Assembly (NCBI GenBank): GCA_963706955.1
Contig: CAVPOC010000013.1
Span: 1 to 64,000, forward strand
Length of the DNA: 64,000 nucleotides
Direction: 5' to 3'
Source: an uncultured Verrucomicrobiae bacterium
GTDB lineage: Bacteria; Verrucomicrobiota; Verrucomicrobiia; Chthoniobacterales; Terrimicrobiaceae
In this document: positions 1 through 64,000 of the stretch, piece after piece
How the letters are laid out: every line of letters starts with the position of its first letter
Position numbering within the stretch: the first letter of the stretch is position 1
The notes under the pieces: model-generated
The model's input: the letters and a program-made list of their open reading frames with translations, nothing else
What the model was told of the DNA's origin: nothing
The model's database searches: none
Translations under genes and position numbers: made by a program

Positions 1-2
1 GC

Positions 3-470
3 ATCACGGTCGCCTTCGGCTTACCAGTAAACGCCGGCTTTTTGGCGACACTACTCGGCGCAACCTTTAGCGGGATCGGCGGGACACTGGTGGGCCGTTC
101 GCTCGTCCAAAACATGCTTCATCTCATTCCGGGGGCGGGAGTCCTCTTACATGGAATGATTGCGGGAGCAACGGCAGCGATATTTACCACGGCATTTGGC
201 GAAGCACACATTACCGCTCTGACGTGCTTTCTTAAGGCAAATCCCGAAAGGGTGCCGACCGGTTCGGAGATAGCCACAACGCTAAAGGAGGAGTTGCGGC
301 GTCGTGATCCGTTTGCTCCAGTGAATCGCAACAATGCTGTTGCATCCGCTGGCAACTCCTTCCCGGAGAGGTCGCCACGCGGTATGCGTGCGACTGCACG
401 CCGGCAACGGGTCGTCCGCTTTTCTTCAAGCAAGCTGTTGACAAGACTGACCAACGCCTCTTCGAATTAG
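3..470 (+). CDS. DUF697/YcjF-family membrane protein, C-terminal part (5' truncated by window edge)
   Basis: Frame is open from position 3 (ITVAFGLPVNAGFLATLLG...). It has Gly/Ala-rich helices and the motif GRSLVQNMLHLIPGAGVLLHGMIAGATAAIFTTAFGEA, typical of DUF697 C-termini. Confidence 0.65.
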   Translation: MTVAFGLPVNAGFLATLLGATFSGIGGTLVGRSLVQNMLHLIPGAGVLLHGMIAGATAAIFTTAFGEAHITALTCFLKANPERVPTGSEIATTLKEELRRRDPFAPVNRNNAVASAGNSFPERSPRGMRATARRQRVVRFSSSKLLTRLTNASSN

Positions 471-505
471 AAAATCAATTTAGATATCATCCAACAACAT
501 TATCA

Positions 506-883
506 ATGAGCACAGCTACAAAAACACAGAGCCCGGTCGATCCCAATGCCTTTGCTTCCCTAGGGGATGCTTTGGAATCCGCGGCAGAGAGATTTGAAGA
601 GGGGAAAGCGCACGCGCGGCGTTGACGGGGGAGTGTGCGTCGGGCGGTTCGTGTTGGTGTTTACAATACGGCGTACTGGGTATCATACGGAGTTGTTTAC
701 AGCGCCGTCTTTGTCACCGAACTGCTTCCGGAAGAGAGTGTCTTGCGGCGTGGTCTCGAGGAAGGTGCCGACGCCGCTTTGGATGCACATGGCAAACTAA
801 AGATCGAAGAGGAAGTTGAAGAGGTTCCTGCGCCTGCGCCGGCTAAGCCGCCGCGCAAGCGTTCCTCGAAAGCCGCAAAGTAG
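506..883 (+). CDS. Small hypothetical membrane-associated protein with an in-frame TGA at 623-625
   Basis: ATG506 (MSTATKTQSPVDPNAFASLGDALESAAERFEEG...) is in frame with ORF 635..883 (VYNTAYWVSYGVVYSAVFVTELLP...GLEEGADAA...PAKPPRKRSSKAAK). A single stop interrupts it. Confidence 0.6.
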
Positions 884-911
884 TTGCTAAGAGAGCGCTA
901 ATTGGGTTGGC

Positions 912-3098
912 TTGCCCGATCCTTTCGGGCCGTGGCCATCCAGGCCCTTCGCTGAAATGCAGGGCGGAGTTTCACCGGAATTAGCGGGCGCCTTCAGGTG
1001 CGTTGGATCGAGTTCTCTTCGGACTCGGCGCCGGCGTCCCGCGCCCCTCGCCGATGTGAAGATTCAGGTGGTCGATCGCAACCCTTTGATGATCGTGCTC
1101 GGCGGGGGCGGATTGGCCAACGTTTGCCAAGCGTCCACTCGAAGAGAACTAATCAATCGTCTTTTTGCATTGCGAGAGCTTAGATCTCTGCACTTGGACT
1201 GCAGAAAGGCCCGTCTCCGGCTGCAATTTTCCTCATCGGTATCCTCCGTTTCCGACGAGCTCGCCACGATTGCGGAGGTCATGCGGCAGCGGACAGCGAA
1301 AAGATTATCGTTGCTTCATGACAAGGTGCTCCTCGGAGGAGAATCGCCACCCGAGGTCGAGATCCGTCGGTGGGGTTCCGGTCTTACTTTTTGGAGAGTA
1401 GACAATCCTTCCGCGCGAATCTTTTATTTGAGGCATCCGCTGCTCCGCTTCGAGTTAGTGCGCCGAGCGGTCATGGAAGAATTGGCAACCTATTCTGACG
1501 CGATCCAGCGTGTAATTGCCTTTCGAAAAGCCCTCATGCTTATTGTCCGGCCTTTTCGGATCGAAGCCGAAATGTTTCCGGAAATTCTGGATCCAGTTCT
1601 GACACGCTCGCTGGCGACAGAGGAAACCTCATTCTCTCCGCGGGTCCAGGATGCTCTCGTCGATGCCAACCTAGCGCTCGCGCCGATAGCCGATTTCTTG
1701 TTCCCGTCGGCTGGATTAGCTAATGCCGCCCTGACGGGTGCACTCACGCAGAAGTCCGTTCCTTTGGCATGGAGTCAACTTCGAAGTGGGAAGCTCACGG
1801 TGCATTCCCTAAATGTCCTTATCGCTGGCCTTTCAATTTTCGCCTTTGAATTTTTTGCCTGCGGCCCTGATGTCTCGGCTAACCCGCTTTTGGTCCAAGC
1901 GCACCCGATTGCTGTGTGAGCAACACCAAACACGCTTCCTGGCACGTTATCGACACCGACCGCACCGGGTCTGGCTGGAGGAGAGCGGAGTTTCCCTGGA
2001 GGTCTCCTTGGAGACGCTTTCTCCTTCGAGCGTGATCACGCTGAGAACAGGCGACGTCATCCCTGGTGACGGCGTCGTGGTGGAGGGAGCAGCAGGGGTG
2101 AACGAGAATTTAATCACGGGTCGGGCAGAGGTCTCTCGCAAGAGTGTCGGGAGTTCGGTTTTCGCGGCGACCCGGGTCGCCCAAGGAACAATGCGAATGC
2201 GAGTTCGTTCAACCGGATCTCAAACGGCTGCTGCTCAACTTGCGAGAAACTCCCGCGGAGTGTTTCTTGAGCAAAGCTCGGGCGCGAACACCCTCAGTCG
2301 GATCAAGGCAGATGAAGCCGTTCTGCCGAATATTCTTGCGGCGGTGGTCGCATCATGCACAGGCGGCTTAACGGGATTTCGTTCTGCTCTGCGCCCCGAT
2401 TTTCTCACAGGTCCGGCGATCAGCGAGCAGATGGCGGGCCTCTCGACGGTAATCTACGCGGCTAATCACGGCGTCATTCTTGGGGAACGATCGCCTTTGG
2501 CGCTGTTGCCAGCGGCGGATTATTATTTGTTCGATGAGACAGTTGATTGGCAGGAGGAAAGAGAGGGGCGAGAGGCCTTTCGCCGAGCGACCAAGGATGC
2601 AGGCGACTCGGTGTTCTTCACCTCACTGTCCGGCCAAGAAGCTGCGGATCGCGCGGCTCGGCTCGGATTTCAAGCATTTCATGCCGCCAGTACACGAGAA
2701 GATAAGCTCGATTTTCTCCAGCAGGGAAAATCACGGGGAAAAACGATCGTCTATATTGGACATCCTCATTCGGACGGCCAGCTAGCTACGCAAGCGGCGC
2801 TCCACGTTTCTGTGATCGCGCCACCGTTCAACGATCTCTCGGCAGCCCCAGTGGCCTTGCTATCGCCTGACTTAGGAAAGTTCGCCCTTTGCTCGATCTC
2901 GCGCGAGAGGTCCAGCGAGATTCCGAGACGGCCCTTCGGATAGCTTGGCTTCCGAACATCGCTGCCATTCTTGGCGCGATTTTGTTGCGAAGTCCGGTGA
3001 TGGCATCGGTGCTGTTATCGAACGTGGGCATGTTCGGAAATTATGTTCGGTCGGCGGCAGTCTTGCAGCTCGCTGCCGGGGGCCATCGTCGCTTCTGA
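912..3098 (+). CDS. Degenerate P1B-type ATPase-like protein (pseudo-ATPase 1), frameshifted near 1855 and 2890
   Basis: ORFs 912..1919, 1813..2943 and 2889..3098 join into one P1B-like protein. It has HMA-like N-terminal domains, A-domain GDVIPGDG and ENLITGRA (TGES lost), TM motif PDFLTGP and FDETVD in place of DKTGT. The N domain appears largely absent. The start codon is uncertain. Confidence 0.7.
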
Positions 3099-3117
3099 TC
3101 GATTCCGACCGATCAAA

Positions 3118-5684
3118 TCACTTGCTATCGACGTTTCCGGTCGAGTGAAGAGCCAGCAATGCCGCCGTTCGGTCTTTTGCGGCTTGGGCTTCCGCAACTT
3201 TTTGCAAAGGAAGCAACCCATTTAGCAATGCCACGACCGCGCCGACTTGATTAAAGATCATGGAATGCATCACCCCGAAGCCGGCGAGAAAGGCGCCGAG
3301 GACGCAAGCAGCGTTCGGCATGATGATAATACCCCAGCTCCGATTGATATTTTTCTGCAGGTCGTGGGAGACGTCGCGCAGACGGAGGAGTTTCTCCAAA
3401 CTCTCCTCCATGAAGACGACTTGCGCGGTGTCAGTCGCTATGGTCGAAGCCCCCCGCAGCGAGACTGACACATTCGCCTTTTTGAGAGCGATAGAATCAT
3501 TGATCCCGTCGCCGATGAAGCATACGGTGCGCCCTTCTTTCTGGAGAAGCTCGACGTATTTTGCCTTATCCTGGGGAAGCACCTCTGCGAAGTAGCGATC
3601 CATGCCAAGCTTTTCGGCCAGCTTGCGCGTGGGACGATCGTGGTCCCCGGAAATGATGGCAATGTGCTTTGCTCCACGAGCTCGGAGGCCATGAATAACT
3701 TCCGCAGCTTCGGGGCGATTTGCTGAGCACATCTCGATAGCCCCACCGAGCCTGTCGTTCACGGCGACAAGAATCAACGAGTTGCCCTCGCTGTGAATAC
3801 CTTCCATCTCCTGGTCAAGGCCTTTCGGTATTGGAATGCCCTCATGTCGGATAAAGCGAAGGCTACCGACGCGCACTGTATTGCCCTCGACGCTAACGGT
3901 GATGCCATAACCCACATGGTATTTGGACTCGTCGGTGGTTGGAATATCGAGCCCTCGCTCGACCGCTTTGCTAATGATCGCCTTAGCTATCGGATGGCTG
4001 AACTTGTGCTCTGCAGCCGCGGCCCACTTTAGAATTTGGTCGGAGGAATATTGAGCAAAAGTCAAGATCCGACCAACCTCCGGCTGTTCGCGTGTCAATG
4101 TGCCAGTCTTGTCGAAGAGGAAGGTGTCGACTTTTCGCATGAGCTCGAGAGCACGGCCATCCTTCACGAGAATGCCATGCTGAGCGCAAAGCGTCAGGGA
4201 GGTGAGCATGCCGAGCGGAGCGGCCATACGAATTCCGGTGCCAAGATCGCAATTCACGATGGCGACCGCACTGTCGATGCCGACCGTGCCTAAGCCGAGG
4301 CTGGCGAGTGCGAGTGTTGGGACGACCGCTTTGTCGGCAAGTTCCTCGCCTTGGGATTGCGAGCGCAATTTATAGCCGGCAGTGTCGTTGAGGATACGGG
4401 CGAGCTTGGCCGATGTCGTTTCGCTTCCGGCGCTGGTCACCGCTACCTTGATTTTGCCGGCGAGCATGGTCGTGGCAGCGAATACTCGATCACCTTTGGT
4501 CTTTTCGGCAGGAGCGGACTCTCCGGTGAGCGCATGCTGGTCAATCATCGCCATGCCTTCGACCACCTCACCGTCAACCGGCACGGTCTCTCCGGTGTGG
4601 ACGATGATGACGTCGCCAACCTGCAGCTTTTCGAGAGGCGTTTCAATTTCTATGTCATCCTTGAGAAGCCAGACAAACCGCGGTTGTTTTCCGAAGACAT
4701 TCAGAAGCATCTTCTTTGAATCATCTTCGGTTTTCTTCACCAGCTTGCGGCCAAACCCCAGGCACCATGCAAGCACTGTTCCGGCAAAAACCTGTCCGGT
4801 GACCAGGCAGGTCAGCACAACGATAGAATCAAGGACATCCACCCCGAGCCGCTTTTCTTTGAAAAGCACGCGATGAGCATTTTGGAAGCTTGGAACGACC
4901 GAATACAGGAAGAGGCCTGCGCTGATGGGCAAAATCACCGGTTGGGCGGCGATCGTTCCAACGGCGGCCAGCGCCAACGAAGCGGTGCAGATGGGAAGAT
5001 CAAGATCCACTGAAGAGCGTGTGAGGTCCTCCGCCTTCAGCAGGGCGTCGTCGAGAAGTTCGACCAATTGATGCCGCGGAAGCACGCGTTCATCGTAATA
5101 GACCAGCACCGTAGCGGTGAGATCGCTCGTCTGATAGCGTTCTACTCCGGGAACATTCATCAACTCGCGTTCAATCGACTGGCAAATGCCTCGTTTCCGA
5201 TAAATCGCCTGATTGTGAAATCGGATGCGGTTGCCGGTTTCGTGCCGCACCGACCAACCTGAAATCACTTGGCCGTGCCGATGCAGCCGGACAGTGTTTT
5301 CCCGGATCTCGGGCAGTCTTTCGGGGAAGATGAGCGTGGTGCCATTGTCGGACTCCTCTCGCGCAAGTAGTCGAGAGATTTTCTTAGGGATGTTCGATCC
5401 CGTAGACCCATTGGCACGGTAGGAGATCTTGGCTCGTCGATGATCTCCCTCGATTTCGATTGTTTCGACCTCCGCAAGTTGAAACGCTCGCGTGTAGAAA
5501 GCGTCGCGTAAAACAGATCATGCGGGTCCGAGAAAAGGGTGCGGCTTTGAAAAGAGATCCGTCCACTTTCAAGCTGAACCTGTATGTCGCCATCCTGCGA
5601 CGATTTCCTGCGTCTGGACGACAACGTCTTTGAAGGGCGTCGAGTGCGCGCTGAGGGCGGCTGGAATGCAAGGATCTGGGCCAT
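3118..5684 (-). CDS. Heavy-metal-translocating P1B-type ATPase with intact catalytic motifs; frameshifts near 5490-5520
   Basis: Motifs TGETVPVDG, DQHALTGES, FDKTGTLT, HPIAKA, SGD and GDGIND are present. An HMA_2-like domain (WSVRHETGNRIRF...LMNVPGV...TATVLVYYD) is present. The frame of ORF 3118..5268 stays open upstream to about 5490 and joins ORF 5265..5684. Confidence 0.92.
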
Positions 5685-5693
5685 GGCTGTTGC

Positions 5694-5999
5694 TTAAGCG
5701 TGCTTCTTGCTCCCCCCGCGACGAGTCTTCGGACTCCCCGAGGCTTCCGCTTTGTGGCGAACATTCCTCTTTTCCGCGCGGTAATCCTCCCACGCCTGCT
5801 TCTTTTCAGTAATCACCTCCGCGACTACCACATACGCCTCTGCAAGTTTGTCGCGGCCTATCTCGAGGGTTGATCTTACCTGATCTCTGATCAGCGGCCA
5901 TCGTTCACGGAGCGGTTCTACGAGTGTCTCCTTTGGCGACCAAAGCGGGATATCCTCAGAGGGTTTCCGCTTCGAGCGTGGGCGAAGATTATCAAACAT
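5694..5999 (-). CDS. Hypothetical protein (about 101 aa, basic C-terminus), upstream of and co-oriented with the active ATPase
   Basis: ORF 5694..6017; likely ATG at 5999 (MFDNLRPRSKRK...). Its stop is 10 bp from the ATPase start. Confidence 0.55.
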   Translation of the reverse strand: MFDNLRPRSKRKPSEDIPLWSPKETLVEPLRERWPLIRDQVRSTLEIGRDKLAEAYVVVAEVITEKKQAWEDYRAEKRNVRHKAEASGSPKTRRGGSKKHA

Positions 6000-6025
6000 G
6001 CTGGCAAATGTCGGCAACGATGAGA

Positions 6026-6041
6026 GGCACGATTGGTGCCA
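6026..6041. promoter_or_regulatory. Palindromic GGCAC-N5-GTGCC site; reads as a sigma54 -24/-12-like GG-N10-GC element on both strands
   Basis: + strand AGGCACGATTGGTGC; - strand TGGCACCAATCGTGC. It sits in the divergent spacer between 5999(-) and 6191(+). Confidence 0.4.
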
Positions 6042-6190
6042 ATCTTACTAGCGAATTTACAATCACGACCAATTCAGTCAATATTTCTTCCGGGAGAATG
6101 TCTCTGGCTTGACGCGATCCTGCGGACTTGTAGTTTCGGCGGGGACTGGCCGAGATGGAGGAACGGCGTTATTTCAAAGGGGACTGAACT

Positions 6191-8900
6191 ATGAAACCGA
6201 TTTTCGGGCGTTCTTCGATGTCGTCGCGGTCGCGGACGAGTCAACGCTCCCCGGATCGAGCAAAAAACGCTGAACGCCAAGATCGTCCATCTTCGATCGA
6301 GGAGAAGAGGAAAACGGCGATTAGCCTGAAAACGTTCCGAAACGGAATCGAAATCCGCAATGTCGCTTTCTTTCGTCAGCCTGATACCGCTTGGGGGCGA
6401 GAGTTCTTGGCGCGCGCCTTTGTCGTTCCCGAAGTTGAGGTTATTGAGATAAATCGCCGCAAGGGGACTGGCCGGATTCGCTATCGTCGCCAGGGAAGCG
6501 TCGCCGATATTTGGCGCAGGTTAAAGCAGGCGCTCACAGACGCGTGGTCACCCACATCGGCGCAAAGCTTCAATTCCCCTTATCTTGCGCATCCGACTCC
6601 ATCGGTGATTCGCATCAACCGTGTCGGAGAGGTGCTCTCCACCTGGAAGGTTTGCTCACATCGGCGCAATCGTATTCGGCTGATGCATCCTGCGCTAAAA
6701 CAACGGCGAGAAGTGGCTCATCAGTTGGAGGAAGAACTTACCGCCGTTTTCGGGGTCTCCCGCTTTCGGATCAACAGGTTGACAGCAACCGTCAGCATCG
6801 ATTTCCGTCCCGGAGCTCTCACGGCTGCTCATCTGGTTCGGCATTTGGAGGCCGCGTGGCCGCGACTGCTGTCCGGCGGCCGAGGCGCCACCTTCGGGCG
6901 CGCGGTTTTTTGCGGCGACAGGCATGCTCAGCCTGGCTTTTGCGGCGCAGTTTGCGGTCCCTTCGTTGCTTCCCGTGGCCTTGGTGGCGGTCGCGGCTTA
7001 TGGCTTCCCGAACGTAATTGGAGCCTTGAAACTCATTCGACGCGGCCATGTCGGCCTGCCTGTCCTCTACACAGGCACCCTAACGTTTACCCTGCTGAGT
7101 GGGATGCCGTTTTCTGCGAGCCTGATGGCTATGTTTATGCAGTGGTGGCCACGGTGGGGTTATCAAACCCTAACCGAGGGTCAACGCAGGCTTTTTGCAA
7201 ACCATCGTCAACGGGCGACCTGGGCCCGCCTCGCGACGGGGGGAGATGCCGAGATCACGATCGGTATCGATCGGTTGAAAATCGGCGACATGATCGAAGT
7301 CCAAGAAGGTGAGGTAATCCCGGTAGATGGAGTGATCGTGTCCGGTCTGGCGGCGGTGGACGAAGAGCCTCTCACCGGGCGAGCGGGAGCGTTCGATAAA
7401 GCGCCGGGAGACCCGGTCTTCGCGGCGAGCTACCTCCGAGCGGGGCAAATCCGCCTCCGGGTTACTTCTGCCGGACTCGAGTCTTTAGCGGGACACATCG
7501 GTGAGCAGCTTCCTTACGGACATTTTCGCGGTCTGCCTTCATCGGTGGAGGCCGAGGACGTAGCCAACAGCATGGTTGCACCAGCTCTGGCGGTGGCGGG
7601 AATGAACCTCTTGTTAACGGGTGAAGTCCTGCCATCACAGTCTACATTGCGTCCGGACTATGCAACGAGTCCGCGCCTTGGGGCACAACTGGCGACCCTC
7701 GAAAGTTTGGGCGATGGGTTGCGTCGCGGCGTGCTTTTTCGTGATCCCGCTGCTCTCGATCGACTGCCGGCAACGGATATCTACATTTTTGACGATTCGG
7801 CTGCCTTAGAACGGCGCCGCATTTCCGTTGGAGAGATCCTTACGGTTGATCACTCTTCTCCTGAGCTGGTGCTGAGTTACGCGGCCTCAGCTTTTCCATC
7901 ATTTCAAAACGAACGTGCCCGGTCCCTGCTGGAGCGTTGCTTGCTTCGCGGCGTGCCTTTGCAGGAGATTACCGACCGCCGTCGCGAAGCGGGGATGATT
8001 AGCTATCGCGATAGTAAGGGCGACTTGATTCAAGTTGTGGCTCCTGCGTGGATTTCCGCGCATCGAATCCCTGTGCCGCGCTCGCTGATCGCTGCGGTAG
8101 AAAAGTCACCGACCGCGTGGTTCGACCCAACCAAGCTCGTGCCCCACAGTGAGCCCCAATTGCGTCCCCTCTGGATCCTCCGAAATAACAAGATTCTGGG
8201 CGTGATTACCCTCCAGCGCCAAGGAGAACTGGAAGCGGCCGAAGTCCTTGGAACGTTGCGAGCTCGAAACCCCAACGCTCGTTTTCTCCTGATTTCGCGG
8301 CATACCCAGGCGAAGACCAACGCTCTCGCTTCCGAAATCGGCATTTCCACTGCCTATGGTAATCTTAGCGCATCAGCTAAGGCCCAAATCATTCGGGAGT
8401 TTGGCGGGCGCTCGATGTGGATTGGAGATGGAGCGGCTCTCGACGCGGCCGCGAGCATAGAGGCCAGCTTCGTGAGTGTCTCCGGTCGGAGGCGCGGCGA
8501 CGATAACTTCGGATCGAGCCGACGTGTCTCGTTGCAGCCAAGCCTACGAGCCCTCGTGCCGGTGCGGCGTCTCGGTCGCCGCCATCGTAAGCTCCTCAAG
8601 AATGGCTATCGTGCTATCTTTGCGACCAACCTGTTCTGTTTGGCGGGAGCTTTCTTAGGAGAATTCACCACGCTGACCGTGGCGCTAGTCTCCAACTTCG
8701 GAACTGGAGCTGTTTTCGCGACCCATCACCGGCAGATCAATGGTCTTGCAGGTCGTATCGAACGAAAACTGGGGCCCTATCTCTCGATGGAGGCAGAGGA
8801 TGAGGAAGCCGATGAGGCGGCAGGCAATGAATTAGAGAGTGTCGAGGAATACCCTGAACACCATCACGACAGCGAGCCGGACCGCGAAATCCCTGTCTAG
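6191..8900 (+). CDS. Degenerate P1B-type ATPase-like protein (pseudo-ATPase 2), frameshift near 6880
   Basis: ORFs 6191..7312 and 6924..8900 join. It has two HMA-like domains (LSTWKVCSHRRNRIRLMHPAL...VFGVSRFRINRLTATVSIDF), GEVIPVDG, DEEPLTGRA, PDYATSP, FDDSAALE instead of DKTGTLT, WIGDG and an acidic/His tail. Confidence 0.78.
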
Positions 8901-8921
8901 TATCGCCGCGAGCTCAAGCTC

Positions 8922-10381
8922 TTACGGACGTTTGGATACTCTATCAAACCGCCGATGGATTTCGTCGACGGAATGCTTCAGGCCATGGATCTTCTTGGGA
9001 GATCGCATCTTCTGAACCAGCAGCCAAATCACCCCAATGAACATATACGCGGCGAATAACCAAAGAATGAGCGGTGCGGACCGCTCGGCTCCGGGAAGAG
9101 GATGCTGCCGGGGATTCCGATCATTCCGGCAATGGGGAGAAGAAGGAAGGCAATGGCCAGCGCTGAAATCCAGATATCCACTTTGCGAAGTTGGCCGACT
9201 CCCCGCCGGTAGAGCGGTGCGGCGATAGAGACCAGAAGATAAACCGTCAGAAATCCAAAACTCGCCAGCGTCCCGAAATAGCCTTGCGCAGCGAAAGGAT
9301 CAATGGACGAGAGAGTCAGCACGAGAGGAAAGACCAGGGTGACCCCGGCCGAGATGATTATCGCGATGTGCGGTGTTTGATTCCTCTTGTGGGAGTCGCC
9401 CAAAGCATCGTGCAGAATCCCATGGTGGGCCATGGAGAAAAAGATCCGCGCGGTTGAGTTGATGCAGGCAAGGGTGCAGGCAAAGAAGCTCAGGAGCGTG
9501 CCAAGGTTGATCAGCCATCCCAGAGCTGTCAATCCGCTGCGCGCGGCGAGGAAATTCAAGGGAGCCTCGCTCTCGCCGAGATCGACGCCGCTGTTGCGGA
9601 ACCCCAGGACAAGCACGTAGGCCATGAAGATGAAGAACACGCCAGCCAGGACGACGCTCTGGATCAGAGAGCGGGGGATGGTTCGCAACGGATCTTTGGC
9701 CTCGTCGCCAAGCGACGTCGAGCTTTCAAACCCTGAAAAGCCAAACATGACTAAAACCACCCCCATGAGAATCCCCCCAGGGCTAGCGCCCTCCAGAGTC
9801 AACTGATCGTGGTCAATCGTCAGGCCGCTCTGCCAGCAAATGACAACCGCCAGCGCGAGAATCGCCATGATTGAGACGCCTTCCAGGTATAAAATCATCT
9901 TTGCAGAAAGACGAACGTCCCTGTAGGCGACCAGGGTCGCGCCTAGGATGCCGATAATGGCCAGTGCTGTCGCCGGTAAGTCAAGGCCGAGAGGTTTCAG
10001 GAGAATTCCGCTGAAAATTGCAAAGCCGCACAGCGTGGACATCCCCGTTGCCATGTAGCCGAGAAGAAGGCTCCATCCGCTCAAGACGCCGGCGGCTGGC
10101 CCTGAGCCCTTCACAATATAGGTAAAGAGCGATCCCGGCGACGCCGATCGTCGCGCAAATTGATTGATGTTTAAGCTAACAAAAATTAAGCCGACGATCC
10201 CTAAAAGGAAACTCACCCAAATCCCGTTGCCGGCCTTCGCGAATATGAGACCCATCACCGCCGCCGGAACCGTCGAAGGCGCAATCACTGAAATCGACTG
10301 AGCGAGCACTTCCGAATACGACAGGCAATGTTTACGGAGAGACCGATTGACAAAAATGGGTGGCGGCAGCGTCGCAGACAT
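8922..10381 (-). CDS. APC-family amino acid permease (frameshift near C-terminus, about 9080)
   Basis: Motifs LAQSISVIAP, SPGSLFTY and FSGFESSTSLGDEAKDP, with about 12 TM segments. The last TM and tail continue in a shifted frame to TAA at 8922. Confidence 0.9.
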
Positions 10382-10589
10382 CACTAGGCCACCCATCCGA
10401 TTTGCGGTTCCCCCGGAGCTCGACTGCCCCAATGAAAAACCTTGGCATTCCGCCATTGCCCCGCCATTCTGACCATATAACGACCATGCTGGTCGTATTT
10501 CAAAACCGGTGCAAGCCCTCATTTCCTTTTTCTCCCTGTTTATTATCCTGTGGTCGAGTATGACGCGGCGAGAGTCTTGATCAGGGGGA

Positions 10590-11157
10590 ATGCCTATGAA
10601 GAGCAGTTACGAGACAATCATCCGTTCGCCGATGGAGAAGGTCTTTTTGACCGTGGCGGACCTGGCGCGGTGGCCTGAGTTTCTTCCTCACTACCGGTAT
10701 AATCGCTTCATCAGGCAAACTGCTTCGAGCGGGCTGGTTGAGATGTCTTGTTATCGACTAGGGCTTTCCGCTGAAGTGGGTTTCCGAGTATCGGATCGAT
10801 CTCCCGGGACGTAAGTTGACATTTCGACATCTCGAGGGCGCCTTGAACGCGACGCAAGGGTTGGATATCGTGTGGAACTTCGAAGAGCTGGCAGAAAACT
10901 CTGTGCGCGTGCGACTGACTTATGAATTCACGCCGCGGGTGGTTATTGGTGGGCGATTGCTTGCCGCGTTGGTGCTTGGCGAGCTTTTCGTTCACAATCT
11001 CGCGGAGAAGACACTGGCCGGTTTGAAACGGAAAATGGAGGTCCGGCTGACGCCGGCGGCGGCAGTCTCCTTGCCGCCGGCGAAGCAAGCGTCTGCTCTT
11101 GTGCGGGGCAGGCGAATTCGGCGCCGTATTTCTTCTCATCCACGTGTCTCGGTATAG
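10590..11157 (+). CDS. SRPBCC/polyketide cyclase-dehydrase family protein, frameshifted near 10770
   Basis: IIRSPMEKVFLTVADLARWPEFLPHYR (START-fold signature) continues into ORF 10816..11157 (FRHLEG...IVWNFEE...LAEKTLAGLKRKME). Confidence 0.75.
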
Positions 11158-12034
11158 AATATCCTCTTTACCCTCCCGCAAATCGTTTGCTGCCAATGGC
11201 GGGCCGATTTGCGATCGGGCGGATTACGTAGCGAGGGCTCATCGGGAAATTGCGCGTTGGGAGCGTTCCCGGCGCGGAGCACTTGGCAAACTGACGGACT
11301 TCGTGCTGGGGCCCGCTGGAGCGTTTACTGAGCGCATGGTGCCGCCTTGGCTGAAAACATCCGCGGCCGTGATGATCGAGACGAGTCTGCGTTTGGCCAC
11401 CTATGCCAGTGCCTTGAGCGTGGACGAGCAAGCGGTCGCCCGTGAACAGAACCGATTGCTCCGCCGGAAAAAAGGGATCGCGGAATCGCTCCGCCTTTGT
11501 GATGACTTGGCGAAGAAGCATTGGGTAAACCATTGCAAATACGCGGCCGCAGAAGGTGCCGCTGCGGGGTTGGGAGGGATTATAGGTTTTTTTGCGGACG
11601 TCCCGCTGGTTATCTCACTGGCCATCCGCGAAGTTCGTCTGATCGGACTCTGCTTTGGATATCACGTTAATACTCCCGCTGAAGTTGATTACATTCTCCA
11701 TGTGCTCCGCATAAGCTCATCGGTTGATCCTAAGAGTAAGGCGTCTTCCCTGGAGGCTCTTAAAAGGATCGAAGCCCATCAACGCGGGCAAGCAGCTGGG
11801 CGTCGAAAGCAAAGCTTGGCTAGCGAGCAGTTACGGGTCCGGTATTTGGTTTCTCTTGAGGAGTATTCGCGATCGTTGTCGCTGCGGCTCATCCGGCGCG
11901 GAGTCCTCCATTTTGTGCCCTTTGCCGCAGCGATTACCGGGGCTTCGTTCAATGCGGCGTATGCGCACGATGTCGGCCGGGCAGCCTACATGTCTTATCG
12001 CCGAAGATTCCTCGCCGATCGCTCGACGGGTTAA
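11099..12034 (+). CDS. EcsC family protein (start uncertain)
   Basis: Motifs AAAEGAAAGLGGIIGFFADVPLVI...IGLCFGY and C-terminal FVPFAAAITGASFNAAYAHDVGRAAYMSYRRRFL match the EcsC pattern. Confidence 0.85.
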   Translation: MCGAGEFGAVFLLIHVSRYRISSLPSRKSFAANGGPICDRADYVARAHREIARWERSRRGALGKLTDFVLGPAGAFTERMVPPWLKTSAAVMIETSLRLATYASALSVDEQAVAREQNRLLRRKKGIAESLRLCDDLAKKHWVNHCKYAAAEGAAAGLGGIIGFFADVPLVISLAIREVRLIGLCFGYHVNTPAEVDYILHVLRISSSVDPKSKASSLEALKRIEAHQRGQAAGRRKQSLASEQLRVRYLVSLEEYSRSLSLRLIRRGVLHFVPFAAAITGASFNAAYAHDVGRAAYMSYRRRFLADRSTG

Positions 12035-12102
12035 TGGTTAAGAGCGAGTGGAAAGAACCGCCATCAGTCGGTGGAGACCCTAAATCTGGAGATGTTAGGG
12101 AT

Positions 12103-12129
12103 CTTTGTGGATTCTGTGAAATCTGTGGA
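12103..12129. repeat. Three degenerate 9-bp tandem units (ctttgtgga/ttctgtgaa/atctgtgga), intergenic
   Basis: Read directly from the sequence; same architecture as the GxxExxY terminal repeats. Confidence 0.55.
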
Positions 12130-12300
12130 TTAGATCCCTGGATGCGTCCTTGCGATTGGCAACTGCGGATCGCAAAAGAACCGTTCTTGTCAGGGTTGCT
12201 GATAAGCTTATCATTCTCGGTGTGGCGGTGCATGACAACCCGAGCAAGGAGCTCTGGAGAATTGTCGCGGCAATCGCGCGGCGTGTTGAGCTGATTTGAG

Positions 12301-12456
12301 ATGGAATCGGTAACGGCATCTCTGGTCGCCCTCGCGCTCGTCTTGCAATTTTTTGGTCTGTCGCGACCGACGGCAGTATTGTTTTTCTTTTCGCTCGTTC
12401 TCGTAGCTGCGCTGCTGCGATTTCATGCCACGAGTTCGCTTAACTTGAGCTTTTAA
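12301..12456 (+). CDS. Small membrane protein (DUF5993-like) upstream of the DsbB-family gene; absent from the ORF track
   Basis: MESVTASLVALALVLQFFGLSRPTAVLFFFSLVLVAALLRFHATSSLNLSF*, 51 aa, two hydrophobic segments. Its stop is 1 bp before the dsbB-like start. Confidence 0.65.
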   Translation: MESVTASLVALALVLQFFGLSRPTAVLFFFSLVLVAALLRFHATSSLNLSF

Positions 12457-12457
12457 G

Positions 12458-13039
12458 GTGCTAAGCTTTCTCTTCGCGCGTTGGGCGGGCTTGGTGGCAG
12501 CTGGGCAGCTTTTTGTCGTCTGCGGTGTGCTTCTCGGCAGTCTGACATACCAGTTCGCGCTGGGCGAGCTTCCGTGTCCGCTGTGCGTCATTCAGCGCCT
12601 GGCGTTCTTGCTGGCATGCGTGGGACCGATCGGAGTCTTGCTGCGATCGGCCGAGGGTCGAAGTGATTGGATGCGGCAGGCTCGCGGATTCGGCATGACC
12701 ATTTTAGCAGCACTGGTTGGTTCTGCGGCCTCGATCAGGCAGATCTTGTTGCACATTGTTCCGCCTGATCTCGGCTATGGTCCGCCGGTCCTTGGCTTGC
12801 ACCTCTATTCCTGGGCACTGGTCGTCTTCGGCTGCCTGATTGCTTCGAGTGCGATTGGTCTTTGCGGGCTACAAAACGAACAAGTCTCGCTCCCACGGCT
12901 CCCCGTCTACCTTCTGTGCAGTCTTACTCTCGTCATCGGGCTGACGGTCGCGTTTGCGACTTTCTTAATGCAAGGCTTCAATGCCCTGTTGCCGCCCGAT
13001 CCGACGCGGTATGAGCTTTGGCATACATTTTTTCGGTAA
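12458..13039 (+). CDS. dsbB: Disulfide bond formation protein B (DsbB/DsbI-like)
   Basis: ELPCPLCVIQR redox motif, RQILLHIVPPDLGYGPPVLGLHLYSWA, multiple TMs. Confidence 0.85.
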   Translation: MLSFLFARWAGLVAAGQLFVVCGVLLGSLTYQFALGELPCPLCVIQRLAFLLACVGPIGVLLRSAEGRSDWMRQARGFGMTILAALVGSAASIRQILLHIVPPDLGYGPPVLGLHLYSWALVVFGCLIASSAIGLCGLQNEQVSLPRLPVYLLCSLTLVIGLTVAFATFLMQGFNALLPPDPTRYELWHTFFR

Positions 13040-13084
13040 TGCCGAAACAGCCGATCCAACCGCAGAACGGCTGGGCGTTGGTGT

Positions 13085-13125
13085 TATAGCGGCTGTGTCC
13101 GCACGGCCGAGAGCTTCCCGGCGGT
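13085..13125. repeat. Degenerate REP-like palindrome related to the element at 33690
   Basis: tatagcggctgtgtccgcacggccgagagcttcccggcggt aligns with tgtagcgaccgtgtcctcacggtcgaggtttccggcggt at 33690. Confidence 0.55.
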
Positions 13126-13174
13126 CGCGTCATCTCTCAAGACGATAAACTCTATTCGTAAGCTTTTACGAGTG

Positions 13175-14401
13175 TCATGAGCTGCTTGCTCCGGTCAGCC
13201 CGAAGGCCTCATGGGCGAGGTTGGCGGCTTCGACGAGTCGAGCCTCTTCGATGATCACGGCGATCTTGATTTCCGAAGTCGAAATCATCTGGATATTAAC
13301 CCCGGCATTTCCGAGGGCCTCAAAAAGCCGCGCGGCCACCCCTGAGTGTGAGCGCATACCGATGCCGACAACGCTTAGCTTAGCAATGCCATCCGGTTTG
13401 ACGATGAGGCCGGCGCCGATGTCCCTGATGATGGGATCAAGGACGTGACCAACCTTTTCGAGTTCGTCGCGGCTCAAGGTGAACGAGATGTCGGTCGCTC
13501 CGCTGACGGAGACATTTTGCACGATCACGTCGATAATGACATTGGCATCGGCGAGCGCGGTGAAAATGCGTGAAGCGATTCCTGGCCGGTCGGGCACGTT
13601 GCTAATGGTGACCTTGGCTTGGTTGCGTTCCACCGAGACGCCGCGCACAACGACGTTTTCCAATCCGGGTGTTTCTTCTCTCACTAGGGTTCCTCTATTC
13701 GTGTTAAAGCTGCTGCGGACCTCAAAGGGGACCTTGAATTTCTTGGCGAACTCGACGGAGCGCGACTGCATGACTTTGGAGCCGGAAGCGGCCATCTCGA
13801 GGAGTTCATCGTAAGTGATTACGTCGATCTTCCTGGCGGAAGGAACGATCCGAGGATCGCAGGAGTAAACGCCGTCTACGTCGGTGTAAATCTCGCAGTG
13901 GTCGGCCTTGAGAGCGGCCGCGATGGCAATAGCGGTGAGATCACTGCCGCCGCGACCGAGCGTAGTGATTTGTCCTTGAAGGGTCTGTCCTTGAAATCCT
14001 GCGACGATGCAGATGAATCCATCCGCCAAATATCTACGGATCTGGCGGGGAGAAATATTGGCAATTTTCGCCTTGGTGTGGAGCCCGTCGGTCAGGATGC
14101 CGGCCTGGGCACCCGTAAGCGATACGGCCTTTCCGCCCATCGCGTTGAGAGTCATTGCCGTCAGGGCAATGGTTGTTTGTTCACCCGTCGCCAGGAGGAC
14201 GTCCAGCTCGCGTTCGGCAGGAAAGGGTGCCAGTTGCCGGGCGAGTTTGATCAGATTGTCGGTGACCCCTGACATCGCGGAGACCACTACCACGACCGAG
14301 TTCCCCGCTTGTTGAGTTTCGAGCACACGTCGAGCGACGTTCTGAATGCGGTCGGTAGTCCCGACTGAGGTTCCGCCGTATTTCTGAACAACGAGAGGCA
14401 T
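13175..14401 (-). CDS. lysC: Aspartate kinase
   Basis: VVQKYGGTSV, TTLGRGGSD, YTDVDGVY, two C-terminal ACT domains. Confidence 0.97.
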   Translation of the reverse strand: MPLVVQKYGGTSVGTTDRIQNVARRVLETQQAGNSVVVVVSAMSGVTDNLIKLARQLAPFPAERELDVLLATGEQTTIALTAMTLNAMGGKAVSLTGAQAGILTDGLHTKAKIANISPRQIRRYLADGFICIVAGFQGQTLQGQITTLGRGGSDLTAIAIAAALKADHCEIYTDVDGVYSCDPRIVPSARKIDVITYDELLEMAASGSKVMQSRSVEFAKKFKVPFEVRSSFNTNRGTLVREETPGLENVVVRGVSVERNQAKVTISNVPDRPGIASRIFTALADANVIIDVIVQNVSVSGATDISFTLSRDELEKVGHVLDPIIRDIGAGLIVKPDGIAKLSVVGIGMRSHSGVAARLFEALGNAGVNIQMISTSEIKIAVIIEEARLVEAANLAHEAFGLTGASSS

Positions 14402-14434
14402 GGTAGAGATTTTTGCTGCGACTGGCGATTTCAG

Positions 14435-15532
14435 TCAGGCGTTTTCGAGCAGGTGCCGGATGGAGACGAGATCGGGCTCAGCCTCTATCGGTCGGTAGTC
14501 GTCGGTGGTCATCGCGGTGTCGGGATCTTTGAGACCATGGCCGGTAACGGTCAGCACGATCCGGCGCGCGCCTGTTTTCCCGAGTTGGAACAGCCCGGCG
14601 ACGGAAGCCGCGCTGGCTGGCTCCACGAAGATTCCTTCGCTCTTCGCAAGCCAGCTCTGTGCGGCCAGAATGTCCCGGTCGGTAACGATGCCAATAGCGC
14701 CGTGACTCTCTTGGAGGGCGGAGGTTGCGTTTTGCCAGCTGGCGGGATTGCCAATCCGAATCGCTGTCGCCACCGTGTTGGGTGATTCGATGATTCGATT
14801 GTGAAAAATGGGAGCGGATCCAGAGGCTTGGAAGCCCATCATTCGGGGCAGCTTCGTTGCTCTGCCTTGCGCGAAAAACTCACCATAGCCTTTCCAGTAA
14901 GCGGTGATGTTGCCGGCGTTGCCGACGGGAAGAACATGGAGATCGGGCGCGTCCCCAAGTTCCTCAATAATCTCAAAGGCGGCCGTTTTTTGACCTTCGA
15001 TCCGGTCCGGATTGATAGAGTTGACGATGGCAATTCCCTCGAGTCCGCCGAGTTCACGGACGAGTCTCAAGGCATCGTCAAAGCTACCGCGCAGAGCGAT
15101 CACTCGTGCTCCGTAAAGGTAGGCTTGCACAAGCTTGCCGCTGGCGATCCTGCCCGCTGGGAGCAGGACCGCGCAAAGGATGCCGGCGCGGGCGGCATAA
15201 GCCGCTGCGGCCGCAGAGGTATTGCCGGTCGAGGCGCAAATAGCGGTACGCGCGCCGCGTTCCAGCGCCTTCGAGACGGCCACGGTCATCCCGCGGTCCT
15301 TGAAAGACCCGGTTGGATTCAGGCCCTCGTATTTAACAAACACCTCGGCCTCGGCGCGTTCGCTCAGACGCGGAGAATGGATGAGCGGTGTCGAACCTTC
15401 GTTCAAGGAGATAATCGGTGTTGTCTCCGATATCGGAAGGTACTGCCGAAAGCGATTTATGACCCCACGATCGTGGAGGGGTGGCGTAAGCTCCTCGCAA
15501 CGGTTTCGCGCGACTGTAGATTCGGGAGCCAT
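14435..15532 (-). CDS. thrC: Threonine synthase
   Basis: EGLNPTGSFKDRG (PLP Lys), CASTGNTS, PVGNAGN, TGHGLKDP. Confidence 0.96.
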   Translation of the reverse strand: MAPESTVARNRCEELTPPLHDRGVINRFRQYLPISETTPIISLNEGSTPLIHSPRLSERAEAEVFVKYEGLNPTGSFKDRGMTVAVSKALERGARTAICASTGNTSAAAAAYAARAGILCAVLLPAGRIASGKLVQAYLYGARVIALRGSFDDALRLVRELGGLEGIAIVNSINPDRIEGQKTAAFEIIEELGDAPDLHVLPVGNAGNITAYWKGYGEFFAQGRATKLPRMMGFQASGSAPIFHNRIIESPNTVATAIRIGNPASWQNATSALQESHGAIGIVTDRDILAAQSWLAKSEGIFVEPASAASVAGLFQLGKTGARRIVLTVTGHGLKDPDTAMTTDDYRPIEAEPDLVSIRHLLENA

Positions 15533-15610
15533 CGTTTTAGGGCTGAAAGGAAGCCGCCTTGGGCAATGATAGCAATAGGGGCGCCGGTTTCATTTTCTCA
15601 TCAAGCAGGC

Positions 15611-16909
15611 TCAGGGAAAGGATTCCACGTGCAGAAGTGCCGGGGGAGCCTTAACACAATCGAGCGCGGAGATCCGGGCCACGGCGGCTACCATTGCGCC
15701 GAAGAGTGCATCATGGATCATCAAGACGAGCACTGCCGTGCCCGCCGAGTGTGTTTCCGGCTGAATGACCGATAGAATTCCAATTTCTGCCTGCCCGAGC
15801 GCCCCGGCAATCTGCGCAAGGACACCAGGCCGGTCATCCACGGTCAACCGCAGATAATATTTGGAGAGTGAATCTTCGACTGGTTGACATTTGCCATACA
15901 AGTCATGCGAGGTGAAGCCGTAACAAAACCTCGGACTGGTCAGGCCGATCGAAGCCTCTGCCAGATCACTCAGGACCGAGCTCGATGTCGGATCCTGGCC
16001 GGCGCCGCGTCCGTAGAAAAGCGTCTCCCCGACGATGTCGCCACGCACGGCGATGGCGTTGTAGACGCCGTTGACCGAGGCCAGGACGTGGCTTTTTGGG
16101 ATCAGCGTCGGGCAGACTCGCACCTCGATCGCATTGCCCACCCCGGCCTTGATCGTCGCCAGCAACTTGATTCGGTAGTCTAATTCATCGGCGAATCGGA
16201 TATCTGAGGCCGTCACCTTGTCGATGCCGGATACGAAAATCTTCGAGGGATCGAGCCAGAAGCCATAAGCGAGCGAGGCCAAAATGATCGCCTTGTGAGC
16301 AGCGTCCCAACCGTTGATATCCAGTGTCGGGTCCGCCTCCGCGTAACCGAACTGCTGCGCCTCGGCGAGCGCAGGCGCGAAGTCCATGCCAGTGTCGGTC
16401 ATCCTGGTGAGGATGTAGTTACTGGTTCCATTGAGGATGCCGTGGATGCTCTCAAATCGATTGCTGGCGAACGATTCGCGCACCACTTTGATGATCGGAA
16501 TGCCTCCGGCCACCGCCGCCTCGTAGAAAACAGGAACCTTTCGCTCTCGCGCAAGGTGGAAGATCTCCTGACCGTGTTCCGCCAGCAGAGCCTTGTTTCC
16601 TGTCACCACCGTCTTGCCTGCGTTGATCGCCTTCTTGACGAATCCGAGCGGCGTCTCGATTCCTCCCATCAATTCGACAACGATGCGAATATTGGGATCT
16701 GAGATCAAATCGTCGGCGTTTGTCGTAAAGAGCTCGACCGGAGCGGAAACCACACGCTCCTTCTGCAAGTCGCGAACGGCGATGCGGATGACTTCGAAGC
16801 GCGTCCCGAGGCGCTGCGAAAGCAGGTTGCCGTTGGCGGCGAGGTTCTTGTAAACCCCAGCGCCAACGGTGCCAAAGCCTGCCAGGCCGATGCCAATGGG
16901 TTGACTCAT
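15611..16909 (-). CDS. hom: Homoserine dehydrogenase
   Basis: GFGTVG, EAAVAGGIP, GILNGTSNYIL, GYAEADP, C-terminal ACT domain. Confidence 0.97.
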   Translation of the reverse strand: MSQPIGIGLAGFGTVGAGVYKNLAANGNLLSQRLGTRFEVIRIAVRDLQKERVVSAPVELFTTNADDLISDPNIRIVVELMGGIETPLGFVKKAINAGKTVVTGNKALLAEHGQEIFHLARERKVPVFYEAAVAGGIPIIKVVRESFASNRFESIHGILNGTSNYILTRMTDTGMDFAPALAEAQQFGYAEADPTLDINGWDAAHKAIILASLAYGFWLDPSKIFVSGIDKVTASDIRFADELDYRIKLLATIKAGVGNAIEVRVCPTLIPKSHVLASVNGVYNAIAVRGDIVGETLFYGRGAGQDPTSSSVLSDLAEASIGLTSPRFCYGFTSHDLYGKCQPVEDSLSKYYLRLTVDDRPGVLAQIAGALGQAEIGILSVIQPETHSAGTAVLVLMIHDALFGAMVAAVARISALDCVKAPPALLHVESFP

Positions 16910-17074
16910 ATCGGGCCGGGTAGTATCCGCCCGGCGTGGGAATTACCAAATGAAAATTGCGTCTTTTCCCAACCGATACTTGAATCATGTCGCAAAAAGC
17001 GTCGAAATTGAGAGAGCAAGATTGCTCTAGACCAACTGTCGGAAAGCGTTAGGCTCGCCGACTCCGAATTTGCC

Positions 17075-17422
17075 ATGAAACACCGAATCGAACGGGTGTG
17101 TGAGGTTCTCAAGCGCGAGTTGGGGCAGATCATCCTGAGAGAACTGACCTTTCCAACTCCGCTTGTCACCATCAGCGGCGTCGACATCACACCCGATCTC
17201 AAGCAAGCACACGTTTATGTGAGCGCTATGGGCACAGATGTACAACGCGAAGCCGTCCTTTCCGTCCTTGAGCAAAACCGGGGAATGCTCCAAGCGGAAA
17301 TTTCGAAAAGGGTCGTCCTCAAACATACCCCGCATCTCAACTTCAAGCTCGATGATTCCATTGAGCGTGGCTCCCGTGTCTTGAATATTCTGGATGATCT
17401 AGGACTCGACGAAAAAAAATGA
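17075..17422 (+). CDS. rbfA: Ribosome-binding factor A
   Basis: VTISGVDITPDLKQAHVYVS...KHTPHLNFKLDDSIERG. Confidence 0.95.
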   Translation: MKHRIERVCEVLKRELGQIILRELTFPTPLVTISGVDITPDLKQAHVYVSAMGTDVQREAVLSVLEQNRGMLQAEISKRVVLKHTPHLNFKLDDSIERGSRVLNILDDLGLDEKK

Positions 17423-18396
17423 ACGCTCGTTTTTCGCAGATTGCCGAATCGATCGAGAACGCCCAACGAATTTTGGTCGCCAGTCATATCCGCCCGGACG
17501 GAGACGCCCTTGGCTCCACCATCGCCATGGCGTTGTGGATACAAGAGCTCGGCAAGACGGTCACCGCCTGGAACGAGCATGGGGTCACTCAAAGATACAA
17601 CTATCTACCCCGGCACGAACTCATCTCGGCACCGGATCCCGTTCCCCGACCATTTGATGTCGTCGTTGCCTTGGACAATTCAGTGAGGAGCCGGCTGGGA
17701 AGCGCTCTGGATGGTGTCGCTTCAATGGGAACGCTCATCAACATTGATCATCACATCAGCAACGAAGGCTATGGTGACTTGAACTATGTCGATCCGACCG
17801 CACCTGCGACAGGACAGATCATCTATGAGTTCTTCAAAGAAATCGGAGCGTCGCTAAGTTCCGATATGGCGGTAAATCTCTTTGCCGCCATCTCGACCGA
17901 TACAGGCTCATTTCAGTATCCCGGCACGGATGCCAGGACGTTTGAGGCGGCGGCAGCTCTCGTGGACGTCGGCGTGGATGTGGGGACACTTTCTCGAAGA
18001 ATGTATGACAATCAGCCCCGCCGCCGACTGGATTTGCTTCGCCACGCGCTCAACGAAGCTCGCTTTTCCTGCGACGGGCACCTTGCCAGCTACTCGCTTT
18101 CACTCGCTGCCGTCGACCAATTGGGTGTCTTGCCCGAAGACAGCGAGGGGATTATTGACCATTTGCGTTCAGTCGAGGGGGTGGTGGCCGCGGTGTTTTT
18201 CGAAGAACTGCCGGAAAGCCGGGTTCGCGTGAGCGCACGATCGAAAGATCCGCGCGTAGATGTCTGCGAGATTTGCAAGGCCTTCGGGGGCGGCGGGCAT
18301 CCGCTCGCTGCGGGAGCACGGGTGCGAGGTTCGCTCGCGGAAGTCGAAGAAAAATTTCTGGAGGCTGTCTGTCATGAGATCCGCAACCGAAATTGA
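17419..18396 (+). CDS. nrnA: DHH/DHHA1 bifunctional oligoribonuclease / pAp phosphatase
   Basis: SHIRPDGDALGS, NIDHH, TDTGSF, FGGGGHPLAAG. Confidence 0.92.
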   Translation: MNARFSQIAESIENAQRILVASHIRPDGDALGSTIAMALWIQELGKTVTAWNEHGVTQRYNYLPRHELISAPDPVPRPFDVVVALDNSVRSRLGSALDGVASMGTLINIDHHISNEGYGDLNYVDPTAPATGQIIYEFFKEIGASLSSDMAVNLFAAISTDTGSFQYPGTDARTFEAAAALVDVGVDVGTLSRRMYDNQPRRRLDLLRHALNEARFSCDGHLASYSLSLAAVDQLGVLPEDSEGIIDHLRSVEGVVAAVFFEELPESRVRVSARSKDPRVDVCEICKAFGGGGHPLAAGARVRGSLAEVEEKFLEAVCHEIRNRN

Positions 18397-19096
18397 CGGG
18401 GTATTGCTGGTCGACAAAGCGCCTGGGATGACTTCGCACGACGTGGTTGCGATTGCGCGGCGCACTTTGGGAACCAAGAAGGTGGGTCATTGCGGAACGC
18501 TTGACCCACTGGCCACCGGCCTTCTCTTGATTACCATCGGCCGCGGGACAAAGATCCAGGACCTGCTCATGAGCGAGGATAAGGAGTACGTTGGCACCAT
18601 TCGGTTGGGTGAAGTTACCGATAGCCAGGATGCCGATGGTCAGATCATTGAGACCAACCCGGTGCGTAACTTCACGCGGGAAGAGATCGAGCGGGCCTTC
18701 GACAAATTCAAAGGCGATTTCTACCAGATGCCGCCGATGATCAGCGCGATCAAGAAAAATGGAGTGCCTCTCTACAAGCTGGCACGCCAAGGCAAGCAGA
18801 TCGAACGCGATCCGCGCTTTGTCCGCGTCTACGCTCAGGAAATCAGGGAGATTCGCCTCCCGGAGATCGACTTTCTCGTCGTGTGCAGCAAGGGATTCTA
18901 TGTGAGAACCTATGCCAATGACATCGGGCGCGAGCTCGGCTGCGGCGCCCACTTGAGGGCTCTGAGGCGCACTAAGTCAGGTCGATTTGGCCTTGAGAAT
19001 GCGGTGACCGTCGAAGAATTGAAAACTGTTCCCCGCGAGGAGCTGGCAAACCGCATTTTAAGTTTGCCGACCGTCTCGCGTCTTCGCGGTGCTTGA
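18374..19096 (+). CDS. truB: tRNA pseudouridine(55) synthase
   Basis: DKAPGMTSHDVV, GHCGTLDPLATG, CSKGFYVR. ATG at 18374. Confidence 0.96.
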   Translation: MRSATEIDGVLLVDKAPGMTSHDVVAIARRTLGTKKVGHCGTLDPLATGLLLITIGRGTKIQDLLMSEDKEYVGTIRLGEVTDSQDADGQIIETNPVRNFTREEIERAFDKFKGDFYQMPPMISAIKKNGVPLYKLARQGKQIERDPRFVRVYAQEIREIRLPEIDFLVVCSKGFYVRTYANDIGRELGCGAHLRALRRTKSGRFGLENAVTVEELKTVPREELANRILSLPTVSRLRGA

Positions 19097-19147
19097 GAGC
19101 CAGGCAGAGATGCAAACGAAGTTGGATGCGTTTCTTGCGACCGTTGC

Positions 19148-20095
19148 ATGAAGGTTCTTCATTCACTTTCCGAGCTGGCGCAAATCCCGACGCCGTTGTG
19201 CGTGGCGATAGGAGTTTTCGATGGGGTGCATCTCGGTCATCAAGCTCTCATCCGCCGGGCCATCGTCGAGGCGGAGAAGATGGGCGGCTCGGCAGTGGTT
19301 CTCACATTTCACCCGCACCCGGCACGAGTGCTGCGCCCGCATTCGGCGCCACACCTTCTCACATCGACCCCGCATAAACTCCGTCTGATCGAAGAACTCG
19401 GCGGTCAGTATCTGCTCCAGCTGGGCTTTGACTCTGCTTTCGCGGCCCAGCCACCGGAGGACTTCATCGAGTCATTGGTGCGATCGTCAAGCGCCCTGCG
19501 CATGATCTGCGTGGGTCACAATTGGGCGTTTGGCAAAGGGCGGGCGGGCAATGTCGCTCTGCTCTCGACACTCGGCGAGAAGTTCGGGTTCGAAACGGTG
19601 GAGATCGAACCGGTGGAGATCGACGGCGAGCTGGTCAGCAGCACGCGCATCCGAAAGGCCGTTGAAACCGGAGATTTTGAGACGGCCCGTCGTTTTCTTG
19701 GGCGAGACTACACCATTCTTGGCACGGTCCAAACGGGAGCGGGTCGGGGACACGGCATAGGATTTCCGACAGCCAACCTTTCCGCACACAACGAACGCTT
19801 CCCACCTAACGGCGTCTATGCGGTGCGCGTGCGCATAGACGCGACGTGGCGGGATGGTGTCGCCAATGTCGGGGTGCGCCCGACGGTGGGCAACGCTCTG
19901 GAGCGCGTTCTCGAGGTCCACATCTTCGATTTTTCCGAGAACTGCTATGGCCGCGATCTCGAGGTCAAGTTCGAGCGCTTTCTGCGTCCAGAGAAAAAGT
20001 TTTCTTCCCTGGAGGAACTACGTGCCCAGATTGCGCGCGATGCAGAATCGGCGCGCAAAATTCTCAGTGCGCAGACTTCAGTGCCGCGCGCATGA
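19148..20095 (+). CDS. ribF: Riboflavin kinase / FAD synthetase
   Basis: GVFDGVHLGHQ, SSTRIR, GFPTAN, EVHIFDF. Confidence 0.96.
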   Translation: MKVLHSLSELAQIPTPLCVAIGVFDGVHLGHQALIRRAIVEAEKMGGSAVVLTFHPHPARVLRPHSAPHLLTSTPHKLRLIEELGGQYLLQLGFDSAFAAQPPEDFIESLVRSSSALRMICVGHNWAFGKGRAGNVALLSTLGEKFGFETVEIEPVEIDGELVSSTRIRKAVETGDFETARRFLGRDYTILGTVQTGAGRGHGIGFPTANLSAHNERFPPNGVYAVRVRIDATWRDGVANVGVRPTVGNALERVLEVHIFDFSENCYGRDLEVKFERFLRPEKKFSSLEELRAQIARDAESARKILSAQTSVPRA

Positions 20096-20993
20096 CTTCG
20101 AGCGGCGCAGCCCTGCCAAACCAGATTTCGAAAGCCAAGGCGCCTTGATGTAGCAGCATGGAAAGGCCGTTCGTGGCCCGGGCTCCGGCGGCTTCTGCTT
20201 CCTCGATCAGGCGCGACTTCCCGGTGGCATAAACGGTGTCGTAAACCATGAGGTTCGCGGTGAGTAGTCCGGCGGGGATCAAAGGCGGATCGGTGCGCCT
20301 CATGCCGACCGAAGTCGCGTTGATGACGAGGTCGCTCTTGGAGAGTTGTTCGCGGAGGGCACGCTCTTCAAGGGGAACTGCCTCAAGGCGTTCGGCCGGG
20401 CCGACGAGCCGGTCGCTCCGAAAGTAGGAGGATAGTTCCTGCGCCAGGGCTTCGGCCTTTTCGAAGGTGCGGTTGACGAGCACGAGACGCTCGCAACTCT
20501 CGAACGCACACTGCACGGCAATGGCCCGGCCCGCGCCTCCTCCCGCCCCGAGGAGCAGCACGCGGAGGTCGCGCAAATCAACGTAGAATTCCTCGCGAAG
20601 AGCTCGGAGAAGCCCCGGACCATCCGTATTGAAACCGATCAATTTTTCCCCTTCCACCGCGATGGTATTCACTGCCCCGGCTTTGCGCGCATAGTCGTCA
20701 GCTTCGTCCACAATCGCGAGCGCTGCGGCCTTATGTGGGATGGTGAAGTTGGCGCCGATAAATCCTGCCGCCGGCAGGGCCTTCACCGCCGGAGCCAATT
20801 CCTCCAAGCGAGCGTGGATCTTGACGTACTGCATCTCGAGCCCGCTTGAACGCAGAGCGGCGTTCTGGAAGAGAGGCGATTTTGAATGGGCCACTGGATC
20901 GCCGAAGACCGACAGTCGCGCGGGCGGCGCCAGCGATTTGAACAAATCTCCTCCGGAGATGAGCTGACTGGCTTCATAAATGGTTTCGTTCAT
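20064..20993 (-). CDS. aroE: Shikimate dehydrogenase
   Basis: GDPVAHSKSP, NFTIPHK, GAVNT, NTDGPG, GLSMLLHQG. Confidence 0.95.
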   Translation of the reverse strand: MNETIYEASQLISGGDLFKSLAPPARLSVFGDPVAHSKSPLFQNAALRSSGLEMQYVKIHARLEELAPAVKALPAAGFIGANFTIPHKAAALAIVDEADDYARKAGAVNTIAVEGEKLIGFNTDGPGLLRALREEFYVDLRDLRVLLLGAGGGAGRAIAVQCAFESCERLVLVNRTFEKAEALAQELSSYFRSDRLVGPAERLEAVPLEERALREQLSKSDLVINATSVGMRRTDPPLIPAGLLTANLMVYDTVYATGKSRLIEEAEAAGARATNGLSMLLHQGALAFEIWFGRAAPLEVMRAALKSAH

Positions 20994-21037
20994 CGTGAGA
21001 AGAAATTGTCCGAATCCGCTACGTCGAGGATCTAAGA

Positions 21038-22384
21038 TCAGGCCGAGCCGGTCGGCTCGAACTTCTGCATGGTGAACTCGGCGGCGCGTCGGAAGCGCTC
21101 GAGAACGCGTTCCCGACCAAGAATCTCAAAGGTTTCGTAAAGACCGGGGCCAACCGATTTGCCGGTAACGGCGACACGGGCTGGATGAACCAATTCGCCG
21201 GCTTTGACACCGAGGGCAGCCGCGGTTTCTTTCAACTTTGCCTCAATGGAGGGGTGGTTCCATTCAGGAAGATTTTTGAGAGCCTCGCCGAGAGTTCGCA
21301 GGCGTTCAATCGCCGCGGGTTTTCGGAGTGCCTTCTCCAGAGAGCTCTCCTCGAAAGGATAATCCTCAGTGAAGAGGAAACTGATCCACTCCGGGACGTC
21401 GCTAAGATGCTTGACTTTCGGTTTGACGATGGCGAGCGCACGCAGCAGCGCCTCCCGCGACGGATAGGTGATGCCGGCCCGTTCCACAAAAGGAAGGGAA
21501 AGCTCACCAAACCGCTCCAAGCTCATTTGCAGGATATATTGGCCGTTCAGCCAAAAACATTTGTCCAGGTCGAAGATCGCATTCCGCCTGTTGATGGATT
21601 CGAGCTCGAAAAGCTCGAGGATTTCATTCAGAGCGAGCATCTCGCGGTTATCTTTCGGAGACCAACCGAGTAGACAGAGGTAATTGCACAGCGCTTCTGG
21701 CGCGTAACCCGCCTCGATAAAGTAAGCCACGCTCGATCCCCCGTCGCGTTTGCTAAGCTTTTTGCCTTCGTGATTCAGGATCAGAGGGATGTGAGCAAAT
21801 GCGGGAGGTTTGGCGCCAAGTGCATGATACAACTCGATGTGCTTGGGAGTATTCGAAAGGTGATCTTCGCCGCGGATCACATGCGTGATTTGCATCTCCA
21901 AATCATCCACCACGTTCACAAAGTGAAAGATCCATGAACCGTCGGGACGTCGGATGGTCATGTCCGGGTGCGTTCCCGGATTTGTCATGTCGAATTCGAT
22001 GCGACCGCAGACGATGTCATCGACAACCACGGTTTTCCGCGGCGAACGAAAACGAATCGATCCCTCATCGGTATAGACGTGCCCTTTGATTTCGAGCTGC
22101 GCAAGGTATCGTTGATAGACTTCCTCCCTCTGGCTCTGCAGGTAAGGGCCCACGGCCCCTCCCTTGTCGGGGCCTTCATCCCAATCCAATGCCAGCCACT
22201 TCAATCCTTCGTAAATGGCTTCTCTGGCCTGCGCGGTATTCCGCTTCTCGTCAGTGTCTTCAATCCGGAGAATAAATTTGCCTCCTCTCTTGCGTGCGAA
22301 AAGCCAGTTGAAAAGCGCCGTGCGGGCGCCTCCCACGTGGAGGTAGCCAGTGGGCGATGGAGCGAAGCGAGTGCGGACTGCCAT
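21038..22384 (-). CDS. gltX: Glutamate--tRNA ligase
   Basis: RFAPSPTGYLHVGG (HIGH), IRGEDHLSNT, KLSKR (KMSKS), anticodon-binding domain. Confidence 0.95.
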   Translation of the reverse strand: MAVRTRFAPSPTGYLHVGGARTALFNWLFARKRGGKFILRIEDTDEKRNTAQAREAIYEGLKWLALDWDEGPDKGGAVGPYLQSQREEVYQRYLAQLEIKGHVYTDEGSIRFRSPRKTVVVDDIVCGRIEFDMTNPGTHPDMTIRRPDGSWIFHFVNVVDDLEMQITHVIRGEDHLSNTPKHIELYHALGAKPPAFAHIPLILNHEGKKLSKRDGGSSVAYFIEAGYAPEALCNYLCLLGWSPKDNREMLALNEILELFELESINRRNAIFDLDKCFWLNGQYILQMSLERFGELSLPFVERAGITYPSREALLRALAIVKPKVKHLSDVPEWISFLFTEDYPFEESSLEKALRKPAAIERLRTLGEALKNLPEWNHPSIEAKLKETAAALGVKAGELVHPARVAVTGKSVGPGLYETFEILGRERVLERFRRAAEFTMQKFEPTGSA

Positions 22385-22389
22385 TTCTT

Positions 22390-22416
22390 AATCCTGTAAA
22401 TCCTGCGAATCCTGTC
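22390..22416. repeat. Three tandem 9-bp units (aatcctgta/aatcctgcg/aatcctgtc) in the gltX-yqeY divergent spacer
   Basis: Read directly from the sequence. Confidence 0.75.
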
Positions 22417-22430
22417 TATTGATTTTCTTG

Positions 22431-22883
22431 ATGACTCTCCAATCCCAAGTTGACAATGATATCAAAGACGCCATGCGCGCGAGGGAGACAGTGCGGCTGA
22501 ATGCATTGCGGCTGTTGAAATCGGCTATGAAGAATGCAGCCATCGAGAAGGGCGGCGCGGAGAGCACGCTGGACGATGCGGAAGCCAGCGCCGTCATTCG
22601 CAAGCAAATCAAGCAACGCCATGACGCCATTGAGGGGTTCGAGAAGGGTGACCGGCCTGAGCTCGCGGCCGCTGAGCGGGCCGAAATCGAGGTCCTCTCC
22701 GCCTATCTTCCCGCGGCGCTCTCAACCGACGAAGTTACCACCTTGGCAAGAGAGGCTATCACAGAAGCGGGCGCCACCTCGAAACAGCAAATGGGAGCGG
22801 TGATGAAGATCGCCACCGCCAAGGCGGCCGGACGCGTTGACGGAAAAACTCTGAGCCAAGCGGTGCAAAAACTCCTCCCTTGA
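22431..22883 (+). CDS. yqeY: GatB/YqeY domain protein
   Basis: IKDAMRARETVRLNALRLLKSA...YLPAALS...MGAVMK...AGRVDGK. Confidence 0.92.
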   Translation: MTLQSQVDNDIKDAMRARETVRLNALRLLKSAMKNAAIEKGGAESTLDDAEASAVIRKQIKQRHDAIEGFEKGDRPELAAAERAEIEVLSAYLPAALSTDEVTTLAREAITEAGATSKQQMGAVMKIATAKAAGRVDGKTLSQAVQKLLP

Positions 22884-23587
22884 ACGAGACACCTTCAGAT
22901 TTAGCCGCCATCGTCGTCGCGGCGGGCGCGAGCCGCCGGATGGGTTTCGACAAGATTTCAGCCCCGCTTGCCGGACGTCCACTCATTGCGCATAGTCTGG
23001 CCGCCTTTAACGATTGTGCGGATGTCGATCGTATCGTTCTGGTGTGCGCCGCCGATCGAGTGAAGGAGTTTCAATCGTTCCAGACGGAATTTCTCAAGCT
23101 TCGGAGCGTTGTTGCCGGGGGAAAGGAGCGTGTGGAGTCGGTGTTGGCAGGCATGTCCGCGTTCACTGATCCTCGACCGATCTTCGTCGCCGTCCATGAT
23201 GGGGCACGCCCATTGATCACCGCCGAGGTGGTTTCCGCCTGCTACCAAGCCGCGCGCGAGTTTGGAGCCTCAGTGAGCGCTGAGCCTGTCACCGATACTC
23301 TTCATCGCGTCAACAACCAATCGCTCACTATCGAGACGGTTTCGCGCAAAAATCTCTGGCGGATGCAAACTCCGCAAATCCTCGAGCTAGTCGCCCTGGA
23401 GTCCCTTCTTCAGGATGTGCACGAGGCGGGTGGAACTATAACGGACGAGATTTCCCTGCTGATCCGATCGGGGGGTAAGGCGAAGGTCGTGGAAAATTCT
23501 GACTGGAACATCAAGGTTACCTATCCACGCGATCTCGAGCTCGCCGAACTGATTCTCCAGAGCCGCGGAGGGGCGCCTGCGAAATGA
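22880..23587 (+). CDS. ispD: 2-C-methyl-D-erythritol 4-phosphate cytidylyltransferase
   Basis: AAGASRRMG, GGKERVESV, VHDGARP, QTPQ, NIKVTYPRDL. Confidence 0.93.
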   Translation: MNETPSDLAAIVVAAGASRRMGFDKISAPLAGRPLIAHSLAAFNDCADVDRIVLVCAADRVKEFQSFQTEFLKLRSVVAGGKERVESVLAGMSAFTDPRPIFVAVHDGARPLITAEVVSACYQAAREFGASVSAEPVTDTLHRVNNQSLTIETVSRKNLWRMQTPQILELVALESLLQDVHEAGGTITDEISLLIRSGGKAKVVENSDWNIKVTYPRDLELAELILQSRGGAPAK

Positions 23588-24870
23588 CGAAGACCTCTGG
23601 GCTGACTAAGAGCTGCCTAACGAGCCTGCCGAATGGTCTCCGAATAGCCACTTGCGAAGTGCCCCACGCGGAAACGGCGGCCCTTGGGATTTGGGCCGGC
23701 GTCGGAGGCCGCCACGAATCGGCAAAGCTCAGCGGTATATCGCACTTTATTGAGCATATGCTCTTTAAAGGCACTGCACGGCGATCCGCTCGGCGGATTA
23801 TGCAAGAAGTCGAAGGGGTAGGAGGGGACATGAACGCTTACACGGCCGAGGAGCGCACCTGCTATTACGCGGTCGCGGCCGCCGAGTTCTTCTCGCGACT
23901 CTGTGACGTGCTTTGCGATCTTTATATGAATCCAAAGTTGGCTCCCCCCGACATTGAGCGGGAGCGCGGAGTCATCTGTGAGGAAATCCTCATGTACCGT
24001 GACGAGCCTTCTTCCCACGTCCAAGAGCTCCTCAACCGCTACTTCTGGCCCGACCATCCGCTCGGTCGTCCACTTACCGGAACGCCGGACACTGTCGAGA
24101 GCATGCAGCGCGACGATTTTCTCGCCTATCGAGCGACCCATTATCATGCGGGGAGCACAGTGATTTCCGCCGCAGGAAAACTACGCCATGAGGACGTTGT
24201 TGAGATGGCGGCGAGCTTACTCGAACGGATCCCTTCTCGAAAGCCCATCCGTTATGAAAAGGCGCCGGATCATTCCTTCAAGCCGCAAATTGCCTCCGAA
24301 AGGCGGGACGTCCAACAGACCCAGCTCGCGCTTGGTTTTCCCGGGCCCAGTCACCACGATCCGCGGCGCTACGCAATGCAGATCCTGCACATCATCTTGG
24401 GTGGCAATGCCAGCTCGAGGTTGTTCCAGGAGCTCCGAGAAAAGAGAGGTCTCTGCTACTCAGTCAGCACCCATCCCTCGAGCTTTAACGATACGGGCAT
24501 GCTCAATCTCTCGCTTGGTCTGGAACAGCGTAACGTGGACAAGTCTCTTCGCTTGATTCTCTCCACCTTTGAGGATCTGAAGAAGCGGCCGCCTCGCCCT
24601 GCTGAACTCAAACGCGCAAAGGAGTATGCCGTCGGGACCAGTCGAATGTCGCTCGAGCGCACCTCCGCGCAGAATATGCGCTTGGGAGGTTCGGTGCTGG
24701 TCTACGGGAGGATCATTGATCCCGAAGAGGTCCATTCTCGATTGCGAGCGGTCACCGAGGATCAGGTGCAGTCGGCCGCCAGCGACTTTCTAAATCCGCG
24801 TCGTGCAACCGCGGCAATCGTGGGGCCCGCCCCCGACGAAGCGGCCATCGCCGAGATGCTGCAAGCTTGA
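23584..24870 (+). CDS. M16-family (pitrilysin) zinc peptidase
   Basis: HFIEH (HxxEH), NAYT, SSRLFQELREKRGLCY. Confidence 0.93.
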   Translation: MTKTSGLTKSCLTSLPNGLRIATCEVPHAETAALGIWAGVGGRHESAKLSGISHFIEHMLFKGTARRSARRIMQEVEGVGGDMNAYTAEERTCYYAVAAAEFFSRLCDVLCDLYMNPKLAPPDIERERGVICEEILMYRDEPSSHVQELLNRYFWPDHPLGRPLTGTPDTVESMQRDDFLAYRATHYHAGSTVISAAGKLRHEDVVEMAASLLERIPSRKPIRYEKAPDHSFKPQIASERRDVQQTQLALGFPGPSHHDPRRYAMQILHIILGGNASSRLFQELREKRGLCYSVSTHPSSFNDTGMLNLSLGLEQRNVDKSLRLILSTFEDLKKRPPRPAELKRAKEYAVGTSRMSLERTSAQNMRLGGSVLVYGRIIDPEEVHSRLRAVTEDQVQSAASDFLNPRRATAAIVGPAPDEAAIAEMLQA

Positions 24871-25523
24871 GCACAATCGGCGCAATATTCGATTGGGACG
24901 GAGTCGTGATCGACTCTTCCGCCCATCATGAGAAATCCTGGGAACTCCTCGCCTCCGAGACCGGTAGGACGCTCCCGGTCGGTCATTTTAAGAGAGGCTT
25001 CGGAAAGAAGAATCAGTTGATCATTCCCGAAATCCTCGCCTGGAGTGACAATCCCGAGGAGATTGAGCGGCTCGGTAATCGCAAGGAGGAACTCTACCGT
25101 CAGTTAGTCGGAGAGGGCGGGATGACCGTCCTGCCGGGCTCGCGAGAATTGCTGACTGCCTTAAAGGAGGCCGGAATTCCTTGCGCTGTGGGATCATCGA
25201 CATCGCGCACCAACCTTGACGCGATCTTCGCCTCCACGGGGCTTGGAGAATTCTTTGACGTGGTCGTTTCTGCGGAAGACGTCATCAATGGCAAGCCGGC
25301 GCCGGATGTCTTTCTGAAGGCGGCTCAGCTTCTCGGTGTCTCGCCAGAGCGGTGCGTCGTTTTTGAAGATGCGCTTTTCGGAATCGAGGCGGCGCGGCGC
25401 GCGGGCATGAAGGTGGTCGCAGTGGCGACAACGAATCCACTCGAACTCCTCAGCCATGCCGATCGGGCGGTTCAATCCCTCGCTGACATCAGCATCAAAG
25501 AGCTGCAGAGTCTCTTTGCCTAA
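24867..25523 (+). CDS. HAD-superfamily phosphatase (beta-PGM-like)
   Basis: FDWDGVVIDS, GKPAPDVF, VFEDALFGIEAA. Confidence 0.9.
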   Translation: MSTIGAIFDWDGVVIDSSAHHEKSWELLASETGRTLPVGHFKRGFGKKNQLIIPEILAWSDNPEEIERLGNRKEELYRQLVGEGGMTVLPGSRELLTALKEAGIPCAVGSSTSRTNLDAIFASTGLGEFFDVVVSAEDVINGKPAPDVFLKAAQLLGVSPERCVVFEDALFGIEAARRAGMKVVAVATTNPLELLSHADRAVQSLADISIKELQSLFA

Positions 25524-25606
25524 CGTGCTCAGCAAACTTTTAGCTGCTACGATGATTTCGCGGCACCCGACAAGTCGGGACTTTACCAGGCGCGTGGTAG
25601 TCCGAA

Positions 25607-25984
25607 TTATTCGCTGTTCGTATCGGCGTTCTTGAAAGCTTCCTCCACGCTTCGCGCGGTCTCTTTCAAGGCCTCTCCAAAGCCCTGAATGGCATTCCGG
25701 GTGTCCTGGACTGCCTTGGAAATTTTCGCCGCCTGGTATTCGCTTCGAAGCGAAACGAGCTGGTTCCATAACTCGTCTGCACTCGGATCGCCGCGTTGTT
25801 GCAGTTCGGCGATCTGGCGTTCCAATTTTGCGAGATCCTGGTCGATTTTGACACGCGTTTTCTCGTTAGGCGCGGTCTTGAATTCGAGGATTTCTTTGCG
25901 AAGGGAGTCGACGGTTCTTTGGGGGCTGTCACATCCGACGAGCAGCATCGCGCTCAGAAGAACAGCGATTGACAGGCGCTTCAT
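25607..25984 (-). CDS. Hypothetical lipoprotein (coiled-coil)
   Basis: Signal peptide with lipobox LLVGC; helical body. Confidence 0.7.
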   Translation of the reverse strand: MKRLSIAVLLSAMLLVGCDSPQRTVDSLRKEILEFKTAPNEKTRVKIDQDLAKLERQIAELQQRGDPSADELWNQLVSLRSEYQAAKISKAVQDTRNAIQGFGEALKETARSVEEAFKNADTNSE

Positions 25985-26074
25985 GAGCGGAAGACTTTGG
26001 TCAGAAACATTTTCCGGATCCTCTCCAGTGCGAGGTTGAGCTTAAGACAATTAGCGAACTAAATTCGCAGTTCG

Positions 26075-26533
26075 ATGGCAACCCGAAATCTATTGCTCGA
26101 CCAACTCTTCTCGGATGAAGGGGTCGTGTGCCAGACACCGGAAGAGATGATGGCGCTCGGCCGGGAAATGTCCGTTCTGATCCAGAAGGGCACTGTCATC
26201 AGTCTGGAAGGTCCGCTCGGGGCTGGGAAAACCCAACTCAGCAAGGGCGTGGCGGCCGCGCTCGGATGCAGCGATGAGGCGTCCAGTCCCAGCTTCACTC
26301 TCGTGCACGAATACGCGGGCGGACGCCTTCCTTTGCATCACTTCGATTTTTATCGCCTCAAGAATTTGCAAGAATTACTCGGCATCGGCTACGACGATTC
26401 ACTTGGCAACGGAGCGATCCTGATCGAGTGGGGAGATAAATTCCCCGAAGCCCTGCCCGCCGGTGCCGTGCGGGTTCGTATCGAGATTTTAGCCGAGGGC
26501 GGACGTCGCGTCCGTGCGGTGCACCAATCGTGA
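26075..26533 (+). CDS. tsaE: tRNA t6A biosynthesis ATPase
   Basis: GPLGAGKT, SSPSFTLVHEY, HFDFYRL, IEWG. Confidence 0.95.
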   Translation: MATRNLLLDQLFSDEGVVCQTPEEMMALGREMSVLIQKGTVISLEGPLGAGKTQLSKGVAAALGCSDEASSPSFTLVHEYAGGRLPLHHFDFYRLKNLQELLGIGYDDSLGNGAILIEWGDKFPEALPAGAVRVRIEILAEGGRRVRAVHQS

Positions 26534-27126
26534 TTCTCTCACTCGACGCCTCTACTCAACGGGGATCGGCGGCATTGCTAGACGGTCGGCAAGTCGCTCG
26601 AGAACTTTTTCCCGAAACTCCCCGCGGACGCGGGGGAGCGCTCTTTAGCGCTCTCGAGGAGCTTCTTCGCGATGCGCAGGCAATCCGGCGTGTGGTTGTC
26701 GGAATTGGACCCGGCAGCTACAATGGAGTTCGCTCAGCGATTGCCGCAGCATGGGGCATCGCGATCGCAAGGGAAATTCCCCTGGTGGGAATTTCCTCGG
26801 TTCTCGGCCTCGATGATGGCGACTATTTCGCCGTCGGAGACGCGCGACGCCAACAGTATTTCCTAGCTCAAGTCCGGCGCGGGACTTTTATCACCGAGCC
26901 CAAACTACTCGCCCGAGATGAAGTCGAAGCGGAGCTGCGCAAAGCACCGCGTCTGCCGATTTTCGCTTCTGCGCCGATCGAGTTCCTCCCCGACTTAGTC
27001 ATTCGAACACCTAGCGCCGGCAAACTAGGAGCGTTGGCTGCCGACTGGGTACCCAACGATCCACAGCCCCTCTATCTCAAGGCAGCACACATCACCACGC
27101 CCAAGCGTGTGGACCAACGACTCTGA
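26530..27126 (+). CDS. tsaB: tRNA t6A biosynthesis protein
   Basis: ILSLDAST, VGIGPGSYNGVR, DARR, PLYLK; adjacent to tsaE. Confidence 0.92.
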   Translation: MILSLDASTQRGSAALLDGRQVARELFPETPRGRGGALFSALEELLRDAQAIRRVVVGIGPGSYNGVRSAIAAAWGIAIAREIPLVGISSVLGLDDGDYFAVGDARRQQYFLAQVRRGTFITEPKLLARDEVEAELRKAPRLPIFASAPIEFLPDLVIRTPSAGKLGALAADWVPNDPQPLYLKAAHITTPKRVDQRL

Positions 27127-27162
27127 CGTCGAAGATGAGCGCTCCTGCGAGCGCAGCAGATG

Positions 27163-27474
27163 CTACTTCCCTATCGCCGCAAGCTCCGCAGGTGGGGTCA
27201 GCGCCTTGGAAAGCGACGCCAAGCCGCGATACTTTTTGCCGCTCTTTTTGACCATTCCGCGAGAGACCAGATTCTGAAGTTTTTCATAAGCACGCAGGCG
27301 AAGCATCTCTTCGCCCCCACTAGCCGCGTTGCGGGCCCGCAGGCGTTCGTGCACGACGTCGAACAGTTGCTTGAATTCAAACGAAGATCCTTTCTTCGAC
27401 AGGGCAGCAACCAGCTCTTCAGTCACCAGATCAGGAAGACGACGAGAGAACGCACTTTTTCTTTGCATAAGCAT
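27163..27474 (-). CDS. Small basic hypothetical protein (putative winged-helix DNA-binding), paralog of 35025..35399
   Basis: Shares PDxVTEELV...FEFKxLFxVVHxxLRARNAxSGGEEMLRLRAYEKLQxLVxxGxVKKxGKxYxG with the 35 kb ORF. Confidence 0.8.
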   Translation of the reverse strand: MLMQRKSAFSRRLPDLVTEELVAALSKKGSSFEFKQLFDVVHERLRARNAASGGEEMLRLRAYEKLQNLVSRGMVKKSGKKYRGLASLSKALTPPAELAAIGK

Positions 27475-27627
27475 GAGCGTTCAGCATACCACACCTTGGG
27501 AGAGATGTCATGCGAATTTTTTCCAATCGATTCTCCGGCTTGGCTTTGAGGCTCGTGGGCAAGACGGCTGATTGGAGGCGAGAGATGGCTTCGCGGCGTT
27601 TGGCTGGCGGGGTTTCTCGATGATGAT

Positions 27628-28164
27628 TTAAGCCGCGAGTCGACTCGCAAAGCGCACCAGTTCGCTAGCCACTTCGTCGATTCGTTCGGCTACTTTGCCG
27701 TCGGAAACTGCGCCGTCGCGAAACGCCGATCCGACTGCATAGACAAAGCGGGGAACGATCACACATCGGAAGTCTAGCATCAAGCTGTTGGCAATACTCA
27801 TCACCGACATGTAGCTCGAGTATCCCCCTGCGGCATTGAGGAAGCTGACCGCCTTGTCCTCCCAAGCGCTTCCGGTCAACTCGATGAGATTTTTGACCGC
27901 GGCATTCAAGTAGAAGTTGTAGACTGGCGCGGCGATCAGAATTCCCTTGGCCGCCTCGATGCGCGAGCGCGTCCTTGCAACTTCCGGATCGGAATACGCG
28001 GTATCGCCGTCACACATCGGCAGGTGAATTTGCTGCAGGTCGATGAAGTCCACGTCAGCGCCAAGTGCCTGCAGGGCTTTTTCAGCATGCTGCGCCATCT
28101 GGCGGCTGAGGCTTTCCGGATTCAAACTCCCGCTGACTAAAGCAATGCGAACGGCGTTCTCCAT
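27628..28164 (-). CDS. NADPH-dependent FMN reductase
   Basis: VSGSLNPESLS, AAPVYN, KNLIE; flavodoxin-like fold. Confidence 0.88.
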   Translation of the reverse strand: MENAVRIALVSGSLNPESLSRQMAQHAEKALQALGADVDFIDLQQIHLPMCDGDTAYSDPEVARTRSRIEAAKGILIAAPVYNFYLNAAVKNLIELTGSAWEDKAVSFLNAAGGYSSYMSVMSIANSLMLDFRCVIVPRFVYAVGSAFRDGAVSDGKVAERIDEVASELVRFASRLAA

Positions 28165-28300
28165 GAAAAGATAGTGGCAAATTTCGGGCCGGGCTTCTTA
28201 ACGAATTTTTCGGCTGCTCGCGTCGCACTTTTGCTCGGTCGTCGGACAAGTGTATTCTCCTGCTCTCACGAAGAAACCTGACCCGAACAGGTTCGGAATT

Positions 28301-28579
28301 TCACTTCGCACGCTTAACGGAGATTGTCCGAGGTATGAAGATAGGACGCTGAACAGTGGTTTGTGCCGCCGCCACACTCAGTTGAAATTGGCGTTGATTG
28401 AGCTGATTAATAATCTGGCTCATCGCCGCCTGATTGAGGTCCGCCGGAGCTCTCAATGGTCCCGGGGCTTGGACGGGCGCAACTGGCGTGATGGCCGGAG
28501 GCATGGTGACGAAAGCCGGCCCAGCCTGCATGGACCCGAGCGCCATGAGAAGACCGATTAACCCTGCCAACCGTTTCAC
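28301..28579 (-). CDS. Hypothetical secreted Pro/Gln-rich protein
   Basis: A GTG start gives MKRLAGLIGLLMALGSMQA, a signal-peptide-like N-terminus. Confidence 0.45.
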   Translation of the reverse strand: MKRLAGLIGLLMALGSMQAGPAFVTMPPAITPVAPVQAPGPLRAPADLNQAAMSQIINQLNQRQFQLSVAAAQTTVQRPIFIPRTISVKRAK

Positions 28580-28622
28580 ACGTAAAAGTAACCCCAGCGG
28601 GGTCCTTTGTAAACCGGAAGTC

Positions 28623-29966
28623 CTAGAGGGCGTAAGGGAAATAGTTGAGGACGGCGGCGGCGAGGCCGAGGAAGAGAAAAAAGCCAACCACATCGGTGAC
28701 GGTTGTCAGCATGATCGCGGAGGCAAGTGCAGGGTCGATTCGCAGAGCCTTCAACCCCAGAGGAATGACCACCCCAGCCACGCCAGCGGCGATCATGTTC
28801 ATAACCATCGCGGCAAAAGTGATCACGCCGAGGATGACGTTGTTTTTCCATAACCAAGAAACCGCGCCGACGATAATACCAATGGCGAGACCATTCAGAA
28901 GTCCAACAACAATTTCTTTCCCGAGGATGGCGCGGTGGTGCTTCTCGGGCAGTTCTCCGAGTGCGATTGAACGGACCATAATCGTCAGCGTTTGCGTGCC
29001 CGCATTTCCGCCTTGTCCAGCGATGATTGGCAGAAACACAGCGAGGACAGCATATTTGGCGATGGTACTCTCAAAAAGGGAGACCACCCATCCCGCGAAA
29101 AAAGCGGTGCCAAGATTAAAGAGGAGCCACGGTAGGCGATTGCGCACCGAATGCCTCCAGGGCGTCTCCGCGGACTCTTCGCCGGAAAGCCCGACCATCC
29201 GCTGCATGTCTTCCGTGGCCTCTTCTTCGACAATATCGAAGACATCATCGGCGGTGACGACGCCCCGTAGCCTTTGAAAATCGTCTACCACCGGCATGGC
29301 GCTGAATCCGTAGGCACGGAACAAACGCGCGATCTCCTCCTGGTCGGCGTGCACTGAAACTGACCGCACCTCGGGCACCATGATGTCGCGGATCTTGCGA
29401 TTGGGGGAGCTGAAAAGAAGATCACGCACGCGAAGAACGCCACGCAGCCGGTATTCTCCATCCACCACGTAGATATAGAAAATGCCATTGGGTAGAGTTT
29501 CCTCCTCCCGTCGTAGCATTTCGATGGCCTCCGCGATTGTGAGATCTTCCGAGACGGCGATGACCTCCGTCTGCATGATGCCCCCGGCGGTATCTTCGGG
29601 ATACTGCAGGAGATCGTTGATCTGCTTCGCCTCCGGCGCCGACAGGCCGCGCATGATTTCCCGTAGCTTCGCTGCCGGGATGTGCCCGAGGACATCCGCA
29701 GCGTCATCGCTGAACATTTCCGCGACGATGTCGCAGAGGCGCACGATGGGTATCGATTCAAACAGGCGCACCTGAATTTCCTTGGGCAATTCGGAGAGAA
29801 CTTGTGCGGCCTTCGCGTTCGGAAGAGCGCGCAGAACGTCTTCGATTTTGGCAAGCGGAATGTCACGCATCCCTTCGGCGATATCTCGGGGATGCCGGTT
29901 CCCAAAATCATCGCGACGCATGAGATCGTCGGAGGTCTCCTCCGGAACATGCGTCTCATCTCTCAT
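28623..29966 (-). CDS. mgtE: Magnesium transporter MgtE
   Basis: YPEDTAGGIM, CBS pair, GGNAGTQ, DPALAS...TTVTDVVG. Confidence 0.96.
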   Translation of the reverse strand: MRDETHVPEETSDDLMRRDDFGNRHPRDIAEGMRDIPLAKIEDVLRALPNAKAAQVLSELPKEIQVRLFESIPIVRLCDIVAEMFSDDAADVLGHIPAAKLREIMRGLSAPEAKQINDLLQYPEDTAGGIMQTEVIAVSEDLTIAEAIEMLRREEETLPNGIFYIYVVDGEYRLRGVLRVRDLLFSSPNRKIRDIMVPEVRSVSVHADQEEIARLFRAYGFSAMPVVDDFQRLRGVVTADDVFDIVEEEATEDMQRMVGLSGEESAETPWRHSVRNRLPWLLFNLGTAFFAGWVVSLFESTIAKYAVLAVFLPIIAGQGGNAGTQTLTIMVRSIALGELPEKHHRAILGKEIVVGLLNGLAIGIIVGAVSWLWKNNVILGVITFAAMVMNMIAAGVAGVVIPLGLKALRIDPALASAIMLTTVTDVVGFFLFLGLAAAVLNYFPYAL

Positions 29967-30129
29967 CCCCGCAAAATAGGAAAGTTTCGCAGAGAGACAA
30001 TGCAAACCCGGTCACTGGCCGACCCGGGCTGCGCCTTGATCAGGGCATTAAACGTGACCTGGGGATGGCTTGAGCGGTGCCCTGCCGGCTGAAATGACTC
30101 TGGCGCGACGAACTGAATTGCCGCGCCGC

Positions 30130-30699
30130 CTACTTCCGCAAAAAGACAGAGGTCAAGCGAACGACATCCTGCATATCCACGTCTCCGTCCCCGTCAGAGT
30201 CAAGAAATTGGGATAGGATGGGATTTACTTGCCCACCGGTCTGCGTGCCTGGGATAGAGGTGCCACCGGAAGGCTGGGCTCCCGCGGTGGCACCCGCCGC
30301 AGAAGAGGCGGGAGCGGGACGGCCGGACTGAAGGAGTCCGATAATTGCCGGAAGAACAATCGGTAGGAGACGCATGATGGAACTCGCATCAAGTCCGGTC
30401 TTTTGCTCAGCTTGTCCGACCACCTGATCCATCCGCTCGGAGCCTATGACTTGCCGCAATTGGTCAGGCGAATGAGCGCTTTGCTTAAGCTCTTGAAGCA
30501 GAGAATCAACGCCTTCAGGACCAGCGACAGCCTGTTGCTCCCGCAACATGGGCTTCAAGAATCCGCCGAGAAGGCTGGCGATTTGATTTGTGGAAGATCC
30601 GCCGCTTCCGAACGCCGATGAAAGATTTTCAAGATCGCTCATCTGAGTTTTGCGGGAAGGATCATTCAGGGATGCGAGGACAGTGTCGAAGAGGTTCAT
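30130..30699 (-). CDS. DUF937-like protein with C-terminal EF-hand-like motif
   Basis: MNLFDTVLASLNDP..., LLPIVLPAIIGLL, FLDSDGDGDVDMQD. Confidence 0.7.
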   Translation of the reverse strand: MNLFDTVLASLNDPSRKTQMSDLENLSSAFGSGGSSTNQIASLLGGFLKPMLREQQAVAGPEGVDSLLQELKQSAHSPDQLRQVIGSERMDQVVGQAEQKTGLDASSIMRLLPIVLPAIIGLLQSGRPAPASSAAGATAGAQPSGGTSIPGTQTGGQVNPILSQFLDSDGDGDVDMQDVVRLTSVFLRK

Positions 30700-31044
30700 A
30701 GTTTCTAAGGTTTAGGTGAGACTTCGGGAGTATTAGGATTATCCGCTGTGCAAGTAAGAGCGTCGCGGATGGAAATAATGGGGTCTCGTCCTGGTACCAT
30801 ATGTGCGGATTCCGGTAGAGGAAAAAGAGAGACTTCGTTCGGTGCCGTAGCGAGGGATAGCTTGGGAAGCGAAAGCTTCGACGGAGCGAAGGAGAAGAGT
30901 AGATCTACTCGGGGGAGGATCCTCACACTCTTCCAATAAGCCCTCGGCTAGGTTCTTGTCAAATACGCGATCTTCCAGCCACCACAAGCGATGGTCTAGT
31001 TATGCTCGCACGAGCGTGCACGTGGTCTATAACAAAGAACTTTT

Positions 31045-31842
31045 ATGAGCATTCTCACGGAAACCTCTATCGATCTTCCAACCTCGCGTGGAGACATGCG
31101 CGTGCACCTCTTCGTGCCGCAAGCGCCCGGCCGCCATCCTGGGGTCGTCTTCTATTCGGAGATCTTTCAAGTTACCAGTCCGATCCGTCGAATGGCTTCC
31201 GCCTTGAGCGGCCACGGATATGTCGTCGCGGTTCCGGAGGTTTATCATGAATTTGAGCCGCTAGGAGCAGTGCTCGCATATGACCAAGCAGGCTCCACCC
31301 GGGGCAACGAGCTGAAGTATACAAAGGAGCTCGCTTCCTATGATGAGGATACCGACGTGACGGTGAAGTTTCTTCGTGGCCATGAAAGCTGCACCGGCCG
31401 CGTCGGAAGCTATGGCGTTTGTCTCGGGGGACATCTTGCCGTCAGGGCGGGCTTTCATCCCGAGGTGAGCGCAGTAGCTGCCTTCTATCCGACGGATATT
31501 CACTCGAATTCGCTCGGCGCAGGTAAACATGATGACACCTTGGAGCGGTTTGGAGGAGTCAAGGCTCCCTTTCTTTTCGTGTGGGGTCGGCAGGACCCGC
31601 ATGTTCCGCTTGAGGGAAGAGTAAAGATCGCCAATCGGCTAAACGAAACGGGAACGGAATTCGAGTGGCACGAGTTTAACGCCGCTCATGCGTTTCTTCG
31701 TGATGAGGGACCGCGGTATAATCCGGCGCTGGCACACGTCTGCATGAGCCTGCTCCTCCGCTTCTTTTGCGAGCAGTTGATGCCCGACCAAGGCTTGCTT
31801 GGCCAATCGGCGTCGACTCGAGGATTGCGGCCGGCGTCGTGA
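31045..31842 (+). CDS. Dienelactone hydrolase family protein
   Basis: SEIFQVT, GVCLGG nucleophile motif, DPHVP, HAFLRDEG. Confidence 0.92.
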   Translation: MSILTETSIDLPTSRGDMRVHLFVPQAPGRHPGVVFYSEIFQVTSPIRRMASALSGHGYVVAVPEVYHEFEPLGAVLAYDQAGSTRGNELKYTKELASYDEDTDVTVKFLRGHESCTGRVGSYGVCLGGHLAVRAGFHPEVSAVAAFYPTDIHSNSLGAGKHDDTLERFGGVKAPFLFVWGRQDPHVPLEGRVKIANRLNETGTEFEWHEFNAAHAFLRDEGPRYNPALAHVCMSLLLRFFCEQLMPDQGLLGQSASTRGLRPAS

Positions 31843-32112
31843 GTCGAGCTGCCAGAATGCGATTTCCTACCCTGGGATTTCCGGGACGAATCGGTGCTGC
31901 TTGGGCGCCAACAGCACGGGTCGATCTGAGCTGGTGACGTCGCCAGGACCGTGCTCTCGTTATCATAGCTGCCGCGGGTCAGCCGCCAAACTACTGATCG
32001 ACAATGGGCTCTCTGGTTCGTGAGCTGATTGGAGCCGAGGCCTAGCAGCTTGCTGGCGGCTTTTCTTTCTTGGATTCTGATTGAATATTTTGGGCGATGA
32101 ATGCTTCTGTGA

Positions 32113-33657
32113 ATGCCCGCTCCGCAAGCAAAGACGATTAGCTATGCGCTGCTGATCACGGCATTGTCTCCGGTGCTACCGCAGATTCTCGGAAGCGCGT
32201 TTAACATTTGGTACAACATCATTATTGTTGACCCGTTGCTAACGACGGCCGCGCTCAGGCAACGCTTCCTGAGCACGGTGATCGTCTACAACAGCATCTC
32301 TTATCCGTTGGTAATGTATCTCTGGTTACGTTTGGTCTATTCTCTTCGACCAGCGCTTACGAAAATGCAAAACGGAGAGCCAATCTCCGAAACGATGCTG
32401 CAGGAGGCGCGGCGACGTGTCATTCGTTTGCCATTTCTTGGCGCGATCATCTGCGGCTTGGGCTGGCTGCTCTGCATACCAGTCTTTGTTCTTTCGCTTG
32501 CCCAGGTTAGCAATGGTCTGGATTGGCGGCTGCTTTGGCACTTGCCGGTTTCATTTGGAGTATCTGGTTTCATTTCGATAACGCACGGCTTCTTTCTGGT
32601 CGAACTAGCGAGCAATTGGGGACTGTTTCCGGTACTTTTTCAGCGGACTCGTGCCGATCTGACGCCTGGAGCAAAAACCCTATCGCTGCGAGGCCGGGGA
32701 CTAATCTGGGTGATCTCTGCGGGCATCTGTCCGATCGGATCCTTACTCTTATTGAACTTTGCGCCCGCTTCGGCGGAAAATAATCAGCAATGGCTGGCGG
32801 TCTTTGTCGGGAGCATCGGAATAGCCTTCGGACTCTGCACCGCAATGATGGTCAGTCGACTGTTTCTCGAGCCAATCGACTACCTGCGCTCGGCGGCCCA
32901 AGCCGTGGCGCGAGGCCGCCTCGACGTAGAGGTGCCACTGGTGAGGGCGGACGAGTTTGGGCTGCTCATCGGCGAGTTCAACCATATGATCGTGGAGCTT
33001 CGTGAAAAGGAACGGCTTCGGCGGACGTTCGGGCTGCACGTTGGACAAAAGGCCGCCGAGGCAATCCTGGCACGCGATCCCGGTCTTAGCGGGGTCGAGG
33101 AAATTATCACGGTGATGTTTGTGGACATTCGGTCCTTCACTGCCATGAGCGCTGCCGCAACCCCCCGCCGCGTGGTCGAGATCTTGAACAAGTTTCTTCC
33201 GGTGATGGTCCAAGTGGTCGAGGAGCGACATGGCGGGATGGTCAACAAGTTCCTCGGCGATGGTTTTCTGGCTCTTTTCGGCGTCGGAGGAAGTTTGAAG
33301 GCTCACGCCGACGCGGCCGTCGCCGCCGCGATCGAGATGCTTCATGCGCTCCCACGGTTAAATAGCGAATTGGCTCTCCCGGGAGAGGCAGCCCTCGCCA
33401 TCGGAATCGGTATTCATACCGGTCCTGCTATCGTTGGCAGCATCGGATCGCCAAACCGGCTCGAATACACGGCAATCGGAGGTACCGTGAACTTTGCCTC
33501 GCGAGTCGAAGGCTTGACGAAACAGCTTGGGACGCAGTTGCTGGTTACTGAATCCACAAGAAACCGGCTCAATGCAGGAGTCGCGTTTATGGACTACCCG
33601 CCGCAAACGATCCGCGGAGTCGAAGGAGCGGTGAAGGTCTTTTCGGTAGTTGACTAG
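32113..33657 (+). CDS. Membrane adenylate/guanylate cyclase (TM + HAMP + class III cyclase)
   Basis: About 6 TMs, HAMP (DEFGLLIGEFNHM), FVDIRSFT, NKFLGDG, EYTAIGGTVNFASRVE. Confidence 0.92.
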   Translation: MPAPQAKTISYALLITALSPVLPQILGSAFNIWYNIIIVDPLLTTAALRQRFLSTVIVYNSISYPLVMYLWLRLVYSLRPALTKMQNGEPISETMLQEARRRVIRLPFLGAIICGLGWLLCIPVFVLSLAQVSNGLDWRLLWHLPVSFGVSGFISITHGFFLVELASNWGLFPVLFQRTRADLTPGAKTLSLRGRGLIWVISAGICPIGSLLLLNFAPASAENNQQWLAVFVGSIGIAFGLCTAMMVSRLFLEPIDYLRSAAQAVARGRLDVEVPLVRADEFGLLIGEFNHMIVELREKERLRRTFGLHVGQKAAEAILARDPGLSGVEEIITVMFVDIRSFTAMSAAATPRRVVEILNKFLPVMVQVVEERHGGMVNKFLGDGFLALFGVGGSLKAHADAAVAAAIEMLHALPRLNSELALPGEAALAIGIGIHTGPAIVGSIGSPNRLEYTAIGGTVNFASRVEGLTKQLGTQLLVTESTRNRLNAGVAFMDYPPQTIRGVEGAVKVFSVVD

Positions 33658-33689
33658 ACGCAATCAGGCCAGATGCAACGACCACTTCC

Positions 33690-33742
33690 TGTAGCGACCG
33701 TGTCCTCACGGTCGAGGTTTCCGGCGGTGGGACGCCGCTACA
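33690..33742. repeat. GTAG-type REP doublet (REPIN-like)
   Basis: tGTAG-cgaccgtg-tcct-cacggtcg followed by inverted cggcg...cgccg-CTACa, between convergent genes. Confidence 0.65.
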
Positions 33743-33771
33743 ACACGCAGCTTGAGAAGCGTTCCTCGATG

Positions 33772-34215
33772 CTATTTCAACTCCGCTTGGTGGAACTCGG
33801 TCCAGTCGTCGAGATTATTCAGGTTGACCGCATCGCGCGCAGCCTTGGTGTCGTCCGCCAAATTCGCCGCTCCCAGTACCGAGCGTCGTGTTTCATCATC
33901 GTGGTTATAGCCGGCGATGGCCTTGTTGAGTTTATCGATCGAAGCTTCGTCGAGCGTAGCTCCGGGCTGCTCACGAACCCACTTTTCAAATTGCGGATAC
34001 GTAGGTCGTTTCTCGGAAATAAAGGAAACGACGGCGTCGCGCTTCAGATTAAGGCCATCAATGACCATCTGATCGAATCCAGTACCGACAGCCGGGTAGC
34101 CGTCCGCCAGTTTGCCTCGACTGTCGAGGGAGACTTTGAGCCACAGACGCGGTAAATGCAAAACGCCGAGAGGCCCGGCGATTCCAGAGCTAATGAGGGG
34201 AACGAATTTCGACAT
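33772..34215 (-). CDS. DUF5069-like protein
   Basis: MSKFVPLISSGIAGPLGVLHLPRLWLK...GY...FD...; ATG at 34215. Family assignment from recall. Confidence 0.65.
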   Translation of the reverse strand: MSKFVPLISSGIAGPLGVLHLPRLWLKVSLDSRGKLADGYPAVGTGFDQMVIDGLNLKRDAVVSFISEKRPTYPQFEKWVREQPGATLDEASIDKLNKAIAGYNHDDETRRSVLGAANLADDTKAARDAVNLNNLDDWTEFHQAELK

Positions 34216-34618
34216 AACGATATCAATAGAACGCATCATGCGCACGAGGTCAATCCAACGGCGGTAACCACACTTCGGTGCGACGGAACCGTCTTGTGCC
34301 AATTAATGCTCCCAGCCAGCCTGCTTCAAGAAGCGCCACAGCCGAGGATCGTCGGCTGAGAGCGCCGGAGGCCAGCTTCCGAGTAGTTGGCGCCTCCACC
34401 ACTGGTGGTTGGGTTGCTCGGCTCGGCGAGCTTATATCGGTAGAGCGTGGCACGGACAAACTTCGGAGGCCGGTCGGAAACGGGTTGTTTGCAAACAGGC
34501 TGAGCGCCTCGGCAAAATGATTGAAGATGACTCCGGTTTGTCCCCATCTGCCGATATAACCCGTGCGCCTCTGCGTCGCCGATATTGCCTTTGTCGAGCC
34601 ATCGTCGACTGCAAATCG

Positions 34619-34927
34619 TTGAATCGCGCTTTCAGCGCTGGCAATCGTCTTCGCATGCGTTCCTCGGGCGATGCCCGAGGCTGATATGAAGCCGCGCCTT
34701 TGGCGCTCGCGTCAGCTTCGCTCAGCGCCAACGACGCCATTCGGTTACTAATCTGAGGCAACGCCCCAGGGGACCTCGGACGTTGCCCGAGGCTGATATG
34801 ACCCTGCGCCTTTGGCGCTCCGCGTCAACTCCGTTTAGCGCCAACGGCGCGACTCAGTTTTAGCCTGGGGCAAACGCCCCAGGAAACGAAGACAAACATC
34901 TCGGCGAGCGCTGAAAGCGCGATTCAA
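34619..34927. repeat. REP/BIME-like composite: perfect 21-bp terminal inverted repeats enclosing two ~110-bp direct repeats of palindromic units
   Basis: Terminal repeats are ttgaatcgcgctttcagcgct (34619-34639) and agcgctgaaagcgcgattcaa (34907-34927). Inner units span 34662-34770 and 34774-34883. Confidence 0.85.
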
Positions 34928-35024
34928 ACAAAGCTTTCAAGCGGGCGCATTTCAGTTCGCCCATCCGCTCCCGTCATAACAACCGGCTAGTTGCCGGACT
35001 GCGGCTGTGGAAGTGCGGCAACCC

Positions 35025-35399
35025 TCAGCGTGTCGTGGCTTTCCGCGGCAAGGGTCGCTTGCGGGCAATGACCTTCCCTTTGGGGGCAAAGGATCGACCG
35101 CGTTCTCGAAGAGCTTTCAAGTCCTCTGAAAAAGCCCGGAGAGCTTTTGGCACTCCCTTATACTCTTTGCCCGCCTTCTTGACACGCCCCTGCCGCACAA
35201 GATCCTGAAGCTTCTCGTAGGCCCGCAGGCGAAGCATCTCCTCGCCACCGCTGACTGCATTCCGCGCGCGAAGTCCCGCATGGACAACGCCAAAGAGCGC
35301 CTTGAACTCATACGGACGCGCGTCCAGCAGCACGTCAACTAATTCCTCGGTGACCGTATCAGGACCACGGCGTGCAAACGAGCTAAACTTTAATCCCAT
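35025..35399 (-). CDS. Small basic hypothetical protein, paralog of 27163..27474
   Basis: MGLKFSSFARRGPDTVTEELV...SGGEEMLRLRAYEKLQDLVRQGRVKKAGKEYKG. Confidence 0.8.
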   Translation of the reverse strand: MGLKFSSFARRGPDTVTEELVDVLLDARPYEFKALFGVVHAGLRARNAVSGGEEMLRLRAYEKLQDLVRQGRVKKAGKEYKGVPKALRAFSEDLKALRERGRSFAPKGKVIARKRPLPRKATTR

Positions 35400-35619
35400 A
35401 ACAACTAATACCACAAAGCCGACGAGGGCGAAAGCCCTCTTGCAGTCAACTTGCGATAGGGTGCAATCCCCATTGAACCAACTTGAAATTTCCCCAAACT
35501 ATGCGATAGTAAAAATAGCAAGGTTAACTCCACTGGTTTCGCTGAATAAGTGAAACTGGTTCTCGAAAAGGAGAAGAAACAGTGTGAGCCAACCTTGCTG
35601 CTTTTGTACGCAGCACTCC

Positions 35620-37500
35620 TTATGGCTGACCGAGCAGTGTCTTTGGAAGGTCCAGCTCGACGCGCCAAATTCTTCTGGGATCGTTGAATCCCCGCAAGCG
35701 CACATCGGACGGCTCCGGAGCGGTGGTATACTGGCTCACAAACTCGCGCATTTCCGGACGGTGATAGAGTTCGTCGGAGACGACCAGATCACCTCCTTTG
35801 CAGCACGAGATCATTCGGGCTGCCAGGTTGATAGTCGTGCCGAAGAAATCCAATCTATCGTTTGCGTTTACAGCCAGACACGGTCCTGCATGGAGACTGG
35901 CCTTCAGCGTCAGAGGAACCGTGCGCATACCTTCGGCAAGCTTCCGGTTCATGTCGCGGACTGCTTCCAAGGCTTCGTCCACGCGGCTAAAGCAAGCCAT
36001 GACGGCATCCCCAATTGTCTTGACCACGGTCCCATGGTGACTGCGAACGACGTCGGTCAGGATTGCAAAATGATCCCGCACCAGGGCATAAGCGGGCGCG
36101 TCTCCGATGCTTCGATACATCGCGGTTGAGCCACGCAGATCGGTGAACAAGACGACCTGCGAACCGACGGTGATGTCCTCAGCAGGCGAGATGACCTCGT
36201 GGGCAAAAAGGTCGCGAAATTCTTGCCAATTCGTCACCCGCGCCGCCGTGAGGATGTCCTCACTCCAACCGACCTGATCGAGACTTAGCGCAACGGGAAA
36301 CGGATTAGGGTTGTGCACGCGCACGGAATTGTCCGATGTAGACTGCGGTCCGTATTCAATCTCGAAACCCGAGGCGTTTGTCCGAATAAGTGCCGGGCGG
36401 AGCTCGCGAAACTCCTCCGGATCGAGCGTTCTCGATCCTTTTACCTGGGGCGAACGCAAGCGGAGCGGTCGAGTGAGTGTCGGAAGTTTCCATGGACGTT
36501 CTTCGCCTGGCTGTAGCCATACCTGGCTGATCACGTGAGGCTTCCCGCCGGGTCCCGCGAGACAATAGGTCTGTTCCTGGCGCGGCCGGATGGCTTGATT
36601 GACTGCGAACTTTAGCTCGACCGATTTATCAAACTCAGCATCGAATTCAATTTGGCAGACATCGCAATGCGAAGTTCGCGAGATTCCACTCAACGAATGA
36701 ACCAGCTGATTTCGGGACGAACGACAGTTTGGACAAAGAATCTCCCAACGAAAATCGAGAAGACCGCACTCGGTGGCGTGCAAGAACAAGGCGAGAACAT
36801 CCCAGCGATCAGAATCCCATTTCTTGGCGATCGCAAACGGGCGAATGTGGGTCAGTTCGACATCGGCCGACTCCCTGATGAGTCGTTCGAGCAGATCGAT
36901 CCGATCGCTCGCGAGATCAATATGCCGCAGCTTATCCAGGCCAGATCGGAGGGCGACTTCATTGACGGGATGAGTAGTCAACCGCGGCAGAGCTACGTGC
37001 TTCTGGCCGCGCAGAAATTCCTCCACGTGGCGCATGATCCTGTGGACATCATGTCTCGTCTTGGGAAAGAGGATTTTTTCCGCGACCAGTTTGCCGAGCG
37101 CATTACGGGGAAGAACCTCGGAACTGATAATAACTCGAGTCCCACTTGTCTGTGGCTGGAGTTCCAACGCCACGATGGCTTCGCGAAACGGTCCGCGCTG
37201 GAGGATGCGCCTGACGCGGTAGAATTCAGGCTCCAGCCACTCGAAGGGCAGTTCCTGCCAGACGATCTCGAGTCCCGCGATGCGTGCTCGAGCGATCGTC
37301 GAGCTCCCGCCCTCGGCTCTTGCCTGGAATTCATACTGAACCGCCGGCAGGCCAAGCGCACGATTGAACCAGTCAGTGTTGCTGAGCACGGGCCAGACAA
37401 GTTCACGGGGAAAAGGCAGATCGTGCTCGCTTCGGAAGTGAATTATCTGCTCCACAAGCCTTTGGGACTTACAGGTTCCATGTCCGCTTTGCGTCCGCAA
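35620..37500 (-). CDS. Class III adenylate/guanylate cyclase with N-terminal SRPBCC-like and DUF5939-like domains
   Basis: VWPVLSNTDWFNRALG; CPNC, HCDVC, FDKSVELKF; FTDLRGST, KTIGDAVMA, DFFGTTINLAAR. Likely start is GTG at about 37455. Confidence 0.88.
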   Translation of the reverse strand: MRTQSGHGTCKSQRLVEQIIHFRSEHDLPFPRELVWPVLSNTDWFNRALGLPAVQYEFQARAEGGSSTIARARIAGLEIVWQELPFEWLEPEFYRVRRILQRGPFREAIVALELQPQTSGTRVIISSEVLPRNALGKLVAEKILFPKTRHDVHRIMRHVEEFLRGQKHVALPRLTTHPVNEVALRSGLDKLRHIDLASDRIDLLERLIRESADVELTHIRPFAIAKKWDSDRWDVLALFLHATECGLLDFRWEILCPNCRSSRNQLVHSLSGISRTSHCDVCQIEFDAEFDKSVELKFAVNQAIRPRQEQTYCLAGPGGKPHVISQVWLQPGEERPWKLPTLTRPLRLRSPQVKGSRTLDPEEFRELRPALIRTNASGFEIEYGPQSTSDNSVRVHNPNPFPVALSLDQVGWSEDILTAARVTNWQEFRDLFAHEVISPAEDITVGSQVVLFTDLRGSTAMYRSIGDAPAYALVRDHFAILTDVVRSHHGTVVKTIGDAVMACFSRVDEALEAVRDMNRKLAEGMRTVPLTLKASLHAGPCLAVNANDRLDFFGTTINLAARMISCCKGGDLVVSDELYHRPEMREFVSQYTTAPEPSDVRLRGFNDPRRIWRVELDLPKTLLGQP

Positions 37501-37949
37501 CCGGCGTGAAATTGAAGAGCATGGTTATCTCGCGCATACCAAGCATAAAACGGAGGGCGTGATTATCTTCCCAGATAAGGCGATAGGTTGCATGCGTTCG
37601 ATGAAGGATGTTATCGTCCATCTTGCCGGCGTGCAAACCGAAGGAAGCTACTTTGGACCGAGATTACTCCGCGAGGGAGCGGCGCCTCCGGCACGAGCGT
37701 GCTGCAGGTCTTAGCGCACCGGTAAATTGGTCCTGGCTGGACAACTGGCATGCTCTGCTAAGCTAAGCGATCGATCTATTCAAAAAGACTTCCAACCAAT
37801 CACGGGGGAGAGGCCAGTCAGTATGGCGCCTGTCGGCTCTTTCTCTACTGGTTTTTGGGATTGTTTTCTGCATCGTAATTTTCCCTGCTGGGTTCGAGAG
37901 ACGGTCGCACGCCCTACCACCGGCGACGGTTTCTCAGAGCGCCGAATCG

Positions 37950-39110
37950 ATGGAGCACGAGGCGCTGGCACTTCAAGACAAGGGCGAGTACAAAGCTGCT
38001 GAAGAACTCTTTCGCAAGTGCCTGGCCGAGCGTCAACGAGCCTTGGGCCCCGACCATATTGACACTCTCGCGGCGATGAACAATCTGGCTAATTTGCTCC
38101 ACGAGCGCGGCGAGAATGTCGAGGCCGAGACTCACCATCTGCAAGCGTTGGAGGCCCGAGAGCGGACGTTGGGTCCTGACCATCCGCATACCTTGGCGAG
38201 CCTGAACAACCTGGCTCTTGTCCTCCAGGCCAGGGGAAACTTGGCGGGGGCGGAACCATATGCACGCCGCGCCTGGGAATCGATGCGCCGGACAGCTGGA
38301 CCGGAAAATCCCGACACCCTTAGGTGTCTGAACAATCTCGCCAATTTGCTCTCAGACAAGGGGGACTATGTGGCGGCCGAGCCTCTCTACCGTCAACTCG
38401 TTGACACGCTCGAGGCCCAGCTTGGACCTGAAGATCCAGCCACCCTCGCCGGGCAAGGCAACCTGGCAAACCTCCTCTTACGCAAAGGTGACCCTTGGGC
38501 GGCAGGATCCATTTATCGACGTTGCTTGCAGATTCGCGAGCGTGTCCAAGGCCCTGCCCATCCGGAGACCCTCCTGGCCCTCAATAACTATGCGGCATTC
38601 CAGCTGGAAACTGGTAGCTATGCCGAGGCCGAATATCTCTTTCGTCGCTGCATGGAGGCCCGACGCAGTGCCTTGGGTGACGATCATCCCGATACCCTCG
38701 CCGTCTTGGAAAATCTCGCTCGAACCCTCCGCAAAGCAGGCAAGCTTCAGGAAGCCGAAGCGTTGGCTCGAACTGGACTGGCCGCGCGGGAACGCGTTCT
38801 CGGAGTGCAACACCCGGATACCTTCGGTAACATGGCAACTCTCGCGGATGTCATGCGCGACAGCGAAGATCTTGCCGCGGCAGAGTCCCTCTATCAAAAA
38901 TCGCTGGCAGGACTGGAAAGCTCATTGGGCCCGAGTCATCCGGAAACCTTGCGCGTGCTTTACGAGTATTCTGTGCTTCGGAAAAGCCAACGCCAGGAAA
39001 TCGCCGCGCGACGCCTCGCCTTCCAATTGATCGCCGGCGCACGTCGCACGCTTGCTCCAAATCATCCCGACCGCATTAAATATCAGCAACTGCTCGATTC
39101 GCTTCGATAG
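37950..39110 (+). CDS. Tetratricopeptide repeat protein (42-aa TPR_10/12-type repeats)
   Basis: About 9 repeats of LGPDHPxTLxxLNNLA. The frame is open upstream to 37767 and encodes a TM segment there. Confidence 0.9.
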   Translation: MEHEALALQDKGEYKAAEELFRKCLAERQRALGPDHIDTLAAMNNLANLLHERGENVEAETHHLQALEARERTLGPDHPHTLASLNNLALVLQARGNLAGAEPYARRAWESMRRTAGPENPDTLRCLNNLANLLSDKGDYVAAEPLYRQLVDTLEAQLGPEDPATLAGQGNLANLLLRKGDPWAAGSIYRRCLQIRERVQGPAHPETLLALNNYAAFQLETGSYAEAEYLFRRCMEARRSALGDDHPDTLAVLENLARTLRKAGKLQEAEALARTGLAARERVLGVQHPDTFGNMATLADVMRDSEDLAAAESLYQKSLAGLESSLGPSHPETLRVLYEYSVLRKSQRQEIAARRLAFQLIAGARRTLAPNHPDRIKYQQLLDSLR

Positions 39111-39210
39111 CTCTGATGTCGTTTAAAAAGAGGGCGAAAGCGGACTTTTGCGGTTCTTTAGGCGCCTCGTCCTTGACGCTTAGATCGACGTTCGTAGGGT
39201 ACAAATTGCT

Positions 39211-39369
39211 ATGAAGCCAACCGGGTTCAAACTACCAAAAAACGAAGTTGAAACTGAGGCTGAGATCCATGCCGAAGAAACTCGGCGTGCAGTTTCAGCG
39301 GCCTCTAAGGGCCGGCAGGCCAGGCCGAAACAGTCGAATCAACGTAGGAAAACCGCCCGCGGATCCTGA
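39211..39369 (+). CDS. Small basic hypothetical protein (52 aa)
   Basis: MKPTGFKLPKNEVETEAEIHAEETRRAVSAASKGRQARPKQSNQRRKTARGS*; fills an otherwise empty spacer. Confidence 0.4.
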   Translation: MKPTGFKLPKNEVETEAEIHAEETRRAVSAASKGRQARPKQSNQRRKTARGS

Positions 39370-39414
39370 CAGCTTAGGCAGTCAGTGATGCTAAGCGAGG
39401 TATCGGTCGCTCTT

Positions 39415-40497
39415 TCAGGAGGAGAGACGGACCGCCCGGCGCGTTGCGCCCCAGCTTCCCGGCCGACGCTCGAAACGCCCGGGTATGTAAGCACCACAGT
39501 CTTCGCATCGATGATCGATCAGGTTCCACTCACCCAGCTGGTACCAATCGCGTTCGATGAGAAGTTTACCGCACCCTGGGCAGAAGGTGCTGCTGCCATC
39601 CGGGTCATGGACGTTGCCGGTATAGACATAGTGCAAGCCCTTCGAGAGAGCTATTTGCCGCGCGCGGTCCAACGTTTGTCGTGGAGTGCGCGGCTTGTTG
39701 AGCATTTTGAAATCGGGATGGAAGGCCGTGAAGTGCCACGGCACATCAAGTCCAAGGTTTTCGGCGAACCACTCCGCGGCGCGATGAATCTCCGGGTCGC
39801 TGTCATTCTCATCCGGAATGAGCAGTGTGGTGACTTCAAACCAGACGTCAGTTTCCTTGAGAAATTTCAGCGTCTCGAGCACCGGTGCGAGGCTGGCGAA
39901 GCAAAGTCGGTGGTAAAAATCCTCTGAGAAGGCTTTGAGATCCACATTCGCGGCGTCCATGTGCTGGTAGAAGTCGATACGAGCTTCGGGGGTGATATAA
40001 CCTGCGGTGACGGCGACCGTTCTGACGCCCTGCTCACGGCACGCTTGCGCGACGTCGATCGCGTATTCAGCAAAAATGACAGGGTCGTTGTAGGTAAATG
40101 CGACCGATCGGCAGCCATGCCTCCGAGCTTCACGGGCGATCTCTTCTGGGGAGGCGGTGTCGGCCAACTTATCCCATTCGCGCGCTTTGCTGATGTCCCA
40201 GTTCTGACAAAACCGGCAGCCGAGATTGCAGCCGGCTGTGCCAAAGGAGAGCACGCTGGTTCCGGGCAGAAAATGGTTAAGTGGTTTTTTCTCGATGGGA
40301 TCGATGCAGAACCCGCTGCTGCGGCCATAGGTAGTCAGGACAATTTGGTTATCCAAACGCTTTCGAACAAAGCAGAAACCACGCTGGCCTTCGTTCAGCT
40401 TGCAAAAACGCGGACAAAGCTGGCATTCCAAGCGTCCGTCAGGAAGGGGATGCCACCATCGACCGGGATAGTTGGATTCAGTCACAGATTTGGCCAT
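39415..40497 (-). CDS. amrS: AmmeMemoRadiSam system radical SAM enzyme
   Basis: CQLCPRFC..GQRGFCFVR, DPIEKKPLNHF, GCNLGCRFCQNWDIS, YTGNVHD. Confidence 0.95.
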   Translation of the reverse strand: MAKSVTESNYPGRWWHPLPDGRLECQLCPRFCKLNEGQRGFCFVRKRLDNQIVLTTYGRSSGFCIDPIEKKPLNHFLPGTSVLSFGTAGCNLGCRFCQNWDISKAREWDKLADTASPEEIAREARRHGCRSVAFTYNDPVIFAEYAIDVAQACREQGVRTVAVTAGYITPEARIDFYQHMDAANVDLKAFSEDFYHRLCFASLAPVLETLKFLKETDVWFEVTTLLIPDENDSDPEIHRAAEWFAENLGLDVPWHFTAFHPDFKMLNKPRTPRQTLDRARQIALSKGLHYVYTGNVHDPDGSSTFCPGCGKLLIERDWYQLGEWNLIDHRCEDCGAYIPGRFERRPGSWGATRRAVRLSS

Positions 40498-41341
40498 CTT
40501 TGTCTAACCTTGGAAGCTTGATCGTTCTGGCCCGAGACAATATAGCCACGCTGTAGCCGACGCCAAACGGCCCTTCGTAGCTAAGGAGCTCACCCCCGGC
40601 TGCGGAAAACCGGAGGGCGGCGAGAACGACAAGCAACGGCGCAATTACATCTTGCCCCGCCGAGGTCTCTAGGTGGGGATCGAGCTGCAAAAGGTCGCGG
40701 TATGCGCCCCGCTTCAAGACATCCACGAGCCAGCAGTCAAATTCCCGTCCGCGCGGGTCGTAGCCGAGTGGGGCGCCGATCGTCAGCCGATGGCTCATGT
40801 CTCCACTGGCGATCAGAGCAACTCGGCGGCTCGTGGATGCTGCAGCTTCGGCAATCGTTTCGCCAAGTGCGATGAGAGTTTTCCGGTCCGCGGAGTTTAC
40901 AGCCAGGACGGTAGTTGGGCGATTCCAACCTGCTTCCGCAATAAACCAAAGAGGCACGGTCGCTCCATGGTCGAGCGAGGATTCCGTGATGGAAGCGATG
41001 TCCAGTCCGCGGCGAGTGCACAGAGTTGCGACTATGTCAGCAAGCATTGCGTCGGCGGGTAGATCGATGGTCCGGTGCGGAACGCGAAACGCCCGGAGCG
41101 ATCCCCGCAGACGCTCGCCGCGCCAGATACCTACCGGTTTAGACATGCACGGCGAATGCGGAGATATTACGACCAGGGTATCAGCAGCTGCGGCGATGAT
41201 TGATCGCGCGGCTTTACGCATCGCGGAGAGAGTCGTGGCGATGTCGTCGTGGCGAGGGCCGCCGACGCCGGGAATTAGGATAGGCGCGTGTGGCAGAAGA
41301 GCTCCACAGACTACACTACCGGCAAGAGCAGAATTACTCAC
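40478..41341 (-). CDS. MEMO/LigB-like (class III extradiol dioxygenase fold) AmmeMemoRadiSam-associated protein
   Basis: LLPHAPILIP, VISPH, LDHG, IASGDMSHRL, SYEGPFGVGY. Confidence 0.85.
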   Translation of the reverse strand: MSNSALAGSVVCGALLPHAPILIPGVGGPRHDDIATTLSAMRKAARSIIAAAADTLVVISPHSPCMSKPVGIWRGERLRGSLRAFRVPHRTIDLPADAMLADIVATLCTRRGLDIASITESSLDHGATVPLWFIAEAGWNRPTTVLAVNSADRKTLIALGETIAEAAASTSRRVALIASGDMSHRLTIGAPLGYDPRGREFDCWLVDVLKRGAYRDLLQLDPHLETSAGQDVIAPLLVVLAALRFSAAGGELLSYEGPFGVGYSVAILSRARTIKLPRLDKDGQICD

Positions 41342-41394
41342 GGAGAGGGCGCGTCATCCGTTCGCTGCCCGGAGCATGCGCGTCCGAAGGACGT

Positions 41395-41910
41395 TCAGGG
41401 ACCTGGCGCCTTCTCTGGGGACTGCGGCAGGGCCAGGTTTTCCCCGCCCGAAGGAGAGCTGGGGAGCACCTTACGGATAAGTTTGGTAAAGCCACTCTCG
41501 GCCGCGTCTTGGTCCGCGGTCGCCTGACGCACCGCCAGTTCCCAAGCCTGGGCAAACCCAGGCGCCTGCTCACGCATACGCGCCACGGCCGTTTCCAAGA
41601 TCTGCAGTTGGCGCGCTTCCGCGCGGCCAGGTCTTTGCTGGAGAGCCGCGATATTAACTCTCAGGTTTTCATTTTGTTCCTTTAGAGACGAGAGGTCCTT
41701 CTCTAGACGATCATTTCCCGAGGCGGTGATTTTCAGATGCGTATTGAGGTGCTTTTGCAGCTGGTCGTGTTCGTCTTTCAAACGCTTGATCTCCCGATTC
41801 AGGTTGGCCTTGGTCGACAAGGCGCTCTTCAGGACAAAGGCGGCGATCAAAAGGCCGAGGCCAAGCCCCCAAGTGAACGGATGCGAGAGGACCGGCCAGA
41901 CGGTTTCCAT
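41395..41910 (-). CDS. Hypothetical membrane-anchored coiled-coil protein
   Basis: N-terminal TM (HPFTWGLGLGLLIAAFVL) followed by a heptad-rich helix. Confidence 0.7.
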   Translation of the reverse strand: METVWPVLSHPFTWGLGLGLLIAAFVLKSALSTKANLNREIKRLKDEHDQLQKHLNTHLKITASGNDRLEKDLSSLKEQNENLRVNIAALQQRPGRAEARQLQILETAVARMREQAPGFAQAWELAVRQATADQDAAESGFTKLIRKVLPSSPSGGENLALPQSPEKAPGP

Positions 41911-41992
41911 GTAGCCACGTTAAGTGCGTCCGCTGGCATGGCAAACGAAAACCCTTCGCTGCCGAGATCGGCTGGCCGAAGCAAAGGTATCG

Positions 41993-43249
41993 CTATCTCG
42001 GGTCCGCGACGCGTCCAATAAAGAGGCAAGCTCCGCTTGGGCGATGCTGAATGGCAAAGAGGAATGGCCGGTCGACGCGAACCTCGACAGGTTTCGGTTT
42101 GTCCAGGTGGGCGGTGGCCCGCATCATGACAACGGCAGTCGCGGCGGCTGCTTCTGTTCCCTTCTCATCAATCTCGACGAAGGTTTTGTGAAAAACGTTG
42201 GAGATGTAGAGATAGTCATTCGCTCGCCGCGGCGCTATCCCGTTGAAGTTTGCGCTTCCTTGCGGGACGTCAAAGGCGCTTTCCATGCCAAGCGCTTCGA
42301 AGGTTTTTCTCAACGCGAAGAGAGGCGGCTCCAGCCTCCATTTGGGCAAATAAAGAAGAATTTCCTCAGGCTTCAGACGCGCGCATTCCGCCAGCAGATC
42401 CGGAGTCAATTTGCTTTCGAGTTTTGGGAGTCCCACCGCGGTGTCTGGCAAGAGCACGAGAAACTGGAGATCGCCACCTGTGTACGGAAGTGCGACGGCA
42501 ACAAACCCGTCATGCTTAGCGTAACCCAAGGCATCCTGGCGTCTCATCGTCGGCACATCCGCACTTGAACCGTCGGCAAAATGAAATGCGGCTGGGACAG
42601 TCTCGTTCTGTTTGAATTCCTCTTTCCAGGGAGCTTTGAGATAGACCGCATTGGCGAGCACCAGACGTGTGTCCTTGTTGAGCGCATTCGGTGGGATCAA
42701 ATCGCGGATTCGTTCCCTCGTCTGTTCGGCGATCCAGCTGTTAATGTGCTTGGTGGCGCCGGCAGAATCGCTGATGAAATCGAGGGCTTCGAGTGGCGAG
42801 TCCAACGTCTTCTTGAGCAGCTCGAGGTAGGCAGGTCGAAAATCGTATCCCCGTTGTCCGAATAGCCTGTTCGCAACCGTCAATGTAATCGGCTCGCTTG
42901 GCCCACCGGCTTTCTTAGACTCGGCGGCGATCTTTGCCGTCCGCTGAGCCATTTCATCGAGTTCGTCCTGGAGCCGGGCAAAGTCTCTCACGATATCCGG
43001 ATCGCTGGGCGGATAGTGAAGCACCCGGGCCATTTGCTGCCGGGTGTCCCCCTCAGCGCCGGCATAAGTCATCACAAGAGCGAGTTGAATCGAGTAGGGG
43101 GAAAAGGCTGTGTTCTCCTGGGGCGGCGCGGCGTGAGCAAGCAGATCGAGCGCCAGATTGTTCACCGCGCGAGCAGCGGTGGTCGACGGATCGACTGCCG
43201 AGAGGCAAGAAAGCGGCAGCAAGAGGGCGGCGACAATTTTGCTGTTCAT
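41993..43249 (-). CDS. Serpin (serine protease inhibitor family), secreted
   Basis: AFSPYSI, INSWIAEQT, LANAVYLKAPW, hinge EKGTEAAAAT, DRPFLFAI; signal peptide. Confidence 0.95.
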   Translation of the reverse strand: MNSKIVAALLLPLSCLSAVDPSTTAARAVNNLALDLLAHAAPPQENTAFSPYSIQLALVMTYAGAEGDTRQQMARVLHYPPSDPDIVRDFARLQDELDEMAQRTAKIAAESKKAGGPSEPITLTVANRLFGQRGYDFRPAYLELLKKTLDSPLEALDFISDSAGATKHINSWIAEQTRERIRDLIPPNALNKDTRLVLANAVYLKAPWKEEFKQNETVPAAFHFADGSSADVPTMRRQDALGYAKHDGFVAVALPYTGGDLQFLVLLPDTAVGLPKLESKLTPDLLAECARLKPEEILLYLPKWRLEPPLFALRKTFEALGMESAFDVPQGSANFNGIAPRRANDYLYISNVFHKTFVEIDEKGTEAAAATAVVMMRATAHLDKPKPVEVRVDRPFLFAIQHRPSGACLFIGRVADPR

Positions 43250-43250
43250 G

Positions 43251-45473
43251 CTAGATCTCCTCGCGCAGGAGCTTCTCAATGGTTTGGGACCAGGCGGCGT
43301 CGAGGTCGGTTAAGGACCACCCGAATGTCTTGCCATCGGCCGAAATCCTTAGCGAGTCGGACTTGGTAACTATCCCCAAACGATGGGCTGGCACGCCGCG
43401 CCACTCGAGGAGCGCCAGCGCTACCGATGCGTTTTGTTTCTTCACAGAAATAATGATCCGCGATTGCGTTTCATTGAAGATCAGCACGTCGGCACGCAAT
43501 CCGGTCTCGCCGAAATCCACCTCGGCTCCATGCGGCTCGGGTCCGCTCAAGCAAGATTCAACCAGGGCGATAGCTAATCCACCTTCAGAACAATCGTGCG
43601 CGCTCTCGACCAGGCCAATCTTTATCAAGGCGCGGACTGCCGCTTGAAGAGCTTTCTCGCGGGCAAAGTCCAGCCGAGGCGGAGGCCCCTCTTTTCGTCC
43701 ATGCACGATCTTAAGATAGTGCGACGCACCCAGCTCATTTCCCAGCTCACCAACAAGCAAAATCACATCCCCGGCTTGCTTGAAAAACTGAGTGGTGATG
43801 TCTTTCGAATTCTCGATCAGCCCCACCATGCCGACCGTTGGCGTAGGATCGATTGTGCCCGCAGGGCTCTCGTTGTAGAGGCTGACGTTTCCCCCCGTCA
43901 CAGGAATATTGAACTCTCGACAAGCATCGGCCATTCCTTCGACAGCTTCACGCAACTGCAGGAAATTTTCCGGTTTATAGGGGTTTCCGAAATTGAGGTT
44001 GTCGGTGATGGCCAGCGGGACCGCCCCTGAGCACGTCAAATTGCGCGCGGCTTCAGCAACAGCAATTTTCGCCCCTTCTCTCGGGTCCTGCCGGCAATAG
44101 AGGGCGTTGCAGTCCGAGGTTGCGGCGAGAACTTTGTCCGCCTCGCGCACGATGAAGACGGCCGCATCTGAACCTGGTCGCACCGCGCAACCGAGCCGCA
44201 CCATGTGGTCGTACTGTCGCCAGACCCAGCGCTTTGAAGCGATGCTCGGATGGGAAGAGAGTTGGATCAGCGAATCGCGGACGTCCACCTCTTGAACAGA
44301 GGTGAGATCAAGTGGCGGGGGAGGATGTCGTTCCGATGCTTCGCGACGATAAACGGGCGCTTCATCGGCGAGGGCGCGAGCAGGAATTTCAACGACAGTC
44401 TTTCCCTCTTCCTTGACTCGCATGAATCCGTCACCAGTGACGATGCCGATCTGCGCATAAGGCAAGTCCCACTTCTCGAAAATTTCTTTGACTCTGACTT
44501 CCTCACCTTTTTTCACGATGACCAGCATACGTTCCTGGGATTCGCTCAGAAGGATCTCATAGGGCGTCATCCCAGTTTCTCGCTTTGGCACGAGCGAGAG
44601 ATCGATTTCCACGCCGGTTCCGCCGCGACTTGCCGTCTCACAGGTCGAACATGTCAGACCGGCAGCACCCATGTCCTGGATGCCCGCGACGCAGCCGCTC
44701 GCGAGCAATTCAAGGCAGGCCTCGAGAAGTAACTTTTCGCGAAAGGGATCCCCGACCTGGACTGCTGGACGATCTTCTTTCGATTCCTCGGTCAAGTCGC
44801 GGGAGGCAAACGCAGCTCCAGCCAACCCATCGCGTCCGGTCTCCGCCCCAACATAAAACACGGGATTTCCGATTCCCGTGGCGGCGCCGCGGGCGATTTG
44901 GCCGTGGCGCAATATTCCAAGGCAAAAGACATTCACCAGCGGATTGCCGGCATACGATTCATCGAAATAGGTCTCGCCGCCAATCGTAGGGACCCCGATA
45001 CAGTTTCCGTAGTGGGCAATGCCCGCTACGACGCCCGCAAAAAGGTGACGGTGGGCGGGATCTGTGAGCGGACCGAACCGCAGCGAATTCAAACTAAAGA
45101 CCGGCCTTGCACCCATCGTAAAGATGTCGCGAATGATGCCGCCCACCCCCGTGGCGGCTCCCTGAAAGGGTTCAATGGCGCTGGGATGGTTGTGACTTTC
45201 CATTTTGAAAGCCACCGCCCAATCATCGCCGATATCGATCACCCCGGCGTTTTCCTCTCCGGCCCCCACCAGCACCCGATCGCCACGGGTGGGAAATTTT
45301 CGTAGTTCGAGCTTCGAATTCTTGTAGGAACAATGCTCGCTCCACATGACCGAAAACACGCCAAGCTCGGTGAAGTTCGGCTCCCGACCAAGAATTCCGC
45401 AGATCCGTTCATACTCCTCGGGGGTAAGACCGTGCTTGGCGATCACTTCAGGCGTAATGAGTGGATCTGGCAT
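43251..45473 (-). CDS. purL: Phosphoribosylformylglycinamidine synthase subunit PurL
   Basis: [39 protein letters not shown] at 45473. Confidence 0.97.
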
Positions 45474-45478
45474 TTTTT

Positions 45479-45646
45479 TAACCACAGAGGACACAGCTAA
45501 CCACAGAGAACACAGAGGAAAGTCATTAGAGAAATGCACTTCAGGCCGTCTCTGAGCTTAAGACATGTGATCACGGCCCGAGTGACCTGTTTATCAGCAA
45601 ACTCTGTGCCCTCTGTGTTCTCTGTGGTTGGTCTTTGTTGAGGCAT
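45479..45646 (-). mobile_element. Miniature, internally deleted derivative of the GxxExxY cassette (contains 49-aa ORF 45497..45646)
   Basis: Same inverted repeats as the full cassette. The [52 protein letters not shown] keeps three segments of the GxxExxY protein in frame. Confidence 0.75.
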
Positions 45647-45648
45647 TT

Positions 45649-45677
45649 TAACCACAGAGGGCACAGAGAACACAGAG
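45649..45677 (+). repeat. Left terminal repeat of the GxxExxY cassette, (cacagagNN)x3
   Basis: taaccacagagggcacagagaacacagag; inverted partner at 46055-46083. Confidence 0.85.
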
Positions 45678-45682
45678 GAAGG

Positions 45683-46087
45683 TCATAGAGAGATTCGCTT
45701 GAGACCATCTCTAAGCATTGGGACGTTGAAGTTGACAAGGAGGCCTGTCCGCAATCCGGTGAGCTTCAGATATGTGATCACTTGAGCATGGTGAATCGGA
45801 AGCAGTTGGTCGATGGCTTTGACTTCGATCAAAACCTTGTTGTCGACGATCAGATCAGCTCGGAACCCCATCTCGAACCGAATGTTGTGATACACGATGG
45901 GGATCTCCTTTTGAATTTCGACAACATGTCCTCGCGTGCTCAATTCATAGGCGAAACACCTTTCATAGACCGATTCGAGCAGGCCCGGGCCGAGTTCCTT
46001 GTGCACGCAAATCGCTGAGCCGATGATGGCTTCAGTGACCTCTTTATTAAGAAACTCTGTGCCCTCTGTGTTCTCTGTGGTTAGCAT
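45683..46087 (-). CDS. GxxExxY protein (PD-(D/E)XK nuclease superfamily)
   Basis: LGPGLLESVYE, FRADLIV...IEVKA, HHAQVITYLKLTG...GLLVNFN. ATG at 46087; inserted between purQ and purL. Confidence 0.95.
   Translation of the reverse strand: MLTTENTEGTEFLNKEVTEAIIGSAICVHKELGPGLLESVYERCFAYELSTRGHVVEIQKEIPIVYHNIRFEMGFRADLIVDNKVLIEVKAIDQLLPIHHAQVITYLKLTGLRTGLLVNFNVPMLRDGLKRISL
46055..46083 (-). repeat. Right terminal repeat of the GxxExxY cassette; overlaps the first codons (TTENTEGTE)
   Basis: ctctgtgccctctgtgttctctgtggtta. Confidence 0.85.
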
Positions 46088-46089
46088 CG

Positions 46090-46800
46090 TCAGGCGACTT
46101 GGCGCAGAGGGGAGGCGGGCCACTCGAGCATGCTTTGGAAAATGAGCAGGCCGTCGGTGCTACCTAAGAGCGGGTCGCAAGCTCGCTCCGGATGAGGCAT
46201 GAGGCCGCAGACGTTGCGGGCCTCGTTGCAAATTCCAGCGATATTGTCTTTCGAGCCGTTCGGGTTTGCCGCCTCGGTGGTGCGCCCGCGCGCATCGCAG
46301 TAACGGAACAGCACGCGACCTTCACGTTCGAGATCGTGGAGAATGGCATCTTCAGCAAAATAGCAGCCCTCGCCATGCGCAATGGGAAGACGCAGGACGG
46401 TTCCGTTCCATGTGGCATTCGTGAAAGGACTGTTATGTCGCTCGACACGGACATGTATATGCTCGCAAATGAAGTGAAGCCCCCGATTGCGAACCAAAGC
46501 GCCTGGCAAAAGCCCCGACTCGCACAAGATTTGGAAGCCGTTGCAAATGCCGATGACCATCCCGCCGTCGGCAGCAAAGCTTTTTACAGCGCGCATTATT
46601 GGCGAGAAGCGCGCAATAGCACCACAGCGCAGGTAGTCGCCGTAGGAAAATCCGCCCGGCAGCACAACCGCATCGAATCCGGCAAGCGAGGTCTCCTTGT
46701 GCCACACATAGTCCGCGTTGCCGCCGGGAATTGAGTTGAGCGCATGAATACAATCCTGGTCGCAATTAGACCCGGGGAATTGAAGGACTGCGAATTTCAC
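46090..46800 (-). CDS. purQ: Phosphoribosylformylglycinamidine synthase subunit PurQ
   Basis: [31 protein letters not shown]. Confidence 0.97.
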
Positions 46801-46830
46801 CGTTAGGCCCAGGAGTTCACCGAGAATGGC

Positions 46831-47064
46831 TCACGGCTCTACTTCGAGTCGGTAATCTTCAATGATCGGATTCGACAAGAGGTCGCGTGCGATCTGATGA
46901 AGTTTAGTCTCATCGACATCGCTCTGGAGCTCGATTTCGATGCTCTTTCCCACGCGGACACGAGCGACTTTGTCGAGCCCGAGATGTTTCATCGCTTCGG
47001 CCGTAGCGGCGCCTTGCGGATCGAGCACGGAACGCTTGGGCATGACGGTGACGATGGCTTTCAC
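46831..47064 (-). CDS. purS: Phosphoribosylformylglycinamidine synthase subunit PurS
   Basis: VMPKRSVLDPQG...VRVGKSIEI...LLSNPIIEDY; GTG start at 47064. Confidence 0.95.
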   Translation of the reverse strand: MKAIVTVMPKRSVLDPQGAATAEAMKHLGLDKVARVRVGKSIEIELQSDVDETKLHQIARDLLSNPIIEDYRLEVEP

Positions 47065-47107
47065 GCCACAACAATTTCGTGTCCTGCCTTGGCGCACAAG
47101 CCGATTA

Positions 47108-48685
47108 TCATTTTTTGCGGGCGATGTGGAGAGCGCAGGCGATGGCGGCAATGGCAAGGCAACCCAGCGAAAAAATTTCTCCATACCGCGTGTAGAAAGT
47201 TTTCGCTGGATCAATCGGGACGTCCAACTGCGCGAAGAGCACGCCCTCGATAAAAGTATCTCCCTGGTCATTTTGCAGTTGGTTCACAATCCGTCCGAAT
47301 CGATCGATTACGCAGGTAACTCCGGTGTTCGCCGCCCGGACCATCGGCAGTTTTGTTTCCGCGCAGCGAAAAAGTGCGTGCTTCACATGCTGCTCTGAGC
47401 CGGCACTTTTGAGAAACCACGCATCGTTAGTCATTGTCACCAAGACTTGCGCCCCGCGCTGGGCAAACTGACGCGTCAAATCGCCCAAGGTATCTTCAAA
47501 GCAAATCAGCGGGCCGATGCTGATCGGTTTGCGCGACATTTTTAGAATGACAGGTTCTCTGCCGAAATCGAAGTCGTCAGGAATCAATTCACCCACCAGC
47601 CAGGCGAAAAGCGGGAACGACCCTCGCAGCGGAACATACTCCCCGAAGGGAACCAGGTGGATCTTGTGATAGAGCTGCGCGTTGCGCGCGCTGTCGGTAA
47701 GCAGAACCGCCGAATTGTAGTCGCCGGATTGGTCAAAATGCACCGTCCCCAACAGAAAGTCACCGGCATGCTTTTCGGCAAGGCCGCGAACAACATCCCA
47801 GTTTCTTTGATCGGAGAAAAGTGGACGCGGCGTGGCCGCTTCGGGCCAGATGAGAAGGTCAGGGTTGACCGCGAGAGCGGTTTGCGTCAGGGCGACATGA
47901 AGGTCGAGAATGCGCGCTTCGTGCTCGGGATCGCGTTTTTCGCTGACCGGCACGTTAGCTTGGACTGCGGCGACGCTCAAACCCTCCGAAGGAGGAGAAG
48001 GTTGAGACAATCGCCGGACACCGTAGACAAACACGAGCGCGACCAGCGCGATGGTCAAATTGAAATCGTAGTGGGGCCGGAGTCGTTCCCGGCCAATTTC
48101 AGCCCTAAAGCGCCGGACGGTGATAACGATTATCACATTGACCATGGCCACCAGAAAGGAGAGGCCGCCGACGCCGGTGATGTCGCAAATTTGGATGAGC
48201 GCGATATTCTTGTTCAAGGCGACTCCAAGGGCATTCCAGCCGAAGCCGGTGAAGACAACTCCGCGTAGCCACTCGAGGGCGGTCCATCCGGCTGAGGCGA
48301 GGGCGGCGACCCGCAGATTGTTCCAGGACTTAGTCCAGACCGGCTCCCGCTCCAGAGAGGACGGACGTGGTCTGGCGACCGTGCCAACAAAGAGTGCCCA
48401 AAGTGCCGTGTAGCTGCCGAGGAAAAGACAGAGCGCGATCAATCCGGGGACCGTAACGGTGACAAGCCAATGGAGACTGCCGAGCATGTAGATCAACCCG
48501 GTCACGTAACCGAGCAGGAGCAGTCTCAAGGCGTCTCGCCTTTTCCACGGTTCAGAAAACCAGATCGCTGCGGTGATGGGAGTTAGCGCGAGCCAGCAAA
48601 GGCCGCCAAGATTCGCCGGAGGGAAGCACAACGTGAGCAGCAGACCGCTCAGGATTGCGCATAACCATGGCCAATAACGTCTCAT
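47108..48685 (-). CDS. lnt: Apolipoprotein N-acyltransferase
   Basis: EWLRG...GFGW, WPEAA, YHKIHLVPFGEYVP, LICFE, TNDAWF, RAANTG. Confidence 0.95.
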   Translation of the reverse strand: MRRYWPWLCAILSGLLLTLCFPPANLGGLCWLALTPITAAIWFSEPWKRRDALRLLLLGYVTGLIYMLGSLHWLVTVTVPGLIALCLFLGSYTALWALFVGTVARPRPSSLEREPVWTKSWNNLRVAALASAGWTALEWLRGVVFTGFGWNALGVALNKNIALIQICDITGVGGLSFLVAMVNVIIVITVRRFRAEIGRERLRPHYDFNLTIALVALVFVYGVRRLSQPSPPSEGLSVAAVQANVPVSEKRDPEHEARILDLHVALTQTALAVNPDLLIWPEAATPRPLFSDQRNWDVVRGLAEKHAGDFLLGTVHFDQSGDYNSAVLLTDSARNAQLYHKIHLVPFGEYVPLRGSFPLFAWLVGELIPDDFDFGREPVILKMSRKPISIGPLICFEDTLGDLTRQFAQRGAQVLVTMTNDAWFLKSAGSEQHVKHALFRCAETKLPMVRAANTGVTCVIDRFGRIVNQLQNDQGDTFIEGVLFAQLDVPIDPAKTFYTRYGEIFSLGCLAIAAIACALHIARKK

Positions 48686-48727
48686 CGAGGCGGAGAGCAA
48701 ACATGCCCGGCTGTCGAGCGCCAAGCT

Positions 48728-49117
48728 TCAATCCGCTTTCATCGCGTCAATAGAGAGTGACGTATCCACCGTCACGCTGCAACGCGTGTCCGGGCGTGCT
48801 TCTGTCGGGACGTCCTTGAGAACTATCACCACTCTCGTCTCGTCTTCTTCGGTTTCGCGCGATTCGACCGCGCCATCAAAACGTTTTGAGGGAGATGTTT
48901 CGAAGGTGACGATGGCCTTCGATCCTTGTCGGATTTTTCCAGCAACGTTCGATGGAAACTTCGCCAGAACGAGCCTTTCTGAGATGAGGTGCGCGTTCAC
49001 GGTAGATGGTGCTTGCGATCTATATCGGAGCCATGTCAAAGCCGCGGCAATAGCGGCCAAGAGGAGAATACTGATGACAACGGTTCGCCCTGGGTTCTTT
49101 TTTTCCGTGCGTTCCAT
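48728..49117 (-). CDS. Hypothetical protein with N-terminal TM and HlyD-like beta-barrel tail
   Basis: MERTEKKNPGRTVVISILLLAAIAAALTW...KIRQGSKAIVTF...FDGAV. Confidence 0.55.
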   Translation of the reverse strand: MERTEKKNPGRTVVISILLLAAIAAALTWLRYRSQAPSTVNAHLISERLVLAKFPSNVAGKIRQGSKAIVTFETSPSKRFDGAVESRETEEDETRVVIVLKDVPTEARPDTRCSVTVDTSLSIDAMKAD

Positions 49118-49144
49118 CGAAGCGGCTGAAAAGGTATCGTTCCC

Positions 49145-50473
49145 ATGAACGAAGGGAAGGAAAACGGCCATCTGGCACGCTCGATCGGCCTGTTTGCTCT
49201 CATCGTTTACGGCGTCGGCGACATGATTGGTGCCGGAATCTATGGCACGATCGGCGTCGCCGCGGGAAAGATGGGAAACGCTGTCTGGCTGGCTTTTCTC
49301 GTTTCGATGGTGGCCGCCTTGCTTACCGGTCTTTCGTACGCATCGCTGGCCTCTCGCTACCCGAGGGCGGCCGGCGCTGCGTTTGTCACCCAACGTGCGT
49401 TTGGCTGGCAATTTCTTTCCTATGTTGTCGGCTTGGCAGTGGCCTGCTCAGGATTGACCTCAATGGCGGCAGGCAGCCGGGTGTTTGCGGCGACATTGCA
49501 ACCTTTCTTAGGAGTTCCGCTCTGGTGCATCTTCCTCGCATTTATCGTGGCGTTGACACTGGTGAACCTTCGCGGAATTCGAGAATGCGTTTGGGTGAAC
49601 ATGGTCTGCACGACGATCGAGCTCGGCGGGCTCCTCTTTGTGATCGCCGTCAGCTTGCGGTACTTTGGCAGCGTCAACTATTTGGAAACACCGCCGTCCG
49701 CCGGCGCGCTCACCGTTCCGCTGATCATGTCCGGCGCCGTCCTGACCTTCTACGCGTTTGTGGGTTTTGAGGACCTGCTCAATCTCGCTGAAGAAGTGAA
49801 GAATCCGCAGCGAAACATGCCTTGGGGAATCATCCTGGCCGTCGCCGCCGTCGCCATCATTTACGTCCTTGTCAGCATCGCGGCGATCTCTGTGGTCGCC
49901 TACGCAGATTTGGCAGATTCGAAGAAGGGCGCTCCACTGGCACAAATTACCAGGGTCGCCGCGCCATGGTTGCCTTATCACGTCTACACGGGCATCACGT
50001 TATTTGCGGTGGCAAATACCGCGCTCATGAATTTCATCATGGGCTCGCGCCTTATCTATGGAATGTCTCGACAAGGTTTACTCCCGCCAGTTCTCGGTCT
50101 GGTGCACAGCACTCGACGGACACCGCATGTGGCCATTCTGACGTTGGCGGCGATTGTTTCCATTTTAGCCTTCTCCGGCGACATTTCCGAACTCGCCTCC
50201 GCCACGAGCCTCTTGCTGCTTCTCGTTTTCGCGCTCATGAACAGCGCGCTGATTGTCCTCAAACTGCGCAAAGGCGAAGCTGCCGGACAGTTCGAAGTTC
50301 CTCTTTTGGTGCCTTTTCTCGGGTGCCTGATCTGTGGCCTTCTGATTGTCTCGCGCGTCACGACCGCCGCCGCCGGAACGCGCGCGCCGCTCATCGCAGC
50401 GATCCTGCTCGCAGCCATTGCCGTGCTCTACTTTGTCGTTCGCCCTCGTGAGCCGATCGCAGTGGCGGAATGA
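49145..50473 (+). CDS. APC-family amino acid permease
   Basis: GVGDMIGAGIY, YASLASRYPRAAG, FYAFVGFED...AEEVKNP. Confidence 0.92.
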   Translation: MNEGKENGHLARSIGLFALIVYGVGDMIGAGIYGTIGVAAGKMGNAVWLAFLVSMVAALLTGLSYASLASRYPRAAGAAFVTQRAFGWQFLSYVVGLAVACSGLTSMAAGSRVFAATLQPFLGVPLWCIFLAFIVALTLVNLRGIRECVWVNMVCTTIELGGLLFVIAVSLRYFGSVNYLETPPSAGALTVPLIMSGAVLTFYAFVGFEDLLNLAEEVKNPQRNMPWGIILAVAAVAIIYVLVSIAAISVVAYADLADSKKGAPLAQITRVAAPWLPYHVYTGITLFAVANTALMNFIMGSRLIYGMSRQGLLPPVLGLVHSTRRTPHVAILTLAAIVSILAFSGDISELASATSLLLLLVFALMNSALIVLKLRKGEAAGQFEVPLLVPFLGCLICGLLIVSRVTTAAAGTRAPLIAAILLAAIAVLYFVVRPREPIAVAE

Positions 50474-50513
50474 GTTCCTTTGCATTTGAATTTCCCTGTC
50501 TGTTGCCACTACG

Positions 50514-52352
50514 GTGCGAATGCGTGAATTAGGTATGCGCTTTTCTGCGATCCTGCTGGTTCTCATGGTTAGTCAACTCGCGAGTTTTAGCTTGCGTGCA
50601 CAACCGGCGCCCGCCGCCGCGCCAAAAAACTTGGTCGTCAATGGCGGCTTCGAAGCATCCTCTCAGCGGCAGAATCTTTGGCAGGGAGTGGACAGCGCGG
50701 GCTTTCTTACCGGTGAGCGCGGCCAGGTGCCGGTTTTAACCTTGCGCGGGGAAATCGCCGACACCGTCATGCCTATTTCCGTGGGGGCGACCGACATGAA
50801 CGCAGATGGCCTGGTCGATCTTGTTACTATGGACGTGCTTGGCTATCTGCGAATCTATTTCAATAGCGGCGACAAGCAGCAGCCAAAGTTCACGTCGGGG
50901 GATTTGGGAGGGATTTTTCTCACGCGGACCGCGCAAAACGATCTCACTATCGGACGAGAAGCGCCGGGGGCGCGCCTCGCTCCGAGAATCTTTCCCACCG
51001 AGATGATGAAGTCCGGGAAAAAGGACCTGGTTGTCGGTAATTATCTTGGCGAAGTCCTCTTTGTCGCGAACGGAGGGTCGGCCCAAGTCCCCGATTTCAA
51101 GCAGCCGCAGGAGGTTTCTCGATCTGCCATCCCGACGATGAAAGACCCGAGGAAACGTTGGGGCAATGTATTCGCTCCGTGTACCTGGGATTGGAACGCG
51201 GATGGGAAGGACGACCTTTTATTGGGGGAGGGGTCTTATTCGGCGAACAACATCCACTTGTTAATTAATCAGGGCTCCGGGGCTCGGCCTGCCTTTGACG
51301 AAAGCAAGCGTTATGTCCTGGCCTTCGGAGATGGTCTCGAGCAGTTGACCCCTACGGTCGTTGATTACAACGGCGACGGCGCACCGGACCTCCTGGTGGC
51401 TGAGCGGTCGGGGAAAATAGCAGTCTATCTTAACAAAGGCGAGGCGACAAAGCTCGATGCGCCTCCCGCAGAAATACCCTTTGCTTCGTTTATTGCTGGC
51501 CCCGCCGGCAGCCCGTTAACCTTCGGGGGGATCTGCACGGTATCGACTGGAGATCTCAATGGAGATGGGCTTTTCGACCTCGTTGTCGGCAAGAGCAACG
51601 GACGCCTGGCCATGGCGCTGAACGTCGGCACGAAGTCCGAGCCAAAGTTCTCTCCCCCGGTTGAGCTCAAGGGAACTCCCGGCACGCCGGCCTTCCAGGT
51701 GCCCTCGGGCTGGGACATCGACTTCGGAGTGAGGCGCGGAAATTTTCTCGCCTTTATGAGTATTGTCAAAGGGGAGGAAGACAAAGTCGCCCAGCCGACC
51801 GAAGGAAAGTCGTGTTTGAAGGTGGGCTATGTGCCCGCTCAAAATAAGCTTATGCCTGCCCCCTCGGTTTACACGCTGGCATTTCCGGGTTTTAGCCTCA
51901 AAGAACCGAAAATGGATCAGTCGCCAGAGCAGATACTCATGTATGGCCCGGCACGCTATTTTATGCTGCGGCAAGCGGATCGCTTCCGCCTGAAGGCAAA
52001 TACCAGCTACATCCTTAGCTTCAAAGTGAAGGGCCGAATCGGTGATGGGCAGGCCACCATTGGATGGAGCGGCTCGAAAAAACTAAGCGATGATAAGGTT
52101 ATCCAGGGAGAGCGCGGCTCAGCCGAAGTGAAAAGAAATGAGGCAAATCAAACCGTTTACGAGACGATCAAATTTAACCCGACGCCGATATGGTCTGAAG
52201 TGCGCAAGGAATTTCGGGTCGCTCTAAAGGATAAGAATTTGCAAGATCTCAAGGAGATGACCCACTCGCTCCTGGAGATCAGTTTCTCCATTCCGCCCGG
52301 GGGCGAAGCCTATATCGATGAAGTAAGCATCATCGAGAGACCGGCGACGTGA
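50514..52352 (+). CDS. Secreted FG-GAP/VCBS-repeat protein with CBM-like flanks
   Basis: Signal peptide; repeats DMNADGLVDLV, DWNADGKDDLL, DYNGDGAPDLL, DLNGDGLFDLV; NLVVNGGFE near the N-terminus and YIDEVSI at the C-terminus. Confidence 0.85.
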   Translation: MRMRELGMRFSAILLVLMVSQLASFSLRAQPAPAAAPKNLVVNGGFEASSQRQNLWQGVDSAGFLTGERGQVPVLTLRGEIADTVMPISVGATDMNADGLVDLVTMDVLGYLRIYFNSGDKQQPKFTSGDLGGIFLTRTAQNDLTIGREAPGARLAPRIFPTEMMKSGKKDLVVGNYLGEVLFVANGGSAQVPDFKQPQEVSRSAIPTMKDPRKRWGNVFAPCTWDWNADGKDDLLLGEGSYSANNIHLLINQGSGARPAFDESKRYVLAFGDGLEQLTPTVVDYNGDGAPDLLVAERSGKIAVYLNKGEATKLDAPPAEIPFASFIAGPAGSPLTFGGICTVSTGDLNGDGLFDLVVGKSNGRLAMALNVGTKSEPKFSPPVELKGTPGTPAFQVPSGWDIDFGVRRGNFLAFMSIVKGEEDKVAQPTEGKSCLKVGYVPAQNKLMPAPSVYTLAFPGFSLKEPKMDQSPEQILMYGPARYFMLRQADRFRLKANTSYILSFKVKGRIGDGQATIGWSGSKKLSDDKVIQGERGSAEVKRNEANQTVYETIKFNPTPIWSEVRKEFRVALKDKNLQDLKEMTHSLLEISFSIPPGGEAYIDEVSIIERPAT

Positions 52353-53314
52353 GCGGAAGGATCGGGACGGCGTTCGTCCTCGGTGCCGGATTAGGAACCA
52401 GGCTGCGGCCGTTAACGCTCGTGCGGCCTAAGCCTTTGATCCCGATCTTTGGCAAACCGCTGATCACTTTTGCACTCGATCATCTCTGCGCAGTCGGGGT
52501 GGAATCCTTCGTCATCAACACCCACCATCTGGCCAGCCAGATAGAGGCGTTGTTCCGGAACCATAGCTATGGCGGCTGCAGACTAAAGCTTATTTACGAG
52601 CGAGATCTTCTTGAAACCGGCGGTGGTATCAAGAATGCCGAGGTGTGGATCGGCCAGGAGCCGTTCATTGTCTATAGTGGCGATATTCTCACCAACATCG
52701 AGCTGGAAGAACTCATTGAGCAGCACTTTCGCAGGGGGAACGATGTTACTCTCGCCCTACGTACCACCGGCCTGGCTGCCGGTGTCACTCTCGATCACAA
52801 CGGCCGTGTCACCGCAATCGAGTCAGGGCGACATCGCTCCGGGGCTTTTGACTTCGCCAACGTGTCGATTTGGAATCGCGATATTTTCCAAAGGATTCCC
52901 GCGGGCAAAAAAATCTCGTTTGTTCCCATTTTGGTGGATTGGCTTCGAAGCGGAGGGAAGGTCGGCGGTGTCGTCCTCAACGAGCGTGAATGGTTCAATA
53001 TCGGATCGCGTTCCGAATACCTGAAGGTCCACCAAGTGATCAGCCGTCGTCGCTGGCGGCCCGATTATCTCAAGGGGGAGGACTGGCCGGCGAGCGTCGC
53101 GGCCGATGCGGAGGTCGCTCCCGGCGCTCGTCTGACCGGATTCTATGCGGTCGGCAGTGGCTGCGTGTTGGAAGGTTCCACAGTCATCGAAGACTCAATT
53201 CTCTGGGAAGGCGCAACCATTCGAGCAGGGTCCATTCTCCGGAGTTGCGTCGTTGCCGGAAGTCTGGTCATATCTGGGCGGCACGAGAACGCTGACCTCA
53301 CCGCGGCCGTATGA
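52349..53314 (+). CDS. Nucleotidyltransferase family protein (MurU-like)
   Basis: LGAGLGTRLRPLT..PKPLIP, INTHHL, LLETGGGIKN; adjacent to an AmgK-like kinase. Confidence 0.85.
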   Translation: MSGRIGTAFVLGAGLGTRLRPLTLVRPKPLIPIFGKPLITFALDHLCAVGVESFVINTHHLASQIEALFRNHSYGGCRLKLIYERDLLETGGGIKNAEVWIGQEPFIVYSGDILTNIELEELIEQHFRRGNDVTLALRTTGLAAGVTLDHNGRVTAIESGRHRSGAFDFANVSIWNRDIFQRIPAGKKISFVPILVDWLRSGGKVGGVVLNEREWFNIGSRSEYLKVHQVISRRRWRPDYLKGEDWPASVAADAEVAPGARLTGFYAVGSGCVLEGSTVIEDSILWEGATIRAGSILRSCVVAGSLVISGRHENADLTAAV

Positions 53315-54297
53315 GCTTGGAACGATTAGTCCTTCAGACGCAGGAAAAATTTCCGCGCTATCGCTCGCGGGTTGAAATCATGCCTCTGGAAAAAGGGGGC
53401 TCCGAGCGGAAATTTTATCGCATCTGCGCAGGGGACGAGAGCCCGGTGATTCTGGTGAAATATTCCAGCCAGAAGGAGGAAAATCGCCACTATGTCGAGA
53501 TCGCGCGGTTTCTCGCGGCCTCGGGTGTTAGCGTGCCTGCGATCTATTTTCATGATGCGACCGAGGGGTTGATCTGGATGCAAGACCTGGGCGACGAAGA
53601 CTTATGGGCTTGGCGCGCTTCTCCCTGGCATGATCGGCGCTCCCTCTATGAATCCGCGCTCTTCCAGGCAAGCAGGCTGCATATCGCAGCCACTCGCGAT
53701 CTTCCCACCTCGGGTCTTCGGCTCGAACGCGAGTTCAGCGAGCAGCTCTATCTTTGGGAGCAGCAGTATTTTTTTGACAACTGTTTGCGCGCGCATTTTG
53801 GACTCGAGGAGTCCGCTGTGCACAGGTACTCGCAACTTGCCAGGATGCACGAGATCGCCGCGCGACTCGCCTCGCTTCCGCGCACGCTCGTTCACCGCGA
53901 TTTCCAATCACAGAATATTATTATTCAGGATGAACAAGCCTGGCTGATCGACTTTCAAGGCATGCGGCCGGGCCTGCCGCAGTACGATCTCGCTTCACTT
54001 CTCTACGATCCCTACGTCGACCTGACGAGTAGCGAGCGCAGCGAGCTCCTCAATTTCTACAAGCGCGTGGCTCTCTCCTCTGGCATGCAACTGACCAGCG
54101 ACTTCGACGAAGTATTTCACTTTTGCGCCCTCCAACGCCTCATGCAAGCCCTCGGCGCCTACGGGTTTCTTGGACTTCAAAAGGGCCGCCCTGATTTCCT
54201 CGCCCATATTCCGGCCGCTCGCCGCTCGCTCCGAGAAGTGGCTGCGCGCGTCGACGGCTTGGACGAGTTCGTAGCCTTGCTCGATTCCCTCCCATGA
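53311..54297 (+). CDS. Aminoglycoside phosphotransferase-family kinase (AmgK-like anomeric MurNAc/GlcNAc kinase)
   Basis: GGSERKFYR, QDLGD, HRDFQSQN, IDFQG, YDLASLL, QRLMQALGAYG. Confidence 0.85.
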   Translation: MSLERLVLQTQEKFPRYRSRVEIMPLEKGGSERKFYRICAGDESPVILVKYSSQKEENRHYVEIARFLAASGVSVPAIYFHDATEGLIWMQDLGDEDLWAWRASPWHDRRSLYESALFQASRLHIAATRDLPTSGLRLEREFSEQLYLWEQQYFFDNCLRAHFGLEESAVHRYSQLARMHEIAARLASLPRTLVHRDFQSQNIIIQDEQAWLIDFQGMRPGLPQYDLASLLYDPYVDLTSSERSELLNFYKRVALSSGMQLTSDFDEVFHFCALQRLMQALGAYGFLGLQKGRPDFLAHIPAARRSLREVAARVDGLDEFVALLDSLP

Positions 54298-56294
54298 AAA
54301 TTAGTGACCCCGGAACAGTCATAGTCGAAAACATCACCCCGCAACTCGACGGCGGACGCTATCCCATCAAACGCGCCGTTGGCCAGGACCTTGTTGTTGA
54401 GGCCGACATATTCAAGGAAGGACACGACGTGGTGTCTGCTCTTCTGAAGTGGCGTCCGGTCGGGGAGTCCACCTGGCTGGAAACCCCGATGGAAGCTCTC
54501 GTGAATGACCGTTGGCGCGGTGTGCTTACTGTGACGGCGCCGGGCCCTTGGGAAATGACGATTGAGGCGTGGGGCGACACTTTCAATTCCTGGCAAGAGG
54601 AGATCCATAAGAAGTTCGACGGAGGCATCCGCGACCTCCAGAGCGAATCGCTCGAGGGCGCGGCATTTATCAAGGAGGCGGCGACACGTGCGGCCGGAAC
54701 ACCCGATGCGGATTTGCTCTTAGCATTCGCGACGCGCCTAGAAACTGCAGGTCCCGAAGAAACGAACCAGGTCGCGGCTTCCGCGGAGCTCTCCGGCTTG
54801 ATGACGGTCTGGGCGGACCGCTCCCTTTCAACCGATTACCATCCTTTGTTGCCCATTTGGGTGGATGGCGAGCGCGCTGTCTTCGCCGCCTGGTATGAGT
54901 TCTTCCCGCGTTCGGCTGAGGGGAAACCGGATAGCGGATCGACGTTTCGCGATTGCCTTCCACGGATCGACGACGCCAAAGCAATGGGCTTCGACGTGAT
55001 CTATTTCCCGCCGATCCATCCCATCGGCGAGAGCAACCGAAAAGGTCGCAACAATTCCGTGACCTGCCAGCCGGGCGAGCCGGGCGTGCCGTACGCTATC
55101 GGAAATTACCGACAAGGGGTCAATGGCGGCGGCCACAAGGATGTCGCGCCGGAACTCGGCACGCTGGAAGACTTCGCGTGGCTGGTCGGCGAGACCAAGA
55201 AGCGAGGGCTGGAGATCGCCCTCGACTTTGCAATCAATTGCTCGCCCGATCACCCTTACGTGAAGGACCATCCAGAATGGTTCTTCAAACGCCCCGATGG
55301 GACCATCAAGTATGCTGAGAATCCACCCAAGAAATACCAGGACGTCTATCCGCTGAATTTTCATAATCCGAACTGGGAGGCGCTTTGGCGGGAGTTACAC
55401 GATGTGATTGCGTTTTGGTGCGACCTTGGCGTGCGCATTTTCCGGGTGGACAATCCTCACACCAAGCCGGTTTCGTTCTGGGAATGGCTCATTGCCGAGA
55501 TCCACGAGAAGTATCCGGATGCGCAGTTCCTCAGTGAGGCCTTTACACGCCCAAAGATGATGGCTGTGCTCGCGAAGGCGGGTTTTACTCAAAGCTATAC
55601 CTACTTCACCTGGCGAGATACGAAGTGGGAGCTCGAGACGTATCTCACCCAGTTGACGCAGACAGAGATGAAGGATTTTTTCCGGGCGAACTTCTTTGCG
55701 AATACCCCGGATATCCTGCCGCATTTTCTTCAGCAAGGCGGGCGTCCGCCGTTCCTCATCCGGGCCGTTCTCGCGGCGACGCTTTCTCCGGTCTATGGGA
55801 TCTACAGCGGGTTCGAGCTCTGCGAGCATGTCCCCGTTCCGGGCAAAGAAGAGTATTACGATTCAGAGAAGTATCAGTTCAAGGGACGCAATTGGGACGC
55901 TCCCGGCAACATCAAGGAGTATATCACCAAGCTGAATGCCATCCGGAACGAAAACCGCGCTTTTCACGAATACGCCAACCTTCGCTTTTATCACGCCGAG
56001 AACGACAACGTTCTCTTTTATAGCAAGACCACCGCGGCGCGCGATAACCTCATACTCTGTGCGGTCACCGTGGATCCTAACCACTCACAAACGGCCTTCG
56101 TTCACGTGCCCTTGGAAGATCTGGGTCTGGGCCATCACGAAACCTTCCAGGTCGAAGATCTCTTGACGGGGGAACGCTTCCTGTGGACCGGCGCGCGCAA
56201 CTTCGTCTCGCTAAATCCACACACCCGACCCGCCCACATTTTCCGAGTGCGCAAGTGGGCGGGACGTTCGAATGGACAGGATGTTTATCTATAA
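54294..56294 (+). CDS. glgE: Alpha-1,4-glucan:maltose-1-phosphate maltosyltransferase
   Basis: WYEFFPRS, YAENPPKKYQD, RVDNPHTKP, EAFTRP, SYTYFTWR, NTPDIL, SEKYQ. Confidence 0.95.
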   Translation: MKISDPGTVIVENITPQLDGGRYPIKRAVGQDLVVEADIFKEGHDVVSALLKWRPVGESTWLETPMEALVNDRWRGVLTVTAPGPWEMTIEAWGDTFNSWQEEIHKKFDGGIRDLQSESLEGAAFIKEAATRAAGTPDADLLLAFATRLETAGPEETNQVAASAELSGLMTVWADRSLSTDYHPLLPIWVDGERAVFAAWYEFFPRSAEGKPDSGSTFRDCLPRIDDAKAMGFDVIYFPPIHPIGESNRKGRNNSVTCQPGEPGVPYAIGNYRQGVNGGGHKDVAPELGTLEDFAWLVGETKKRGLEIALDFAINCSPDHPYVKDHPEWFFKRPDGTIKYAENPPKKYQDVYPLNFHNPNWEALWRELHDVIAFWCDLGVRIFRVDNPHTKPVSFWEWLIAEIHEKYPDAQFLSEAFTRPKMMAVLAKAGFTQSYTYFTWRDTKWELETYLTQLTQTEMKDFFRANFFANTPDILPHFLQQGGRPPFLIRAVLAATLSPVYGIYSGFELCEHVPVPGKEEYYDSEKYQFKGRNWDAPGNIKEYITKLNAIRNENRAFHEYANLRFYHAENDNVLFYSKTTAARDNLILCAVTVDPNHSQTAFVHVPLEDLGLGHHETFQVEDLLTGERFLWTGARNFVSLNPHTRPAHIFRVRKWAGRSNGQDVYL

Positions 56295-56986
56295 GCTTTT
56301 CGAGCCGTATAGATACTCGCGACTCCGAAGCAGAGAGATCTCGCACGGAACTCTGTAAAGCCGTTGGCTTGCATTAGCTCCTCCATCTTGCGCCCCCGCG
56401 GGAAGGACTCGATCGAGCTTCCCAGATATTCATAGGCTTCCTTGTTGCCGGTGATCACTGCGGCGAAGCGCGGCAGCAGCTTATGCAAATAGACGCGGTA
56501 GATAATTCTAAGTGGAGGAAACTCTGGCAGCGAAAAGTCCATGACCAGGAGAACTCCCCCGGGACGGAGCACGCGGGCCATTTCCTGCAATGCTTCATCC
56601 CAAGCCGCCATGTTGCGCAGCCCAAAAGCGACCGTCAGCGCATCGAATTTTCCATCCTGAAATGGTAACTGAAGTGCGTCCGCCTGCACGAGGGCTGGCA
56701 CTCGCTTTCTTCTTGCGATTTCGAGCATGGGCAGGCAGAAATCCGCCGCAACGACCAGCGAGTGCGGAGACGCCTTTCGCAGGGCCAAAGCAAGGTCTCC
56801 GCTTCCTGTCGCAAGATCGAGGATCCGGTGAGGTTTCTCGCCAGCGATGATGCGGGCAGCTCGCGCGCGCCACAGGAAATCGAATCCGCCGCTGAGCAGA
56901 TGATTGGCGAGATCATAGCGCGCGGCGATGGCGGCGAAGGTGCGGCGAACGAAGCTGGGGTTCTGTTGTGGAAGAGTCGTTTCCAT
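56285..56986 (-). CDS. ubiE: Ubiquinone/menaquinone biosynthesis C-methyltransferase
   Basis: IAARYDLANHLLSGG, LDLATGSGD, AFGLRN, AYEYL..SIESFP. Confidence 0.92.
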   Translation of the reverse strand: METTLPQQNPSFVRRTFAAIAARYDLANHLLSGGFDFLWRARAARIIAGEKPHRILDLATGSGDLALALRKASPHSLVVAADFCLPMLEIARRKRVPALVQADALQLPFQDGKFDALTVAFGLRNMAAWDEALQEMARVLRPGGVLLVMDFSLPEFPPLRIIYRVYLHKLLPRFAAVITGNKEAYEYLGSSIESFPRGRKMEELMQANGFTEFRARSLCFGVASIYTARKAYR

Positions 56987-57036
56987 GACGAAGTTGCCTC
57001 AGAATTCGGAAGGGCCAGAGGGCGAGATCGGAGCCG

Positions 57037-57118
57037 TGCTCACGAGAGGATTCGAACCTCCAAGGGTCTCCCCATGCGCTCCTGAGGCGCACGCGTCTGC
57101 CAGTTCCGCCACGTGAGC
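57037..57118 (-). tRNA. tRNA-Leu (CAG)
   Basis: Acceptor stem GCTCACG/CGTGAGC, D-loop TGGCGGAACTGGCAGAC, anticodon arm TGCGC-CTCAGGA-GCGCA, long variable arm, GGTTCGAATCC. Confidence 0.95.
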
Positions 57119-57224
57119 AGATTGAACGCACACAATCACTCTGCTGTCTCAGGCTGTAAATTGGAAAATGCAAATTTCCACTGGCTTTGACTTCCAGCCC
57201 GTGCGAAGAAAGGCCTCTTTACTA

Positions 57225-58455
57225 ATGAATAAAGCATCCTCTTTTGTGCTCACTTTGGCCGCTGCGGTGGCTCTTCTTGCCTGTAAGCCAGCCCCGCCGC
57301 CCGCGCCTGCTGAGCCTGCTGGGACGCCTACGCCAGCCGCGACACCGACGGCAACGCCGACACCCGCACCGACGGCAACGCCGACACCTGCGCCGACGGC
57401 AACGGCAACTCCTGCCGAGACACCGCCTTCGACGCCGCCGCCATCTTCCGCCTCGACGCCTGCAGAGCCAACGCCATCGCCAACGGCCACACCAGCGGGA
57501 GCCGATGGTTCGGCGAGTCTCGATCTCAAAGACCCGGTCGCCACCATCGATGGAGATAAGATTTCGAAAGCACAGCTTGACGAGGCCTTTGACAAAGCCG
57601 TCCAGATGACTGGGATCAAAGCTGCGGATCTTACGCCCGAGCAAAAGCTCGAAGGCTACCGCCAAATACTCGATGAGCTGATCACGGAAAAGCTAGTGAA
57701 CAAGGCCGCCGCGGGCATCACCGTGCCACCGGCCGACGTCGATGCACAGATTGCCAAAATCAAGGCCCAGTTTCCTTCCGATGAGGACTTCAGTAAACAG
57801 TTAGCGCAGGTTGGCCAAACTCCGGAGCAACTCACCGAAACGATTCAGGAAAATGTTGCAGCAACAGCGCTGGCTCGAAAGCCAGTTGGCAGGCAAGACC
57901 GAGGTCACGGAGGAGGAGGCGAAGAAGTTCTACGAGGAGAACAAGACAGAGTTCACCCAGCCGGAGACGGTCAAGGCCAGCCACATCCTTTTTCGTGTTA
58001 ACAAGGAAGATTCCGAGGATGTGTCCAATCAGAAGCTGAAAGCAGCTCAGGGGGCAGAGGCACGCGCCAAGAAAGGTGAGGACTTCACTGCTCTTGCCAA
58101 AGAGCTTTCCGAGGAGCCAGGTGCCAAGGAATCCGGTGGCGATCTCGGATTTTTTCCCAAAGATCGCATGGTCCCCGAATTCGCCGAAGTCGCCTTTAAC
58201 GAAAAGGTCGGCGAAATTAGCGATCCCGTGCGCACTCAGTTCGGCTGGCATGTCATCAAAGTGACGGAGAAGAAGCCCGCAGGGACGCTGCCATACGATG
58301 AAGTGAAAACGCAGCTCCTGACCTATCTTAAGTCGAAGAAGCAGGAAGAGGCCGCGCAGGAGGTTTTGAAGTCACTCCGTGACTCTGCCAAGATTGAGAA
58401 CACGCTTCCTCCGCCGGTGTCGTCTCCTTCCCCAAGCGCGCCTACCGGAGACTGA
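57225..58455 (+). CDS. Parvulin-type peptidylprolyl isomerase lipoprotein (PrsA/SurA-like), frameshift near 57850
   Basis: Lipobox LLAC, Pro/Thr linker, SurA-N-like region, then VKASHIL, GGDLGFF, MVPEF and FGWHVIK in ORF 57811..58455. Confidence 0.88.
57345..57416 (+). repeat. Three 24-bp coding tandem repeats (PTATPTPA) in the PPIase linker
   Basis: ccgacggcaacgccgacacccgca / ccgacggcaacgccgacacctgcg / ccgacggcaacggcaactcctgcc. Confidence 0.85.
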
Positions 58456-59429
58456 TGGCGCGTCCTGCAAGACAGAATGCAGGTGTCATCGGCTTGGGAA
58501 TTATCGGCAGCCGGGTGGCCGCGAACTTACGCAAGGCGGGCTATCAGACGTGGGTTTGGAACCGCACGCCGCGTCCGGAGCCAAATTTTCTCTCGTCCGC
58601 CGCAGAGGTTGCCGAGTCGGCCAGGGTGGTTCAGATCTTTGTCTCCGACGGTCCTGCTTTGATCGAAACGATCGAAGCGATGGCGCCGGCGCTGGGTTCG
58701 GAACATATTATTCTTAACCATGCGACCATCGCTCCTAAAGAGACCCTCGAGGCTGCACGTTTGGTCACTGCCCGGAACGCCAATTATCTGGACGCACCTT
58801 TCACTGGCAGCCGAGATGCCGCCGAAGCTGGACAAATCGTCTTCTACATTGGTGGTGAGATCGGTGTGCTGGAGAGAGTTCGACCTTATCTCGAGGTCAA
58901 TGCCAAGGCCATCCTCCAGATAGGCGAAGTGGGCCAGGCCGCGGCGATCAAGATCGCGACCAACCTGATGGCTGCCGTGGCGGTGGGTTCGTTCGCCGAA
59001 GCCATGTGCCTTCTCGCAAAGAGCGGCATCCCGCTCTACAAGCTTGGCGAAGCCCTCGAGCAGCACGCGCTTCACTCGCCGCTCGTCGATCTGAAAATGC
59101 CGCCAATGATCACCGCGGATTTCGAGCCACGCTTTTCGCTTCGCCACATGTTCAAAGACGTCCAAATCGCACTCTCGATGGCAGAGGAATTCGGGGTCGA
59201 ACTTCCCGAAACCGCTGCCTTCGCCGGCACGGCGATGGCCGGCATTCAAAAAGGCTGGGCCGATCTGGACTTTTCCAGCATCGCGCGGCACTACGGCTTT
59301 TCCCATGAGGATAACGTGCTTCCGGACACGGTTTTTGTCTCCGCAAAAGCTAAGGCCGGTGAGGATGGCATGGGCGCTGCGGAAAAAGAGAAGAAGAAGG
59401 GATTTCTCTTCTTTGGACGTCGCTCGTGA
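58455..59429 (+). CDS. NAD(P)-dependent oxidoreductase (3-hydroxyisobutyrate/6-PG dehydrogenase family)
   Basis: GVIGLGIIG, WNRT, YLDAPFTGS, KIATN, FSLRHMFKDV. Confidence 0.9.
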   Translation: MARPARQNAGVIGLGIIGSRVAANLRKAGYQTWVWNRTPRPEPNFLSSAAEVAESARVVQIFVSDGPALIETIEAMAPALGSEHIILNHATIAPKETLEAARLVTARNANYLDAPFTGSRDAAEAGQIVFYIGGEIGVLERVRPYLEVNAKAILQIGEVGQAAAIKIATNLMAAVAVGSFAEAMCLLAKSGIPLYKLGEALEQHALHSPLVDLKMPPMITADFEPRFSLRHMFKDVQIALSMAEEFGVELPETAAFAGTAMAGIQKGWADLDFSSIARHYGFSHEDNVLPDTVFVSAKAKAGEDGMGAAEKEKKKGFLFFGRRS

Positions 59430-60329
59430 ATGTCGTGCTGGAGGAGAAAAGAACAGAACCTTTTGAGACGGACTGTTTGCGCGCGCTCCGCCGCGAGGGC
59501 GGCTTTTTCGTGTTGGGTGAACGCGCGCGCGTGCGGGTCACCGGTAGCCGACCGGCTTCGTTACCTGAATGGCCAGCTTAGTAACGACCTTCGCCGCCTC
59601 GTGCCTGGCGAAGCAATGCGAGCCCTACTTCTCACTGCGAAAGGAAAACTCTGTTCAGACGTTTTCGTCTGGATCGATGGAGAATCGCTCATTGTCGAGG
59701 CGGACGTCTCGCTCGAAGAAGCTCTTCTCGCGCGGCTCGAGCGCTACGCTGTTGCGGACGACGTCGCCTTCGAGTCGCTGACGCCCGTCGCTGAGCGTTG
59801 CCATGTGTTTGGCTCGGTCTCCGCGGGGAGGGATGGATTGCAAATTCGCCGCCTGGGTGTCGAGGGGCTTGACGTGACATCGCCTCCGAACGATTTGCGG
59901 GAAGCGGGAGCCGACGAGGTTGAATTACTGCGGATCGAACGTGGGCTTCCGCGCTGGGGCAGCGAGCTTTCCGAGGACACGCTGCCTCAGGAAGTTGGCC
60001 TCGATCGAATCGCAGTTGATTTTAACAAAGGTTGCTACGTTGGACAGGAGGTCGTCTCGCGCATCCATAGCGTCGGACGAGTCAATCGCCATCTTTGCGG
60101 ATTTGTCGGGGACTTCGACCCTTCGCTTGCCGCAGCCGCCACTCTCGTGGATGCGGGTGGCCGGAAATCCGGACGCCTCACCAGCGCGAAGTTCCATCCT
60201 GAGTTGCGAAAGACCATCGCGCTCGGCTTTCTCCAAGGGCAGCCGGCCGAGTCGTCATTCGTGCTCCAAGATGAAAGTGGTACTTGCCTTGGCACGGCGG
60301 AACGTTCTCAATTTCCTCTTCTTCCCTAA
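59430..60329 (+). CDS. ygfZ: Folate-binding protein YgfZ/GcvT-like (5' region probably frameshifted)
   Basis: DRLRYLNGQLSND, LTAKGK, LRIERGLP, KGCYVGQE. Confidence 0.88.
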   Translation: MSCWRRKEQNLLRRTVCARSAARAAFSCWVNARACGSPVADRLRYLNGQLSNDLRRLVPGEAMRALLLTAKGKLCSDVFVWIDGESLIVEADVSLEEALLARLERYAVADDVAFESLTPVAERCHVFGSVSAGRDGLQIRRLGVEGLDVTSPPNDLREAGADEVELLRIERGLPRWGSELSEDTLPQEVGLDRIAVDFNKGCYVGQEVVSRIHSVGRVNRHLCGFVGDFDPSLAAAATLVDAGGRKSGRLTSAKFHPELRKTIALGFLQGQPAESSFVLQDESGTCLGTAERSQFPLLP

Positions 60330-60934
60330 TGAAAAGACTGTTTTCTGCGCTCGTCCTTGTCTTCGTAACTTTGTCCTGCGGCGTCGCCGCCACGGTTGGG
60401 CCGGAGGTGGCCGTCATGCAAATCAAGATCGGGAAGGAACGAGATTTGCAGCAAGTCGTCATCGGTCTCTATGACGACGCGGCGCCAGCGACTGTGGCAA
60501 ACTTCAAAGAGCTTTGTCGAAAACGCTTCTACAACGGCATGCGCTTTCACCGCGCCTTTCCCAGCACCCTGGTTCAAACCGGCGATCCGCAAAGTCGCCG
60601 TGGACCCGCAGATCGGTCCGGCACGGGTGGACCCGGCTTTACCATTCCCGCCGAACTCGGACGCAATCATGTTCGCGGGGCAGTGGCCATGGCGCGTCTG
60701 CCCGACAACATCAATCCATCAAAAGTTTCTAATGGAAGCCAATTCTATGTCTGCCTCACTTCGATGCCGAAGCTCGATGGCAAGTATACGGTTTTTGGCG
60801 AGGTCCTCGAGGGATTGGACGTGCTTGATTCCATCAGCAACCAGCCTACCGACAGCAACGATTTCCCATTGGCAAAAATCGTGATAAAATCTATCACCAT
60901 CCAGCCACGTTTCGCCGAAGCGCCGCCCCAATAG
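60329..60934 (+). CDS. Cyclophilin-type peptidylprolyl isomerase, secreted
   Basis: APATVANF, FYNGMRFHR, QTGDP, GAVAMAR, GSQFY, LDGKYTVFG. Confidence 0.93.
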   Translation: MKRLFSALVLVFVTLSCGVAATVGPEVAVMQIKIGKERDLQQVVIGLYDDAAPATVANFKELCRKRFYNGMRFHRAFPSTLVQTGDPQSRRGPADRSGTGGPGFTIPAELGRNHVRGAVAMARLPDNINPSKVSNGSQFYVCLTSMPKLDGKYTVFGEVLEGLDVLDSISNQPTDSNDFPLAKIVIKSITIQPRFAEAPPQ

Positions 60935-60966
60935 CCAAATGGCGTCCCCTGCGAAACCGAAGTGAC

Positions 60967-61049
60967 GGGTAGGTACCGAAGTGGCCAAACGGGGCGGACT
61001 GTAAATCCGCTGGCTTACGCCTTCAGTGGTTCGAATCCACTCCTGCCCA
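60967..61049 (+). tRNA. tRNA-Tyr (GTA)
   Basis: Acceptor stem GGGTAGG/CCTGCCC, anticodon arm GCGGA-CTGTAAA-TCCGC, long variable arm, GGTTCGAATCC. Confidence 0.95.
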
Positions 61050-61150
61050 TTACTCTGTAAAGCGCATAAATAAAGACTCTGCGGGCATTTCGCGCGTTTT
61101 TCTCTGCACTGCAAGAAGATGCACGGAAAAGCATCAAAATGGCTGTAATG

Positions 61151-61178
61151 TTGGCACCAAATTGGCACCAATTTGGCG
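61151..61178 (+). repeat. Direct repeats ttggcaccaa-a-ttggcaccaa-t-ttggcg (integrase arm-site-like)
   Basis: Read directly; about 100 bp downstream of the tRNA 3' end. Confidence 0.55.
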
Positions 61179-61237
61179 CACTAGGTTGGAACCAGACTAC
61201 CTTGCATTCGGGGTTGCGCTGGGTAAAAGGGAACCGA

Positions 61238-61765
61238 GTGAGTTCAAAACAATTAAAGGAAGACCGTGAGAAGGCCATCGGCAATCAGCTGTTGAAAGCG
61301 CTCAAGTTGGACGGCAAGCTTCTCCGCCACGGCAAGGATGGCATTGAACCCGACTTGATATACTGACTCGAAGGCAAAACTCTCGGGATTGAGATCAGCA
61401 CCGCACACTACGACGAAGGCACGGCCAGCGTTGAGTTTAAGATGGCGCGTGGGGAGATAAAACCGGACCCTCCGCGTTGGGTGCTGCTAGGTGTGCCAAA
61501 TGAACCGGATAAAGTCATGGTCTCCCGCGTCCAACGGGAACTTGATGACAAGTGCGAGAAGCACTATTCGGGAGTGGATGCAGCATGGTTGTGTATCGAA
61601 CAGCGTGCCCACCTCTCGACGGTCGCGGACACTGAAAAACTGATTGCCGCTATCAAAGTTCCCAATAATGAATTTGAGCGAATCTACCTCGTTTTTAACG
61701 CCCCCATGAACGACGGAGGAGGTTTTCGCGTCTTCCTGCTATCCCGAAAAAGGCGGTCGCGGTGA
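61238..61765 (+). pseudogene. Restriction-endonuclease-like (PD-(D/E)XK-type) gene with in-frame TGA at 61364-61366
   Basis: ORFs 61139..61366 and 61442..61765 are in the same frame; EPDLIY*LEGKTLGIEIST resembles a PD...E-x-T/K nuclease core. Confidence 0.5.
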
Positions 61766-62152
61766 TAAAGCACCAACTGAAACAAGAGCCGCCCTGGTTC
61801 GCCTCGGCGGGCTTTTTGCCTCTTCCCGTCCGCGGCCTCACTCTTGAATACGTAGAAGGTGCTTCTGCTCCTGCAGGCTTGATGCGGAGCTCCTTTTTGC
61901 GTATCCTAGGATTCCATGAGGGCACGGATCGGCCTTGTCGCTGCAGTGGCGTTGACGATGCTGAGCTGCACTACACCGACATCTACACCCGCGCCCGAAA
62001 CAACACAGCAGCGCGCGGAGTGGGAGGCGTGTGCAAGCGTGGAACAGCACATGAGTAGTCCGATGAGTCGACAGTGACGGGGCGACTGCAGTCAGTGCTC
62101 TGCCAAAAGATGGTCTGACTTGACTCTGTTTTGCATATTCTGCGCGGCGATA

Positions 62153-62375
62153 TTATTCATGAATCCGCAGCAAGTGCTCCCAGGCGCGAAAGTCGCCGTT
62201 GAATCCCAAGCTTTGCGCATCTGGTAGCTTGAGATAACCTCGCGCTCGATAGCCTTGTTGCCCTTATTCGGTCGTTCGGAGATACGTCGATATTGTTGAC
62301 GGGATAGGTAAGGTGCGCGGCAAACTTGTCTCTTTCGAGGGCTTCGAGAAGCGCGAGCAAGTTAGCGATCAAGGC
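62153..62375 (-). pseudogene. Frameshifted paralog of 62771..62968
   Basis: Nucleotide alignment to 62771-62950; encodes KFAAHL..RQQYRRISERPNKGNKAIEREVI...GFNGDFRAWEHLLRIHE across indels. Confidence 0.7.
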
Positions 62376-62382
62376 GAGAGGA

Positions 62383-62679
62383 TTATTCCCCCAACTTCGT
62401 GCCAAACACATGCTTACTGTCGTTGTATCGGAACCAGTTTAGCTTGTTAAGCGCCGCCATGTAATCTTGGACCGCCTCTATGTTCGGGAACTCCTCCACC
62501 CCGGAAACCGACCATTGATCCGAGGACCAACTTGAGTCGATGAGGATCAGCTTCTTACCGCCTACTTTCTCAAAAGCCTCGTCAAGCTTGGCTATCAGCC
62601 TCTTCTGCTCTTCCTCGGATAACTGATACCAGGCGTCCAATTTCTTGGAAACAAATTGCTTATAAATTGGTTTAGACAT
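62383..62679 (-). CDS. Small alpha/beta dimeric-barrel-like protein (DUF6616/GYD-like)
   Basis: AWYQLSEEEQ...GG...WSSDQW...GVEEFPNIEAVQ...LNWFRY...GT. Family call from recall. Confidence 0.6.
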   Translation of the reverse strand: MSKPIYKQFVSKKLDAWYQLSEEEQKRLIAKLDEAFEKVGGKKLILIDSSWSSDQWSVSGVEEFPNIEAVQDYMAALNKLNWFRYNDSKHVFGTKLGE

Positions 62680-62770
62680 TTTCCAGAACCTCCTCTTCGT
62701 AAGCTACGAATCACAAAAGCGGCAGTCAAAGCATGACTGGCTTGGCTCTTGCACCTCGCATTTTGCTTCT

Positions 62771-62968
62771 TCATTCGTGAATCCGCAGCAAGTGCTCCCA
62801 AGCGCGGAAGTCACCGTTGAATCCCAAGCTCTGCGCCACCTGGAAGCTTGCGATTACTTCGCGCTCAATGGCCTTGTTTCCCTTGTTCGGGCGCTCGCAG
62901 ACTAGCCGATATTGCTTTCGGGCTTGGTAGAGGTGAGCGACGAACTTGTCGTGCTCGCTGGCTTGCAA
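62771..62968 (-). CDS. Small hypothetical protein (duplicated at 62153-62375)
   Basis: KFVAHLYQARKQYRLVCERPNKGNKAIEREVIASFQVAQSLGFNGDFRAWEHLLRIHE; 5' end uncertain. Confidence 0.6.
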   Translation of the reverse strand: MQASEHDKFVAHLYQARKQYRLVCERPNKGNKAIEREVIASFQVAQSLGFNGDFRAWEHLLRIHE

Positions 62969-63049
62969 TTGCTACAGCAGTGCTGCACGTCTGTTGAATC
63001 TGGGTGAGTTTCTCGATGAACGTCGCCACGGTCCATCGAGTGCTAAAGC

Positions 63050-63608
63050 TTAGCGAATTGCCAGTCGGCGCCGATTTGCCAGGACGAGAATCAGAAATGC
63101 CGATCCCAGGAGTATCGCCGTGTTGCCATTGTCAGGAACTGAAGCGCTCGAACTAAGCTGTTGGATAGTTGCTTTGACGATGGCCGAGCGTGTTCACGGC
63201 ACCCGAAGGGCTGCTCAGGGTAAGCGTAAAGCTGCGATCGGAAGTTATCGCCGTGGAGAAAAGATGAAAGAAAGACGTTAAAAACTGACCTCCCGGCGCC
63301 CCGGTTACAGAACCCTTGAACATTGTCCTATAGTCGGGATCAGAAAAAAGAAAATTGGACCCGAGATGTTTGAGAACCGGTAGACCCGCTCGACGTGATT
63401 GAAAAGAAGTCCAAAGTTTTTCTTGCAAATCATCCAGAACAAAGGTCGAAGGCTCAGGCAAAACGGTGATACTGAATGGACCGGCTGAAAAGAAGGGTAG
63501 ACTAGCGTCCCAATCAAGGATCGTGTAGCTCAGCGGGACGGCAGGGGCCTTTTGAAGGCTAGCGGCAAAGAGTGACATTAAAGCAGCGACAATCAATTTA
63601 TGATTCAT
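63050..63608 (-). CDS. VPDSG-CTERM (exosortase target) surface protein, frameshift near 63185
   Basis: Signal peptide MNHKLIVAALMSLFAASL; the shifted frame ends SASVPDNGNTAILLGSAFLILVLANRRRLAIR*. Confidence 0.75.
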
Positions 63609-64000
63609 GAGCGGCGAACTAGATCACCGGACATGCAAGCTGTAAAGCTCTACATCCGCAAAATTCTTCGCCTAGAATATAACTCACTCAAGAATAGAAA
63701 CTTGGATAGCGAAATTTTTTGGCTGCTTAGCCGAACCAATTGGACGAGACATCTTCAGCCTGCTCCATCTTCCCGAAAATGCCGCGTTTGGCGCTAATAT
63801 AAGCTAGTATTCTTAAGTCCGCTAGCTTTCGGGTGAGGGCAAAATTGCTAATGCGAGAGCGACAATAGTGCCAACGATCACTACGAGAATGATGGCGATG
63901 ACTACTAAGAGTACGCATAATGCTATCGGTACGCGCGCGTGGAACTTTAGTAATCTTGATTCTCCGCGTATTCAAGTTCGCGCTGCAACTCCAGCCAGCT

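Follow-up and report, generated by a model that had tools for sequence, protein, structure and literature searches.

P1B pumps are regarded as enzymes of a single subunit; a copy that lacks DKTGT is usually set aside or wrongly annotated. In KdpFABC a P-type motor works with a separate membrane subunit, the channel-derived KdpA. Ferrosome (fez) clusters encode the P1B-6 ATPase FezB (Grant and Komeili, bioRxiv 10.1101/2020.01.10.902569). In mycobacterial PacL-Ctp effluxosomes, small Ala/Glu-rich proteins accompany several P1B-type proteins whose N-terminal domains lack CxxC, with membrane clustering proposed, and the Ctp proteins are active exporters with CPC/APC motifs (PMC9374683 and PMC13460109, both in extract). 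The calcium-carbonate marker gene ccyA is flanked in Microcystis by cax, DUF5132 and CoBaHMA-DUF454 genes (extracts of PMC8890360 and bioRxiv 10.1101/2024.07.07.602159), and PF19991 is CoBaHMA according to the latter extract. ERMA/TMEM94, linked to Mg2+, has a P-type fold that retains the Asp and lacks TGES and GDGxND; it is eukaryotic and non-P1B, and the excerpted text of PMC13322241 describes no pairing with an active paralog.

Bacteria of several phyla keep a pump gene beside one or two conserved, catalytically dead copies of it. One such locus lies at the start of the window, the 64,000-nucleotide stretch of contig CAVPOC010000013.1 analysed here (Table 1). These loci resemble fez clusters in having a non-CPC P1B pump, an R-rich N-terminal domain, small proteins partly with GxxxG and sometimes a second P1B gene, but the pump has N[CS][DE]xGTGIR and N[NQ] rather than DYSCA and HNxxT, there are two tandem HMA-like domains, the partner P1B genes are catalytically dead, and iron genes do not recur. 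The multiple P1B-type proteins, free of CxxC in their N-terminal domains, and the small Ala/Glu-rich proteins recall the PacL-Ctp effluxosomes, from which the loci differ in their dead partners and in the absence of any DUF1490 or DUF6110 Pfam match. Recurring PF19991/CoBaHMA domains, cax, DUF5132-like small proteins and HMA-like-DUF454 fusions are shared with the ccyA neighbourhood, whereas a pair of P1B genes forms the core of the present loci; a simple, non-rigorous pattern scan found no triple glycine-zipper calcyanin in the loci. In contrast to KdpFABC, the partner derives from the pump, as a dead copy of it. A full-text literature search listed no paper on the family, although the ferrosome and CoBaHMA literature may yet mention such proteins; six PVC taxon names gave no match in the supplements of PMC9374683, and a PDB sequence search returned ordinary P-type ATPases only.

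Table 1. Genes at the left end of the window; positions are counted from its first nucleotide.
Feature	Coordinates	Strand	Remarks
DUF697 GTPase gene, C-terminal end	3..470	+	truncated by contig start; weak Pfam DUF697 match
506-family small protein	506..883	+	no Pfam family
Type-A dead P1B paralog	958..3098 (candidate starts 912-998)	+	~710 aa if unbroken
Type-B active P1B-type ATPase	3118..5684	-	TIGR01525 415 bits, cut-off 346
5694-family small protein	5694..5999	-	ATG 5999 is the most likely start
Type-B dead P1B paralog	6191..8900	+	~900 aa if unbroken
Amino-acid permease (APC family)	8937..10522	-	recurs beside type-B clusters, 29/80 loci; break near 9070
SRPBCC/polyketide-cyclase-like protein	10590..11157	+	split in assembly; recurrent neighbour, 11 loci
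EcsC-family protein	11099..12034	+	Pfam EcsC 121 bits; occasional neighbour

The contig opens inside the DUF697 GTPase gene, so the cluster begins upstream of the window start. The GTPase fragment is 59% identical to a GTPase with PF01926 and PF05128 at another locus (L011), and the gene belongs to the cluster in close relatives, being present at 5 of 80 loci. An Rfam scan of the window found two tRNAs and nothing else, and a promoter scan of the divergent gap at 5988-6085 gave several weak sites that carry no weight for function.

The gene at 3118-5684 has the P1B-type ATPase motifs TGE (as TGES, 4527), DKTGT (4113), HP (3996), TGD/SGD (as SGD, 3651) and GDGxND (as GDGIND, 3513), together with NCDLGTG (4254), FNQVG in M6 and a TIGR01525 match above the cut-off, confirming the preliminary description of three genes of one architecture with a single catalytic pump. 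It is 73% identical to an unbroken 888-aa ortholog, and all 78 pumps compared retain DKTG, the TGES Glu and the HP His, except for one gap. CPC/SPC/APC and CxxC are absent on a motif check. The N-terminus carries two HMA-like (CoBaHMA-type) domains with RIRF as the R-rich motif; the second is assigned to CoBaHMA by its PF19991 match (45.9 bits in the unbroken pump ortholog, 30.9 bits in the window's type-B dead copy), its basic patch and the absence of CxxC, and the first is homologous to it by HHalign (96.6%, E 6.5e-10 in the pumps; 86% in type B). Two such domains had been claimed for all three genes, and Pfam HMA_2 agrees in part: the second domain matches in the 6191 gene (30.9 bits), scores 28.9 bits in the pump, below the cut-off of 30, and the 912 (type-A) gene is unmatched.

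A quick tree places the pump lineage as the sister group of ferrosome-type (DYSCA) P1B-6 pumps. The FezB signatures D[Y/F]SCA in M4 and HNxxT in M6 are absent, the pump having NCDLGTG and FNQVG and the dead copies RPD(Y/F)xTxP and (S/T)NxGT, and the R-rich N-terminal motif is present, though it is non-specific for FezB. Judged from sequence, the pump is not FezB but belongs to a sister lineage with ferrosome-like small proteins, and the earlier view of a related yet distinct system holds. The second pump of one control fez cluster, labelled FezH by position, has DKTGT, CPC and HxxHT, unlike all three window genes.

The type-B dead copy keeps the full domain set, with RIRL/RVRL as R-rich motifs, and carries TGRA (7374), RPDYATSP (7650), FDDSAAL (7788) and, replacing HP, NERAR (7908); SRH replaces TGD, and GDGAALD stands at the position of GDGxND. 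The type-A dead copy, with TGRA (2116), RPDFLTGP (2392) and FDETVD (2530), has two HMA-like domains, the membrane part, an A domain and a P domain with FDE, and the N domain is missing. Lost in the dead copies are KTGT, the TGES Glu, the HP His and the last Asp of GDGxND; retained are two basic HMA-like domains, membrane Asp/Asn/Thr residues and the P-domain core. The reported loss of KTGT is thus seen in both window paralogs, DKTG(T) being replaced by FDETVD and FDDSAAL, with the phospho-acceptor Asp itself still in place. TGRA is likewise present in both, but only its T and G are conserved across 15 type-A proteins, so its sharing is partly chance; and the two copies differ, the 912 gene lacking the N domain entirely. 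Existing annotations of dead copies read 'cation transport ATPase', 'HAD family hydrolase' or 'hypothetical protein'.

The dead copies form one clade of 311 collected proteins with a single origin, and its hallmark is RPD(Y/F)xTxP in membrane helix 4. DKTG and the HP His occur in none of the 311 and the TGES Glu in three, while 309 share a clade-specific Trp. The membrane residues are kept (M4 Asp in 310, the aromatic Tyr in 306, M5 Asn in 301 and M6 Asn in 290), with the N and T of the M6 motif (S/T)NxGT retained and the H absent. The motif-II Ser/Thr and motif-III Lys are retained; the phospho-Asp is present in 117/117 type-B and 15/15 type-A proteins and is among 32 invariant columns in a diverse type-B alignment; type C is weaker (Asp 115/179, Lys 60/179). 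Domain loss is graded, from substitutions only, to loss of N (15 of 15 type-A proteins), to loss of N and A (the dead copy on a Methylobacterium radiotolerans plasmid), and the membrane Asp/Asn site stays throughout. In close pairs dN/dS is 0.08-0.14 for type B (n=10), 0.11-0.17 for type A (n=6) and 0.09-0.11 for pumps of the same loci, the ratio being unreliable where synonymous sites are saturated, as they are in distant pairs (0.4-0.6) and in the genes of the window. A clade of this size, with DKTG nowhere and close-pair ratios of roughly 0.1-0.2, upholds the preliminary description's conserved non-catalytic subfamily over decay. The dead paralogs are almost certainly functional genes, and they very probably run no ATP-driven cycle; given the retained Asp, motif-II Ser/Thr and motif-III Lys, some chemistry is conceivable.

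All three P1B genes carry breaks in this assembly, near 1851 and 2888 in type A, near 5505-5525 in the pump and near 6878 in the type-B dead copy, which also has a short frame-shifted stretch near 8525; a TGA at 623 interrupts the 506 gene in frame. That both dead copies are decaying pseudogenes would fit the density of about 7 lesions in 8.4 kb, against a lower-bound rate of 0.21 per kb for the genome, and the lesions in the 506 gene and the pump N-terminus lie outside the coverage of the strain contig pieces. Yet five breaks of the two dead genes, all indels, are absent from short-read contigs of near-identical strains, and 28 of 111 other genes of the same assembly are likewise broken. Hundreds of unbroken orthologs exist and close-pair dN/dS lies far below 1, both as anticipated earlier; for the family the pseudogene reading is already refuted, and it retains next to no probability.

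Among 401 sampled genomes of the order, the pump occurs in 13, the dead paralog in 13 and both in 12, which bears out the expected co-occurrence; both exceptions sit on short contigs, and no well-assembled genome of the sample has a dead copy without a pump. Three pump types, each with a matching dead type, occur across Verrucomicrobiota, Planctomycetota and a Methylobacterium plasmid, and type-matched pairs are present in 42 loci, many loci being near-identical strains and metagenome loci having been gathered using the M4 motif itself. The triad of a pump and two dead copies is found at 4 of the 42 loci with both gene kinds, plus the window. The conserved unit is the pump and dead-paralog pair, in three types, and the triad is a derived state; of the proposed synteny of the triad with the 506 ORF, the part that stands is the linkage of the dead copy to the active pump and to the 506 gene. 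On its gene types the window reads as pair B plus an orphan type-A dead copy, and type-A dead copies have outlived their own pump, which was lost three times or more.

Stop and start codons overlap between pump and dead copy at one locus (L053), and elsewhere among pump, CorA-like gene and dead copy; in type-B clusters, the window's included, transcription of pump and dead copy often diverges. Two pump loci (L121 and L123) have no adjoining dead copy, and one is present elsewhere in the same genomes. Pump and dead-copy trees match (r 0.88-0.97), as plain cluster co-inheritance would also give. A compact six-gene version lies on plasmid pMRAD05 of the cultured Methylobacterium radiotolerans JCM 2831; it was found with a pump query, type-C and type-A dead-copy queries of plasmids having missed the family. 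No ortholog of the type-B dead copy was found in 18 same-genus genomes, and in a phylum sample of 400 genomes (two candidates scored each) none exceeded 240 bits, against 901 for the window.

The 506 protein has an Ala/Glu-rich helix, a YxxxYGxSYG segment and a charged tail. Its family is present at 25 of 26 loci of at least 15 kb, with 1321 homologs among 8000 candidates, and most members have GxxxG, the window's having W for the first G. The 5694 family is present at 18 of these 26 loci and is fused to the pump N-terminus in four loci; planctomycete members have an N-terminal GxxxG segment, lacking in the window's protein, and their Atlas score to DUF6110/DUF5132 (0.86-0.87) is a lead only. 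No member of either family matches DUF1490 or DUF6110 in Pfam at E 0.1. Neighbour genes include a Ca2+/H+ exchanger (8/80 loci), truncated CorA (9 loci plus the plasmid), a sulfate-binding protein or SulP (28/80), CDF (4 loci) and TerC (3 loci), the Ca/Mg genes occurring at a minority of loci and being absent from the window's part of the cluster. FeoA/FeoB, Fur and ferritin-like families are not among neighbour families recurring in at least three loci, nor is a metal-sensing regulator among recurring neighbours. These genes suggest Ca2+/Mg2+ over iron. A 104-aa neighbour family considered as a free-standing HMA-like domain was rejected (HHalign <4%).

We give an even chance to a membrane complex in which the pump and two non-catalytic partner subunits would handle a hard divalent cation (Ca2+/Mg2+). 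The pump would supply the ATP cycle, and the dead copy would use its membrane part and HMA-like domains to pack onto the pump, either stabilising the assembly or tuning it by an ion bound at the membrane site that the dead copy retains. The complex, predicted to be organised by the small 506 and 5694 proteins, would move or store a cation such as Ca2+ or Mg2+. The dead copies probably bind the pump. Ca2+/Mg2+ as the substrate, proposed because of the oxygen/nitrogen-only ligands and the neighbour genes, falls slightly short of an even chance, and formation of an inclusion or organelle is rather doubtful. An unlikely extension would be a two-subunit P-type pump: the DxGTG subunit would hydrolyse ATP, and carrying or gating the ion would fall to the RPDY subunit with its FezB-like membrane site. 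In Verrucomicrobiota, Planctomycetota and some Alphaproteobacteria, the two would then build with the small proteins a compartment of an undescribed kind for Ca2+/Mg2+ mineral or storage.

The dead copies might instead act alone as ERMA-like ion conduits or sensors, their Asp, Ser and Lys binding phosphate or Mg2+ and the membrane site passing or sensing ions, with the pump no partner. The invariant phospho-Asp of types A and B fits this, as does the dead copies' membrane motif D-Y...N...N-x-x-T, nearer to FezB's than the pump's own is, and ERMA/TMEM94, without TGES and GDGVND, keeps an Asp whose D427N change reportedly stops Mg2+ uptake (PMC13322241, in extract). The weak retention of Asp and Lys in type C, the complete deletion of N and A domains in some copies and the constant company of a pump in well-assembled sampled genomes make it improbable. 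A variant ferrosome, with the pump loading Fe2+ into membrane vesicles built by dead copies and small proteins, is quite improbable: the sister position to DYSCA pumps favours it, as do two traits shared with the fez clusters of the preprint, HMA-like domains rich in R and small proteins with GxxxG, but no Cys or His stands at the DYSCA and HNxxT positions, and recurring iron families are missing nearby, whereas in the control fez cluster a gene resembling FeoA was recognised by eye and the second pump is of CPC type. That the dead copies are scaffolds of an effluxosome-like platform detoxifying Mn, Zn, Co or Cd is very improbable. PacL-like (DUF6110) proteins accompany P1B-6 pumps in passages of PMC9374683, the planctomycete 5694 protein has a score of 0.87 to DUF6110 (a lead only), some loci have CDF, TerC and Cad genes nearby, and an accessory resistance trait would agree with the patchy distribution and the occurrence on a plasmid; against such a platform are the missing CPC/SPC/APC and CxxC motifs and recurring neighbours devoid of a metal-sensing regulator.

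With the pump and partner-subunit complex, the group of ferrosome, PacL and CoBaHMA membrane platforms would extend toward Ca2+/Mg2+. The dead copies are an old P1B family that has stayed next to its pump in several phyla and across three diversifications, and they offer a bacterial model for a P-type fold without an ATP cycle, a live question for ERMA. The system is directly testable, because a cultured strain carries the six-gene version on pMRAD05.

The two degenerate P1B-ATPase genes of the window belong to a real, conserved family of dead copies (paralogues lacking the catalytic motifs, with an M4 motif RPD(Y/F)xTxP; types A, B and C), which has co-diversified with a FezB-related pump. 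The family is apparently previously undescribed, and a full-text literature search, with key subscription papers and supplements beyond its reach, found no description of it; in the accessible part of a P-type ATPase review 'inactive' occurs nowhere, and 'pseudo' only within a species name. All three P1B genes and their motifs lie where the preliminary description placed them. With 415 bits, the pump gene (3118–5684) exceeds the cut-off of 346 set for the NCBIfam heavy-metal P-type model, and it carries TGES, DKTGT, HP, SGD and GDGIND, while the dead copies (about 960–3098, type A, and 6191–8900, type B) score far below it, the actuator family being the sole match of their main frames. The window opens contig C13, part of a 4.2-Mb genome (92.5% complete), and the nearest relatives of the cluster are in records named Verrucomicrobiae and Chthoniobacterales, the group to which the host probably belongs. 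The right edge of the cluster is marked by a DsbB-like ORF and by genes for aspartokinase, threonine synthase and homoserine dehydrogenase (12458–16909, named by eye).

For the 6191 gene, the 120 matches listed include 74 additional close homologues, most of 800–1040 aa; an unfiltered search gives 186 representatives with E-values no higher than 1e-30, and a profile built from farther members finds 248 proteins, those with names being from Isosphaeraceae. Among 311 distinct dead-clade proteins of at least 680 aa (117 type B, 15 type A and 179 type C; shorter ones were left out), none has DKTG or the HP His, three retain the TGES Glu and 48 the final Asp of GDGxND; the same catalytic residues are all retained, one gap excepted, in 78 DKTGT-bearing relatives. 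The phospho-Asp is kept throughout types B (117/117) and A (15/15) and in 115 of 179 type-C proteins, and the motif-III Lys in 112/117, 14/15 and 60/179, respectively. Pairwise dN/dS, named as a check in the preliminary description, is well under 1 in close pairs: 0.08–0.14 in ten type-B pairs, 0.11–0.17 in six type-A pairs and 0.36–0.41 in three others, with 0.09–0.11 for the pumps of the loci giving the type-B pairs; distant pairs give 0.4–0.6, values that are saturated.

The domain loss is graded. Types B and C have a complete domain set with substituted motifs; in type A, window gene included, the N domain is absent and the Asp leads directly into the remaining P domain; and in the copy on plasmid pMRAD05 of Methylobacterium radiotolerans JCM 2831 (operon WP_012340169.1, WP_012340196.1 and WP_012340195.1) the A domain is also gone, with RPDF, the Asp, the M5 Asn and both HMA-like domains retained. 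A P-type cycle is impossible once the nucleotide-binding and actuator domains are both missing. More such copies probably escape family searches.

The dead copies are monophyletic both in a 118-row FastTree tree (support 1.0) and in a 31-row quick IQ-TREE tree under LG+C20 (starred support of 100). They are nested in a group with DxGTG pumps (again a starred 100) that is sister to the DYSCA pumps, as the suggested kinship with ferrosome-type P1B pumps had it, the exact position of the dead clade being less sure with its long branches. The common RPD(Y/F)xTxP motif and a clade-specific Trp lend independent support to one origin. We note that P0217, within the type-C pump clade, shows a separate and more recent loss of DKTGT, and that a related pump clade (P0207, P0220, P0225 and P0229–P0267) is the reverse of the dead copies, having DKTGT and no conserved M4 or M6 motif.

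Eighty loci, near-identical strains among them, were gathered through the dead gene using the M4 motif. A DKTGT pump and a gene of the 506 family (named for the window gene at 506–883) are each present in 25 of the 26 loci of at least 15 kb, and in 37 and 39, respectively, of the 44 of at least 10 kb. The reverse test scored two candidates in each of 401 sampled genomes of the order: the pump is present in 13, the dead copy in 13 and both in 12, the exceptions sitting on 6.4-kb and 2.2-kb contigs. There are three pump types by motif (NCDLGTG, NSE[M/C/L/V]GTG and NSDFGTG), each with its own dead type: the 42 loci with pump and dead copy comprise 25 B+B, eight C+C, two A+A, two with both pairs, one type-A pump with both dead types, and four triads like the window. 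The proposed synteny holds for the dead copy with pump and 506 gene; the triad is a derived state seen in 4/42 loci plus the window, and the pair is the unit. Counting against strict pairing, two pump loci have no adjoining dead copy, their genomes carrying one elsewhere. Because no type-A pump was found elsewhere in the window's genome, and the type-A dead-copy tree implies that this pump disappeared independently three times or more while its dead copy stayed, the window's orphan type-A copy is suggested to partner pump B now. Distribution is patchy: the cluster was not found in the 18 genomes of the genus and 71 of the family examined, and occurs once on a mobilisable plasmid.

In the membrane site the dead copies keep the M4 Asp and Tyr, M5 Asn and M6 Asn-x-x-Thr, and the pumps Asp/Glu, Thr, Asn and Asn. 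The dead-copy residues occupy the positions of the FezB DY and NxxT, but without the FezB Cys and His. Oxygen and nitrogen ligands prefer Ca2+, Mg2+, Mn2+ or Fe2+ to soft metals. Judging from sequence, we give an even chance to a hetero-oligomer in which the pump would drive the ATP cycle, the dead copy would be a structural and regulatory subunit, and the small proteins would hold the two together, with Ca2+ or Mg2+ the most likely ion. That the dead copy is an independent, ERMA-like conduit or sensor is rather unlikely, set beside its pairing with the pump; on the portion of the ERMA paper available (PMC13322241), ERMA is the closest earlier example of such a fold lacking TGES and GDGxND in a P-type protein.

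A variant ferrosome is unlikely. Gene content resembles ferrosome and PacL membrane platforms, but membership of the ferrosome family fails on the defining motifs: FezB is defined, in the available text of the ferrosome preprint (bioRxiv 10.1101/2020.01.10.902569), by D[Y/F]SCA and HNxxT, both absent from the window system. FezH is characterised there only as a second pump whose sites differ, and the second pump of the one control fez cluster fetched has DKTGT and CPC. No iron-uptake, ferritin or Fur family is among the neighbours recurring in at least three loci. The earlier notion of a related but distinct system is supported by the FezB-related pump and the likeness in gene content on one side and by the missing ferrosome motifs on the other. 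An efflux platform for transition metals is very unlikely; DUF6110 proteins go with P1B-6 pumps in the PacL papers (PMC9374683, PMC13460109), whose available portions mention no inactive pump, and the 5694 family (window gene 5694–5999) has a likeness to DUF6110/DUF5132 of 0.86–0.87, at lead level only. Decay of the dead copies, to which the broken frames might point, is scarcely credible, the earlier view of a conserved non-catalytic subfamily being borne out by homologues, motif counts and dN/dS.

The breaks in the window's P1B genes are mostly assembly errors, because the indels at 1009, 1851, 2888, 6878 and 8525 are absent from near-identical soil or rhizosphere contigs (four runs from three studies, mostly 95–99% alike, some positions resting on one low-depth contig); the listed contig pieces do not reach the break near 5515 or, in the 506 gene, the in-frame TGA at position 623. 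Elsewhere in this genome frame changes affect 28 of 111 comparable genes (37 in all, a rate of 0.21 per kb or more), so single-gene breaks in the assembly are weak pseudogene evidence.

No Pfam family matches the 506 proteins, which have 1321 homologues among 8000 candidates, including P0442 of the cultured Beijerinckia indica. Members of the 5694 family from planctomycete-type loci carry a GxxxG segment, and four loci have the 5694 protein fused to the pump. Genes that recur beside the cluster across the 80 loci encode ExoD (39), an amino-acid permease (29), a sulfate-binding protein or SulP (28), a 104-aa protein (24), a Ca2+/H+ exchanger (8) and a GTPase (5). The 104-aa gene was not found in the window's genome, where it was perhaps lost past the contig end. 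In the available text of the calcyanin papers (PMC8890360; bioRxiv 10.1101/2024.07.07.602159), PF19991 is the CoBaHMA domain and ccyA is flanked by cax, DUF5132 and CoBaHMA-DUF454 genes. Planctomycete-type clusters have tandem HMA-like domains fused to DUF454, together with paired small PGP-containing membrane proteins. Many type-A clusters have the order exoD, 506, pump, CorA-like, dead copy; the CorA-like protein ends after one membrane helix, before the GMN motif (eight loci checked and the plasmid), and is a second conserved 'incomplete' transporter of the system.

Coordinates of features in the collected loci (L181, plasmid pMRAD05)
Feature	Location	Remarks
Ferrosome-type cluster, same phylum	L182:4446-12736 (G157)	Pump with DYSCA, second pump with CPC, GxxxG proteins, FeoA-like gene (by eye)
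Dead P1B copy lacking the A and N domains	L181:33665-35509 (NC_010518.1, WP_012340195.1)	Annotated 'hypothetical protein', no Pfam match
CorA-like gene between type-A pump and dead copy	L165:7566-8414, L167:11181-12029, L169, L170, L102-L104, L166, L168; L181:35509-36405	
HMA-like-DUF454 fusions/PGP proteins, planctomycete-type clusters	L108:6038-7171, L110:2219-3238, L111:2587-3603	
Conserved 104-aa soluble protein, family unassigned	L011:18519-18833; plasmid L181:33330-33668	In all three cluster types
Beta carbonic anhydrase	L166:4815-5513, L167:14335-15051	Immediately after type-A dead copy, two related genomes

Follow-up and report, generated by a model that had tools for sequence, protein, structure and literature searches.

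Small nuclease cassettes of the GxxExxY family, bounded by inverted repeat arms, appear to have long resided just upstream of purL across this Verrucomicrobiae family. Here, we report that a 175-bp element (the mini) between an intact cassette and purL in an uncultured Verrucomicrobiae bacterium is, as read from alignments, a gutted relic of an older cassette allele adjoining an intact version. The favored reading, which we hold to be probable, is that a small selfish cassette has been resident before purL and that the mini is an earlier allele decayed in place.

The window is the whole stretch analyzed, 64,000 nucleotides of one contig (GCA_963706955.1, CAVPOC010000013.1:1-64000); G numbers denote genomes (G000 being that of the window), L numbers loci, g numbers genera, and C numbers contigs. 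Datasets holding the window sequence are soil and rhizosphere metagenomes, and the nearest named records of the nuclease gene are from Verrucomicrobiae/Terrimicrobiaceae. The cassette plan is ATG, left arm, GxxExxY nuclease gene, inverted right arm, and TTAA, and both the full copy and the mini are framed by inverted CACAGAG heptamer arrays with a 9-nt period. The features of the purQ-cassette-purL locus, in order of transcription, are as follows.

46090..46800, minus strand: purQ, host gene upstream (NCBIfam NF002957, E 1e-100); its stop codon lies 2 nt ahead of the cassette ATG
46055..46083, minus strand: full cassette, left arm; three CACAGAG heptamers, 9-nt period, within the coding 5' end (TTENTEGTE)
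45683..46087, minus strand: GxxExxY/PDDEXK_3 nuclease gene, intact, 134 aa (TIGR04256, E 4e-42; PF13366, E 2e-41; alignment; model pLDDT 92)
45648..45686, minus strand: full cassette, right arm; doubles as a 12-codon ORF running from an ATGA overlap to 1 nt short of the relic ATG
45642..45646, minus strand: ATGCC, a relic of the purL start that now serves the mini ORF as start codon; same arm-to-purL junction in G010 and G001
45630..45644, minus strand: decayed purQ last codon, stop, spacer, and cassette start, fused to the purL relic via GCC; aligns to the G016 left junction
45602..45629, minus strand: mini, left arm; 28/28 identical to the full-copy left arm
45575..45601, minus strand: mini, parent segment 1 (FADKQVTRA); a net 246 nt are deleted after it
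45554..45574, minus strand: mini, parent segment 2 (VITCLKL); 48 nt are deleted after it, where a GCTCA microhomology lies
45527..45553, minus strand: mini, parent segment 3 (RDGLKCISL); nearest allele L103, the shared Leu codon being counted in the 2/30 versus 7/30 comparison below
45476..45518, minus strand: mini, right arm; a 10-nt insertion, common to congener G016, creates a TAG stop
45497..45646, minus strand: mini ORF, 49 codons, ending 23 nt before purL; family match absent
43251..45473, minus strand: purL, host gene downstream (NCBIfam NF002290, 1,011 bits)

A serpin gene (PF00079, E 2e-99; window 41993-43279, minus strand) lies directly 3' of purL and overlaps its end.

The original prediction, that the seemingly intergenic DNA before purL holds inverted repeats and an in-frame remnant of the nuclease gene, held up well. 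The mini arms are 100% complementary over 20 nt (45499-45518 with 45610-45629), with additional pairing at 45480-45496 and 45502-45517, and the 49-codon ORF has the codon number and sequence claimed for it. The three parent segments were recovered by BLAST of the mini against the full copy as collinear pieces (45/49, 20/22, and 47/56 identical), and with the arms removed the 75-nt interior still matches at 63/75 positions, so that the alignment is significant without the repeats (score 66, versus maxima of 28 in 3,000 shuffles and 29 in 3,000 genome stretches). The net deletions of 246 and 48 nt are both multiples of 3 and take out G35-x-x-E38-x-x-Y41, D78, and E88-x-K90, the predicted loss of the GxxExxY and catalytic motifs. 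The longer deletion fits a GTGATC repeat of the G016 allele, and a split into 46 and 200 nt fits equally. The 49-aa peptide itself is probably without function.

Contigs of three studies, each covering part of the stretch and one perhaps from the source sample, match the full copy, the junction, and the mini (X6 record 29, 45600-46081, 4 differences; X5 record 21, 45467-45628, 0 differences; X1 record 2, 45520-45628, 0 differences), and misassembly was rejected on this basis. The exact tandem-junction pattern had 0 matches in metagenome contigs; arm joints from the contig search were short-sided matches with 88% likeness, probably from other organisms' elements, and were excluded. In RNA run X16 this stretch is present only as short scattered contigs, and the RNA rows contain 0.05 to 0.09 of the words.

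The ATGCC junction, which had been taken for a duplicated target site, does occur both at purL and at the start of the mini ORF, but the two occurrences are not identical (A4 at 45646-45649, A7 at 45473-45479), and the repeat is better explained as a relic purL start with the decayed remains of a purQ stop and a cassette start behind it. In G010 and G001 the arm meets purL at a junction that matches the right end of the full copy together with ATGCC, and the 12 nt after ATGCC align with the purQ stop, spacer, and cassette start of G016 (shuffle P 0.002; 0.036 without the shared GCC). Similar scraps lie between the two copies in G001 (purL head, ~20 nt; purQ tail, ~24 nt), G010 (purQ tail), and G013 (purL head), and a second tandem in G000 (C7) likewise duplicates its upstream flank. 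These purL-start and purQ-stop relics show, by alignment, that the tandem arose when the whole unit was doubled along with scraps from either host flank, the joint lying at a 3-nt microhomology (GCC).

Besides the tandem at purL, G000 has two mini tandem pairs, this C7 one (C7:108008-108395, duplicating ~35 nt of upstream flank) and another at C3:159618-160116. GTAG-tagged REP-like palindromes lie within the C2 element and separate the two members of the C3 pair. The mini left arm is preceded by 7 nt (window 45630-45637) that equal those before the left arm of the C10 element (G000:C10:51170-51180), a match that may reflect chance, ectopic conversion, or shared origin.

The purQ-purL junction was compared in 30 loci of relatives plus G016. 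Among the 16 congeneric genomes with the junction, which are related and not independent, six hold tandems (G000, G001, G010, G012, G013, and G014) with five different joints, one being common to G012 and G014; four hold a single decayed cassette (G004, G009, G011, and G016), three an arm pair with another, unrecognizable interior (G003, G008, and G018), two vestiges (G006 and G017), and one a 16-nt empty site (G002), which reads as precise loss between TA/TTAA ends. Metagenome contigs added a tandem of two different alleles (L099), a frameshifted single copy (L103), and one cut copy (L124). Beyond this genus, a cassette immediately precedes purL, whichever gene is upstream, in G044, G045, G049, and G056 and in 16/18 of the examined genomes of genus g4, which were picked after matches had been seen and are not a random sample; it is absent there in, e.g., G020, G042, G043, G024, and G078. 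In this comparison of loci, the mini is shown to sit at the ancestral purL-adjacent position, tandems to collapse to singles, and singles to erode or drop out. The proposal of repeated gain at one site is backed by this survey and by the tree comparisons below, and presence is patchy at one cognate site with empty alleles, as for homing elements.

Several other features of the site were observed. In genus g4 (L227-L246) the gene upstream of cassette-purL differs among close relatives (genes we take to be purQ, a gatA-like gene, and a gnd-like gene), and the cassette left end may be a rearrangement breakpoint there. Other repeat families occur at the purL-upstream site (L003, L009, L207, L208, L212, and L215), with AACTCTC arrays inside the arms in G018/G003 and TTCATAC/TTCATCC arrays in g29 and g31. 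In G020 (L016, L048) and G042 (L194), the purQ-purL site is empty, and a distant GxxExxY gene (36% identical) with different arms is found immediately upstream of purQ, an independent insertion into the same operon.

The mini had also been said to derive from an older, diverged cassette. Descent from a diverged, once functional cassette stands, but the mosaic is not clean, segments 1 and 2 being nearer the neighboring copy. Over 26 codons the mini differs from its neighbor by 8 synonymous and 8 nonsynonymous changes, an enrichment for synonymous ones (P 0.026), and, when the final 16 codons are split off post hoc, 7/9 of their differences are synonymous. The 3' segment has 2/30 differences from L103 versus 7/30 from the neighbor, and the first two segments have 6/42 from the neighbor versus 12/42 from L103 (Fisher P 0.046 for the contrast). 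G016 (purL dS 0.67) carries one decayed cassette with other deletions and the same 10-nt right-arm insertion as the mini. From these segment-wise differences and the G016 insertion, the 3' part is the old resident, and the 5' part may stem from the newer allele or owe its sequence to conversion by it; the two tandem copies are thereby shown, at the level of alignment, to descend at least in part from different alleles. L136, whose flanks are 97% identical, carries the full copy without the mini, and this copy runs out into the right flank of the mini, a state that fits either collapse between the two right arms or complete replacement; an X6 contig without the 10 nt at 45492 represents a similar allele. 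It belongs to a 50-kb stretch (G041:C3:8402-58864) that is 94 to 98% identical to window 10261-61050, on a 1.58-Mb contig titled Alphaproteobacteria; the contig matches the window over ~50 kb only, with other sampled parts unlike G000, and is probably a chimeric assembly. L136 was used solely as a near-conspecific allele.

Exchange of alleles was examined against host divergence. Between G000 and L136 the nuclease gene shows 0/95 synonymous differences versus 0.094 in 13 host genes, and 0/30 equal-size host blocks are without synonymous differences. For G012/G014 the cassette has 7/88 differences versus 87/366 in the host (Fisher P 0.0007). Sisters G013 and G018 (purL pS 0.15) hold different alleles, that of G018 being the allele of the more distant G003, and in genus g4 many host pairs at pS 0.15 to 0.18 carry cassettes at pS 0.30 to 0.73. 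The cassettes of three g4 genomes group with that of G049 from genus g26 (100/99), whereas purL keeps g4 together (100/100); g4 monophyly was rejected for the cassette (AU test, p 0.016) and the G049 grouping was rejected for purL (p 0.0012), with the tested groups named after sequences and trees had been inspected. This conflict between cassette and purL trees shows, so far as the phylogenies go, that alleles move between lineages at the fixed purL-upstream site, the lateral spread at a cognate site expected of homing, here for groups chosen after inspection. The right flank moves along with the G049-type allele; no clear left-flank co-conversion was seen in the G000/L136 comparison. In G044 both arms are altered together, with pairing kept. 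A search of G000 (92.5% complete) did not find ComEC.

The intact gene belongs to the GxxExxY family (143 bits versus a cutoff of 35 for TIGR04256; 141 versus 22 for PF13366), with GLLESVY as the family motif, the family-invariant G35, E38, Y41, D78, and K90 present, and D78, E88, and K90 conserved as in PD-(D/E)XK nucleases. The model (pLDDT 92) predicts with confidence a minimal PD-(D/E)XK fold, and the predicted fold is that of a nuclease and not of a transposase. The best structural matches are restriction-fold nucleases, all weak (Cas4 SSO0001, Foldseek E 0.005); Cas4 SSO0001 (Z 7.7, rmsd 4.3, 100 aligned) is tied with several others. No solved structure was matched by sequence, and all fold matches stayed below Z 8.

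Large deletions with coding anchors at the site are multiples of three in 9/10 cases (P 0.0025 to 0.023 for in-frame shares of 0.42 to 0.55, microhomology pairs in the parents being 37 to 55% in frame), a count that leaves out G012_b, G014_b, and G008 (arm-only anchors; net 220, 228, and 341 nt), G004 (3' end lost), and indels of <30 nt; without the two deletions of the window itself, the count is 7/8 (P 0.012 to 0.063). The right arm in most alleles here is a 9- to 12-codon ORF running from the ATGA overlap to a stop beside the purL start. The mini has lost its own ATG to mutation in G000 and G001, and a frame beginning at the relic purL ATG reaches to 23 and 27 nt from purL, respectively. 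The mini folds at z -4.8. A bridging ORF is open in 12/17 remnants (P 0.001 to 0.45 for all 17 under a deletion-simulation null, depending on parameters); a shuffle null (4.5 expected, P 7e-6) was discarded as too lenient, since remnants descend from an ORF, and a family-wide arm relay ORF was rejected (3/29 versus 2.0 expected). Remnant peptides have nothing in common beyond arm and parent residues and were therefore assigned no function. With modest support, the frame bias suggests selection for ribosome relay across a strong hairpin, and frame-keeping may possibly avoid polarity on purL.

Under the resident-cassette reading, the nuclease would cut at or near the arm hairpins and start recombination, through which an incoming allele would replace the resident or stack beside it, host recombination completing either outcome. 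Slippage between microhomologies within the loop of the hairpin would produce the deletions, and those that keep frame would be favored because ribosomes must be relayed from purQ over the hairpin to purL. We infer the role of the nuclease in allele turnover from these sequence patterns.

A passive history, in which an ordinary duplication occurred in one genome, the arms only promote slippage and recombination, general homologous recombination does the rest, and the nuclease is uninvolved in mobility, is in our judgment an unlikely but serious competitor. Tandem partners are near kin in G001 (14/135 differences) and G010 (8/113), as plain duplication predicts, and the left arm and first two segments of the mini are closest to its neighbor. 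In genus g1, overall cassette divergence is close to host divergence in most pairs, so much inheritance is vertical. Near-identical tracts of cassette length also occur elsewhere between G000 and L136 (2/120 comparison windows with ≤1 difference, at 54 to 61 kb), so ordinary recombination could explain this pair. What a passive history accommodates poorly is that the mini 3' end groups with L103 and G016 and not with the neighbor, that alleles cross a genus boundary which purL does not, that arms remain attached to the GxxExxY gene family in distant phyla, and that arm-bounded minis stand at sites where congeners have none. In the original MITE-like interpretation, the mini is nonautonomous, was mobilized in trans, and was inserted beside the full copy with a target-site duplication. 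G000 has 33 heptamer-array matches, most forming short arm-bounded elements, versus 0 in two 1.1-Mb Markov controls; a 266- to 270-nt deletion is common to at least six elements in three genomes (C3a, C3b, C4, C5, G007_C333, and L135); and the C3, C5, and C10 minis are absent from the orthologous spacers of 1, 8, and 6 congeners, respectively (both flanks readable), from which it follows that the cassette lineage also reaches new sites. The mini shares terminal inverted repeats with a gene-bearing element, and the 7 nt it has in common with the C10 element would also suit mobilization. Against this, both of its deletion junctions occur once in G000, even at up to 4 mismatches, and its interior was not found away from purL in 18 congeners (search E 1e-8). 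Its arm insertion is common to the same site in G016, and the candidate target-site duplication is the purL/purQ relic. A TA/TTAA repeat at the cassette ends is indistinguishable from the arm ends. As for a cognate transposase, the partner gene is a PD-(D/E)XK nuclease, and a search limited to the Y1 family found none at these arms. We regard the MITE reading of the mini as improbable, and the resident cassette decayed in place as the better account.

The strong hairpin ending a few nucleotides before the purL start could alternatively mark a domesticated regulator, a leader-peptide or attenuator-like device in which hairpin and short ORF tune purL translation. Arms are better kept than interiors and open frames are common in remnants, both in favor of such a device, but interiors and peptides are unrelated between alleles, L136 and G002 manage without the mini, and Rfam gave no family at gathering score and only generic hairpin (miRNA) matches; we give regulation little credence, about as little as mobilization in trans and if anything a shade more. 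The arms could also pair in mRNA so that the insert is cut out or bypassed and hence neutral, removal of intervening sequences from 23S rRNA being a precedent, and the predicted fold does pair the full-copy left arm with the mini right arm (23 nt perfect), looping out both copies. Here, the frame bias of the deletions suggests that the insert is translated and not removed, and the left arm is coding; this is the least probable of the readings weighed and can be held only very doubtfully beside a resident cassette.

Other observations concern related elements and the allele comparison. A hybrid mini (G000:C8:472540-472700) combines a left arm of the CACAGAG type with a right arm of the ATCTG type and so resembles a recombinant between the two arm families. 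A second intact GxxExxY gene in G000 (C3:723865-724206; 39% identical) has CACAGAT-type arms, its ORF reading through the right arm, and is flanked by genes presumed from their N termini to be metK and ahcY; G007 carries this type of cassette at the same site (L044). Four-helix-bundle genes (TIGR02436) occur at G000:C8:515812-516129 and C8:1074808-1075126, one of them split in two frames. At window 54000-61050, divergence from the L136 contig is ~1% versus 3% elsewhere, with tracts up to 851 nt having ≤1 difference.

The mini is a fossil only, and its worth lies in recording the process. The GxxExxY family is large and of unknown function, with matches in 31/41 related genomes and as many as 13 in one genome. 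The locus offers it a job that can be tested and, in the arm hairpin, a defined candidate substrate, together with natural full, mini, tandem, and empty alleles. More tentatively, GxxExxY cassettes may be undescribed chromosomal selfish elements that home onto sites occupied by their relatives, the minimal PD-(D/E)XK nuclease cutting arm hairpins and the new allele replacing the old or stacking beside it; they would persist in essential operons by being translationally transparent, with a start that follows the upstream stop, arms in codon phase, and a stop that precedes the downstream start. If the nuclease drives turnover, it would be a PD-(D/E)XK counterpart of the Ssn-NTS systems, living on bacterial chromosomes in a homing-like cycle, and might also be a structure-specific nuclease of very small size. 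From the frame bias one would learn how elements of this kind persist in operons that are coupled and essential.

Correia elements are bacterial MITEs, internally deleted derivatives with retained ends. The mini resembles them in being internally deleted with its ends kept, and these ends are compatible with a TA or TTAA direct repeat (G002 empty site); unlike them, it is unique and site-bound, and a transposase fold is absent. REPtrons/TIRtrons and REPINs likewise combine an enzyme gene between inverted repeats with dispersed gene-less repeat dimers, but their enzyme, in the passages of the source consulted, is an HUH tyrosine transposase (PMC3733652), which the cassette does not encode; the four Y1_Tnp matches in G000 lie away from the listed CACAGAG arrays. 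The GxxExxY/PDDEXK_3 family (TIGR04256/PF13366), of which the intact gene is a member, is described in passages of PMC3424549 as of unknown function and subject to multiple transfers, and those passages mention neither arms nor minis nor turnover at a site. The literature covered, which was mostly outside subscription journals and limited to main texts, yielded no account of this family as having arms or minis, and GxxExxY appeared there as passing annotation only.

Ssn-NTS/SRM are GIY-YIG single-strand nuclease systems linked to control of recombination with incoming DNA, in which SsnA cuts a cognate single-stranded hairpin and modulates transformation (passages of PMC11893778). As in those passages (PMC11893778), the cassette has a small single-domain nuclease gene and cognate inverted repeats that also occur gene-less genome-wide. 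It differs in that its nuclease is PD-(D/E)XK and not GIY-YIG (the only Pfam match is PF13366, with no GIY-YIG domain of the cd10448 type), its arms are 9-nt-period heptamer arrays with the left arm coding, it sits in operon junctions, and arm cleavage is putative. The cassette is not a MITE, a REPtron/TIRtron, or an Ssn system, each assignment failing on a defining feature. Free-standing phage homing endonucleases are, in the part of PMC2988022 consulted, coupled between conserved genes and cycle through degeneration, and cleavage by SegB yields tandem repeats via microhomology (PMC13096335, in part). The cassette is like these "intronless homing" genes in having a nuclease gene between conserved genes, apparently translationally coupled, with gain, decay, and loss at one site (compare PMC2988022, same part). 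In contrast to them, it is chromosomal, has inverted arms at its ends, exchanges mainly with sites that are already occupied, and also colonizes new sites as minis, and the G000/L136 pair lacks clear left-flank co-conversion. A cassette with same-site turnover is apparently undescribed; what is new is the same-site allele turnover, tandem stacking, and frame bias. In its anatomy the cassette comes closest to Ssn-NTS, and in its history to a free-standing homing gene.

Follow-up and report, generated by a model that had tools for sequence, protein, structure and literature searches.

An old GxxExxY gene at the purQ-purL junction and its inverted-repeat arms form one unit with deleted copies at other sites of a Verrucomicrobiae genome

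Insertion sequences and MITEs have terminal inverted repeats around one gene, and internally deleted derivatives of them occur. In the intervening sequences of 23S rRNA, a small ORF for a four-helix bundle lies in a long stem formed by the inverted ends. The RAYT genes (TnpA-REP) are long resident and vertically inherited, are flanked by inverted repeats and encode a Y1/HUH transposase, an enzyme that can join strands. A further system, Ssn, was described by Chenal et al. (2025, PMC11893778). There, the enzyme is a GIY-YIG nuclease of the cd10448 type, SsnA cuts single-stranded DNA just outside its own repeat, each NTS/SRM repeat forms its own hairpin of 20-50 nt, and the authors note the IS-like layout of the system.

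We compared with these systems a cassette found in the window, that is, in the whole stretch of 64,000 nucleotides of DNA that was analysed, in which a gene of the GxxExxY family lies between two inverted-repeat arms. Like Ssn/SRM (PMC11893778), the cassette is a gene for a single-domain nuclease of ~100-130 aa between repeats of its own; many repeats without a gene occur in the genome, and enzyme-repeat pairs are specific to clades. Unlike Ssn, the GxxExxY protein has a PD-(D/E)XK fold and gave no GIY-YIG match in Pfam at E values up to 1, each arm is a non-palindromic array of words with a period of 8-10 bp whose only pairing partner is the opposite arm, and the orphans in this genome are internally deleted whole cassettes. 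A resident enzyme gene and dispersed intergenic paired repeats (at 15 loci of the genome under study) are shared with RAYT/REPIN, but no HUH match was obtained for the GxxExxY protein, and among the ~15 copies no two are near-identical. Terminal inverted repeats and deleted derivatives are shared with insertion sequences and MITEs; unlike these, the cassette showed no transposase family match and no target-site duplication, and its ends are ragged and carry host flank. Unlike the 23S rRNA intervening sequences, it sits at a junction of protein genes, its ORF encodes a protein of nuclease fold, and no sign of RNA processing was detected. The best reading of these comparisons is that the cassette may work like Ssn/SRM or RAYT/REP while standing outside both, and outside insertion sequences and MITEs, by the fold of its enzyme, the form of its repeats or the lack of a target duplication.

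For the protein family itself (PDDEXK_3, PF13366, TIGR04256), the function is listed as unknown, with the remark "multiple transfers, mixed clades" (PMC3424549), and the entry on the family in that survey makes no mention of flanking repeats or of a mobile unit. A description of GxxExxY genes with flanking repeats was also not found in the open-access articles searched.

The features of the locus are collected in Table 1. In what follows, G000 is the genome under study, C3, C4, C6, C7 and C13 are its contigs, and other numbers with G denote relatives. The initial annotation had placed a GxxExxY gene between purQ and purL. The flanking genes are indeed purQ and purL, and the ORF itself scored 142.8 bits with TIGR04256 (cut-off, 35) and 140.9 bits with PF13366 (cut-off, 22). 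The 29-bp imperfect inverted repeats described around it are complementary at 25 of 29 positions, with the two spacer dinucleotides exchanged between the left and the right arm. The arm word pattern matched seven times in the window, compared to 0.02 matches expected, and all seven matches lie at the purQ-purL locus. Because the ATG of the gene follows the purQ stop codon by 2 nt, the left arm is read as protein (MLTTENTEGTE), as had been stated for one of the repeats. The other repeat had been placed just past the stop codon; it does begin 5 nt beyond it, but it lies inside a 12-codon ORF that overlaps this stop. Three points were absent from the initial annotation, namely, a tandem deleted copy, this right-arm ORF and 14 further arm loci in the genome. 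Downstream, the product of the gene that overlaps the purL stop (window positions 41993-43249, minus strand) is presumably a secreted serpin, and we take the next two genes (39415-41341, minus strand) to be an AmmeMemoRadiSam-type radical SAM pair, both judged by eye.

Table 1. Features of the purQ-purL locus, with positions in the window
Feature	Position	Strand	Remarks
purQ, upstream host gene	46090..46800	-	Stop codon 2 nt before nuclease ATG
GxxExxY gene, 134 aa	45683..46087	-	Predicted catalytic residues E38, D78, E88, K90; QxxxY motif Q102-Y106
Left arm of full cassette	46055..46083	-	Three CACAGAG words, 9-bp period; protein residues 3-11
Right arm of full cassette	45649..45677	-	Inverted copy of left arm
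12-codon ORF through right arm	45648..45686	-	Overlaps nuclease stop (ATGA); stops at outer end of arm
Linker between full and short copy, 19 nt	45630..45648	-	Opens with duplicate of purL start
Short tandem copy	45479..45629	-	Both arms and three gene pieces (start, VITYLKL region, end); two internal deletions
49-codon ORF across short copy	45497..45646	-	Nuclease frame kept by both deletions
purL, downstream host gene	43251..45473	-	ATG at 45473

The GxxExxY protein matched 20,948 clusters at 50% identity (E <=0.001). In 91 aligned sequences, G35, E38 and Y41 of the GxxExxY motif, as well as D78, E88, K90, N119 and F120, were invariant, and Q102 and Y106 were nearly so. We take E38, D78, E88 and K90 to be the E..D..ExK active site and Q102-Y106 to be the QxxxY motif of RecB-type nucleases. 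A structure model with a pLDDT of 92 showed a PD-(D/E)XK core, prediction from the single sequence having given a pLDDT of only 34. In a Foldseek search with this model, Cas4, phage exonucleases and Hjc ranked first, with no match at E <=0.001, and VIA-align returned Z scores of 8.1-8.3 to restriction-endonuclease-like folds and Cas4, over 91-100 residues and with an rmsd of 2.9-4.3. These structure match scores are modest (best Z, 8.3). The two sets of matches thus point to a PD-(D/E)XK fold, and the initial assignment to this fold agrees both with the invariant E..D..ExK residues and with the restriction-endonuclease-like model. No HUH, GIY-YIG or DDE structure was present among the best 50 structural matches listed, a sequence search of the PDB gave no match, and the only Pfam match at E values up to 1 was PDDEXK_3. 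We know of no strand-joining chemistry for a lone PD-(D/E)XK domain.

The cassette is duplicated at this locus. The short copy was 85% identical to the full copy over 61 nt and has one extra arm unit on the purL side. The 19-nt linker between the two is likely, from its sequence, to be the eroded joint of a tandem duplication. The short copy is absent from strain L061, which is 96-97% identical, and the break falls between the two right arms. Two tandem copies at purQ-purL were observed in six genomes of the genus. In G001 and G010, the short copy was closest to the full copy of its own genome (95% and 90%, respectively), and in G000 this was so at the left end (92%) and not at the right. The resemblance of short copies to their own full copy suggests either that duplication took place several times or that conversion acted. 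The joint in G001 and G010 consists of ~24 nt of the purL start and then ~22 nt of the purQ end, which meet at a common 5-nt microhomology; the duplicated piece thus reaches beyond both arms. At position 45492 of the window, contigs of two sequencing runs are without 10 nt, corresponding to the extra arm unit beside purL, which indicates that the number of arm units differs among strains.

The right-arm ORF was also present in G010, G001, G013, G011 and G014. Across the purQ-purL junctions, an ORF ended at most 8 nt from the purL start, overlapped it or was fused to purL in 12 of the 13 non-empty junctions tested, the gap in G000 being 23 nt. We predict that both arms are translated here and that ribosomes are relayed from purQ to purL, and we infer from the ORFs spanning these junctions that selection keeps purL coupled. 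The left arm is not generally translated; its translation was found at 12 of 47 other loci. A translated right arm was rejected as a rule of the family, since an ORF ended at the arm end in only 10 of 38 loci, and ORF starts were not enriched in the right-arm frame (4/23 versus 22/64). The right-arm ORF is thus a trait of this lineage.

We then considered the transcript. The initial annotation had claimed that it could form a long stem-loop, and the predicted fold (z = -7.2) agrees with this. Such a stable predicted stem, together with the strong co-orientation with operons, would suit an RNA-level intervening element. In such an element, pairing of the arms in the mRNA would lead to excision or splicing of the insert, as in the rRNA intervening sequences. 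We hold this to be very improbable. The arm mismatches showed no excess of G-U pairs on the sense strand (57 versus 43; p = 0.19), a result that goes against the RNA-level element proposed at the outset, and some orphans are antisense. Moreover, since ORFs cover both arms at purQ-purL, translation would open the stem. A search against Rfam gave no family at threshold and only sub-threshold miRNA hairpins. No joint that cleanly removes the cassette was detected in the run contigs, the RNA run holding 8% of the words; joints between two arms occurred in the DNA runs too, with other letters in between, and are uninformative on splicing.

In a further step, the history of the cassette at purQ-purL was followed through the genus. 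Fifteen genomes contained the junction: four with an intact gene, three with a frameshifted or truncated one, five with an arm-bounded remnant, two with an eroded spacer and one, G002, with an empty site (16-nt spacer). In the tree of purQ and purL, G002 was nested among carriers (support of 96/89 and 94/93), and its empty site is thus a secondary loss, which can be explained by passive deletion of the hairpin. An empty site in a relative, as called for in the initial annotation, was found, but it does not represent the ancestral state. Beyond the genus, a remnant was present in G019, a hairpin in G039 and a divergent GxxExxY-like gene in G038, and ten genomes showed none of these at purQ-purL. 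The gene found before purL in G021 groups with this clade (support of 99). All of the closest homologues found (66-99% identity) lie at purQ-purL, so that no intact gene of the subfamily was found at a new site. The intact purQ-purL genes showed dN values of 0.09-0.16 where dS was ~1 or saturated, and purQ was much alike; judged by these substitutions, the GxxExxY gene is under purifying selection. Altogether, the states in the genus, the tree, the sites of the homologues and dN/dS argue that the cassette at purQ-purL is old, inherited, selected and often lost. Sequence comparison indicates vertical inheritance across the genus and, probably, across the family. Vertical inheritance at this position had been named beforehand as an argument against the element, and it applies in part, on the evidence of the genus tree and of the closest homologues at the same site.

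The arm word was detected at 15 loci of G000, the purQ-purL locus included, and several of the orphans retain gene termini. No near-identical copies, such as recent movement would leave, were seen among these sites; the interiors differ, and each derivative has another deletion. Six orphan sites were compared in five relatives. Three were collinear with relatives that are free of arms where G000 has them, namely C7:108 kb (three arm-free relatives viewed), C6:36.8 kb (four) and C4:15 kb (five); we take the C6 junction to lie between smpB and tRNA-Asp. At the other three sites, the arms were also absent from the relatives, but one side differs. The C4 insert takes the place of host spacer sequence. 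Two orphans in G000 are antisense to both neighbours. Many arm sites that G001, G010 and G013 have in common are empty or eroded in G000, and at least two are shared with G000. It is likely that the cassette spread copies with gene remnants around this genome. The minimal mobile element of the initial annotation thus holds in that gene and arms act as one unit with deleted copies at lineage-specific sites, but the cassette at this locus is vertically inherited, and no target duplication accompanies it.

Past the C7 copy come ~27 nt that resemble the start of purL. In an anchored test of 17 flanks, this flank scored 28, above every one of 20,000 random flanks, whose maximum was 21, and of 20,000 flanks starting with AAA, whose maximum was 27; C4 gave p = 0.002. 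In an unanchored test of 105 arms, the C7 flank gave p = 0.0096, which was not significant after multiple testing. With a genus-wide pattern of the purL-start flank, only the C7 copy was found besides the purL sites. Support for carriage of flank thus comes from one strong orphan (C7) and one weak one, and the anchored score, set against the weaker unanchored p value, makes it one good case and not a rule. General carriage of flank was rejected, as none was seen among 52 metagenomic loci.

Long vertical residence and purifying selection are also what a domesticated host enzyme would show. Such an enzyme would use the arm words as recognition sites for restricting or directing incoming single-stranded DNA or recombination, the spread of arms being a by-product. 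Housekeeping operons would guarantee its expression, the family is rare on phages and plasmids (0 of 50,697 phage records and 8 of 72,556 plasmid records), and SsnA in Neisseria offers a precedent (PMC11893778). We nonetheless regard this reading as rather unlikely: 11 of the 15 genomes of the genus have a broken purQ-purL gene or none, no GxxExxY match at all was obtained in 10 of 41 relatives, and the orphans descend from whole cassettes and not from free repeats.

The link between gene and arms was then investigated across the family. From metagenomes, 80 homologue loci were fetched, of which 76 had enough flank, and arms were called at an inverted-repeat score of >=14. By this measure, arms were present at 52 of the 76 loci, compared to 0 of 46 control windows that had been moved 400 nt outward; among 400 mismatched pairs, 37 reached the score. 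Periodic inverted repeats therefore surround many other GxxExxY genes, as had been proposed, and the opposite expectation, that other GxxExxY genes are without such repeats, is contradicted. The word periods were mostly 8-10, the outer end was conserved, and the A/G letter of the outermost word matched between the arms in 29 of 29 anchored loci. The word ending changed 8 times on the protein tree, compared to 20.2 times with shuffled labels (0 of 300 shuffles). Covariation of repeat and protein, which the initial annotation had suggested looking for, was thus recovered in that the word ending follows the protein tree, but no residue among those listed passed a test of independent pairs. The agreement on the tree speaks for co-inheritance and not for recognition, and a code from residue to word was dropped after no alignment column among those listed passed this test.

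No target-site duplication was detected in 29 loci, the mean longest flanking direct repeat being 2.66 versus 2.63 after shuffling. TTAA had been a candidate for a target duplication, as it fitted the empty G002 site, but it was rejected because this end belongs to the inverted repeat across 29 loci. Pfam gave names to 57 of the 73 flanking ORFs, and all but three of these (54 of 57) were on the strand of the gene. Split operon pairs were common around it (e.g., carA/carB and trpD/trpC, with names inferred from domains), and homologues with arms adjoined dozens of unrelated genes. A phylum search (150 genomes; E 1e-38) gave three distant matches. The recurrence of the same arms around homologues beside dozens of unrelated genes, and the deleted copies elsewhere in G000, largely refute the idea that the gene is an ordinary accessory one, with a flanking hairpin that formed locally and is unrelated to the protein. 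Vertical inheritance at purQ-purL would be in keeping with this idea, to which we give hardly any credence.

G000 has a second GxxExxY gene (C3:723805-724224; L279), which is 39% identical, has CRCnGAT arms and lies between genes that we take to be metK-like and ahcY-like; its site is also filled in G007. Dispersed arrays in G000 numbered 16 and 17 for the words of its two GxxExxY genes and 0, 0, 0 and 1 for four other words, which makes this genome a small internal control. Arm arrays were also found in genomes, 98-99% complete, that gave no GxxExxY match (23 in G039, 11 in G036 and 9 in G023), and no gene remnant was seen at 17 of the G039 arm loci. These arrays persisting without the gene or its remnants are what one would expect of a passenger cassette, in which the unit is moved by another enzyme, be it a transposase or a different small nuclease, or by host recombination alone, and GxxExxY is cargo. 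This appears quite unlikely to us, given that no target duplication was detected, that the genes between distant G000 arms do not look transposase-like by eye and that the arm words follow the GxxExxY tree even where the hosts are very different.

The explanation that we favour, and to which we give an about even chance, is that of a selfish cassette. Its enzyme would bind the word arrays and cut outside the paired arms, and host repair would then make ragged insertions, tandem duplicates and deletions. The small PD-(D/E)XK protein would likely bind the arm words and cut just outside the arms, probably on the paired single-stranded form, for which the cutting by SsnA is a precedent. Host repair at microhomologies would likely insert the cassette into intergenic gaps, leaving ragged ends, and the purQ-purL copy may be the donor of the dispersed copies. 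We infer that this spread would depend on the enzyme. Copies in the sense of an operon would be expressed by read-through and survive, and others would decay. The purQ-purL copy is predicted to be harmless because the short ORFs would carry ribosomes across both arms to purL.

More tentatively, and with confidence well short of even, we suggest that the cassette might stand for a class of mobile DNA without transposase, integrase or reverse transcriptase. In this class, a Cas4/RecB-like nuclease of ~130 residues would read the clade word with its 8-10-bp period in its own ends and cut ~25 nt outside, host repair would paste the piece into operon junctions, and tiny ORFs in the arms would hide the insert from translation. 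If such a self-copying class exists, its ~21,000 protein clusters would be among the largest unrecognised families of mobile elements and a source of very small sequence-specific nucleases. An enzyme driving its own copying would be a new route to mobility; one acting like SsnA would constitute a second, unrelated family of small repeat-specific nucleases. The arms are a defined, clade-specific candidate substrate for a very large family of no known function, and a single genus displays the whole life history of the cassette, with intact, duplicated, truncated, hairpin-only and empty sites plus dispersed copies.

Several minor observations were made in the relatives. A stretch of ~51 kb (G041:C3:8402-59000; L086-L088 and L061) was 96-97% identical to C13:10261-61050 of G000 and lies on a contig recorded as from an Alphaproteobacterium. 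The G041 genome has arms at this one site only, and the contig is chimeric, mislabelled or a large transfer. A recent horizontal transfer of the cassette to an Alphaproteobacterium was rejected as an explanation, L061 being 51 kb of near-conspecific DNA, pur genes included. In the purQ-purL spacer of G018 and G003 (L003 and L009), the arm-bounded remnant contains a run of a different 7-base repeat. At the same junction, G013, which the tree places as sister to G018, has a full gene, through regain or through differential loss from an array. Further GxxExxY genes were seen in the pur operon, between purS and purQ in G020 (L048), at purQ-purL in G038 (L026; divergent) and before purL in G021 (L032), and this operon may have been hit repeatedly. 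In G039 (99% complete; L284-L300), many arrays are hairpins of 60-100 nt at gene junctions, and one of its arm sites is filled also in G010 and G013, which belong to another family. Finally, the proteins P0001, P0002, P0004 and P0007 are natural tandem fusions of two GxxExxY domains, of which the second is apparently without the D and ExK residues, a hint of an asymmetric dimer.
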